The notes under the pieces: model-generated
Seen by the model: the letters and a program-made list of their open reading frames with translations, nothing else
Databases searched by the model: none
What the model was told of the DNA's origin: nothing
In this document: positions 1-64,000 of the stretch, one piece after another
How positions within the stretch are numbered: position 1 is the stretch's first letter
How the letters are laid out: the number at the start of each line of letters is the position of its first letter
Made by a program: the position numbers and the translations under genes
Assembly: GCF_035594765.1 (NCBI RefSeq)
Contig: NC_085844.1
Span: forward strand, 10,121,923-10,185,922
Reading direction: 5' to 3'
From: Anolis carolinensis
Lineage: Eukaryota
DNA: 64,000 nucleotides

Positions 1-631
1 AACATTTGCCAGAGGTTGATAAATAGAGTTGTGCTGGGGGACCTAGAGATTCCTAGAGAGATATACTCTTTAGGAAACTCTACGTCTTGCAGCACAACCG
101 GCAGATATTGACCATACAGTCACATTGGAGGCCCTAAAGATTCCATAAGAGACTATATTAAGCAAATTTGTGAATAAGTAGCTCAAAAAAGTTGAATACA
201 CAAATGTTTTGTTTAAATATACAGACAATTCCTAAAGGCTTTTATGTACCCTCAAACTTGTTTTTGTATCATATCCTTAGTCATTTTACATTTAACCAAT
301 TCCATGCCAATCTCACCAAGAGAGGTACTTTTTTCTTCTTTCATCATACTCAAACCTACAGTTGTCTGCTACTATAGGAGTTTAAAATAGATTTCTAGAG
401 AAACCAGATTAATCAAAGAACCAAATCCCCAAAAGTTAAACATGCAAATTTGGAGAACTTTAATTTAATTTAATTTATTTCAAGTTCAATGTGTTGTATG
501 TTTTTAAGGCATTGAATAATTGCCGTAGGTAAGCTTCCTTGAGTCCCCTTCAGGGTAGAGAAAAGCCGGCTATAAATGGGGTAAATAAATAAATAAATAA
601 ATAAAATAGTGAGACTGCTAACTACCATGAC

Positions 632-765
632 NNNNNNNNNNNNNNNNNNNNNNNNNNNNNNNNNNNNNNNNNNNNNNNNNNNNNNNNNNNNNNNNNNNNN
701 NNNNNNNNNNNNNNNNNNNNNNNNNNNNNNNNNNNNNNNNNNNNNNNNNNNNNNNNNNNNNNNNN
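632..765. other. Assembly gap (N run)
   Basis: Run of n. Confidence 0.99.
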
Positions 766-1340
766 ATAATCTTAATGCTGAACTAGGCTTTAAAACACTC
801 GGTGATATAAAGTGAAGATTTCTCTTAGGCTTTAAAGTGTGGAGAAAAGTTTTGCAACATACAAGACACTTCTAATGAATCAAGTGAAAAAGGCAGAAAC
901 TGGATTTCAGATATTGGTGCTACTGATAATAATTGTCATCATTACTCCAATCCGGTGCCCGCCCTTCTTGATAAATGGAATTAGAAAGCCTCTCTATGAT
1001 ACTTCTTATCTGAGGTCCGTTGGAGAAGTTCTCTGAAAGAAGAACTGGTTATTACCGAGACATTCAATGTGAAGAAGGAAACTATCTCAACCCTCAAGAA
1101 GCAAAAAGATATGAATGGGATACGGTAAGAGCTCATGTACATTAATTGCTTTTGTGTTGCTGAATTCTTCTTTTCTGTCTTGCCACTTCTATCTGTACTT
1201 TCCTTCACATTCCCAGTGAAAATACTGCTGAATGTTTGATAATTTTGATTCAATATTTAGGCCCCTATCCTTATCAAAATGATGTTTAAGCAGCTCTAAG
1301 GGCTTTCTTTCACACTCAATCCCCACATTCCCCAATCTTT
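766..1340 (+). promoter_or_regulatory. Conserved upstream block of gene 1 (putative promoter and non-coding first exon, donor at 1125)
   Basis: Paralogous to 8493-9060 and 21408-21985. CG|GTAAGA donor at 1125 has counterparts at 8854 and 21790. TATAAA at 806-811. Confidence 0.5.
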
Positions 1341-1698
1341 TGCAGTACTTATCCCCACTGCTTCATAAGTCAGAGAAGTGACAGGCTTGGGAAAGTGATC
1401 TGGTTCAGCCTCTTTCTGCAAATGGCTATTTTATTCAACATAATTGTTAATGAAATGGGGCATTTTGGGACCATCATGTCCAGTGACTGATAAATAAATA
1501 AAACTTGTCATTTACTCCGATAGTAGTGAAATTGACCAGCAGTGGAAGAGTGGCATTCTTCCCCACAGAAAACTGACACAGTTCAAAAGTAACTAGACCT
1601 GATCCATGCCTTGACTGAAATTGGGCAAATGCCAAAAAAACAAAACAAAACAAAACCCAGTTCCAAACCCAGTTCAGTTGTCCACATCTGTCCTCAGG

Positions 1699-1755
<57 letters not shown>
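1699..1755. repeat. (CAT)n microsatellite
   Basis: Perfect CAT repeats. Confidence 0.98.
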
Positions 1756-1756
<1 letters not shown>

Positions 1757-1854
1757 TGTTAGTTTGGTTATTTTGAAGTCCCTCTCATAACTTATCCTTT
1801 TCACTTATGCTGTTTTGCTTAGATGCCATGTTAATATCTGAAATGGAACACAAC

Positions 1855-1901
1855 ATGTCTGAGTTTGTCAATGCTCGTACAAGCCTTAGGTCTGAAAATA
1901 G
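1855..1901 (+). CDS. MRGPR/MAS-like gene 1, upstream coding exon (MSEFVNARTSLRSEN; alternative in-frame ATGs at 1828 and 1843)
   Basis: Acceptor TTTTGCTTAG|1823 and donor AG|GTACGT at 1902. Phase 2, in frame with the acceptor at 4426. Homologous 47-nt segments at 9513 and 25092. Confidence 0.8.
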
Positions 1902-2332
1902 GTACGTATGTGATGCTATTAAACAATTGTATTAATGGTAAAATCAAACAAGAGCTGGTTCAGTGGTTCTCAGACTGGGACCAGGGACTGCTGGGGCTCC
2001 ATGATGTTGCCACTGGAGGTCTGCGAAGGACTGAAGAGATGTTATGATATTTTGCAGTTAAATCCAAATGAACAAACAAGTAAATGAATGGAAGCATGCT
2101 GGAAAGGGAAATGGAATAGTACTGTAAAAACTAAATGTTTTTACAGTACTATTCCATTTCCCTTTCCAGCATTTTTTAAATTTTAAAAAATAGGGAAGTT
2201 TTAAATTTTTTAAATAAAGTTTTAGATTTTTGCAAGAACCTGTTAAAAATGATGTAAAATTCAGGATTAGCACATCAGATTACACCCAAAATGGACAATT
2301 TGAGAGAAAAATTATTATTGTATTATTATGCT

Positions 2333-3485
2333 TTACTTTACTTACTTACTACTTAGGCGATCCCTCGTAGGCCAAAGATGATGGTCCTTCGTTTCTGGTA
2401 TCTTGGGGGTGTGTCTGTAGGTGGCTGAAGAGACCTATTCTTGATCTGCATGTTCTCCCGCAGTGAGGACATTGGTTTCCAGGTGGAAGGCGGTCCCGGT
2501 CAGGGTTGGCTTGACGCTCCTTCCTCTTGGCACGTTTCTCCCTTAAACCCTCTGTTCGTGCCTCTTCGAACTCTGCAGCACTGCTGGTCACAGCTGACCT
2601 CCAATTAGAGCGCTCAAGGGCCAAGGCTTCCCAGTTCTCAGTGTCTATGCCACAGTTTTTAAGGTTGGGTTTAAGCCCATCTTTAAATTTCTTTTCCTGC
2701 CCACCAACATTCCGTTTTCCGTTCTTGAGTTCGGACTGCTTTGGGAGATGGTGATCGGGCATTCGGACAACGTGGCCAGTCCAGTGGAGTTGATGGCGTA
2801 GGAGCATCGCTTCAATGCTGGTGGTCTTTGCTTCTTCCAGCTGGCACTTGTCCTCCTGTCTTCCCAAGAGATTTGCAGGATTTTTCTGAGGCAACGCTGT
2901 TGGAAATGCTCCAGGAGTTGAGTGTGACATCTGTAGACCATCCACGTTTTGCAGGCGTAGAGCAGGGTTGGGAGGACAATGGCTTTGTAAACAAGCACCT
3001 TGGTATCTCTAGGGATGTCCCGATCATCAAACACTCTCTGCTTCATTCTGAAAAATGCTGCACTCACAGAGCTCAGGCGGTGTTGTATTTCAGTGTCAAT
3101 GTTGACTTTTGTGGAGTGGTGGCTGCCAAGGGAGCAGATATGGTCGATATTTTCTATTGTTACGCCATTAAGCTGTATTCCTAGCATTGCAGAGGGATTA
3201 GCTGGTGCCTGCTGGAAGAGGACTTTGGTTTTCTCAATGTTCAATGAGAGGTTGAGCTTCTCGTATGCTTCTGCGAAGGTGTTTAGAGTGGCTTGAAGGT
3301 CTTCTTCTGAATGTGCACAGACTACATTGTCATCGGCATATTGGAGTTCTATAATATATGTTGTGGTGACCTTGGTTTTGGCTTTCAGTCTGCTGAGGTT
3401 AAATAGCTTGCCATCTGTCTGACAGATTATTTCCACTCCGGTGGGAAGCTTCCCATCAACAAAGTGAAGTATCATAGTGATGAAG
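2333..3485 (-). mobile_element. 5'-truncated RTE-clade LINE (RT C-terminus plus C2H2-like tail), frameshifted
   Basis: QYADD RT motif and CPHCGRTC...LFSHLQTH in ORFs 2645-3475 and 2349-2945. (TAAG)n-like tail. 11-bp TSD ATTATTATGCT at 2322-2332 and 3486-3496. Confidence 0.93.
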
Positions 3486-3518
3486 ATTATTATGCTACTA
3501 CTGTGGTAGTAGTAGTAG

Positions 3519-3788
3519 TTTTTTTTTTTACCATGTCACAAGAAAGTTGAGAATATGCTGCAAGTCACCTCTGGTGTGAGGGAATTAGCCATCTACAGAG
3601 ATATTGCCCAGTAGACGTCTGGATGTGTTAGCTGGGAGGCTTCTCTGATGTCCCCGCAAGCTAGAGCTGAACGATGGGAGCTCTCCCCGTCTTGCAGATT
3701 CGTACCGGCAACCTTCAGATCAGCAACCCAACCTTCAGGTCAGCAGTTCAGGCGGCACAAGGGTTTAACCCATTGTACCACCGCGGCA
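3519..3788 (-). mobile_element. tRNA-derived SINE (Sauria-type, poly-A tailed subfamily)
   Basis: Similar to 15800-16060, 21122-21380 and 29623-29882. Confidence 0.8.
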
Positions 3789-4232
3789 AATAGCAGCAGT
3801 AGTGTCATTATTATTGTTATAGTTATTGCTATTACTATTGAGATTAGTATTGTCTATTAATTTTATTACTATTCTATTATCTATTATTATTATTATTATT
3901 ATTATCTACTATTAGTGTTGATAATAATAATATAGAATCATTATAATCAAAATATTATATGTGCATTAACAGATTAAATTATAACTCCTTCTCTATAAAT
4001 TTGAAGGACCTTCATGAGAAAAATGAAAAAAGTGTTTGATACAGTCTTGTGACTTGAATCTTGAGTTAAGTCTTGGTGATCTATGACCACAAAAGATATT
4101 TTAAAATGGGTCCAAAGTGAAGAAGAGATTGAGAACCCTATGAAATTTATAGGCTCACCAGAAGTCAACATAAGACTTGAAAGAATGTACACACATGCAA
4201 TAGCAAGAAGATAGGAGGAAATGAAAGTTGTT

Positions 4233-4353
4233 TTGTTGTTGTTTATTCGTTCAGTCGCTTACAACTCTTCATGGCCTCATGAACCAGCCCACGCCAGAGC
4301 TTCTGGTTGGGTGTCACCACCCACAGCTCCTTCAAGATCAAGCCAGTCATTTC
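4233..4353 (-). mobile_element. BovB-like RTE LINE 3' fragment
   Basis: 3' end ...GCGACTGAACGAATAAACAACAAC on - strand. 8-bp TSD AAGTTGTT (4225-4232 and 4354-4361). Absent from the gene 2 paralog. Confidence 0.7.
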
Positions 4354-4425
4354 AAGTTGTTATCATTTTATATGTCCGGTTCTAGAATAAGAAAAGAGTC
4401 ACTTTGGTCTCTTTTGTTTTTGCAG

Positions 4426-5383
4426 GTCTTTCTATAAACATGGACTGAAATGCTTACTTATGCTCTACACAGATGCATATCCAACCATAAATGGAAGTAC
4501 TGGGATTAGACCTTCAATTGACATTTCAAATCTAAATGGAAAAATGATCAACATTGTTATTGTTCTAGTCTGCCTTTTGGGAATTCTTGGAAATGGAAGG
4601 GTCATTTGGGTTCTTGGCTTCAGCATTAAAAGGAATTCTTTTACAACCTACGTCATGAATCTTTCCATTGCTGATTTTGGGGTCCTCACCTGCCTGCTTG
4701 GCATTGCTTCTATTCAATTTGTATTGAATTCATCTAGTGGAATCCTTGCTATCTTTCTCTATATTTCAATAACCACTGAGCTACTTTTCCTCACTTTTTT
4801 TTCCAGCCAGTTTCTGTTGACAGTCATAAGCATTGACAGGTGTGTGGCTGTTTTCTTTCCAATTTGGCATCGATGCCACCGGCCCCCATATTTATCCACT
4901 GTTGTTTGTGCCATAGTTTGGGTAGTTTCTTTCCTGCTCTCTGGAATTCGTTTTACTCTCATCTACATTTTTTGCTCACGACATATAATATTCGTCCTTG
5001 AGGTGATTGGTCTGCTTTGCCCCCCTCTCATGATCATTTCCACTCTGACTCTGTTCATCAAAGTCTGCTGTAAACTGAAGCAATACCAGCAAGGAAAGCT
5101 TGTTACAACTGTTTTGCTTACACTCCTCTGTTTTTTAATGCTTATTGTGCCTGATATAATCTATAAACTGGATCCTAATTTTCATGTTGCTCTCCTGTCT
5201 TGGATTGCTATTGCCTGTGCTTCTGTGAATAGTAGCATCAACCCATTGATCTATTTCTTAGTCGGGAGGAGGCAAAAGAAGGGTCGGGCCAAAGTCTCCA
5301 TGAAGGTTGCACTTGAGAGGGTTTTCAAGGATGAGCAAGATGTTGTGGAAGAAGAAACGCCTATGGAAGAAATCCATGTATAA
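4426..5383 (+). CDS. MRGPR/MAS-like GPCR gene 1, main coding exon (334 aa when spliced to 1855-1901)
   Basis: 7TM with GN, NLSIADF, SIDRC, PIWHRCHRP and NSSINPLIYFLVG motifs. Acceptor TTTTTGCAG|G. Frame is open from the acceptor. Confidence 0.95.
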
Positions 5384-5464
5384 GGTGCAAAAGTGGTTTT
5401 CTTTTTTTGAAAAAAATATTTTGTATTAATACTTTTTTGAAAATTTATAACACAAGTACTGGAA

Positions 5465-5470
5465 AATAAA
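5465..5470 (+). terminator. Putative polyadenylation signal of gene 1
   Basis: AATAAA about 80 nt after the stop; conserved in gene 2 at 14108-14113. Confidence 0.45.
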
Positions 5471-5705
5471 ATTAAATATTGGTTTCTGAGGAGAAAATGC
5501 AACTATTTTAAAATGACCTTTTTATTATTAATTCTGAAGGATAACAAGTAATTTCAGCAGTTTTCTTCCTGCTACTAGAAAGCTGAGTCCATTTTCAAAA
5601 ACTTTTCAGAATTTGGGACTGCTCAATATTTGTTTATAGTTTTCACAAAAAACAGCATTTGTGCATGAATTGTAAGATCTCAATGCTAGTATTGTTATTG
5701 TTGTG

Positions 5706-5749
<44 letters not shown>

Positions 5750-6221
5750 GTTCATTTACATCCCATTTTCTTCTTTTGAAACATGTAAGAAAGGAAGGAA
5801 TTGCAAGATATTTATTAGTTTTGGATAATGACAACTAAACACTGTGATGTCACTTCAAAAAAAGAAGGCCTGATATCCTCATTTCTAGCCAGAATGGGAA
5901 TCGGCTCTCAAAGAAGCCAAGTCTGAAGGAGGAGAGCCAGTTTCGGAGACCAGAGTTGAACTCTCGCTTGGCCATGGAAATCCACTGGGTGATCTTTGGC
6001 AAGTCATACTCTCTCAGACACAGAGAAGTCAATGCCAGTGCTTTTCAGAACAAATCTTGCCAAGAAAACCCATGGTGACTTAGGATTGCTAACTTATAAT
6101 TATTGTTGTTGAAGCTCCAGATATCTGAATGAAATGCAATCAGCTTCTTGGTCTTATAAACATTGACGACAAGATGTCTAAGACTTCATAGAAGAAATAA
6201 GATACCCAAATAAGTTTTAAA

Positions 6222-6427
6222 AGTAACCTGCTTTATTTTGGTTTCTACTTATGTCTTTTCTGTTCCTCATGAAACATTAACATTTTGAATATTTTCTGTC
6301 AAAATTCTTAGTGAGTTTTTCCGAGTTCATTCTCAATATTTTTTTCTGTATCGCTTAAAGTTTAACCTGCTTCATTTTGCTTTCTACTTATGTCTTTTCT
6401 GTTCCTCATGAAACATTAACATTTTGG
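6222..6427. repeat. Local direct duplication (period ~139 bp)
   Basis: AACCTGCTT...CATGAAACATTAACATTTTG at 6225 and 6364; partial third copy near 6655-6733. Confidence 0.8.
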
Positions 6428-7358
6428 TTATTTTTCTGTTCGTTAATACATTATTTGATTGACTACATTTTTCTTTAGATCATTTTAGCAGTATTTCAAG
6501 ACTAAAAAAAATTCAATATATTTAAAAAATAGACACTAAAATATAAAAAAATTAAATACATAATATCCAAAATGAAAAATAACCTTATATAATTTTCTTT
6601 TTCTTTTTTATTAAAAAAAAACATTAGAAATGAAACGTCCCTCTTTCTTCCAAAATGCTTAGTGAGTTTGTCCTAGTCTAATCTCAATAGTTTTCCTGTA
6701 TATCAGGTTATCACTTAAAGTTTAACCTGCTTCTTCCATCTAAATGGGTTTTCATACATTTGGTATAAATTATGTCTATCTATTTAAACAAACTTTTAAA
6801 ACTTCAATAGTTATTTTCCTTTTTTCTTGTGGTATTTTTTGTTTTTCTTCAATTTGAAGAGAAAATTGTCATACTTGCTTCCCTGGTTCAGTCACATATT
6901 TATTGAAACATTAAAATTTCTAAGAACAGCAACACTAAATGACTATGATTTGAATATTTGATTAAGGAGAATTTTTTTCATCCTCTTCAAGAAAGACTGG
7001 AAACAGTCTTTTCTATGGTGTCAACTCAATTGGTCTTTTAATCTAAAAGTCACATTGAGCCCCAAATTTGGGGAAAGACATGGTAATAATAATAATGTTG
7101 TTGTTGAACATGATATCCCTCCTGCAATGATTTATAGTTTTCCAATAGCTCAAGAATAGAAAAATATGATGATGTAAAGTTTGCAGGTATTTGTTGATAT
7201 GCTTCAGTAGAAATGTGGAGGAGACTGGCAACATCTGCTACCCCACAAAGACTTTATTGTTTCAACCCCTTAATAAAATGTATCCTTTCTTTTAACTTTC
7301 TGCCCACCTTGTATGTTTTAATATCATTTATATACAATATATATGATTTGTATCAAAA

Positions 7359-8243
7359 TATAACAAGATGAGCCTCGGAGGTCTTCACCTTTCAGCCACC
7401 CCACAGAGATATTTCCTGGACAGAAGAGGCTGGGTCGAGCCCCATGGCTTTCCTTGGCAAGGGAGATAATCAAGACCCATTGTGTGTACATGGACAATGA
7501 TAGAGACAGTTTCCATGCCTGATCTGATAAAGTCAGCCAATGTTTGTTCAGCCAAGTCTCCCAATTGGGCTGAGAGATTGCTGAGCATGGAAACAGAAGC
7601 CTGAAATATGTACATTTGCAGACTCCTTTATTTCAGCTCTGAGGCTTGATTAAAAGAGATCAAGTGTCCCAATTGCACTGAGAGAATAATGACCATGGAA
7701 ACAGAAGCTTGAAATAAGTACATTTGCAGACTATGAAGCTTAATTAAAAGCGATCATCACCTTTTGTTCCTGGGAGCCCTTACCTTAGTTTTCCCAAAGC
7801 ATTTCCCCATCATCTGGAACTGGAACATTAAGCCACCCAGAAACTCATTAACATTTCCCAAATATAGATCTTCTGGAGCTTTCCCTCCTCCTACAGCTGA
7901 TTGGCCCTCCTGAACCAATCCCCCATCATCTCCTTTCTGCCAGAGGGATTCCCTGCCTGGAGTGCCAGCCAATCAGGGCACAGATCCAAACTGGCTCTTC
8001 TTTTTTTTTTTGGCCAATCAGGGAGGGAGCAGTAGGTTTGAATAGATGTCAAATGTATAAAACCTTGCGTTTTTGTATTCATGTTATGCTGTATCTTTGA
8101 AAGCATTTGCTTGTGCATGCATTCTATATGGCCAGAACAAATAAACCTCTGTGGCTTGTCTTCAGTCTAGTGGGTGACTTCTTTGTCCTCGTCTATTTCG
8201 ATTCATCTTGAATACTTGCTGGGCTTGGATTTCTAGCTCTAAA
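7359..8243 (+). mobile_element. Probable ERV-like solo LTR (ends imprecise)
   Basis: Internal ~38-bp direct repeats (7587, 7694), clustered CCAAT boxes (7900-8020), TATAAAA at ~8056, AATAAA at ~8140. No clean TG..CA ends or TSD seen. Confidence 0.55.
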
Positions 8244-8492
8244 TCTAACTACAATATGAATAAGAAGATGAGGCATGTTCTTCTTCATATAGCTGAAAAA
8301 AGAGAGATATATATTTAAGATCCATATGAGAGAATTCATTCCAGTGCTGGAGGCTGGATATGAAAATGTAATTTTTTATTTCTATATTAGAAGGATTGCT
8401 AACTACTACCATGACAATATATTTACAGTTTCCCCCATTGTAACACATACTAACACAAATCCACACACACGGGGACTATTGGCTTAAAAAAT

Positions 8493-9060
8493 ATCTTAAT
8501 GCTGAACTAAGCTTTAAAACACATGGCAATATAAAGGGAGGATTTCTTTTTAACTGTAAAGGGCAGAGAAAGCTTTTGCAACATACAAGACACTTCTAAT
8601 GCATCAAGTGAACAAAGCAGGAACTGGATATTGGTGCTCCTGATAATAATTGTCATCATTACACCATTCCGGTGCCCCGCCCTTGTTGAGAAATAGAATT
8701 CGAAAGCCTCTCTATAATACTTCATATTTGAGGTTGTTTGGAAAGTTTCTCTGAAAGAAGAACTGATTATTACTGAGATCCAATGCGTAGAAGGAAAACA
8801 TCTCAACCCTGTATATTGGCACATGGAAGCAAAACTGATGTAATTGGGATACGGTAAGAGCTCATGTACATTAATTGCTTTTGTGTTGCTGAATTCTACT
8901 TTTCTGTGTTGCCACTTCTATCTGCACCTTCCATCACATTCCCAGTGAAAATACTGCTGAATGCTTGAGAATTTTGATTCATCATTTAGGCCCCTATCCT
9001 TATCAAAATCATGTTTAAGCAGCTCTGAGGACTTTCCTTCACACTCATCCCTCACATTCC
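8493..9060 (+). promoter_or_regulatory. Conserved upstream block of gene 2
   Basis: Paralog of 766-1340; donor CG|GTAAGA at 8854. Confidence 0.5.
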
Positions 9061-9512
9061 CCAATCTTTTACAGTACTCATCTCCAATGCTTCTGAACTT
9101 ATAAGGCAGAGAAGTGACAGGCTTGGCAGAGTGATCTCGTTCAGCCTCTTCCACCAAAGGGCCACTTTATTCAATGTAATTGTTAATGAAATGGGGCATT
9201 TTGAGACCACCATTTCTAGTGAATGATAAATAAATAAAACTATACATTTATTCAGATAGAAGTGAAATTTACTGCCAGTGGAAGAATGTGTTTTTTTCTC
9301 CACAGAAAACTGACACAGTTCAAAATAACTAGACTTGACCCATGCCTTGACTGAAATTGGGCAAAAACAGTTCCAAACCCAGTGTCCTCAAGCATTATTA
9401 TTACTCCTATTATCTCTCAGCTTGGATATATTGAAGATCCTCTCATAACTTATCTCTTTTGCTTATGCTGTTTTGCTTAGATGTCATGTTAATATCTGCA
9501 ATGGAACACAAC

Positions 9513-9559
9513 ATGTCTGAGTTTGGCAATGCTCGTACAAGCCTTAGGTCTGAAAATTG
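9513..9559 (+). CDS. MRGPR/MAS-like gene 2, upstream coding exon (MSEFGNARTSLRSEN)
   Basis: Acceptor AG|9481, donor TG|GTACGT at 9560, phase 2. Near-identical to 1855-1901. Confidence 0.75.
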
Positions 9560-9618
9560 GTACGTATGTGATGCTATTAAACAATTGTATTAATGGTAAA
9601 ATCAAACAAGAGCTGGTT

Positions 9619-9923
9619 CAGTGGTTCTCTTCTTGGCCAGATGCCAAGGACTGCTAATATCACAGGGACCTGATGAAGGACAGAAGAAATATTATGATTT
9701 ATTGCAATTCAGTCTGAATGAACGAACAAGTGAAAGAACAAAAACATGCTGGAAAGGGAAACGGAATAGAACTATACATTTTTAAATCAAATTTTAAGCA
9801 ACAGGGTGAAGTTTTAAAAAGGTTTGAATAAATTTCACATCTGTGCAATAACATGTTAAAATTTACTAAAATTCAAGATCAGCACATTTGGATACAGCCA
9901 AAAAGTTGTTGTTGTTGTTGTTG

Positions 9924-9979
<56 letters not shown>

Positions 9980-10342
9980 GTGGTTATTATTAGTTGTACC
10001 AGTAGTAGTAGTAGTAGTGTTATTATAGTTATAGTTATTGCTATTACTTTTGAGATTATTGCTGTCTATTAATGTTGTTACTACACTATTAGCTATTATT
10101 AGTGTTGATGCTAATTTTGGAATAGTTATAATCCAAATATTATATTTTGATAGGAATGTGTACATTAATAGATTAATTTATAACCCTTCATATTCAAATT
10201 TGAAGGACCTTCATGAGAAAATTGAAATAATTATTTGATACAATGTAGTGCTTTGAATCTTTAGTTAAGTCTTGGGGATTTATGACCAAAAAAAGGTATT
10301 TTAAAAGGGGGTCCATGGTGAAGAAAAGATTGAGAACCACCG
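9619..10342. mobile_element. Old non-autonomous hAT-like element containing AAT/GTT microsatellites
   Basis: TIRs CAGTGGTTCTC / GAGAACCACCG; 6/8 TSD. Confidence 0.6.
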
Positions 10343-11918
10343 AGCTAGTCCACAAAGCCACTTGCCTATCAAGAAACTCACAAAGTGTTTAAAAGAGAAA
10401 GGAAACAAATATAGATAACGGAGGCCGTAACTACCAACTTTGGATAATTGCATGAACCACATCATAACCTATAGAAAAAGAGACATACTTTTGAATATTT
10501 CCAAAAGAGGATTTAAAATACTGCTTTATGGGTCTCTTTAAAAAAATGTAAACACCATTATTCTTCCCCATTTCCCCCATAGGAACAGGATAAGCAACCT
10601 GTCAAACCCCCTGTCCACATGTGGAAAACGTTCGGTAAGTATGTAAATGTATTCTATAATTCAATCAGAGAAATAACTGTGTATAACTATTCACTACGCT
10701 TAATGCAAAAAAACCAAAAAAACAAACAAAACCTCAGGCAACATGGGGAGGTGGAGTGCCTGTTCCCCCACCTCCTAGCAAAGTAGCTTGGGAGAAGCAC
10801 TTCCCACTTCTCAGAATCTGCCTTACTCAGTCACATGGCAGCAATCTGACCTGAGCTGTGATAAATGCATTTTTTTTTGTCTTTTGAAGGGAAATTTGGG
10901 ATACCGGCTGGGTGTGGGGTGATCCTGCCCCTTTCCAACAGGCTTTAGCACAGCTGGGCTATGGGCCACTGTCCCACCACTGAGATGGTTGACAGGACCC
11001 TAATGTGGCCATAATGCAGCTCTGAACAGGTATGTTTAATACCGGTTCAGAGCTGCCGTATGTGCCTTTGTAGAACTGTCCAATGTAATTTTATACAACT
11101 TTAGCCACTATGACCCATGGTTAAGGAATCATGTAGTTTTATTTATTTATTTATTACATTGTTTCTACCCCACCCTTCTCACCCCTCAGGGGACTCAGGG
11201 CGGCTTACAATATAAACATATACATCAAAACAATTTATATCACATCTAAAAATCCATTTAGATTAAAAATTACATTAAAATTAAGAGCTTACATTAAAAA
11301 ACCTACATAGTTATACATATAAATATATGTTCAGGCGCATTTCAAGTCCAAGTAGGGGCAATCAGTGAGTCGTATAATTATCATATTAGTCATGCAACAC
11401 CCTTCTGAGGACTCTCCAGAAAGAAATCATGTCACAAGTTTGTGTTTACACAAAAAAGGGGAACATCCTAAATATTCTGATTTCAATTTTGTCAGGTCAA
11501 ATGACAATTATAGTTTTAAAGCCCCTAAGAAAACAGAGCTAAGGCATTAACAACTAGCAATTAATAAAGTATCCTCAGCAAATGCGAAATCTATTGAAAA
11601 TGAAATCTAAAGCAGGCCTCTTCACATGCACTGCTCTGCCTTAACAAAAACATATTTGGATGGTTGAATATGGACATTTCTTTTACAAGATCTTTAGCCG
11701 TTCCTGCCAAACACTGCTGGTGCCTCAAGAAATTACAAATCCTATGATTCCATAGCATTGAGCCATGGCTTCTAAAGTGGCGTTAAATGCATTAATTCTA
11801 CAGCATAGAAGCACACTTTCGCCATTGTAATGCTGTATTTCCTTGATTCTAAGATGCAGTCCCAGCATATAAACAGTTCTAAAAATATGATGTCTCTTAG
11901 AATATTGTTTGGTTTATA

Positions 11919-12204
11919 GGTAAAGGGTAAAGGTTTCCCCTGGCATTAAGTCCAGTCATTTCCAACTCTGAGGGTTGGTGCTCATCTCAATTTCTAAGCC
12001 GAAGAGCCAGTGTTGTCCGTAGACACCTCCAAGGTAATGTGGCCGACATGACTCCATGGAGTGCTGTTACCTTCCTGCCGGAGTGGTACCTATTGATCTA
12101 CTCACATTTGCATGTTTTCGAACTGCTAGGTTGGCAGAAGCTGGAGCTAACAGTGGGCACTCACTCCGCTCCCCACATTTGAACCTGGGATCTTTTGGTC
12201 TGCA

Positions 12205-12263
<59 letters not shown>

Positions 12264-12535
12264 CTTTATTTATACCCCACCACCATCTCCCCGCGGGGAT
12301 TCGGGGCAGCTTACATGCGGCAGAGGCCCAAACAACATAGAACAAAACATAGGCAACATAATACAAATCACACTATAAAAAGATAAAACAGTAATACAAT
12401 ATATCAATTAAAACAAAAATACAGGATAAAAAATTGCATTTAAAGCACATAAATGGTAAAATCGTAATAAAAACGGGATAGTTTTAGTTTAGTTCAGCAG
12501 CTCAGCGCTTTAACAAACTGAGCCACTGGAGGCTC
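11919..12535 (-). mobile_element. Sauria SINE interrupted by (AAT)n and a LINE-tail fragment
   Basis: (ACCTTT)n-type tail; body matches 33097, 45960, 53488 and 59818; resumes near 12491. Confidence 0.85.
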
Positions 12536-12985
12536 CTGTATGGTTTATATCTTTATATAAATAAAGCTTTTTTTCTGGTTAGTGGTACTGAAATTCGTTT
12601 GTGTCTTATAATTGATAGTGTCTTAGAATTGAAGAAATATGATAATATAATAATATGGAGCCCTAAACTGTATGTATCAAATTATCACAACTATCTGCCA
12701 GTAAAGACTGGCCTTTTCTAATCTTGGAAGCTAAGTGGGACCTGCCCTGGTTAGTATTTGAATACCAGTTGGCTATATTTCAGAGGAAGGACAACACAAA
12801 ACTTTCTGGAGTCATATGTACATCCCGCCCCCAAAGCATCAACACTATACACGTGGGTTAAGGTTGTACATCCATAACATGGGAGCTGGAAACAAGACCA
12901 TGGGAAGAAATGAAAATTGATTTCAATATATATAGTCAGTTCCTGAATAGGAACATAGTCACTTTGCCCTGTCTTCTATTTGCAG

Positions 12986-25138: not shown

Positions 25139-25657
25139 GTAAGTATGTGATGCATTAGTAAGTGTGTGATTCAAGAGGAGTGTATACTATGCATTGCATT
25201 GTACCTTAAAAACCACCAGCCTAGCTAATAATCAAATGTTTAGAAGGAAAGTGAAAAATACAGGAAGCATCAGCTGCCTGTTACAACACATCCTGCAACT
25301 TGGGGTTCGGTGTCTCTAATGTACTAATTTGCAAGGTGACCTGATGACATTCTTTGTGGGGTTTTGTTTACTTTCTTTAAGGGAATATCTAGCAATCTTC
25401 CCAGATTTGAAACATTTACCCTTTTCTTTTTTTCTAAGACACACACAGCCCAAGTCCACAGATCCCAAATGATTTCTGGGGTCCTCATATATTTTTTTCG
25501 AGCCACATAAATCCTTCAAGGACACAGTTTTACACTTACACTCTTATTTCTACTGTACTTTCCAAAATGCAAAGTAATTAACTAAATAATAATAACACTA
25601 AACAAATAGAATCCTGGAAAATTATATTTTTTTCAAAGATTTTAGCCTTCTCTGACC

Positions 25658-26656
25658 ATATAGAATCATAGAATCATAGAATCATAGAATCATAGAATAG
25701 TAGAGTTGGAAGAGACCTCAAGGGCCATCTAGTCCAACCCCCCGCTAAGAAGCAGGAAATCGCATTCAAAGCACCCCCGACAGATGGCCATCCAGCCTCT
25801 GCTTAAAAGCCTCCAAAGAAGGAGCCTCCACCACGGCCCGGGGGAGAGAGTTCCACTGCCGAACAGCCCTCACAGTGAGGAAGTTCTTCCTGATGTTCAG
25901 GTGGAATCTCCTTTCCTGTAGTTTGAAGCCATTGTTCCGTGTCCTAGTCTGCAGGGCAGCAGAAAATAAGCTTGCTCCCTCCTCCCTATGACTTCCCCTC
26001 ACATATTTGTACATGGCTATCATGTCTCCTCTCAGCCTTCTCTTCTGCAGGCTAAACATGCCCAGCTCTTTAAGCCTCTCCTCATAGGGCTTGTTCTCCA
26101 GACCCTTAATCATTTTAGTTGCCCTCCTCTGGACGCTTTCCAGCTTGTCAGCATCTCCCTTCATCTGCGGTGCCCAAAACTGGACACAGTATTCCAGGTG
26201 TGGTCTGACCAAGGCAGAATAGAGGGGGAGCATGACTTCCCTGGATCTAGACGTTATTCCCCTATTGATGCAGGCCAAAATCCCATTGGCTTTTTTAGCT
26301 GCCGCATCACATTGTAGGCTCATGTTTAACTTGTTGTCCACGAGGACTCCAAGATCTTTTTCGCACACACTGCTGTCAAGCCAGGCGTCCCCCATTCTGT
26401 ATCTTTGATTTCCATTTTTTCTGCCGAAGTGAAGTATCTTGCATTTGTCCCTGTTGAACTTCATTTTGTTAGTTTCGGCCCATCTCTCTAGTCTGTCAAG
26501 ATCGTTTTGAATTCTGCTCCTGTCTTCTGGAGTGTTAGCTATCCCTCCGAGTTTGGTGTCATCTGCAAACTTGATGATCGTGCCTTCTAACCCTTCGTCT
26601 AAGTCGTTAATAAAGATGTTGAACAGAACCGGGCCCAGGACGGAGCCCTGCGGCAC
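25658..26656 (-). mobile_element. Young 5'-truncated CR1 LINE in gene 3 intron
   Basis: Uninterrupted 296-aa RT C-terminus ([12 protein letters not shown]); (ATTCTATG)n 3' tail. Confidence 0.97.
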
Positions 26657-27930
26657 AGTTCAGTGCAGATGATCTGGATTTTATATGGCAATATAGAAGG
26701 GGTCTAAATTACAGCTCCATGATTTTATAGCATTGAGCCCTGGCAATTAAAGTGGCTCCATATTCCATTAATTCTACAGTGCAAAGGCACCCAGAATCCA
26801 TCTTTTCTATCTGTATCTGGAACCATTCTTCTTAAGCCCCGTCTACATTGCCCTATATCCCAGGAGCCAATTGCAATTATGTGCTTTAAACTGGATTATA
26901 TGAGTCTTCACTGCCAGATAATAAGATAATCTGGGATCAGATACTGGGATATAGGTGCAGTGTGGAAGGGGCCTACGTCTTAAGAATAAGATCTTCCATC
27001 CACAATGTCATCAGCAGTCTCTACAGTAGACATGAACAAACTTGGGTCCTCCAGGTGTTTTGGACTTTGGATGCTGAGGATGCTTAAAATATAAGCCCTA
27101 TTTCAAAAATAAGCCCTAGATATAGTTCATTTAAAAAGTCAATTTGGAAAAACAAGATTCCCCTGAAAACAAGCCATAACGCATCTTTTGGAGCAAAAAT
27201 TAATATAAGACCCTGTCTTATTTTGGAGGAAACAGGGTAGATTTAGATTATTGTAGAAGCGTCCTGAGATTCAGATTTTTCAAAGCGTTCAACTGGTATC
27301 TCTTATCTTAACCTGCAGTTGTGCATTGATCACTCTGAAAGCTTACAAAAGAGCTGTTCCTTAGCTTTCCTACAATATGAAATTTTAATTTCATTTCACT
27401 TCCAGGCTGGAGCTTACGGAATTTAAAAAGAGACATGGGCAGGTGTATTGAGTAGCTGCTTTTTCCTCTTTGGAGTTTCTCCTTCCCTGAATGAGAACAT
27501 ATTCCATCGTGTGGTTTCAGCAATAGGGGGTCCGTATGCTATCTCCAACTGCTCCATCTAAAACAAAGTAAAATAATTTGAAGGTTTGCAAAAACACACC
27601 TTGACCTCAAATTTATTATCCTGTGACATGTTTTTTTATATGGAATCATGAATGAAATTACTTTTTTTTTTATATTGGGAGCTAAGTGGGGTTAGAACTG
27701 GATGGGAGTCCAATAATGAATATTTCAAAGGGAGGACATGGCAAAATAGGAAAATTCTATGGATTTTGTGGGTTAGACAGATAATTGAAGACATGTGTAC
27801 ATTTAGTTGAACAACCACAACCTGGGAATTCAAAGTAAGATTGTGCAAGGAAATGAAAATTGTAGTATTTTTTTTTCTTTCTGATTTCTGAATAGGAACA
27901 GAATCACTTTTGTCTATCTTCTCTTTGCAG

Positions 27931-28912
27931 GTCTTTGCATGAAGGGAAAAACAGTTTCTATAAAGCATTTCTATGTAATTTATCTAATTCTGACCAATTG
28001 GACAACAACAAAATATTCCTTCCTGCCATATGTGCAAATGACACTTCTGGAACAATAAAAGACCTCAATATTATAACAGTTATATTCTGTATTTTGGGAC
28101 TTCCTGGAAATGGAATGGTCATCTGGCTTCTTGGCTTCAGAATTAAGAGGAATAATTCCACCACCTACGTCATGAACCTTGCCATTGCTGATTTTGGTGT
28201 CCTCATCTTCCTGCTTAGCATGGCTAGCTCTGTCATACACTCGTGCGATGGCTATCCTGTTACAAAGTCTTCCTTTCAAATAATCCGTCAACTAGTTTTC
28301 TTCACTTATTCTTCTAGCCAGTTTCTGTTGGCAACTATCAGCATTGACAGATGTGTGGCTGTTCTCGTCCCACTCTGGTATCGATACCACCGCCCCCCAC
28401 GTTTATCCATCATAGTTTCTATCCTTATCTGGTTAGTCTCCTTTCTGCTTGCTGTAATCCACTTAGTTCTTCTTGAGACCCAGAGTTTAGTTTTTTTCTA
28501 CCACCTTTTTGTGAATGTCCTGCTTTGCACACCCATCATGGTCATATGTACTTTCATTCTGGTCATCCAGATCTGTTATAAACCAAAACAACACCTGCGG
28601 CGAAAGCTTGCCACAGCCATTTTATTCACACTCCTCTTTTTTGTCCTCTTTACTTTCCCATTTAACATGATTTATAGCTTTGAAGAAGCACATGAAAACA
28701 AGTGTTATAAAATTACCACCATGACATTCATTTGCTGTGCCTTTGCTTCTCTGAACAGCAGCATCAACCCCCTGATCTATTTCTTAGTTGGATGGGGTCG
28801 AATGATGGGTAAGGTCAAGATTTCCATGAAGGCGGCACTTGAAAGAGTTTTCAGGGATGAGCAAGACAGTAGCAGAGAAGAACAAGCTAGCACAGGAGAA
28901 ACCCATATATAA
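27931..28912 (+). CDS. MRGPR/MAS-like GPCR gene 3, main coding exon (342 aa spliced)
   Basis: 7TM motifs; acceptor CTCTTTGCAG|G; the ORF-track start is a TTG. Confidence 0.95.
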
Positions 28913-29622
28913 GGATCCTTTATGTGTAATTTTTTAAAAAAAAACAAATAATGCTTTAATGTTATGTACTTCCAGTGCAAAAGACTGCTCTTTATGCACC
29001 CCAACCGTGCACAGATTTCGGATCGATTGAATCCCCCATTATAGCATTTCCTGGGCAGGAATAAATGTTTCTATATTGAAGTATTATTTTTCAGCCAGAA
29101 AATGTTGTTTTGTTTTGTGGAATATGATATTTTGTGCACGAAACAATTGTGTGTAAATTTTGCACAGATGTAGTCCTGAATTACAAGGATTATCAATCAC
29201 TTAAAACTCTTCTTATTGGAATAACTCATTAATATTTTTAATATGCTTTTCATGCCTACTTTCATGAAACTTTCATCCAACATATATAAACACAATTTAA
29301 ATAATTAGAGATAAAGATTGCCTATCTCTACCTTTGAATATATACAAATGTAAACATTCCCATGGTGTGCATTTCTCATCCACTTCTTAATCAGTAGTTC
29401 ACATTTAACTTTTCCCTAAAATGTTGAACCTAAAATATATGATGCAATCCACAAAAATAAAGGATTATCTATCTACATGAAATTGTTCTTTATGTAGATG
29501 AGAAAAATTCTTGGCTGAGATGATCCTTAGACCATTTTTTTATTTCATTTTTTTTTTGTAAAGGGGAGACAGCAACACCATGTATTTCACTCCTAAAGCA
29601 GGTAATGATAGAATAACATCCA

Positions 29623-29882
29623 CTTTTTTATCGTGTCAGAAGCAACTTGAGAACATACTGCAAGTTGCTTCTGGTGTGAAAGAATTGACCACCTACAGAG
29701 ATGTTGCACAGGGCACGCCCGGATGTGTTAGTTGAGAGGCTTCTCATATGTCCCTGCAAGCTAGAGCTGACAGATGGGAGCTCTTCCTGTCTTGCGGATT
29801 CAAGCCGGCAGCCTTCAGGTCAGTAACCAATCCATCCTTCAGCCGGCAAAAGAGTTTAACCCATTGTGCCACTGCGGCTCCC
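29623..29882 (-). mobile_element. tRNA-derived SINE
   Basis: Similar to 3519-3788. Confidence 0.8.
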
Positions 29883-31465
29883 TAAATAAGGTAATGGTAA
29901 GCCCTTTTAAAACAAATCTTGCAAAACAAACAGGCTATGACGAGTTAGGACTGTCATAACATTATTACCATTGAAACTCCAGATTTCTTCACCAAAAGTT
30001 AATGAAGAAACTACAGTTTGTGATGAAACTGGATTACTATAGTTCTGTAGCCTATTTAAAGTTTGGGCACTGACAGCTACTTTCTTCTTTTTAAGTATTG
30101 TTTCAATTTCAGTTGGCATATCCACATATTCCAAAACGGATTTTTTTACATAACGTATACATATTTCTCCATAGCCATTCTTTGACACATATATTTAACA
30201 AATTAACATATAATGCAAACTGTTTTAATCATTAAATATTTTTTTTACTATTCACATTTAATAATTCAATGTTTAATTCTATTTTAGTCTGTGTATGTGT
30301 TAAGGTTTTTAATTTTACAGTGTATTTTTTGGATTGTTAGCCACTTTGAGTTTCTTTTAAGGAAGGGAAGTCAGATGTAATAAGAACAAGAACAAGAACA
30401 ACATCAGCAACTAACGTATGACATATAAACTGACATTAAATAACTAACTGGAGCTACTAATGGGAGCTAGCTATAGGGAGCACACAATGCCCCTATTAAA
30501 GCAGCTCCACAGGTTGCCAATAAGTTTCTGATCTCAATTCACACTGTCCTCCTTTTGTAGGGATCTGAAGATGTGACTTTTCAAATGAGCTTTTGAGAAT
30601 GCTTAGTCCCTAGTTGATCTTCACAATTATTATGCAGCCTTGCACTTCATCCCATGCCCTCATGCCATGGTTACAGCTTTGCACTTATCCCATTCCCTTG
30701 TCCTATTGTTTACAGCCTGGCCAAGTTTACAGTAGCTCACCGCCACTGATTGATTGCTTTTTTTACATTGAGTTTACATTGAGTTTTCGGTTGTTGTATT
30801 ATATATCTATATGTTTTATTCAATTGTATTTTAGTTTATGTCCTATTTTTAGGCACCTTGTGGCATGTGTAAGTCCCTTCGGGGAGATAGGGGTGGGATA
30901 TAAGAACAAAGTTATTTTTGATATTATTATTAAATTAACATAAAATGAGTGACTTTCCATGTTCTTATTACAAGATTATGTTCATATTTAATCTAAAGTC
31001 CAATTAATTCATGATAGGTCTTTAATCCTACATCTTATTGTAATGTTATTTTTCTTTTTTCTTTGATTATTTAATAATAATAATAAAACTTATATATCAT
31101 TCTCCTGTTGTTATCTTTTCACCCTCTTTCCTTAAATATGTAATTAATAGATCCCAGAATTGCATGAAAGCTATTTTTCCTTCAATACCATAATTAATTT
31201 ATTTATCCCTACCATCATATACATTGTGACTATCCAGTTTTCCATGTTTGATATTCTTTTATTTTTCCACTTTTGTGTTTATATGAATCTTGCTGCCATT
31301 GTGATGTATGGAAAACCTTTTGCTATTTAACTTGATTGTCAAACATTTCTAATAAAAAGAGTTTTGGACTTTGGAATACTTGCTACTTGCCTGGTTTATT
31401 GGCATGACTGAAGTTCTGTTTTCTATATATTTTATTCTTTTCCAACTCATTAACAAATAAAATAC

Positions 31466-31637
31466 GGAGCACCCAGTGGTGCAGTGGGTTAAACCCTTGT
31501 GCTGGCAGGACTGATGACTTTGAAGGTTGCCGGTTTGAATCCAACCCAGGGAGAGCGTGGATGAGCTCCCTCTATCAGCTTCAGCTTTACGTGGGAACAC
31601 GAGAGAAGCCTCCCACAAGGATCAAAACATCCCAGGG
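31466..31637 (+). mobile_element. Partial SINE (5' part)
   Basis: GGAGCACCCAGTGGTGCAGTGGGTTAAAC start. Confidence 0.7.
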
Positions 31638-33096
31638 AAAAGGTTTTAAAATGGACAAATAAACAGAGCAGCTCCAAAAAGGGAAAAAATCAGGCCAAGA
31701 CAAAATGATTTTTAAGCCAAATCAATTATTTCTTTATTAAGAAGAATGAAAAAAACTATCAGTAGAATCCCAACAGAGCAGACTGTTTGAATACAAACTA
31801 TTTCTCAAAGCAAAAAGATAGGTGCTAAAGCCCCTAATCCTACAACACACACACATTTTCTTACTCTCTTATGCAAATAAGCATCTAATTAAGATGGATG
31901 GCTAAAGATGAAGCAGTAACACTACTAAGTGAGAAGGCAGGGAAACAGGTTCTGGATGAAAGGGCCCAAGTGAAAAAGATTGCTTTCCCTGGGAACATTT
32001 TGCTTATGATAATTCTGCTTCCTGTCTGTGGAGTTCCTTCTGATCCCTGTATTTTTGTCTGTGTTTGCTTTGCGCCTCTGCCTAAATTTGTCCTGTTCCT
32101 AACTTGGAACCTGTCATCCGAAGTAAAAGAGACACCTCTGGGTGGGACAAACTATAGTCTTGATGTTATTCTATTAGAGTTCAAAAAACAAAGTCCTTTA
32201 AAATGATGTGCAGAGTTTATGCCTTCATGAGCAAAAAGGATATGTGTACAAAGAGCAGATGGGAATGTGACCTTTGCCTGTTACCCTTTGGTAATGACTC
32301 TGAAATGGTCTGAGGAGATTAAAACAATGAAATTGCAACACATGGGACAAAAACGATTGAGCATAGATATTTCATTCTTCCACAGGCCCACACCTGGAAA
32401 GATTTGGACCTTAGATTAGGGTCCGTATCTTTCCAGGTGCCAAATTATTCTGGAGTAAACTGGGAAATCCCAGTTCACTCTGGATTAATTCAGGTTTATC
32501 TGAGGTGTTGTTTGGATGCCTCAGGTAAACCCGTGACTCATCATGGGTTATGGGCCTGTGTGGAAGAGCCTTTCCTCTCTTTCAGATAAAAAAGGCATTG
32601 CCCAACCTCTGGAAACTGCAGCAACTGCCAGATTTGGTAACCTCCTTCCAGTGGAAGTAATGACGACAGCTAAATACTAATTGCTCTTCTGAAGGCAACA
32701 ATGGTACTATCGTAGCAGCGATGGTGTTTCAAAGGAAAATTCCAGATTGTACTTTAAGACAAGGCTTTACGTCTTCCAAGATGACCAGAGATTCGGTATA
32801 CCACTCCCTGTCCTGCCAGAATACCTCTTAGCATTTCCAGACTCCGTCAAGAAAGGTTTCCTATTTCAGTACCTGCTTGCAAGTTCTATTATTCAAGCTT
32901 AACACAACACAAAGTATTTAGGCTGAATCATAACTTTGCACAGCTGGATGCTAGCATTTGTCACTTTCCAAATCTAAACATTCACCAGATCAATTTTCAT
33001 TTGTTCTCGACTGTTTGAACTTCCACCGTCTGAATGTGTAATGGATAACTCCCCCCCCCCCCCCCGCAATTTCTTCTGCCCACCTTCCCTATATTT

Positions 33097-33420
33097 AGGT
33101 AAAGGTTTCCCCTGACGTTAAGTCCAGTCATGTCTGACTCTGGGGGTTGGTGCTCATCTCCATTTCTAAGCCGAAGAGCCGGCGTTGTCCATAGACACCT
33201 CCAAGGTCATGTGGCCGGCGTGACTGCATGGAGCGCCATTACCTTCCCGCCAGAGCAGTACCTATTGATCCATTCACATTGGCATGTTTTCGAACTGCTA
33301 GGTTGGCAGAAGCTGGAGCTAACAGCAGGTGCTCACTCTGCTCCCGGGATTTGAGCCTGGGACCTTTCAGTCTGCAAGTTCAGCAGCTCAGTGCTTTAAC
33401 ACACTTCACCACCCAGGCTT
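33097..33420 (-). mobile_element. Sauria SINE, full length
   Basis: Family match; flanking CCCTATATT direct repeat. Confidence 0.9.
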
Positions 33421-34050
33421 CCCTATATTACATGGGTATTTATAGGCTAATTCAAATAGGCTAATCAATGGAAAGAGTGAACTCCCACTCTATTACCCAT
33501 CACAGCAATAAGGAATGTCTGGTTACAAAGTGTACAGCAAACACTGAGAGTAGCAGGGATTGCAAATGTTAGAGTTTTAGAAGAAAAGGCACAGGACACA
33601 TTTACACTACACCATTATAGCACTTACTGTACTGCTATTTCACTTTATCTGTCATAGTTCCACCCTATGGAAATCTGGAATTTGTAGTTATGATGCACTG
33701 GGGAGCTCTCTGGCTGAGAACACTAAATGTCTCTTACCCAACTGCAAACTTTAGGATTGTACAGAACAAAACCATGGCAGTTTAAGTAGAACAACAGTGG
33801 CATAACTCTGTATTGCGAATTGGCCCACAGAGTGTCTTACTGAGTTAGGTGCAGCCTTTAATATAGTGAAGCAATACAAAATGCCATGGAAATATATCTG
33901 GTTATCTTATTGTAGTACAGACATTGCAACATTTCTTTAAAAGGCTTTCCTAAGTGCATCTTGATGTTGCTTATAAAGTTGCCTTTTATTTTACAAAGTA
34001 ATGTTAAGATATTGTTAAGCGTAATGGTGGACATTGCCCATAACAGGACA

Positions 34051-35062
34051 TCAAACAGTGGTTACACTTGAATTGTTCTGTTCTTCATTATGGTCATGCT
34101 CATCCTTGAAGACCCTCTGGAGTGCCACCTTCACGGACACTCTGGGCTGACCTTTCTTTTGTCTCCTCCCAATTAAGAAATAGATCAGAGGATTGATGCA
34201 ACTGTTCAGAGAAGCACAGACAAAACCTGCTACCATTAGGCTGTGAAGAGAGGTGTGATAATGATTTATAATATAGAACACATTAAGTGGAAAAGCAAAG
34301 ATGAGGAAGAAGAGGAGGGCAAGCAAGATGGATGTGACAAGCTTTCCCCTCGGATGTTGTTTTGTTTTACACCATAATTGAATGAACAGGATCAGAGTGG
34401 AGGTAACCATGATAGGAGTGCAAATCAGAACATTCACAATAAGTGGATACAACAGTGGAGTATTGCCAAAGCGCTTAGTTCTATGCAGAGTGAAGTGAAT
34501 TGCAGAGAGCACAAAAGAGAGGATCCAGGTTAGGGTACAAACAATGGGGGACAAACACGGAGGCCGGTGGCATCGATGCCAAAGTGGGAAGAGGACGGCC
34601 ACAGATCTGTCAATACTGATGGCAGCCAATAAATATTGACTTGCAGAATATGTGAGAAAAAATAACTCCAGAGAAATAAGGAAAAAAAGAGTGTGAATAT
34701 TGATTTCATTATACTGACCCACAGACATCCCCAAAGCAGCAGTGCTAATTAGAAAGACAAGGACCCCGAAGTCAGCTATGGAGAGGTTTAGGATGTAAGT
34801 GGTGAAAGGATTTCTCTTCATGCAAAAGCCAAGAAGCCAAATGACCATTCCATTTCCCACAAGACCTAAAAGGCAGGTTATGACAACAAAACTATTGATG
34901 ATAATTTCTGTTATACTATCAGGAGATACATGATCAGTGCTATTAATTGGTTGCCAAATCCCAGCACTTCCGTTTATGTCTGGATAAAGAGTTAGCTTGT
35001 TTTCCAAATCTCCAGAAGCAGTGTTGTCATCCATAATGTTGCTAACTTCTATATAAACTGGC
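34051..35062 (-). CDS. MRGPR/MAS-like GPCR gene 4, main exon (internal ATG at 35034 gives 327 aa)
   Basis: 7TM motifs (DRS, FPLN, NPLIY); acceptor TTCACAG|G at 35062; frame open from the acceptor in phase 2. Confidence 0.95.
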
Positions 35063-35619
35063 CTGTGAACAGAATGAGACAAACATAAATAAATTTCTAT
35101 TATGGAATTGTACCCACAAAAATGATTATGGTTTCCCACCCTTACATAATCATATTACTTTACCTGCCATTTGAGTAAAGGACACTGATTAAAACAGTTG
35201 ATACATACAACACCACCTTAATATATTGCATAAATCAGAATTGCGTTGTTTATAATTCACCACAGGGATTGTTTTATAAAAACAAAGTTTCATTTTCTTC
35301 CTTCTTGAGTGATTTTTAAAGACTTCTTCTAGGAAGGTTTGAATGGATAAGTGGTAGGATGATGCAGCTGAAACATTTCTTACAATGTTGCTGGTGGTGC
35401 TAGTGATGTTTTGATAATTGTTTGAGATCTTGGTTTTGATCCTGTTAAGGTGTTCGGTGGAGGTCTGATATTTTTGCTATGCACTGATGTGTTACACAGT
35501 TTCTTTTACAATTCAAACCAACTGACAGACTGTTCATTGAAAGTGGTTAAACTTATGTTTACGTCAACCTCATGTATAAGGCAGGTTTGGGGCCTAAATT
35601 ATTGATTGTGATATGATAA

Positions 35620-35915
35620 GATTAGTCTGGCATGACTTGTTTTTGAGAAATTCATGTTGACTTTTAGTAATCACAGCCTTCTTTTCTAAATGATTACAGG
35701 CTGCCTCTTTAATGATCTGCTCCAGAATCTTTCCTAGTTTTGATGTCAGGCTGATTGGATATAGTTCCTTCTTGAAGAGAGGGACAACATTTGCCCTCCT
35801 CCAGTCATAAAATCATAGAATCATAGAGTTGGAAGAGACCACATAGGCCATCGAATCCAACCATCTGTCATGCAGGAAAAGCACAAAGTATCCCTGAGAG
35901 ATGGCCATCCAGCCT
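35620..35915 (-). mobile_element. CR1 fragments
   Basis: CR1-like internal sequence plus a CATAGAAT tail. Confidence 0.6.
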
Positions 35916-35973
35916 CTGTTTCAACAGCCAGCATAGGCATGTTGTTTGCTGTGTACGAATCTTGTTCTGTATA

Positions 35974-36024
<51 letters not shown>

Positions 36025-36452
36025 TCCGTAGCCCACTTGTCGATGGATGTCCAGAATCAGCAGAATCCTGGGCGACGACTGAGCCAGTATAGACTTCCTC
36101 CCTTTCAAGATAAATGAAATATGGATAGAACCCCCTGTTTTGATCCCTCCCAATCAAACATAAAGAAATGCAGAGTGAATACCACAATAGTCAAACATAC
36201 TTAAAAACCAGACACAAGATGAAATAATATAATATGTAGCTTTGAGTGATTGACACTCAAGTCCTTGTGGCTTCCAGTTATAGTTTTAAAACATTTTCAC
36301 CACTTCATCCGTGTTTCTTAATTCTTATTTCTCTCTTCACTAGAACTGCTTGCTGCAATGAAAAGCTTTCACCTAATTTCATAGTATACCTACTTATGTT
36401 GTCTTTCTTTTAGACATGTCCTAGAAATTATGCATTAAAATAAGATACTTAC

Positions 36453-36479
36453 CAAACAGGTATCACATTGTAAAATTCT
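36453..36479 (-). CDS. Putative 27-nt symmetric (phase 2-2) micro-exon of gene 4 (EFYNVIPV)
   Basis: Poly-T...ACAG acceptor and TG|GTAAGT donor; open in the gene 4 frame. Confidence 0.6.
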
Positions 36480-36750
36480 CTGTAAAAAAAAAATGGAATG
36501 ATTTTTTACTTCCCCGATATGTAGGAAAAATGGAGATTGTAAATATTTGCCACTTCAAAAACGTTAATATACATGCATATATAGTTATTTGTTGTAAGAC
36601 TTCATACATTTTTCACATTTCTTTGCCATTTGTGCATTATCCCAGAAAGTTCACCAACTTCAGAATAAACTCATAAAGTTCTTCATGCCTGCCTGTTATC
36701 AGGAACCCTAGTTAGAAGTAGATCTTTCTCATCTTTTGCTTTTTATAGTA

Positions 36751-37073
36751 CAGTAGAGTCTCACTTATCCAAGCTAAATGGGCTGGCAGAACCTTGGATA
36801 AGCGAATATCTTGGATAATAAGGAGGGATTAAGGAAAAGCCTATTAAACAGCAAATTAGGTTATGATTTTACAAATTAAGAACCAAAATGTCATGTTATA
36901 CAACAAATTTGATGGAAAAAGTAGTTCAATGCGCAGTAATATTATGTTGTAATTACTGTATTTACAAATTTAGCACCAAAATATCATGATATATTGAAAA
37001 CATTGACTACAAAAATGCCTTGGATAATCCAGAACCTTGGATAAGCAAGTCTTGGATAAGTGAGACTCTACTG
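36751..37073. mobile_element. Tc1/mariner-type MITE
   Basis: 23-bp TIR CAGTAGAGTCTCACTTATCCAAG; TA TSD. Confidence 0.95.
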
Positions 37074-39715
37074 TATCAAAATATCATTTCTGTATTTCAG
37101 GGTGGTTGTGCTGGATGCCTACGAGTGTGTCTTTTCTGGTAAGTTCTGGTGATATTTTGTGGCTCTTTTCTGAGTCCTGTTATGTGGCCTCCTGCAATGT
37201 ACAAAACATGGCTCTTCCGGTGTGCTTTCGGAGAGTAATTGTATGTACCTCCTGTGTTTCTCTCCCCAACATGTATTCTGTAGACCCTGTTCCCATGGTT
37301 TTATTCTTATCTCTTCTTACCCCGAGTTTTTAACCTTGTGTCCATGCGGCCCGCCCTTGTTATGTTATGCTACGTTCTGCTTTTTTGTTCTGTATTGTGT
37401 AGTGTTATTGTTGCATTGTTTAATTGCATTCTGATATGTTGTTTTTATATTTTGTCTATTGTATTGTCTTGGGCATGGCCCCATGTGAGCCGCCCCGAGT
37501 CCCCGTTGGGGAGATGGTGGCGGGGTATAAATAAAGTTTTATTATTATTATATTACAATCCTTACCACATTTTGACTAGTTTTTAAATATCTATAGTATT
37601 TTTTATTTATAATGCCTGGAACCATTATGCATTCATCTGCCTGTAATTTGCAGACACATAGATAATGAGATAGCTTGAAGCTAGAGCCCAAGTTAAAACA
37701 TGAAACTCATTGATGTTTCATATACACCATGCATACATAGCCTGAACCTAATTTATATGCAATATTTTAAAATTATTTTGTGCATGATATCAGGTTTGTG
37801 TATGCTGAAATATCAGAAAGTCAAGGTATTCTTTTTTCAGTCACCCATGTGGACAATTCTGGATTTTGGAATTCTGGATATGGGATGATCAATTAATATT
37901 TTTTCAGTTTTTTCATTTTTTTTCATATTTTGTTCTTTTGTTAAGCCATTACCGTGCAATCCTGTCTGCGAAAAGGTGGGACAGGGGTGAAGAAAAATAA
38001 AAAGGGGGTGCTGTTATTCCAAGGCCATCACTTTTCCTGAGACCTATTGTTCCAGAAGCCTTGTTTTTGAAAACTGCCTTCATCCTCTACTTTAGATTTC
38101 AAGCATCCAACATACCACCTTATCACAGTCATAGGACACTTCAGCCTCTTTTCAAGCATGGAGAGGCACTGAGCTCATCACAAGAGTTAAACTACTTCTG
38201 GCCATCATGCATGGCCCTTTGTGCCTGAAAAGAGGCAGAAGTGTCCTGAAAGGAAGAAACTCTGGCAATCAACCTTATCACATTGAGAAATTTCCCCTTG
38301 ATAGGACAGTTCCGCCTCTTTTCAAGCAGAGAGAAGCACAGAGCTCATCACATGTTCCAGGGTTGAAAAGAAGCAGAAATGCCCTGAAAGGAGGGAACTT
38401 TGAACACGGGCCAGCAATCGTGTTCAGGGCTTCTGCCTCTTATCACACTTTACTCCCATCTTTACCACTGAAAAACAGGTCGGATGGAAACCACCACAGT
38501 TTCCCCATTCAGTTTCATTGCCCAACCATCAGCATTCTCTTGTATCCTAGGGGTTGAATGTAGAACAATAGGCTCCCATGGAAAGCATTTGTTTTAATCT
38601 GGCTCACTGTCTCTTGTATCCTCTGGGGTTCCATGTAGATCAGTAAGATCCCATGGGAAGATGAGGTTTTAAACTGGTGTTGGTCTCCTTTAATGTAAGG
38701 AGTTTTTGGCAGGGAAAAGGATCTCTTGGTTTTTGGATATTGTTGTGTCTCCTGATTACAAAATGTAATAGTGACCTTGTGATGAATGTATTGTCAGCGC
38801 TTAAGTTTCTACATGAGAGTCTGATGGGGAGGCAGAACTCCAAAGGGGGCAATGCTCTCTCTTAAAGGGATGGTCACTCATGCTATCTCTTCTCAATGTG
38901 ATGAGGTGGCTAATTCTTACTTCTTTCTTCACCAGAACTAACTGCAAGCTCTTACTTAGTTTATTAGAGTACTCAGTTTATTTAGATTATGTATTGGAGG
39001 GGATGTGCAGCTTTATTTGCAAGTTGGCCCAAACACATCTCTTGTAGCCCGCAAGGCTTCTTGCTTTTTATAACATCTATTGTGGTTTTCCACCAGTATT
39101 CCACCATATCAGACCAACACAAATTTATAGAAATGTAAAGTCTAGCTTCCCCAAAAATTTGCTTTTTGGCTGGAATTCAGTTGTAAACATACCTCTAAGT
39201 GTCCCAACATGGCAGAAACAATTCCAGTTAAACATCTGCAATCCCATGTTTTTATTTTCCTTGAAAAAGTCCCATTTTTCTTCTCTCCCACCCACTTTCT
39301 ACCCTTATTCTTAGCTTACTTCAATTTTTTAAATCAGAGTTCCGGATGCAAAAGTAGTTTGCATTCAATTAACTCAGAGGAGAGGAGAGGAGAGGAAAGG
39401 ACAATAAGTTAGCTTCTGCATCCACTTCTGGATTTTGTGTTCTTCCACATTCATAACATTTGGTATTTGAACCATCTGTTTTCATCTGTGAAAGGCTGGT
39501 ACATTGGACACAGAGAAACAAATTGTGTCTTCCCCCTTCACATACCCATTGGCACATCCTTGGCTTTGTTCTACCTCTCGCTTCAACCTCTGTATAGACA
39601 GCTACTATCAAGAATGGCAATGCAGAAAAGCTGATGATGCCCACTTACAGATATGTAGGAAGTGATTGTAGGGTTTCAGTTCAGAGGCTTTGCTTTAATA
39701 CCATAACATACATAC

Positions 39716-39785
39716 CTCTTTTGATAGAATGAATCATTGCCATAGTCTGACACATTATATTCCACTTTAAGATTTTCTGTGATAC
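39716..39785 (-). CDS. Putative upstream exon of gene 4, homologous to the gene 1-3 upstream exon (ITENLKVEYNVSDYGNDSFYQK)
   Basis: CTGTTTTGTGTAG acceptor and AG|GTATGTATG donor mirror gene 1. SDYGN matches gene 3. Ends in phase 2. Confidence 0.7.
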
Positions 39786-42257
39786 CTACACAAAACAGTG
39801 ATAAATCAGTGGCAGAGATTGATATTATTCTGCAGCCCAAATGACAACATTTATTTATTTATTTATTTCATACATTTGTATCCTGTCCTTCTCACCCCCC
39901 CCCCCCCCCGGGGGGGGGGTGTTCAGGACGGTTTCACAACCGGCAGTCATTAGATGCCAAAAACAAACAATTATAAAACAAGTACAATTAAAACAGGTAG
40001 TTAAAACATCAATTATAAAAACATCATTTAAAAATTGCACAAGTCTAGGTCACAGTCCAGGGTCTGACCATTATCAGACACATAAATAATTCTTATTATT
40101 ATTGCTGTGTTTGCTTTTAAAAGCAACCTTTTCAATTTGGAGATATACAGTACATTTTATTTCTAAAAAGTGTCTTTCCTGATGATATACCAAAATTATC
40201 TCTTAATTATCTTTATTCATTAGAGTTGGCACACCAAATAACATGGATAACTGAAGTAATAAATCTAATAGCTGGGACATACACAACTTGCCATCTCCAC
40301 AACATAAAAGCAAAAGTTTCTCCAGTTCATGCATTTATATATTCTTATATTTTGCCAATGTACTGAAATATGAAAGGCACCTACAAAGATTGAAGGGAGG
40401 AAAAGAAGATGCCTTTGCTTTTCCAAGATGCACACCCATATATAAAAATAGGTCTCCAATTAAATTTTGCCTTAGATCCAGATCAATCCACACATGATCT
40501 GACTTGTACCATGAATCTCAATTGAAATTAAACATAGCTGCAATCTTTCTAATTTCACTAGATAGATAGAGTGGTAGATAGAAATTGGAGGCATGATCAA
40601 CCCTTAGGAGAAGCTCAGCTCTCCCGGATTTCAGATGTTTAACAGCAAATATTTTCCCCATCTGTTGCCATTGTAGATTCCATAATGCGATCATTGAATA
40701 TTCTTTATCAGAGGTAACCCAGAAGCAACTAGTTACATGATGATATATCTATCTGTTATTTGTACCTGTGAAGGATAGAATGTCCTCAACCATTATGCAT
40801 TCCGTTGTAAAATGGTTGTTTTATGTTTTCAATGTCTTCTTAACAGAGTGTTGAAATATCACAAGAAACTTGAATGCAGAGTAATACAGATGATCCAAGA
40901 TCAAACACACTGCAGAACAACAACACAGAATGGAAGAGGCATATCAATGCACTGAACTAAGCTGAATTTATTTCATTGCTAAGACTCAGCAGATTATCTA
41001 GACATGATTCAGATCAACATACCTATCCATGTTATTTTCATATTATTGTTCTTTTCAATCTTAATGTGTAAATGTATTTCACATATCAGCTTCCCAGAAA
41101 TATTATTCCAATAACAGATTAATTGCTGCTTTGTTCAAGGCTTTTGCCAGTTGTCATTTTACCTCTGGAGCACATTCAGGTTTTTCCTGAATTTGAGAGC
41201 TTTAGCACATGAACATGCTCTCACACTTCAGTCATGATATCATTGAAAGCAGATGCTCATGGTTCAGCAATTGTGCTTCTACACATCCTCATAACCTTGC
41301 CTTCCTGCACTGCCACTTTTTCTTAATTTTAATGCAATTGTGAAATTACAGAAGTTTTTAAAAAGTTACACACATATACATATACATATATACACATGCA
41401 CCCCCCCCCCATATTCATTCGATGCTAGTGCGCCATCCAATGTAATGTACACCACAATTTTCAAAACCCTGAAACCAAAAAAAAAGTCTGTTGATAAATA
41501 TAATGCACAGTGGCAAAATGTGCACTCTTTGTAATTTGTTCTAAAAAGATGTACATTGTGCATCACAGTGCTGTGTGCTTAGAATTCTTTTTTAAAAAAA
41601 CAAAAAGTGCTGGAACACCAAAGCTTCCAGCAAGGGAAAGGAAAGCCAGAGAGACCCTTCCCTCAAGGAGCTTCTCCTGTTTGTTAGACATGTGAGCAGA
41701 ACCATTTCCATTTGTTTCATCTGTTCTTCAGTTTCTTCTGTTACCTTCAGAAGCATGGAATGGGAAGCCCCCTCGGCATTTGTGACTACATGATGCTCCT
41801 AGTTCAACTGAGCTCCACGCCATCAACTCTTTCTTCCCTGAGACTCCTTGAAATGTGCAGACAAGGAGTTCCCCCCTCCCTTCCTCCCTCTCGCAGTCTC
41901 TCTCTTGGGGAGACAGACCAGGTGCTGCAGAAGTCTGGATAAGGACAAACAATCCCAGAAAGGGGGGTATCTTTAACCCTCCCAGGTCCAGCCTCCTCCT
42001 CCTTCACCACCAACATGGAATAGCAGCAGCAACAACCAAGCTTCCAGCTTGCATCAGCAGAAGGAGTGGGGATCAAGGCTAGGCACTGCATGCAACCAAG
42101 GGCCAAGGAGCTCCTCCCTCCCTCCCTCCCTCAGCCTCTCTCTCACCTGGCACCTCAGGAGCCTCAAAGCCAAGCCTCATCTGCCTGTCTTCTAGAGTAG
42201 AACAGCTTTAAGAAGCATTAAACCCAGTCTCCTCCTCTACAAAGGGAAAAGAACCAG

Positions 42258-42312
42258 AAAGAGTGGTAACTCTGATGCTTTTTAAAAGAAAGAGTGGTAA
42301 CTCTGATGCTTT
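42258..42312. repeat. Short direct duplication
   Basis: AAAGAGTGGTAACTCTGATGCTTT twice, ~31 bp apart. Confidence 0.85.
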
Positions 42313-44667
42313 GTTTTCTTACATGGAATGAAAATGTCCATTCGGAAATGCTCTCACTTTTGGGAGGCAAGTAGAATGGGAACAGGGGGCTTCTGGTTCA
42401 AACAAGCAGAAATAAATAGTGATTCTACACAAATGTACAGCCCTACTGTTTGTCTCATCTCAACTTCCTTGGTTGAATCTATGCTGTAGAATGAATGCAG
42501 CTTGATATGACTTTCACTGCCCTGTCTCAACATTATGAAAGCCTAGGGTCTGTACTTTGAAAAGGTCTTGAGTTTTCTCAGCCAAAGAGTGCTACTGCTT
42601 TGTCAAACTATAATTCCCAGGATTCTATAGCTCTTCCAAAAAGGTTAGACTTATATAGACTTGGAAGAGTAGCATTTAAGAAGGACTATCCTATTGTCCT
42701 TTAAAACCCCTCACATTCTCTAATCCACGTCCATTGGCAAAGCAACCCCTAGCTGGTTATGATATTTAGACTAGCTCACCTGCTGCATTGTGGAATTAAT
42801 CATCATTTGCGATTCTTTATCAAGAATTCTCAAAGTCAGAATTGAACATTTCACTTGTTTTTACCAGCTAAAATGAATGACAGAATTGCAAAAGCATTTG
42901 TGCAGGCTCAGAGTTTGCAAAAGCTACCTTTTTTAACACCCAAGTTTAGCATTGGTCACAAAAACTGGAAGATTTGAAGGATTGTATCCCAAAAAGCAAA
43001 CAAACAGTGCTGGGGGAATTGTATCCCAAAAAGCAAGCAAAATAAATAAAAAACACCACTGTCCACTCTGTGGCCAATGTCAGACCTACCTGGTGATAAT
43101 GTATGATGTGATTCAACAGTTCAAGGAAAAGAGTCCACCCTGCTGCATGTAGTTTCATTGAGATTCTAACATGACTAGTCTTAGAAGACACTGCAGCATT
43201 TACCCAGTAATAAATCTATCAGTGTTTGCAGAAAGAAAGGAAAAAGAGGATCTTGAGGTTTTCATCTGAAGTCAAACTAAAGATGCTGTCATGCCCTCCA
43301 CAGGATGTTATAGAGGAACTTTGAGCCAGCTGGTATAATTCTGAAGAACTGTTAAGTTCAACAACAGCCATTTCCCATATCTGTCTTCTATTCTATGAAA
43401 CCATTTCAGGAGTCTGAACAGTGTCACAGAGCCCATCTAAATAGGACCAAGTGAGCCAGAACAGGGGTGAATGGGCATCTAAATGATGTGCAGGGTCAAT
43501 TTGCCCATGGTTGTTTAATGGGGCCTTCTCCTGCATTAAACAAAACCAAGAGATGTCCTAGAGTTTTCCTTGGACAATTCTGATTCAGATCCAGCTGCAG
43601 GCACCTCAGGGACAGAGAGTGGCACCTACCATTTCTGTTGTGCCCTTGGCTTAGCAGTCACCACCAGGACCAGGTGATTGTCATTCGTCACATGTTCTAA
43701 CATTGGCCCCAGAATGATTGGAGAAGGAAGGGGGAAAGGCAGGGGAAAGGAGGGGAAAATTATTTCTTCTTGCTTTCCTTTTTCTTTGTTGCTCTGGTGC
43801 TCTGGACAGTGTCAGAACATGTGAGGAGAGAGAACCACCACACAGCAAAGGATATAATGGGGATGGTAAGGGTGACCATTCAAGTGATGCCTAGCCAGGT
43901 TCAGCACCACTGGCCCATGAGGGCTCCTTCCTGCCACCAGGCCTGCTTGGTGCCATGTAGAGTGGAAATCCACCAGTCACCAAACCAGCTCAGTGGCTGG
44001 CTGTGCGGATTCCCTCTGGCACTGATCCAGAGTACCCAATTGTGCCTGATTGCCAGTGTATGTGGCCCTTAGCAGACAATGGAATTCTAGGTCTAAATGT
44101 TTATTATTTAAGATGTTTATGATCAATCATTTCTGGGAGTTGCCTTGGTTTCCACTGTGGGAAATGCCAAAAACCAGCGCTGGCATACAGATTTAGTACA
44201 GAAAGTAAGGTAAGAGACAGGAATATTGCCAAATCATTTAACTCTTAGAAATCCTACTCATGGTTTCATTTTGACCCATCTCATCCTATTTCTCTCATCT
44301 TTATTCTTCATCTCTCTTGCAATCTTTTTTCTTCTCTCTGTATGCCTGTTTGTTTTGCTTTCTCCTCTTCCAGGTGTCTTGAGTCATGTGATTCTTCCCT
44401 TCTATTCTCTCTTTTTTTCCCACAGATCTCTCTTGATCCATTTTTGTTGTTCCTCTTTCCATTCACTTCATTGAAACAGGAGTCCTTCCTCCTCCACCAT
44501 CTATAAATTGAGATATTGATGCCATCTTGCTGAAATTCACTCTTGTTTCCCATCTGATCACCCAAACTTCCAACTTATGAGAAATGATTTTGTCCAAATG
44601 GGAAACATTAACATTAATATTCACCTTAAGTATAATTTATGTGTTGGAATTTCTAGGTATTTACCTT

Positions 44668-44790
44668 CTTTGCCTAGTTTATCCATGCCTCACAACCTCT
44701 GAGGATGCCTGCCATAGATGTGGGCGAAACGTCAGGAGAGAATACTTCTGGAACATGGCCACACAGCCCGAAAGACATACAACAACACAA
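44668..44790 (+). mobile_element. Penelope-like fragment with hammerhead motif at 44696-44736
   Basis: Core identical to 18724-18764. Confidence 0.8.
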
Positions 44791-45959
44791 TTTCTAGATC
44801 TTTTGTAATGGAAAAATGAGTCTTTGTTGTCTTTTTGTCTATTTTATTAGTGTACACCAAAGACTATTACACAATAAATAAATTCTTTCTGGAGAGCAAA
44901 ATTGAATATAAACTTTTGATTGACTAAGCACATGACTTCAAATCTACTGTAGAGGGACTTACACATTTTCGACAGTTGTTGTGGGCACTGACATAACTCT
45001 TACAGTGCATTTCAATACATTTGCAATATTGGGTAGCATTTCCAACATATTCAGCTTTGTGAGAGCCAGGGTGGTATTGTGATTTAAATGCTGAACAATG
45101 ACTCTGAAAACCAGGGTTTGATTCCCCACTTGACCATGAAAAGCCACCCCGTGACACTGCACATTCTCAAACTCAGAACATCTTACTTCAGTATTGCTAT
45201 GTCAGAAATGACTTGAAAACAAATAACATCATTTTATCTTTGCAATACTCTTCAAATATTTTGCATTACTACAACATTGCTATCATTAAACAGAGAGTGC
45301 TGATGATCTGTTTGATTGGCATTTTGTAGAATGATATCTATAGCATACTAAATCATTCTGGGATTCTGCATACAACAGCCATTTTCTACTTTGCCTTGAT
45401 TGTGCTGGGCAACATGTTGCAATTTTGGTCTTATTATAGAGCTTGCAACTATGTTGTTTACAACACTCAGACCATATCTAATGGGCCAGACAAAGCAGAT
45501 TCATATTGAACTGCTGCAAAGCATCCATAAGACCTATGATTGGTTTTATAGCTTTCTGCCATTAAAGTCCAGAACAAGGGAAACCAGAATTTACTATGAA
45601 TTTTCAAAATGTCCCAGAGAGTGTTTTTGAGTTGAGGACAGTGATGCTGGGCTGGATCCAGCCTGATGCAGCATCCAGATATCAAATGGACCCACTACTG
45701 TGTAACCCTTCAGGGGCAGCTCCCCAGCAGAGCTTACCGGTGACATCACATCTGCTGGTCACATGTCTCGATGACCTTTTGTGATCTCATCAAAACAATG
45801 ACACCATCAGGGTTTTGCCAGAAACTTGATGTAATAATAATAATGATGGTACTAGTGGTCCTAGAGTGCTCTTAATCCTACTAACTGTCTGGACACCAAA
45901 AGGGCTCTGGAGAAGCTCCCATGCTGCATTGTGGCAGCTCTGAAGCTCAGTACTCTGTA

Positions 45960-46290
45960 AAGTAAAGGTAAAGGTTTCCCCTGATGTTAAGTACAGTCAT
46001 GTCTGACTCTGAGGGTTGGTGCTCATCTTCATTTCTAAGCCAAAGAGCCAGCGTTGTCCAAAGACACCTACAAGGTCATGTGGCCGGCATGACTGCATGG
46101 AGTGCTGTTACTTTTCCACCAGAGTGGTACCTAATGATCTACTCACATTGGCATGTTTTCGAACTGCTAGGTTGGCAGAAGCTGGAGCTAATAGCAGGCT
46201 CTCACTCCGCTCCTGGGATTTGAACCTGGGACCTTTCGGTCTGCAAATTCAGCAGCTCAGTGCTTTAACACACTTCGCCACCGGGGTTCC
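45960..46290 (-). mobile_element. Sauria SINE, full length
   Basis: TSD TCAGTACTCTGTA on both sides. Confidence 0.92.
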
Positions 46291-47947
46291 TCAGTACTCT
46301 GTACTAGGGAATAAATTTGAAATGAAGATAGATTTTAAAAAACAGCTTAAAACAGGATTGGACTATTCATATAAAGACGAAAAAACTTTGTGGGATTGTT
46401 CTGAGCTATCATTGCGATTCTATGGCTGTTTTTGTTAAGTTGTGAATGTGTTCACATTTTGAGTAGTAGGAATATAAAGAGTACACTATGTATTTCTCAG
46501 CCTTTATGGAAAAGGGGTGAATCATTCTACTGTAAATTGGACTCATTCCACTGAAAAACTGTGATTTCCCTTACGTCAATTTTTGCAGAAATATGTGCAA
46601 AACAAAATAGCTGACGATAGTTTTTTTTCTAATAATGGGAGAGGGGATAGGCATCCTCTCTCATGACTTTTCCCTGCTAAAATGTTTTGCAACTCATTCT
46701 GATAGATAAGACTATAAGAAGGAGAGTTGTTTTGATAACTCAAAACTATCCCACAAAGTTTCCTAGTCTTTATATTATTTCTGTATATGTATAATAAGGT
46801 AGGCTGGGACAAGGTATACTTTTAGAGTCTCATTGACTCTTAAAATACATTGCTTCTCCAGCCTACCAGAAGATATCTGTATCAGATTCTTAGGAAGATA
46901 TAAAATAACCTCCTCTTATTAACAGCAAAGAGCACATGACTTATATTGGACTTTTTTGGCCAGTTTATCTGAATACAGTAATAGCTATCTGAAATCTGTA
47001 ATAGTTCATTGCTTTTTTACTGGGTTTTCAGGTTGCAATAATGTGAGAAGGTACTTAGCAGCTACATGTCTGCTTCCTTTCTAATAAATGTTACTTGGGA
47101 ATTTTTTTCTACGTTTAATATATAAGCTTTGGAGATCTTGCCCACATCATTTTACTTTCTGATGCAAATACCTGAATCCTGTGGTTGAACCCAATAGAAT
47201 GAAATGGATATATTTTTGTGTTGTTCCACTTTTTAAGAACTGATTCAGTGGGCCCTTGCTGTCATTAGGATTAAAGCCGGGGATAAATGAAAAAAAATGT
47301 TTCAATTCATTGTTGATCAGGATTCATATCTCACAAATATCCATGGCAGGAGAAAGGACCCACACAGGAGAGAAAGGTAAACTGCCTATCCATAGTTAAA
47401 CATAATGATCTTATCAAGACCAAAAAAAATATATGGCTGAACCTAATTCAATATTATAATGGTTGAATGCAATGGTGTAATGATCTGAGTTTCTTTGAAA
47501 CTCAAGACACAACACTTTGAAACTTGATATATCAATTTGACAGTTCCAGTTTCTCCTATATTCATATTTTGGAAAACATTTCTTACCCATCACCCAAATA
47601 TGAAAATATTTGCATAATTTATTAATTATTTACTGAAAAAATAAACAGGGATGATTTTTTTTCCATCATTGTCTCCTCCTGCTTCCACGGAAAGAAAATA
47701 TCTCTGTTTCTGAAATGAATGCTTCAATGCTTTGAAGAAGTCACCTCTAACTGACCAGTTCAAGACACCTTGATGAAAATCATAAAAGGATAGCCATTTA
47801 TTTTTATTTATTTTTTTAAAAAACATATTCTTCACTTTATTTCCTGGAAAGACTTACAGAAATCACTATTAATACAATTTATGTCAGCATTAGGCCATAG
47901 TGTGCAAGGCGTTCAATAAACAAAATGTGAGGGGAGTGATTCAAATA

Positions 47948-48252
47948 TAGTAGAGTCTCACTTATCCAACGTTCTGGATTATCCAACACATTTTTGTAGT
48001 CAATGTTTTCAATGCATTGTGATATTTTGGTGCTAAATTCATAAATACAGTAATTACTACATAGCATTATTGCGTAATGAACTACTTTTTCTGTCAAATT
48101 TGTTGTATAACATGATGTTTTGGTGCTTAATTTGTAAAATCATAACCTATTTTGATATTTAATAGACTTTTTCGTAATCTCTCATTATCCAACATATTTG
48201 CTTATCCAACATTCTGCCGGCCCATTTATGTTGGATAAGTGAGACTCTACTG
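47948..48252. mobile_element. Tc1/mariner-type MITE
   Basis: Same TIR family as 36751; TA flanks. Confidence 0.92.
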
Positions 48253-48649
48253 TAAATGCAAATATGCTGGATGTGACTTTATTCCTCTTTTCTCCTGCTG
48301 GTTAGTTCCTTTTGTCCTGGTTTGTTTTTCTTTTCCCCCCTCTCATTATTCTACTTCATGTCTTTCCTGTTCATTAATTTGATGCTAACCTGATTCTTCA
48401 CTCACGTTCATGGAGGTCAAACGGCTCACAAAAGGTTCATTTGATGTCCATTGGAAAAGGGAGTGCAGCTAGTGTCTTCCATATCTGTTCTGCTCCTGAA
48501 TCTGAAATTAAGACCCATTCTACACTGCCATATACATTCCAGATTATCTGCTTTGAACTGGATTATATGGCAGCGTAGAAAGGGCCTTAGTGGATCAAAA
48601 TACAGTGCTGAGCCCAATCCACAAAATATACTATAATAAATAATATAAT

Positions 48650-49265
48650 AAAATATTATTTCTAACCCACCCTATCTCCCCAGTACTTCCAAGTACAAAA
48701 GCAAACATTCAATGCCATATGCAATAAAAACAAAGGCAGATATTCAATGCCATATGCAATCATAAAAACACAGCACAATAAAATAACAAATCACAGTTTA
48801 AAAGCATGTATAAAATAGACTATATGAGGAGGACACTAATAGCCATAAGTACAATTTAAGCATATAATTTAGAAATATAAATGTAAAAGTAGCTCTACAG
48901 TGTGTTATCCCTTGACAGGACATTGATCGGCAAAGTGGAGGATTTCATTACTCATCAATCTCTCCATAAGCTATGGAGCATAGATGAGTTCTTAGGTATT
49001 TTTTGAAGGAGGGGAGAGGGGGCTGTTTTAATGGTGAGGACGTTCCAGAGAGACGGAGCGACCACGGAGAAGACCTTCTCTCTCGTGTACACCAGCTGCA
49101 CATGGGACGGGGTGGGACCAAGAAGAGAGCCCCTTCTGATGATCGCAATGGCCGGAGGGGATATGGGTTCTCAAATAATCTGGGCCCGAACCATTAAGGG
49201 CTTTATAGATGATAACCAGCACTTTGTATTTAGCCTGGAAGCAGACCGGCAGCCAGTGGAGTTGG
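48650..49265 (-). mobile_element. L2 LINE 3' fragment
   Basis: LHWLPVCFQAKYKVLVIIYKALNGSGPDYL peptide. Confidence 0.88.
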
Positions 49266-49294
49266 GTTGAATTACACACAATCAATGTGAGTAC

Positions 49295-49329
<35 letters not shown>

Positions 49330-51930
49330 GTCCGTCTATCCATATATACCATCCCCTTCTCTGTGTAGGAAGGCGAAGGCAAAAGTTTATTCAGTCCTGG
49401 GAGAACCTTAAAGAAACACAGACCTTTTCTATTCTCTCTGCTGGGGCATCACTTCTGGTCTTATTTAACACCTTGGTGGAGAAATGGGGGCTGGCAGCCA
49501 GGGGTGGCCGGTCCCCTGATGAGGGATGGGTGCTTTCCCCTCTCTGCAGAATGACCTTCAATTTATCCATAGGTCATTACAAAATCCATAATTGTGATCC
49601 CCAAATCTGCCCTTGGCATATATCTAGAAGGTCAACTTATACATGTGTCTATACGGCTCTGGAAAATGCTCCCCAGGCAAGCTGCCACCTTGGAAGTGTT
49701 CAGGAAGAAACTGAAAACCTGGCTCTTCACACAGGCTTTTGAACAAGTACCGCCCACTGTACGTTAAACACTTATACTAGAGGTTACTTCTGACCAGTTG
49801 TACCTGTTGGTTAACTCTTCGACATAGCCACAGGGTTCACCCCAGTTTAAGGTTCTCCCCATGATTTTATAGCTATGTCTTTGAATTATAGTACTTTCTA
49901 TGCTTTTTATCAAAACCTTTCTGGGCATACTGAATCACTGAGGATCTTTTCCCATAATGTGGTGCGTACAAAGTACAAAGACTCTATGTTTACATCTTTT
50001 TGAATGTATGTGGTGCTAACATGCACAACTCTGCTGCAACCTTTGTCTGGTCAAAAAACCCAGTGTTGAGACTTAATGAATCATATCCATAATTATTTTA
50101 GCATCCCGTTTCGTATTATTATATGAATGACGTTTCAAAAGTTTATACAGAGTCTTTCTTGTCTACTAATTTATACATTCTTAAGGAAATAAATCCACTG
50201 CTAACTATCTGCATGCAAAAAGATATGCACTCCTCCCACTATGATATACCACCTCCACCAGCATGCAAGTCGTTCCTAAGATAAAGCCTACCTTGTGAGG
50301 AGTTACGGATCAGCAATCTTCAGAGATAGTGACTGGGAAACTACAAACTATATAGCATTTCTGTGACGGAATAAATAGGTAAAAGGAAGTTTTGCAGAAA
50401 TGGCAATGTGGTTGAGTAAAATTTAGATGTGCCATGAAAATTTCTGCAAGATGATAGGATCCCACCCCATCTTCAGCTGTGTTTAACTGGCTTGTTAACG
50501 GCTTATCACAAAGGGAACATGTTGCCCATTTGTTATCAAGATAGTTATTTTACTGAAAACATCTACCACTGAAGGAAGACACTTCAATCCAATGGAAGGA
50601 GAGGGAAGGGCAGTCGATAAGTACTGCATACAGCTATAACAATTTGTTGTTAAAGCTATCAGGACAACTACAACTTATGATAATCCTGTCTTGGGGTTTT
50701 CATGGCAATATTTATTCAGAAGGGGGTTTTCTATGGATCCTTCTACACATGCCCTAAAATGTAGAAGAAAGTGGAATAAAAGGGATAGCTAAATAACGTT
50801 TCACAAAAAATGTGTGCTAATTCAGATTAACAGCTGAAAAACACATGTTAAAAAGGTGCACTTAAAACCCGATTTTGGCTGAAAAATCCCTGCAATCAAG
50901 GAGAACATGTGATTTCATTTGTATACCCTGGTGTGGACTACTCCAGCACATGTGCATGTTTTAAAATCCCAATGAGGGCTGTAAACAAATGGAGCCATGG
51001 ACATACAGGTGGTTAAATTGAATTCTTCAGTTTGATGACTTTTTTTGAATAAAATCTGGAGGGAAGCTTGATAAATCAGTTTTCTTAAGCAAACTGTTCA
51101 CATCAATCTTCTCCTGTTGCTTTATTAACTGTGTTTACAGAGATTAATTTGAAGGCATATTTAATTTATCATATCTACACATATTAGTGCTCAAGACAGT
51201 AAACAGTGAAAATATACAAATATACACAAGATATGAGTATATATAATAAAAAGCTCATTACAGCATTACCGTTAAAATAGCAAACCATGCATTAAAAACA
51301 CAAGAGATAAATATGAAAAAGTAATTATACACAAATAAAAAGGCAATAGAAGTGCGCCCACCAAATAAAACACCCAGATCAGCTTCAAATACATTAGATG
51401 CTGAAAATCTGTCTGGACAGAAAATGTATTTGCTGGGTAGTGAAATGTTATTCTTTCTGCATATTTTATAAAAACATGATATTGTCATGCATATCTCTTT
51501 CTCTTTTCAAGCTCAGGAAACATCTACACATGTTTGGGCAAGATACTGTTGATGAATCATAATCTCCTGGCACTTAACTGCTGAGAGCGGATATCTAAAG
51601 CTCACAAGACTTACTAGGGCTGCTAGACTTGGGATGATGGGATATGTCATCTAAAACATTTCATAGACACAACAGTAACTACATGGCTTTTTAAAGATAT
51701 GAGATGCTTCTTGATACAGGAAGTTAAGCCACACACTATGTTCAACCAGTGGGTTTACAATATGCAGTCCCAAGCTGAATACCAATGTATATGGATCAAT
51801 GATTAATGTTTTAGCTGACAACCAATTGTTCATTTGCAATGTTCAAAGCCTGTGCCCATTCAGAAGCTGCCATGTGCATTGTAATGTACTACCACCTGCA
51901 TGAAGGTCAAACATTCACCTTTTTGAACAA

Positions 51931-52830
51931 TCATATTTTACATTCAGAGGTCTCCATTTCTTCTGAAATCTCTTCCTCCTCCTTGAAAACCTTCTGGAGT
52001 ATTTCCTTCATGGTCTTCTTAATTTTGCCCATCTTTTGTCTCCCAACCATGAAATAGATCAGTGGATTAATGGTGCTGTTTATGCATGTGCACAAGTAGC
52101 CGTAATGCACAAGGTTGGGGTGTACTCCTTGGCCAACATAATTGCTAAAGTAGAAGACATTCAGTGGAAAAGCCAGGATCAGGAAGAACATAAGAGTAAG
52201 CAGGATTGCGAGTAAAAGTTTTCCCCGCCTTTGATGTTTTGATATGAAGTAGACTTTGATGAACAGGATCAGGCTGGAGATAGTCATGAGTGGGAGGCAA
52301 AGCACAGCATTTACCATAAATTGGAGCATCACGGGAGAGTTGCCAAAGACTTTCCTAAGAAGGAGAGTGAGGTGAATGGCACTGAGAGTAAAAGAGATGA
52401 GCCATATGAGGGAAGACACGGTGGTGAACCAGTGCCCTGGCCGGTGACATCGGTACCAAACTGGGAAGAGGACAGAGATGCATCTGTCAATACTGATGAC
52501 AGTCAGTAGAAACTGACCAGCGCTGTACATCAGTAGGAAGATGGTTTGGAACAATTCATAGGGAAAGTCACAGTACAAGTGTGTCACAAGCCAATGTATT
52601 TCTATAATCAGTTCAATTGTGAGCAAGCCAAAGTCTGCAAAGGACAAATTGAGGATGTAAATGGCAAAGGTATTCCTTTTGCAGAAGCCAAGTACTTGGA
52701 TGACAATTCCATTCCCCAACATCCCCAAAACACAAAAAAGCATAGTGAAGATGGCAAAAACAAGTACTTCATTATCCAGCCCTTTATCGTAGCATGAGGT
52801 ACTTGTATTTGAATGCTGAGTTTCATTCAT
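51931..52830 (-). CDS. MRGPR/MAS-like GPCR gene 5 (299 aa)
   Basis: ATG with in-frame upstream TGA; N-terminal sequons; DRC, WYRCHRP, FPLN and NPLIYF motifs. Confidence 0.95.
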   Translation of the reverse strand: MNETQHSNTSTSCYDKGLDNEVLVFAIFTMLFCVLGMLGNGIVIQVLGFCKRNTFAIYILNLSFADFGLLTIELIIEIHWLVTHLYCDFPYELFQTIFLLMYSAGQFLLTVISIDRCISVLFPVWYRCHRPGHWFTTVSSLIWLISFTLSAIHLTLLLRKVFGNSPVMLQFMVNAVLCLPLMTISSLILFIKVYFISKHQRRGKLLLAILLTLMFFLILAFPLNVFYFSNYVGQGVHPNLVHYGYLCTCINSTINPLIYFMVGRQKMGKIKKTMKEILQKVFKEEEEISEEMETSECKI

Positions 52831-53039
52831 TGTTCAATTTTTGTTTCCAGAATAAAAAAGAGATGAGTTTGTCTGACTCAAATTGGTCTTTACAGGCAAT
52901 CCTTCCTTTTATGTCTCATTAGGGCAGAAAGTTCTGTTGGAAGAAAAGATAGATCAAATTAGTCTTTACTATGGAGATAAACCCAAAAGATGTAGCTTTA
53001 AGAGTAACCTTACTGTTAAGTGGCCAACTGCAATTGCTA

Positions 53040-53250
53040 TAGCAGCCAATTGCAACATTCACTTGCCTCAAACAGACAAAAGTTCTTTCTCCCACCCTGG
53101 ACATTATTCCACAAATATATAAACCCCACTTGTCTAGTTCCCAACAGATCTCACAACCTCTGAAGATGTCTACCATAGATGTGGGTGAAACGTCAAGAGA
53201 GAAAGCTTCTGGAACATGGCCATACAGCCTGGAAAACTCACAGCAACCTT
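53040..53250 (+). mobile_element. Penelope-like fragment with degenerate hammerhead at 53157-53197
   Basis: Matches 61120-61330. Confidence 0.8.
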
Positions 53251-53487
53251 ACGATTTCTTGCATCATGTATTGAGTGAGTTTGAAAAAACAATTTTTGGC
53301 ATCATTCACATAAGGTGAAATGGTGTTTCAAACAGAAAATTATGTGAATTGCACAGCTGCGTCACCTAAAGCAGTTATCTTTTGTATTTAAAAATATGCC
53401 TGCTCACACACAGCCTTGCTTCTAAATGAACCACTATGCTCAACTAGCAAAAGCTCAAACCTTCCCCACAAGATTATTTCCCCTCTA

Positions 53488-53813
53488 AGGTAAAGGGAAA
53501 GGTTTTCCTTTGACATTAAGTCTAGTCATGTCCGACTCTGGGGGTTGGTGCTCATCTCCATTTCTAAGCCAAAGAGCCAGCATTGTCCATAGACACCTCT
53601 AAGGTCATGTGGCCACTGGCATAACTGCATAGCGCACTTTTACTTTCCCACTAAAGCGGTATCTATTGATCTACTCACATATGCATGTTTTCAAACTGCT
53701 TGGTTGGCAGAAGCTGAAGCTAACAGTGGGAGCTCTCCCCGTTCCCAGATTTGAAACTCCGATCTTTCAGTCAGAAAGTTCAGCAGCTCAGCGGTTTAAC
53801 CTGCTGTGCACTG
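53488..53813 (-). mobile_element. Sauria SINE
   Basis: Family match. Confidence 0.88.
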
Positions 53814-55150
53814 GTTATTAATTCGTTGACCACAAAGAATTAATAATCAAATTTCAACCAGCAAAGGCAGTGAAAACAGGACTTTTGATGGCATAACAAG
53901 TTGCACACACCATGAAACTTCAGGGAGTAAAATCACTTCTTGATTTCCTTATTTGTCCTTCTCTTCCAATTGATTCCAAAATGACTACTGAGTTCCCCTC
54001 AGGAAGGATATCTGTCTTTAGGAAATGCATCTTTAAAATGGTCTGCAGTGACATTTCTTTCTTATTTTTAGGTGTAAGTGACTAGCTACAAGATACAGTA
54101 GAATATGACAATAACACAAGTCAACAAACCTATGAAAACTTTATATGGACTATCATTCTGCTCTAAACAAGTTGTATGAATAAGAAAATGTCTTTCAGTG
54201 AATTTTAATTATATTTGAGATTTTATTTCTTCTAGTATGTCACTGTTCCCTCCTTAAAAGTAATGGAATCTCTGTGAATAAGGGAGTTCCAGAGTCGAGA
54301 GGCAGCCACCGAGAAGGAAAAGCTTGAGATGGAGGTGAGACCAAGAGAAGGGCTTCTCCTGAAGATCTCAGGGCACATCTATACTGTGGAATCAATATAG
54401 TTGGACTCCACCTTAACTGCTATGGCTCAATACTATGAAATACTAGAATTTGCAATTTGATGGGACACTCACAGAGAAGGCTAAAGGCAGCAACTCCTAT
54501 GATTCCATAGCATTGTACCATGGCAGCTAAAGTGGTGTCAAACTTTATACATTCAGCAGTATATATGTGTCTGGAGTGCATACCACAGCTAAATGTTCTG
54601 AGTAAGGAGACTATAGAAAAGCTATAGAAAACAAAATAATGAAAGGACTGCATTAGAGATGGAATAATAATAACAACAATAATAACTTTATTCTTATAAC
54701 CCACTTCCATCTCCCCGAAGGGACTTGGTGTGACTTACATGGGGACCAAGCCCAGAAAACAAGGAATTCAAAATACAAAAATTAAAATAAAATACAAAAT
54801 TAAAACACATGACAACCAAAAAATAAACATCATCATCACCGAACCAGAAGTGGGACTATTAAATTGCAGGGACTATTAAAACTCTGATAAATTAAGTTAA
54901 TCTAAACAGGAACTTGAAAAGATAGGGCTAAGCTGGTTTCACTTTTGCACAAGAGACATAACAAAGGGGAGGAGGAGAGTAGAAAGATCCCTAAAAATGT
55001 CAATTTACATCAGAGAGAGGTTAGGATAAGTCAAGAACACACAAAAACACTTTGGTTCACAAAAACACTATTCATGTCCATCAGTGCTGCTTTCTCAAGG
55101 ATATATTTCACTCTTTAAATATTGGGGACTGTTGCAGTTCTAACAGGTAC

Positions 55151-56081
55151 TGTGATGAGTCATGGGCCATGTAGTCCCGTTCCTGGCACTGTTGTGCTAG
55201 ATGAGGAGGAAAACTGGGGTTTCTCACCGTTTCAGTCAGAATTGGAACTTTCCCAGCCAGATTTGGAAACCTTGCACCTGCAAGAGATTTGTCTTCCAGA
55301 AGTCTGTCAAACAAGCCCTGAGCCTAAATCTCCTACGTTTTCTCGCCATGAGTTTTGTAAACAACAGAGGGGAGTTCAAGCGGCCTCTCGCAGGAGTGCT
55401 AGGATAGCTGCTAAGCATTCAGCTGATTAAGTCTGCTTTCCATGAGAAACTTTAAGGAGTCACACATCTGGACTCAGAGAATAGCTTTCGTTTCTGGTTC
55501 TCCAGAGAACTGCTCTTTGGCGGGAAAACGAGACCCTATTTAGGTGTTTTACCCACAAAGGGATCTTGCGGAGTCAATTCGTCAGCTACCGGAGTAGCGT
55601 GTGTGGACAGCTACTCCGTTTCCAAGCCTCGTTCCTGTTTCAAGCCTTGTTCCCGATTTCAAGCCTTCGTTTCCAGCCTTGTTTTACTCTCCGGATCTTG
55701 CCTTGTTTTCCGGACCTCGCCAAGTAATTCCACGGATCCTATTCTTGCTCCTCGTTTCCTTGCTGCCTCGAATCAAGCCTTGTGTTTCAAGAATCAAGTT
55801 ATTTTCTAGCCTTGCTCAAGTTCATGGACTAAGGACCTTGTCATCTCCCCTCACTTGCTTGGCAAGTGAGTGTTTCGGTTATTGGATTACAACTTTGGAC
55901 CTTAATATTTCATATTGGACATTGCTTCTTTGGACTAATTTTGACCTTTCCTGAAAGGTCTACTCCTGGACTAATTCATACGCTTGCTTTTATTAACTTT
56001 ACATATTTCCTTAATAAAGATATTAGATAGATTCTGGCCTCTGTGTATGGTTATTGGTGCTCTGCTGCCTGGGTCGTGACA
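55151..56081 (+). mobile_element. Solo LTR (931 bp)
   Basis: TG...CA termini; 5-bp TSD GGTAC; TATA-like TATTTA at ~55536; AATAAA at 56013. Confidence 0.93.
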
Positions 56082-56955
56082 GGTACCAGGGTAATTATTA
56101 AACGGAGATAATCTTTATCTCTCACTTTGAAGGTGTGCTGAGCGGGCCAAGAGGGATGACACTAGGCCAGAGGAGCTATGTAGCACCAAATCCAACTCAG
56201 ACTAGAGTGCTGAGACCACTCTGTCCTTATCTCAACATCATGTTTTGAGCTGCAGCAAAGGTGGGTAATAAATGTATTCTTCTTATTCTTGTTATTATTA
56301 TTGTTGTCATTGTCATTGTTGTTGTTATTATTATTATTACTGTTATTTCTCCATTGTGGCCATGTCCCATCTCTGAAGATATCTGCTACAGTAAGAGAGA
56401 GGGTTGACGTTTCTACTGAGGTTTCGTGTCTTACACTGTCCAAGAAAGAGACTCTTCTCCCCACTATAGTTTATCTGGAGACTCATTAAACATGCATAAA
56501 AAATCCCATAATTTCCTCTGATCGTTTGTTTAAAAAGTAGGTGGGGAAGTGCCAAAGAGTTATATTAAAAGACCTCTTACATCTTTTCACCAGTCTGGAG
56601 GAGTTCTGAGTTACACAAACAGGGAATAATCTTTAAGGGGATGATCTATGTAATCTAACCAGTCTTCACATTTCTGTAGATTTTACTGCTTAAAATTAAC
56701 CAAACAGATATTAGACACTTGCCACTGGGAAAATGTTCTTTAAATAATAAAGGACAAGGAATGTAATAGGACTAATGGAAGAGAACCTGGTGGTTGAAAA
56801 TGAACCACATCATTAAATCTGCTTCAGTTTTGGTGAGAACAGAATGAGATCTAAGAGGTTCAGCCAAATGCTTCAGAAGAAAGATGATGTGAGCATGATA
56901 GAAGAGAAAAATGTGGTCCAAAGCAGAAAAATATCTCATTATTAAAATGTCCTAC

Positions 56956-57040
56956 CTTTTTCCTGTCTGAGATGGTTGTCTAATCAGTCTTGAGATGTTC
57001 TTCTTCTAGAATAATTGGAACTCAATCATAATCTTTCCTC
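56956..57040 (-). promoter_or_regulatory. Putative non-coding 5' exon end of gene 5
   Basis: CTAGAAGAAGAACATCTCAA...AAG|GTAGGA matches the gene 3 block CTAGAAGGAGAACATCTCAA...AAG|GTAGGA. Confidence 0.55.
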
Positions 57041-59662
57041 CAAATCTGAAATGTGCTTTCTCTTTCTACAGGAGGTTGGAATAGACCTATTTCACTTCAA
57101 CAGTGGTGAAAGGGCATTTCCCTATGCTGGGAAGTGTGTGCAATTTCCTTCTTCTTTTTCATTTTAATGTTCACTGTCAGGAAATTTGAGCAAAGTTGTT
57201 GACTTACATCACTGTATAGTAAGAGTGGGAAGACTTCAAGGCTGTATGGTGTACTTTCAAAAAGGAACTGTGCCGTCACACCCGGACACCTGTGGTAAAT
57301 TAAGATGTGCTCCTTTCTTTGCCGGGTGAACTGCAGGGGCCTTACTTTGAAACTCAGGAGTCCCAGCAACTAAGGCCACTCCAAATCAAACATCAATTTT
57401 TTATTTTATTTTCTGAAAGTTCTTAACAGGCTTGGCACAAGTTGTTGAGGTTACAAATACAAACAGTCAACTTATGAAATCATGCAGATGTTCCTTTTTG
57501 TTTTCCATTTTAGCTGCTGGGTTAACTTCCTCCAAAGGTAAAGAGATCCTGGGATGCTCTTTACCCTAACCCTGAGTTGCTATTTCAGAAAAAGCTGGTC
57601 TTTCCCTATCTAAACTCAAAATTAGTTTGGAGAGGAAGTGGTTAGAGCTTCTTCCAATGGCAGAAAAATCCTGGGATACTTTCTGCCCCAGTGCTGAGTT
57701 ACTATTTTAGAAAGAGCAGGTCTTTATCTAAACTCAGAACCAGTTTTAAAGGCAAGAGGTTAGTACTTACGATGGCTTGTCTGAGCTGGCCTGGCTTGAC
57801 CACACAAGCACATCTGAGATCTTTTCTCTTCAGTAAAAAGGCAAAAAAAAGGCTTCTCAAAATGGAGATTTCATCCCCAGGAAAAAGGGGCGGTCTCAGG
57901 AACAAAAGGATACTTTTGCAAGCCCAAAGCAGCAAAGGCTTGCAGGCTGGTTACAAACCTCTGTTAATAATTAACTATCAGGGTGCTGCTGAGCCTGTAG
58001 CAACCCTGGAAGAAATGCAAAAAAAGGTGTTATTTCCTACAACTATGGGACAATGCAAATCAAACCCCTGAGGGACAGAACAGGAACAACTAGAGTCCCG
58101 AAATAACAATTAAAGGGGAGGTCATAATAGTAACTTGGGGGATGGAGTCAGATCCAATATAGTGATGGACAGGTGGTTGTGGACAGAAATGCCTATGAAA
58201 TCAGACATGGGTTCTGCTAATACTGGGTCTTCCATATACTGAGAGGCAGAATTCTCTCAGTTCTAGGCTGATGGGAAGCATCCACTTCCTCAGAAAATAT
58301 CAGATATCCTCACATTTTTTCTATGGTTACAGAAAATATTTTATCAGTTTTGAAAATTCCCATTCAATTGGGAGTATGCCGCTACCAGTTGGTATACAGA
58401 ATTTTCCTTCACTGACTTTGACCAAGTCATTCACTCCCACGCAATACGGTGATAACTACCTTAGATTTCCCATGGATAAGAAACAACCTGTCAAGAGTCA
58501 GACGCCAGTTAACAAACAAAACAGAGTTTATTCCGAAGATAAGCCAAAAATAACATAAACACAGAAAATATCCTTGAAACACTTCACTTATCAGTGTTTC
58601 AAGAGTAGTTTGGACAATAATAACTCAAAAACAAGCCACACTATTTTCCCATGCTGGCATTCAATAAAAAACTAAACGACGCTTCAATTCAGCTTTGGAG
58701 AACAAAGAGTTGACTGCTAGAAAATATGCAAAATAAACGAAGGCTAGAAACCTTCCAGAAACTGCAGAGTATAACTGAAAATGCAAAAGCCTCTCTTGGC
58801 TTCAAACCGTTTCTGAAAACAGACAGCCGGCTCTGCGGATTTAAAGAGACAGTTCCCAAAAGAAAAACAGCAAACTGGCTAGAAAACAAACTAGAAAAGC
58901 AGTAAAACTGCTTCCACGGTGCAGATAAAGCCGAGAGCTTCAAAGGGATGATGAATAGCCGTTGTCAGAAGAATCCAAGGTCAGGTCAGGAGGCAGCAGC
59001 AAATTCCGAAAGGCAAACCAGTAGTCAGAAGCCGGGAGTAGTCGTCAGTCAGAGGGCGTAGACAGAAGCCAGGTCAAATTCAATCCAATGTCCGAAGAGG
59101 GTGAAGTCATCCAAACCAGGTCCACGATAAGACACAGCGAGAGCCAAGCCAGATGGTATCAGCAGCTAGGAATAGTAATCAGTAGGCTTGAGCGATCCAT
59201 GGAAAAATTGATTCTAAACTCGTTTCAAAAGTAGGGGGCACCAGCGTTTCGTTTCTGATGTCATTTCCTAATTTTGCCCTCAAAATTTTTCGAAATTTAA
59301 CGAAAATTCGTTAGTTTCAAAAGTAATTCGTTAATGGCGGACGCGCATGCGCAGTAGCAAAAAAAACAGCACAAGGGGAGATTTTACAGGACTCTCCCGC
59401 CCTCATTTTTTGAGTGATCTTCTTCAAACTTGGTACAGTGGTAGAACACATTTAACACTGATAGCTCACCAAAATTTGGAACGTTTCCCTTATCCTCTGA
59501 TTTTTGGCGAATTTTCATAGCTTTTATAATAAACATTTTTTTAATAATTGCAGAAATCTGTTCCTGGTTTGAAAGTCTTATTTCCTGTTAAATTGGGTTG
59601 TCTTTACTGTGAAAGTCATTGTTCTACTTCAGAAACTTTGTTTTTGTGCTGAAACTTTGTTA

Positions 59663-59817
59663 NNNNNNNNNNNNNNNNNNNNNNNNNNNNNNNNNNNNNN
59701 NNNNNNNNNNNNNNNNNNNNNNNNNNNNNNNNNNNNNNNNNNNNNNNNNNNNNNNNNNNNNNNNNNNNNNNNNNNNNNNNNNNNNNNNNNNNNNNNNNNN
59801 NNNNNNNNNNNNNNNNN
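59663..59817. other. Assembly gap (N run)
   Basis: Run of n. Confidence 0.99.
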
Positions 59818-60057
59818 CCTTGACGTTAAATTCAGTCATGTCTGACTCTGGGGGTTGGTGCTCATCTCCATTTCTAATCCCAAGAGCCAGTGTTGTCCGT
59901 AGACACCTCAAAGGTCATGTGGCCGGCATGACTACATGGAGTGCCAATACCTTCCCGCCAGAGTGGTACCTATTGATCTACTCACATTGGCATGTTTTCA
60001 AGCTGCTAGGTTGGCAGAAGCTGGAGCTAACAGCGGGCACTCACTCTGCTCCCAGGA
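59818..60057 (-). mobile_element. Sauria SINE fragment inside the hAT element
   Basis: Family match. Confidence 0.88.
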
Positions 60058-60147
60058 TACACATACACACAATGTGGAGAATATGTGGAAAGGTAGATAG
60101 ATAAGTTGGGAGCCACAGCGAAGGCACCTTCCTGGGAGCAAGGTCTA

Positions 60148-60183
<36 letters not shown>

Positions 60184-60466
60184 CCCTTACAATATCCAAG
60201 ATGGCTCACTGCTACAGAATCTTGGGAGCTTTAGTTTGGTATGGTACCATTATTGGCAGAGAAAGCTAAGCTGTAGGAGTTGAAATCCAATCATTTATCC
60301 TCCCTATAGAATCAATTTTATATGCATTTTTAGCTATGATTTATTTGCTATTTTATTGTGTTGTGTTTTTATTATTGTATAAGGCATTGAATATTTGCCT
60401 TTGCATTTGGAAGCTGCCCTGAGTCCTTTTGTGGAGAGAGGGCAGGTTAGAAATAGATTAATAACA

Positions 60467-60510
<44 letters not shown>

Positions 60511-60861
60511 ATATCTGGAGGACTAAAGTTTGCCCATGCCTGCTCTATACTGCACTTTCCAGAACTTTCCCATCACAATCTGCTTTTGAGCTGGATACAT
60601 GATCAAGACATTATTTCCAGCTTACTGAAGTTGGCTGCATATGTTTTGTCTGAGGGTCAGAAATGGCCTTAAAGCCATCTTGTGCAGCTTCCAAAACCCA
60701 ACACTTGAGAACATTTTGCCTATAGCCACCAGATATTTCCAAGGTCGTACTCAAAGGGCTTGGCAAATATACCCTTTTTTGAGATGGATCTAAATCAGGC
60801 ATGGGCAAACCTTGGCCCTCCAGATGTTTTGGACTTCAACTCCCACAATTCCTAACAGCCA

Positions 60862-61330
60862 GTATTCGAGAACACAGAAATGCTGGACCACTCTAAAAGC
60901 CACCGTGTCAGACTACACAGAGAAGCCACTGAAATCCACAAGAAGCACATGGACAATTTCAACAGAAAAGCTAAAATCAGGACAGTAAAAGAACAACACC
61001 CAGAAAATGGGAATTCCAGACAGGAAACAATCAGGGCCAGCTAATACCTCCCAACAAAGGATTCCCCCAGGTAGGAAGCAGCCAGGCTTTGAAGCTGCAA
61101 GGCTATTCAATGCTAATCAAGGTGACCAATTGCAACATTCACACTTGCCTCCCACAGACAAGAGTTCTTTCTCCCACCCTGGACCTTCCACAGATATATA
61201 AACCCCACTTGCCTAGCTTCGCACAGACGTCAAAACCTCTGAGTATGTCTGCCACAGATGTGGGTGAAACGTCAGGAGAGAATGCTTCTGGCACATGGCC
61301 ATAGAGCCTGGAAAACTCATAGCAACCCAG
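60862..61330 (+). mobile_element. Penelope-like fragment inside the hAT element
   Basis: EATEIHKKHMDNFNRK GIY-YIG-end-like peptide; terminal repeat with a mutated hammerhead core. Confidence 0.8.
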
Positions 61331-64000
61331 CCAGTAGGCTGTTGCTGAACAACCTATGAACTTTTAGCATTAAAGGAAAAAATGCCCAAGATTTTATCAC
61401 TTAATACTGTTGGCATGTCTGGAGAAGAAGAATAGAATGCTTCTATACCAGGCAAGGGCAAACTTTGCCCATGTCTGGAGTTAGGAATTGTAGGAGTTGA
61501 AATCCAAAACAATTTGACAGAAAACTGGGAGTTGTAGTTTGGCATGGTACTGGCTCTCTTCTGCAGGGAAGGCTAGGGACTTTGTAAAACTACAGCTCAC
61601 ATGATTACATGGCACTGAATCTGTTGCAATTGAGCTGGTGCCATAATCCTTTCAGGGAGATCTCCTCAGTGGAGATATCTCTTAAAGGGATATCCTCTGG
61701 CTCTAAGGATTCCGTTTAGGAAGGCTTGCCTGGCTCTGGTATTCCTCTTTAAGCCTGTCTGGAAAGAAGCAAAACCAAACACGCGGCTCCAAGGCAGGGC
61801 GAGGAGAAGGCCAAGCGCAGGCAGGCATGTCTCTTCTCTCTTCTCTTCCCTCCCTCCCTGCTTCTCTCTCTCTCTCTCTCAGAGAGAGAGAGAGAGAGAA
61901 GCAGGGAGGGGAGAGAGAGAAGGGAAGAGAGAGCAATGCCGAAGGCTTCTACTGAGCCGGTGGTCCCCGCGGGGGGGGGGGGTCTCAATGGCATTTTTAA
62001 AATGCTAGCAGATCGATGGCCATGCCTCTCCCTCCCTCCCTCTTCCGCTCTGATTGGCTGAGAGGCATGCCAACATGGCTTCTCCTCTCAGAGGGGCTAC
62101 AGCTACATCCGAAGACATCAGAAACAAACGAAAAAAGGTACTTTTATTATTCAAATTTGTAATATTTGTTAGGCAGTGAGCAGATGGTTCAAATATCAAT
62201 TCAAAAGTAATTACGAAACTAATTTTAAACGAATTTAACGAACTAACGAAAAATTTGCTCAAGCCTAGTAATCAGAATGCAGTCCAGGGAAACCCACACA
62301 GTTCCATCCCTCTGCTGCAGAGCAGTCCCAGATAACTTACATCCGAATCACAGTCCAAGTCCAGTCTTCACGGAAATACAGAGATCCCAATGGCACCTCA
62401 GCAACACCTTGCCACACGCAAAGTGCAGTGGCCAAACATTCCTATTTTATTCCCCTTCCTCCTGGGTGACCAAACACTCACACCCAAACACCAGGTGTCC
62501 CAAATCTACACAGAGTCTGAACTCCACACAGCTAGAGCTCGTGGATCTGGAGTACCTAGCAATTCGTCGGAGTCCCAATCATCCTGCCCACACTTAGCCC
62601 CATGAACACTTAAAGAACCATCCTCCCTTCTTCAAACATCCCAAGTGGGATCAGCTCCTGCAGAAACCCCAGGTTCAGTAGTATCCATAGGCCCCAAATC
62701 CCCAGACATCTCCGGTGGCTGTGCCCATTCAGTGCCCACTTCCTCAGCCACCACCTGTTCCTCAGCATCCATCTCCCCATCTGAATCTTCCTCAGAAGAT
62801 CCCCCATATGGCTCTCTAAGTTGCTTCCTGCGCAACTCCTCCAGTGAACCCTCATCACGAGGGTTTTTTCTTCCTCTTCAAATTCCATCACCATCAACCA
62901 TAATCCCCGAAGGCGCAGTCACAACACAACCTGAAACAACAAAATGGTTTACTCTTGTTGAAGTCTGAGTATACAGCAGTGAACTGACTGCATATATTAA
63001 TAACAGAACAGTGCAAATCTCTATGCTAGCAATGTTACACAGGTCTATGACACCAACAGGATTCTGGCCAATCTGATATTGCTTATGCCTTCTCTCACTA
63101 TTGGGATTACTCTTCTCTTCTACTTTGCTTTTGAGAATGTGCCTATGGTGTCTCTTATGCAGTACACTATTTGCAAGATCAGAAGTGATGCTAGTAGTCA
63201 TTGGAAGAAGGATCAGGCTTTCTCCCAGAAAAACCATCCACTTGGTTGAGGACAAGACCACACACACAAAATACATACTGTTTTGCAATTGATTTGCAAA
63301 CAAAATTTAGTCAGAAAGAAAATATTTGGAAAGATTGCTCTGGGGATGATGTACCTACTAAACCACACGCAGAGTAGGTTATTTTTGATTTATATATTTG
63401 TTATTGAACTACCTAGTGCCAATTCACATTACATAACTGTGGTTTGATTTTAACTATCCTAACTGCATCTTATAAACTCCTTGAAATTGTAGATCATGGA
63501 GGCACTGGGTTGAGAATTCTAAATACTGTTCACTAATCTGCAAATTCCAGGATTTCATAAGATGGAGTCATGCCAGTTAAAGTGAAATCATAATACTCTA
63601 AATGCATAGTGTGAACGGGACCCTAATGCTTCCCATTAGCCTTAAACAGGAATGATCTACGTATATAGATACAAAAATGCACCTCATCAGATTGGGGGTT
63701 GTATCTATAAAAAAACATTATGAAGTTGCTCTGAATGTGCAGAATACCTCAAAAGATATTGTTCAGAAGACTGCAGGTTCATCTAAACTATACAGTTATG
63801 CAGCCATGGAAGCCCTCTCATTGATCTTGGGCAACTCACAGTCTCTCAGCCTCAGAAGAAGACAAAGACAACTCCACTTTAGAACTGCCATGGGTTGGAA
63901 ACAACTGAAAGGCACAAAAGAGATGAGAGGTGACATGATAGTAATATATTCCAAAGAACATGAGCCAGTGGATTCAAATTAGAAGAAAAGAGATTCCACC

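What the first reader, a model, noticed from the sequence alone, without database searches (positions are those of the whole stretch)
34051..39785. Gene 4: three-piece N-terminus with a skippable 27-nt micro-exon and GTG at both ancestral ATG positions
Seen: exon 39785-39716 is collinear with the gene 1 upstream exon from the acceptor (VEYNVSDYGNDS vs MEHNMSEFVNAR), has two sequons and ends in phase 2. Joined to 36479-36453 and then 35062 it stays open: ...FYQK-R-EFYNVIPV-W-PVYIEVSNIMDD. The micro-exon is phase-symmetric and its EFYN echoes EFVN/EFGN. The exon has no in-frame ATG. Options: a further phase-1 exon (candidates ATG 41041 to donor 41022, or the CAG|GTGAGA donor near 42146), GTG initiation, or use of ATG 35034 with these exons as UTR.
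Basis: partly seen in the sequence, partly recalled or inferred. Interest (0 to 1): 0.7.

Follow-up and report, generated by a model that had tools for sequence, protein, structure and literature searches.

The report
Lizard Mas-like receptor with spliced N-tail

Summary
Gene 4 is an Anolis carolinensis Mas/MRGPRH-like class A GPCR, already in RefSeq/UniProt as a 378-aa protein (XP_003219532.1, G1K8B0). All three coding joints appear in contigs of 7 of 7 RNA-like runs from 6 studies, and in 0 of 1 DNA-like run. The micro-exon was included every time. No skip joint was listed, but contigs lose minor forms and 30 joint rows were hidden. ATG 40793 has a strong context and an in-frame stop 9 codons upstream. 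The two GTGs are therefore most likely internal valines, and the proposed 41041/41022 and 42146 options are unsupported. The 'EFYN echo' is chance-level. The micro-exon instead ends in a [V/I]W motif seen across squamate relatives. Verdict: known gene, low interest.

The parts
43090..43215 (-). 5' UTR exon (126 nt as far as contig X1 reaches), donor CAG|GTAGGT; holds four short upstream ORFs
   Evidence: joint 40909/43090 in X1 and X7, pieces in X11 and X4; uORFs
40766..40909 (-).
   Evidence: exact map of XP_003219532.1; joint 39785/40766 in 7 of 7 RNA-like runs
40786..40800 (-). 4-codon out-of-frame upstream ORF that overlaps the main ATG
   Evidence: its effect is untested
39716..39785 (-). 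70-nt coding exon (phase 1 to phase 2), residues 10-33, sequons N20 and N26; GTG codons at 39765 and 39753 encode Val17 and Val21
   Evidence: joints
36453..36479 (-). 27-nt micro-exon, phase 2-2, residues 33-42, ends in the split Trp42 codon
   Evidence: both flanking joints in 7 of 7 RNA-like runs; motif conservation
33803..35062 (-). Main exon: rest of the N-tail, 7TM domain (Pfam 7tm_1), stop at 34053-34051, 3' UTR to at least 33803; internal ATG 35034 = Met52

Best explanation
Gene 4 is a spliced Mas/MRG-family class A GPCR gene whose mRNA includes the 27-nt exon in every RNA-like run examined, and which is likely translated from the normal ATG at 40793 into the annotated 378-aa receptor. 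Shown: the exon chain 43215-43090, 40909-40766, 39785-39716, 36479-36453, 35062-33803; an open frame of 378 codons; an in-frame stop 9 codons upstream of the ATG. Inferred: the three small exons add 42 residues to an acidic, tyrosine-rich extracellular N-tail of about 94 aa with four N-glycosylation sequons and no signal peptide. Inferred: the two GTGs are ordinary valines. Because the upstream exon supplies the start, the Met codons that genes 1 and 2 keep at these positions were free to drift. Inferred from family knowledge (recalled, not tested): the receptor signals through a G protein on binding small, probably cationic, peptides, with the tail aiding surface delivery and ligand capture. 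The micro-exon is most likely included by default, and is a short form of an old exon whose [V/I]W end is conserved.
For: The 100%-identical database protein XP_003219532.1/XP_008106534.1/XP_008106535.1/G1K8B0 maps exactly to the four exons. Three coding joints with GT..AG ends appear in X1, X3, X7, X9 and X11, X12, X4: 7 of 7 RNA-like runs, 6 studies. None appears in X5, which covers all 30 bins including introns. No second near-identical copy turned up in the assembly that could be a retrocopy (next hit 58%). ATG 40793 has A at -3 and G at +4. Sceloporus and Phrynosoma relatives start with a similar 10-residue piece (P0004, P0007, P0010). P0004, in the clade sister to the two Anolis sequences (98/91), has Leu where gene 4 has its first GTG. 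Trp42 is matched in 23 of 47 ungapped rows of 119 homologues and Val41 by V/I in 37 of 47, against 1.2% Trp in N-tails. Tail composition: 16 acidic, 4 basic, 6 Tyr, 4 sequons, first strongly hydrophobic window at residue 92.
Against: Only assembled contigs were available. They drop minor isoforms, and 11 and 19 joint rows were hidden; a real joint (40909/43090) was among those hidden, so a skip joint could be too. The runs' RNA nature is the tool's guess and tissues are unknown. The database protein is a prediction, probably built from similar RNA data, so it is not fully independent. No ribosome or proteomic data show which codon starts. Five upstream ATGs, one overlapping the main ATG, could divert some ribosomes. 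The Sceloporus model P0004 lacks the micro-exon stretch, and 24 of 47 aligned rows do not have the Trp. A search with residues 1-75 alone found only the protein itself, so the tail diverges fast. The start-exon pattern (4 of 120 proteins) was written after seeing those proteins.
Confidence: 0.92

Rival explanations
1. The 27-nt exon is a regulated cassette micro-exon, skipped in some tissue to give a receptor 9 residues shorter.
For: It is phase-symmetric and the skipped join is open. Its size fits the 3-27 nt microexon class (passages of PMC12626424). Genes 1 and 3 are open when their homologous 70-nt-type exon is joined straight to the main exon at phase 2, and the P0004 model lacks this stretch.
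Against: It was included in 7 of 7 RNA-like runs, with no skip joint among the 30 listed rows. Its splice sites are strong (13 of 15 pyrimidines, GTAAGT). The only TGC in the 100 nt upstream lies 98 nt from the acceptor, whereas 74-79% of SRRM3/4 microexons have one between branch point and AG, though it is not strictly required (passages of 10.1101/2024.09.17.613571).
Confidence: 0.15
2. Translation starts mainly at GTG 39765 or 39753 (non-AUG initiation at the ancestral Met position).
For: GTG sits where genes 1 and 2 have ATG. GTG 39765 has A at -3 and G at +4. 20 of 120 homologues, all snake proteins, are annotated as starting with a resembling M-E-x-x-F-x-x-S motif (homology to this position is inferred).
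Against: An in-frame ATG in strong context lies 16 codons upstream, in an exon spliced to this one in all 7 RNA-like runs. The position is Leu in P0004 and a stop codon in gene 3, so GTG itself is not conserved.
Confidence: 0.03
3. The small exons act mostly as UTR, and the protein starts at ATG 35034 (327 aa) by leaky scanning or re-initiation after the overlapping upstream ORF.
For: ATG 35034 has A at -3 and G at +4 and leaves a complete 7TM domain with two sequons. A 4-codon uORF overlaps ATG 40793. One low-depth contig reads into the intron at 35063-35175. The Anolis sagrei model P0002 starts inside the main exon.
Against: The 51 added codons stay open across three introns of phases 1, 2 and 2. 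They match relatives' proteins in motif and keep two sequons. Four more out-of-frame ATGs lie between the two starts.
Confidence: 0.05

Closest known systems
[quoted passage not shown]
   Same: It is this protein: 100% identical, and all four coding exons including the micro-exon are already in the model.
   Different: Nothing in the protein. The record is a prediction; I add junction support from 7 runs.
MAS1 proto-oncogene and MRGPRD/X/E receptors of solved structure (PDB 9x3y, 7y12, 8jgb, 7vdh)
   Same: They are the best matches among solved structures over the 7TM region: MAS E=5.6e-46, MRGPRD 1.4e-41, MRGPRX1 7e-36.
   Different: The matches begin near residue 80-100; the tail has no counterpart. 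The full-length chains are 319-331 aa against 378. That their coding regions lie mostly in one exon is recalled, not confirmed by my searches. The ligand is unknown.
Reptile/sauropsid locally duplicated MRG cluster (PMC6504862, passages read)
   Same: The paper describes a cluster of reptile genes near MRGPRH that may be orthologous or a new subtype. This window lies in a tandem array with over 30 related matches on one contig.
   Different: The passages seen say nothing on exon structure. I did not test which of the paper's clusters this gene falls in.
[quoted passage not shown]
   Same: A tandem GPCR family usually treated as intronless in which some members take N-terminal codons from upstream exons.
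   Different: It is a different GPCR family, with two coding exons there against four here.
SRRM3/4-regulated neural microexons
   Same: 27 nt, frame-preserving, strong polypyrimidine tract.
   Different: No UGC near the acceptor, no skipping seen, fast-diverging sequence.

Membership tests
Class A (rhodopsin-like) GPCR | 7tm_1 domain above the curated cut-off | tested here: met
   71.4 bits against cut-off 30.5, profile 1-260 of 260
Mas/MRG receptor family | 7TM sequence closer to MAS1/MRGPRs than to other class A receptors | tested here: met
   MAS and MRGPR chains E 1e-33 to 1e-46, next group (C3aR, CMKLR1, FPR2) 1e-20 or weaker; named homologues
Mas/MRG receptor family | One-to-one orthology with mammalian MRGPRH or MAS1 | not tested
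   The tree held 31 squamate rows only
Mas/MRG receptor family | Peptide or small-molecule activation of G-protein signalling | not testable with these tools
   needs an assay
Microexon (3-27 nt) | Spliced internal exon of at most 27 nt | tested here: met
   27 nt, both joints in 7 of 7 RNA-like runs
Alternatively spliced (cassette) microexon | Skip junction 39716/35062 exists in RNA | tested here: inconclusive
   absent from the 15 of 26 and 15 of 34 joint rows shown; contigs lose minor forms
SRRM3/4 neural microexon | UGC between branch point and acceptor (typical, not obligatory) | tested here: not met
   only TGC within 100 nt is 98 nt upstream; criterion
SRRM3/4 neural microexon | Neuron-specific inclusion | not testable with these tools
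   the runs' tissues are not given
Non-AUG (GUG) initiated gene | No upstream in-frame AUG in good context on the mRNA | tested here: not met
   ATG 40793 is in frame, in strong context and spliced in

The most novel reading that the evidence does not exclude
Squamate Mas-like receptors diversify a modular, glycosylated N-tail by gaining, shrinking, losing and skipping small frame-compatible exons. Gene 4's 27-nt exon is a regulated switch that adds or removes a conserved Trp motif and so tunes ligand recognition in some tissue.
Probability: 0.12. Interest if true: 0.4.

Novelty: already known. Interest (0 to 1): 0.12.

Why it matters
As it stands it matters little: the gene model, micro-exon included, is already in RefSeq and UniProt. 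The modest value is junction support for that model, and the observation that neighbouring and orthologous models often start inside the main exon (gene 1's 307-aa record; A. sagrei P0002) and may be truncated. If the exon were tissue-regulated, it would give a testable case of splicing tuning an orphan reptile receptor's ligand-facing tail. I found no paper on the exon structure of these lizard genes in four searches (listings seen, passages of one paper read).

Tried and rejected
Candidate exon ATG 41041 to donor 41022: no joint; contig X12 reads through it as part of an extended start exon. Donor near 42146: no splice joint listed there. Micro-exon as a duplicate of the EFVN/EFGN stretch: shuffles match the score in 501-2281 of 3000 trials. 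Nucleotide homologues of the start exon and micro-exon in 444 kb of the cluster: none by blastn; aligning the start exon to the upstream exons of genes 1-3 gave only a patchy match. Search with residues 1-75: only the protein itself among 12 candidates. In one search the gene 2 and gene 3 exon coordinates were off by one; corrected numbers are. The cluster-wide acceptor scan was too crude to give exon structures for distant paralogues. No listed run is on record as RNA; 8 of the 18 holders were laid. Earlier scan notes: none near or alike. Genomes of other squamates were not available, so intron positions in orthologues are untested. No structure prediction was run because it would not bear on the question. 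Paper supplements were not consulted.
Full report
Setting. The window holds five receptor-like ORFs, all scoring above the Pfam 7tm_1 cut-off. It lies on contig C4 of a 1.85-Gb genome, in a tandem array with over 30 related matches between 9.95 and 10.38 Mb; after the self match the next best is 58% identical. [quoted passage not shown] Among solved structures, MAS1 and the MRGPRs are closest.

Checking the observation. Exon 39785-39716 (70 nt) and exon 36479-36453 (27 nt) have canonical sites, and both the included and skipped joins to 35062 are open in one frame. The 70-nt exon is homologous to exons at 1823-1901, 9481-9559 and 25062-25138: 0 of 5000 shuffles reach the score in each case, and the similarity runs on into the donor-side intron. 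Codons 7 and 11 after the acceptor are GTG in gene 4 and ATG in genes 1 and 2. The EFYN echo does not hold up. The best local alignment of the micro-exon to these exons is matched by 902, 889 and 2281 of 3000 shuffles, and the true counterpart of EFVN/EFGN is DYGN within the 70-nt exon.

The missing start. The database protein maps letter for letter to 40793-40766, 39785-39716, 36479-36453 and 35062-34051. On the spliced mRNA this ATG has A at -3 and G at +4, an in-frame stop lies 9 codons upstream, and the frame runs 378 codons. So the coding sequence is complete without a GTG start.

Junction evidence. I laid 8 of the 18 runs that hold the main exon. All are assembled contigs, and their RNA nature is the tool's guess. 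Seven (X1, X3, X7, X9, X11, X12, X4; six studies) each show the joints 40766/39785, 39716/36479 and 36453/35062 with GT..AG ends. X5 covers all 30 bins including introns and shows none of them, so it behaves as a DNA control. Variable 5' ends would fit three RefSeq accessions for one protein (inferred). No 39716/35062 skip joint is listed. However, only 15 of 26 and 15 of 34 joint rows were shown, a real joint was among those hidden, and contigs drop minor forms. Skipping is therefore unseen, not excluded.

What the GTGs mean. Met at these positions is common: genes 1 and 2 have both; gene 3 has a stop at the first and ATG at the second; Sceloporus P0005 has M/T and P0004 has L/M; and 20 of 120 homologues, all snakes, begin with a resembling motif (homology inferred). 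But P0004, P0007 and P0010 from Sceloporus and Phrynosoma begin with a 10-residue piece like gene 4's start exon (4 of 120 by a pattern written after seeing them). In a tree of 31 selected 7TM sequences these fall in two neighbouring iguanian clades; P0004 is in the clade sister to the Anolis pair (98/91), and the joint clade is weak (82/47). The simplest reading (inference) is that where the upstream exon supplies the ATG, the downstream Met codons drift to Val or Leu by single changes.

What the micro-exon is. Its last codons give V-W, with the Trp codon split by the intron. In an alignment of 120 proteins, the Trp column holds W in 23 of the 47 other rows without a gap, and the preceding column holds V or I in 37 of 47; Trp is 1.2% of N-tail residues. 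Twenty-four rows lack the Trp and 72 are gapped, many because the models start later. The motif spans iguanians, anguimorphs, lacertids and snakes (those 22 rows were chosen by eye). Whether the intron position is shared could not be tested. Genes 1, 3 and 4 open their main exon in the same phase 2 on a G. The exon has strong sites and no nearby UGC. In passages of 10.1101/2024.09.17.613571, 74-79% of SRRM3/4 microexons carry such a UGC, though it is dispensable. Default inclusion is the better reading. Against it: P0004's model lacks this stretch, and genes 1 and 3 are open without an equivalent.

How it likely works. Shown: splicing, open frame, 7TM domain. Inferred: residues 1-94 form an extracellular tail with 16 acidic and 4 basic residues, 6 tyrosines and 4 sequons, and no hydrophobic signal segment before residue 92. 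From recalled family knowledge, such a tail would be glycosylated, help surface delivery, and help capture cationic peptide ligands ahead of G-protein signalling; no ligand is known to me. Five upstream ATGs, one opening a 4-codon frame that overlaps the start, would likely damp translation and might allow some use of ATG 35034.

Comparison with what is known. The gene is a Mas/MRG-family member by sequence, and the model is already public. PMC6504862 (passages) notes a locally duplicated reptile cluster near MRGPRH. 10.1101/774612 (abstract and outline) gives a precedent for split coding exons in a GPCR family thought intronless. PMC12626424 (passages) gives the 3-27 nt class. Searches listed no paper on this gene's exons.

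Verdict. This is an already known gene with a conventional ATG start and a micro-exon included in every RNA-like run laid. Interest 0.12. The boldest surviving reading, regulated skipping within a modular tail, has a probability of about 0.12.

Noticed in passing
window 9481-9559, 10583-10634, 12986-14001 (+), gene 2: Gene 2's N-terminus looks frame-broken. Its candidate third exon is 52 nt (not a multiple of 3), and the main exon in the phase-2 frame used by genes 1, 3 and 4 stops after 23 codons. The annotated protein (XP_003219523) starts at an ATG in another frame at the end of that exon.
   Followed up: partly
window 1823-1901 and 4426-5383 (+), gene 1: The database record identical to gene 1 is 307 aa and starts inside the main exon. 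The upstream exon with three in-frame ATGs joins the main exon in frame, so the record may be truncated. No RNA test was done.
   Followed up: partly
window 25062-25138 (+), gene 3: The homologous exon is 77 nt with an in-frame stop where genes 1 and 2 have their 'ME' ATG, leaving only the second ATG as a possible start.
   Followed up: partly
window 24450-24480 (+): A donor resembling gene 4's UTR-exon donor at 43090 (both end ...CACCAG or ...TACCAG|GTAGGT) lies upstream of gene 3's homologous exon. Seen by eye, not tested.
   Followed up: no
window 39719: Polymorphism near the donor of the 70-nt exon (Lys32 to Thr) in X11 and in the DNA-like run X5; the exon is still spliced in X11.
   Followed up: no
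window 35042-35175: One low-depth contig (X3, depth 3.5) reads from the main exon into the intron: pre-mRNA, DNA or intron retention.
   Followed up: no
G000:C4 10219297-10268224 and four other hits in the array: Several cluster members appear in two pieces or with internal stops, i.e. likely pseudogenes in the tandem array.
   Followed up: no
window 2349-3535 (-) and 25766-26659 (-): Open frames that resemble fragments of LINE-type reverse transcriptases in introns of genes 1 and 3 (the resemblance is recalled, not tested). High-copy repeats also lie at 36749-37555.
   Followed up: no
window 37620-37634 and 40788-40802 (-): An exact 15-nt match covering the gene 4 start codon recurs in intron 3 (E 0.26); probably chance.
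   Followed up: no

What the first reader, a model, noticed from the sequence alone, without database searches (positions are those of the whole stretch)
62506..62901. A second, unrelated-looking LTR also carries a U3 ORF (131 codons, two point stops, no frameshift)
Seen on the - strand: an ATG 26 nt into the LTR reads MVDGDGI*RGRKNPRDEGSLEELRRKQLREPYGGSSEEDSDGEMDAEEQ...PTWDV*RREDG...DDWDSDELLGTPDPRALAVWSSDSV and ends before an AATAAAA TATA-like box (~62445). Both TGA stops are one transition from CGA or TGG. It has NLS-like basic patches, acidic tracts and Trp. Two LTR families with the same layout suggest a general, possibly undescribed class of LTR-encoded acidic regulators (transactivator or anti-silencing; inference).
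Basis: partly seen in the sequence, partly recalled or inferred. Interest (0 to 1): 0.7.

Follow-up and report, generated by a model that had tools for sequence, protein, structure and literature searches.

The report
Integrase tail encoded inside lizard LTR
The short reading frame in this lizard retrotransposon's terminal repeat is not a separate gene but the last 140 codons of the integrase gene running on into the repeat, where an acidic tail sits in place of the lost chromodomain and likely helps carry or tether the integrase in the nucleus.

Summary
The frame is real: 22 of 29 sibling LTRs are open where this copy has two stops. It is not a stand-alone U3 gene. In 18 of 18 fetched 3' LTRs the frame continues pol through the polypurine tract (43-1127 open codons upstream, against 6 and 9 in the other frames). 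The element is a Tf1/sushi-type Gypsy (gag, PR-RT-RH-IN-SH3, self-priming site, 5-bp TSD) that lost its chromodomain. The frame lies upstream of the predicted transcription start. The window's other LTR (55151-56081) is the same thing: a pol tail, there behind a chromodomain (8 of 8). A related family lacks the 5' in-frame ATG (13 of 14). The tail is under purifying selection between families (dN/dS about 0.29), is predicted disordered, and keeps a bipartite NLS pattern and a Trp motif. It most likely works as an integrase import and tethering module; this is inferred. The closest precedent is the plant CRM group A CR motif, also encoded in the 3' LTR, but no centromeric clustering was seen here. 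Verdict: new variant of a known kind; modest interest.

The parts
62266..62926 (-). 5' 661 nt of a family-B Gypsy LTR (all of U3 and the start of R), 3'-truncated; no second LTR end or TSD
   Evidence: 96-97% to sibling LTRs over exactly this span; siblings continue to about 1358 nt, end in CA and have 5-bp TSDs
62506..62925 (-).
   Evidence: frame continuous with pol in 18 of 18 3' LTRs; pol ORFs end at LTR position 418; domains; translation through the junction
62878..62880 (-).
   Evidence: shared by 3 of 29 siblings
62632..62634 (-).
   Evidence: not seen in the siblings
62815..62877 (-). Two basic clusters forming a bipartite NLS pattern; the second is predicted helical
   Evidence: pattern in 22 of 22 B, 12 of 12 C, 10 of 10 D open copies; helix 28-40 in the model; NLS function inferred
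62626..62652 (-). Trp-rich motif (DP-W-x-x-WR in open copies) inside the acidic tail
   Evidence: invariant across families B, C, D in alignment A1; short helix 96-100
62445..62451 (-). AATAAAA, predicted TATA element
   Evidence: 29 of 30 copies; begins 32 nt upstream of the self-primer site
62409..62419 (-). 11-nt self-primer site, predicted 5' end of the RNA (U3/R border)
   Evidence: complementary to the bases just behind the 5' LTR of full-length copies; TSS inferred from the Tf1 mechanism
55151..56081 (+).
   Evidence: pol frame continuous in 8 of 8 full-length copies, behind a chromodomain

Best explanation
The frame is the last ~140 codons of the pol gene of a Tf1/sushi-type Gypsy retrotransposon, read through the polypurine tract into U3 of the 3' LTR, and the tail it encodes likely serves the integrase as a nuclear-import and chromatin-tethering module in place of the lost chromodomain. 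Shown: gene order, frame continuity, chromodomain absence, selection on the tail. Inferred: the RNA starts at the self-primer site, so U3 is present only at the 3' end of the genomic RNA; Gag-Pol is made by a -1 frameshift; protease releases integrase with the tail attached; the basic clusters import it and the Trp/acidic motif binds a host protein. Reverse transcription copies U3 to both ends, so every 5' LTR and solo LTR carries a headless, promoter-upstream copy of the tail. The window copy is such a remnant, truncated, with two stops gained after insertion.
For: Frame continuity: 18 of 18 family-B 3' LTRs, 43-1127 open codons upstream against 6 and 9 in the other frames; 13 of 18 read to the family stop; 8 of 8 family A; 5 of 5 family C. 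Domains PR-RT-RH-IN-SH3 and no Chromo hit in three family-B Pol frames. Self-primer match of 11 nt at LTR position 508/517 with AATAAAA 32 nt upstream. Family D lacks a 5' in-frame ATG in 13 of 14 copies. dN/dS B x D 0.29 over 220 pairs; one pair bootstrap 0.14-0.45. Third-position excess in 8 of 8 nucleotide-level pairs (p 0.0009-0.017), net indels in triplets; the non-coding control shows neither (p 0.37). Chromodomain-less B and C form a clade (100/100) nested among chromodomain-bearing lizard elements (99/97, 100/99). Bipartite NLS pattern in 44 of 44 open copies. Precedent: plant CRM group A (PMC3059260) and the Ty1 integrase NLS linker (PMC7459421).
Against: No direct evidence of function or of protein. 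The tail is only 39% identical between B and C against 75-85% for the enzyme domains. Within-family dN/dS is already 0.56 (B) and 0.48 (D), so the neutral baseline of this simple method is well under 1, and only open copies were used. No targeting signature was found: 89 sites on the six large contigs are not clustered (pooled KS p 0.17; one contig p 0.01 uncorrected) and 0 of 53 loci have a tRNA gene in their flanks. Family A has a long tail and keeps its chromodomain, so a tail is not simply a replacement, and the A tail gave no tblastn match to the B tail. No full-length family-D element was found, so its link to pol rests on homology and register.
Confidence: 0.8

Rival explanations
1. It is the pol tail, but it has no targeting role: a loosely constrained acidic extension kept for solubility, particle assembly or import only.
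For: Fast evolution (39% identity B x C); predicted disordered (mean pLDDT 55.8); dispersed insertions; an unrelated-looking tail in family A; plant CRM group B elements manage with no targeting domain (PMC3059260).
Against: Invariant Trp motif and spacing across three families and dN/dS about 0.29 point to a specific contact.
Confidence: 0.35
2. One reading: the frame also or mainly gives a free acidic regulator (transactivator or anti-silencing), by protease release from integrase, by splicing, or by translation from the ATG on host read-through RNAs over the many solo LTRs.
For: ATG with A at -3 and G at +4; acidic plus Trp make-up resembles acidic activation domains (recalled knowledge); NLS pattern; thousands of candidate copies, 130 of the best 150 without a stop by my count of the listing (biased to best matches).
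Against: The frame lies upstream of the predicted start site; the ATG is at position 26 in B, position 5 in C and absent in 13 of 14 D copies; continuity with pol explains both the open frame and the selection.
Confidence: 0.1
3. A chance open frame in purine-rich LTR DNA, inherited by young copies.
For: Copies are young (5'/3' LTR identity 98.2-99.4% in 6 of 6), so an open frame persists without selection.
Against: Same frame and register in three diverged families, third-position excess and triplet indels.
Confidence: 0.02

Closest known systems
Tf1/sushi group of chromoviruses (Ty3/Gypsy, Metaviridae)
   Same: Gag, then PR-RT-RH-IN-SH3; self-priming site instead of a tRNA PBS; gag/pol overlap with a GGGAAAA heptamer; clusters with vertebrate chromodomain-bearing elements (group features from 10.1101/2022.12.06.519325 passages).
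   Different: No chromodomain in families B and C; pol runs about 140 codons into the 3' LTR.
Plant CRM group A centromeric retrotransposons (CR motif / CHDCR)
   Same: [quoted passage not shown]
   Different: No sequence match to any Pfam family; self-priming rather than tRNA-Met priming; vertebrate host; insertions dispersed, no cluster seen. An analogue by convergence, not a member.
Ty1 integrase C-terminal bipartite NLS and targeting domain
   Same: A short targeting motif tied to a bipartite NLS at the integrase C-terminus (PMC7459421 abstract and section headings).
   Different: Ty1 is a Copia element that targets Pol III genes through AC40; here 0 of 53 loci have a tRNA gene nearby and no partner is known.
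Retroviral U3 accessory genes (MMTV sag, HIV/SIV nef; recalled, not looked up)
   Same: Coding sequence inside U3.
   Different: Those have their own start and mRNA; this frame is continuous with pol and no env was seen in the ~4 kb internal region.
UniRef 'Gypsy retrotransposon integrase-like protein 1' of Anolis carolinensis (A0A803TM34, P0003)
   Same: Automatic model of the sister family C that already ends in the homologous tail.
   Different: An automatic label; it says nothing of the LTR overlap or of function.

Membership tests
Ty3/Gypsy LTR retrotransposon | TG..CA LTRs with a target-site duplication | tested here: met
   20 of 27 siblings with a found end have an exact 5-bp TSD, 6 more have one mismatch; 4 of 6 full-length copies exact
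Ty3/Gypsy LTR retrotransposon | Gag followed by PR-RT-RH-IN order | tested here: met
   Pfam on L039 gag and L048 pol
Tf1/sushi group | Self-priming: PBS complementary to the 5' end of the RNA | tested here: met
   11-nt match in family B, 10-nt in family A; sequence complementarity only
Tf1/sushi group | RT-IN phylogeny within the fungal/vertebrate chromovirus cluster | tested here: inconclusive
   Nested among lizard, amphibian and fish chromodomain-bearing proteins, but sushi-ichi and Tf1 themselves were not in the tree, the root is a midpoint, and 14 of 33 rows were left out
Tf1/sushi group | -1 frameshift between gag and pol (common, not universal) | tested here: met
   178-nt overlap with GGGAAAA in 3 of 3 copies checked; frameshifting itself not shown
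Chromovirus (strict sense) | Chromodomain at the integrase C-terminus | tested here: not met
   No Chromo hit in 3 of 3 family-B Pol frames, while a family-A-type Pol scored 1.4e-8; loss is derived
CRM group A | [quoted passage not shown] | tested here: met
CRM group A | CR motif sequence | tested here: inconclusive
   No Pfam match for the tail and only two lizard-type hits in 1.84 billion representatives; no CR motif profile was compared directly
CRM group A | Centromeric concentration | tested here: not met
   89 sites not clustered; centromere positions unknown and possibly under-assembled
Stand-alone U3 accessory gene | Own start codon, separate from pol and conserved among relatives | tested here: not met
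Stand-alone U3 accessory gene | Own or spliced mRNA | not testable with these tools
   only contigs of runs guessed to be RNA were available
BEL/Pao or endogenous retrovirus | BEL-type or retroviral domains, tRNA PBS, env | tested here: not met
   Ty3 capsid, RT_RNaseH, Integrase_H2C2 and SH3_Tf2-1 hits; no room or hit for env

The most novel reading that the evidence does not exclude
A lizard chromovirus lineage has repeated the plant CRM innovation independently: it dropped the chromodomain and built, out of its own promoter DNA, a new integrase tether (bipartite NLS plus Trp/acidic motif) that binds a specific vertebrate chromatin or transcription factor and sets where thousands of copies landed. 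U3 is then a dual-coding cassette in which promoter and targeting peptide are swapped together by recombination.
Probability: 0.3. Interest if true: 0.6.

Novelty: new variant of a known kind. Interest (0 to 1): 0.33.

Why it matters
It removes an apparent new class of LTR genes: acidic 'U3 ORFs' in these lizard solo LTRs are integrase tails, which matters for annotation, since gene models already pick them up. What remains is a vertebrate parallel to the plant CR motif: chromodomain loss together with a selected, LTR-encoded tail, in young high-copy families, beside a family that has both chromodomain and tail. That gives a natural comparison for how retroelements change integration tethers and how one stretch of DNA serves as promoter and coding sequence.

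Tried and rejected
Purine-run pattern before the LTR: 6 distinct loci, all solo LTRs. tRNA-type TGG PBS behind the LTR: 91 places, no enriched junction; explained later by self-priming. Pfam on the tail up to E 10: nothing. Word-seeded search for longer proteins with the tail: none at E 0.01; weak evidence, since later found such proteins through the integrase part. ESM Atlas: no result obtainable. Full-length family D: one pattern search, 0 matches; the pattern came from a single divergent copy. Expression: no RNA holder listed; contigs of four runs laid on R-to-U3 gave one skip in one contig (side 21, depth 9), which I do not count, and contigs cannot show starts or levels. tRNA-gene targeting: 0 of 53 loci. 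Clustering of insertions: none; 89 of 91 sites lie on the six largest contigs against 85% expected (p 6e-5), which may reflect removal from small chromosomes rather than targeting. B x C dS is saturated and gives no ratio. Fold search not run: the model is low-confidence. Literature: searches listed no paper whose title or abstract start describes this overlap in vertebrates; Butler et al. 2001 on vertebrate Tf1/sushi elements is not held and Repbase could not be consulted, so it may be noted there. No supplements were read; those of PMC6317226 and PMC3059260 could bear on how common the overlap is.

Full report
Observation. It starts 26 nt into a repeat whose edge is at 62926, where sibling copies pass into unrelated flanks. 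A search of the own genome gave 3072 candidates, of which 40 were scored, at 96-97% identity; I took 29 siblings. They are LTRs of 1204-1363 nt, TG..CA; 27 of 29 had a findable end, 20 of those with an exact 5-bp TSD and 6 with one mismatch. The window copy matches only the first 661 nt and is then cut by unrelated DNA. The frame is open for 134 codons in 22 of 29 siblings; 3 share the first stop, none the second. The window copy is three codons shorter, a variant also seen in the full-length elements. The host is a lizard: the nearest named proteins are from Anolis carolinensis.

Finding the whole element. A purine-rich junction recurs before the LTR in 46 of 74 pattern matches by my count. 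I fetched 18 of these with 8.5 kb upstream. Six measured copies are 5.1-6.3 kb long with 5'/3' LTR identity of 98.2-99.4%. Pfam gives Ty3 capsid/DUF4939 Gag, then protease, RT, RNase H, integrase zinc finger, core and SH3_Tf2-1, and no chromodomain in three family-B Pol frames. In 18 of 18 3' LTRs the frame is open upstream for 43-1127 codons, against 6 and 9 in the other two frames; 17 have the ATG and 13 read to the family stop. One translation runs unbroken from RT through SH3, a 30-residue linker and the polypurine tract into the tail. The ATG is therefore an internal methionine.

Where the promoter lies. The bases behind the 5' LTR are not a tRNA site but match 11 nt at LTR position 508 or 517, and AATAAAA begins 32 nt upstream of that match in 29 of 30 copies. 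Self-priming from the RNA 5' end is a feature of the Tf1/sushi group (10.1101/2022.12.06.519325 and PMC6317226, passages). This puts the predicted start at about 62419. This step is inferred, not measured.

The shared layout. In 8 of 8 full-length copies its 91-codon frame continues pol, there behind a chromodomain. A sister family C has a homologous tail continuous with pol in 5 of 5 copies; family D has the homologous frame in the same register but no in-frame ATG near the start in 13 of 14 copies. UniRef models of family C already end in the tail. A Podarcis protein has a chromodomain plus an acidic tail after a similar junction, and many fish proteins end about 20 residues after a GGG-x-V junction; I did not count these and could not check their LTR borders, so a short ancestral read-through is only a reading. 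In a tree of 19 RT-to-SH3 rows (14 of 33 left out because my start motif did not match), B and C form a clade (100/100) inside chromodomain-bearing lizard elements (99/97 with Podarcis, 100/99 for the group), so the loss is derived (midpoint root, sushi-ichi absent).

Selection. Using open natural copies only (22 of 30 B, 12 of 14 C, 10 of 14 D), Nei-Gojobori dN/dS is 0.29 for B x D (220 non-independent pairs; one pair bootstrap 0.14-0.45) and 0.32 for C x D; B x C is saturated; within families it is 0.56, 0.15 and 0.48. The method's neutral baseline is below 1, so the contrast with 0.5 is the fairer one. Codon-blind alignments show a third-position excess in 8 of 8 pairs (p 0.0009-0.017) with net indels in triplets; the non-coding stretch downstream shows neither. 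The tail changes fast: 39% identity B x C against 75-85% for the enzyme domains.

Likely function. The tail is 23-30% acidic, carries a bipartite NLS pattern in 44 of 44 open copies and an invariant DP-W-x-x-WR motif, and is predicted disordered with two short helices on those motifs. It has no Pfam match and only two hits among 1.84 billion representatives, both of the family-C type. Integrase C-termini are where targeting modules sit. [quoted passage not shown] Ty1 has its targeting domain in a bipartite NLS linker (PMC7459421, abstract and headings). I therefore commit to an import and tethering module: identity as pol tail about 0.95, import role about 0.7, specific targeting about 0.3-0.4. 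Against targeting: sites are dispersed, no tRNA genes lie in 53 of 53 flanks, and family A has both a chromodomain and a tail that did not match this one.

Rivals. A free regulator remains possible through protease release or read-through translation (the ATG context is good), but nothing here shows it; about 0.1. Chance is excluded. The sequencing runs could not speak to expression.

Novelty. The element belongs with the Tf1/sushi-type Gypsy elements, though not a chromovirus in the strict sense, and works, in layout, like CRM group A without being a member. Seven literature searches (listings only) showed no description in vertebrates, but the key 2001 paper and Repbase were out of reach. 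PMC3601003 (passages) added nothing on coding in LTRs. An earlier scan note in another genome describes a similar LTR-or-tail domain (e1-7556530; unchecked, not counted as support). Verdict: new variant of a known kind, interest 0.33.

Noticed in passing
window 4391-5383, 12862-14001, 27896-28912, 34051-35154, 51931-52833: Cluster of five long single-frame 7TM receptor ORFs (7tm_1 hits); they look like MAS-related receptors (label recalled, not tested).
   Followed up: no
window 62265 to about 61750 (-): The DNA that cuts off the LTR is unrelated to it: an AT-rich stretch followed by a GC-rich, CCAAT-containing segment; it matched no fetched locus at length and was not identified.
   Followed up: partly
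L038-L056 against L002: Family-B subfamilies are 95-96% alike over LTR 1-590 but only 80-90% further 3', with different lengths. The window copy joins the short tail variant to the L002-type downstream part, which suggests recombination between subfamilies.
   Followed up: no
L092-L104 (family D): The last ~19 residues of the tail are duplicated in tandem, lengthening it to about 170 residues.
   Followed up: no
L054, L109, L052, L051: Nests of related elements: a family-C element holds a family-D solo LTR that holds a family-B element; elsewhere a C LTR abuts a B LTR end and an A-type element lies beside a B element.
   Followed up: partly
P0018, P0138: RefSeq models that include element sequence: one joins LINE-like sequence to the family-C tail; one named as an opioid growth factor receptor-like isoform consists of Gypsy protease/RT sequence. 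Likely annotation artefacts.
   Followed up: no
window 14556-15264: Array of about six 100-140 nt repeat units.
   Followed up: no
window 2349-3535 and 25766-26659: LINE reverse-transcriptase fragments.
   Followed up: no
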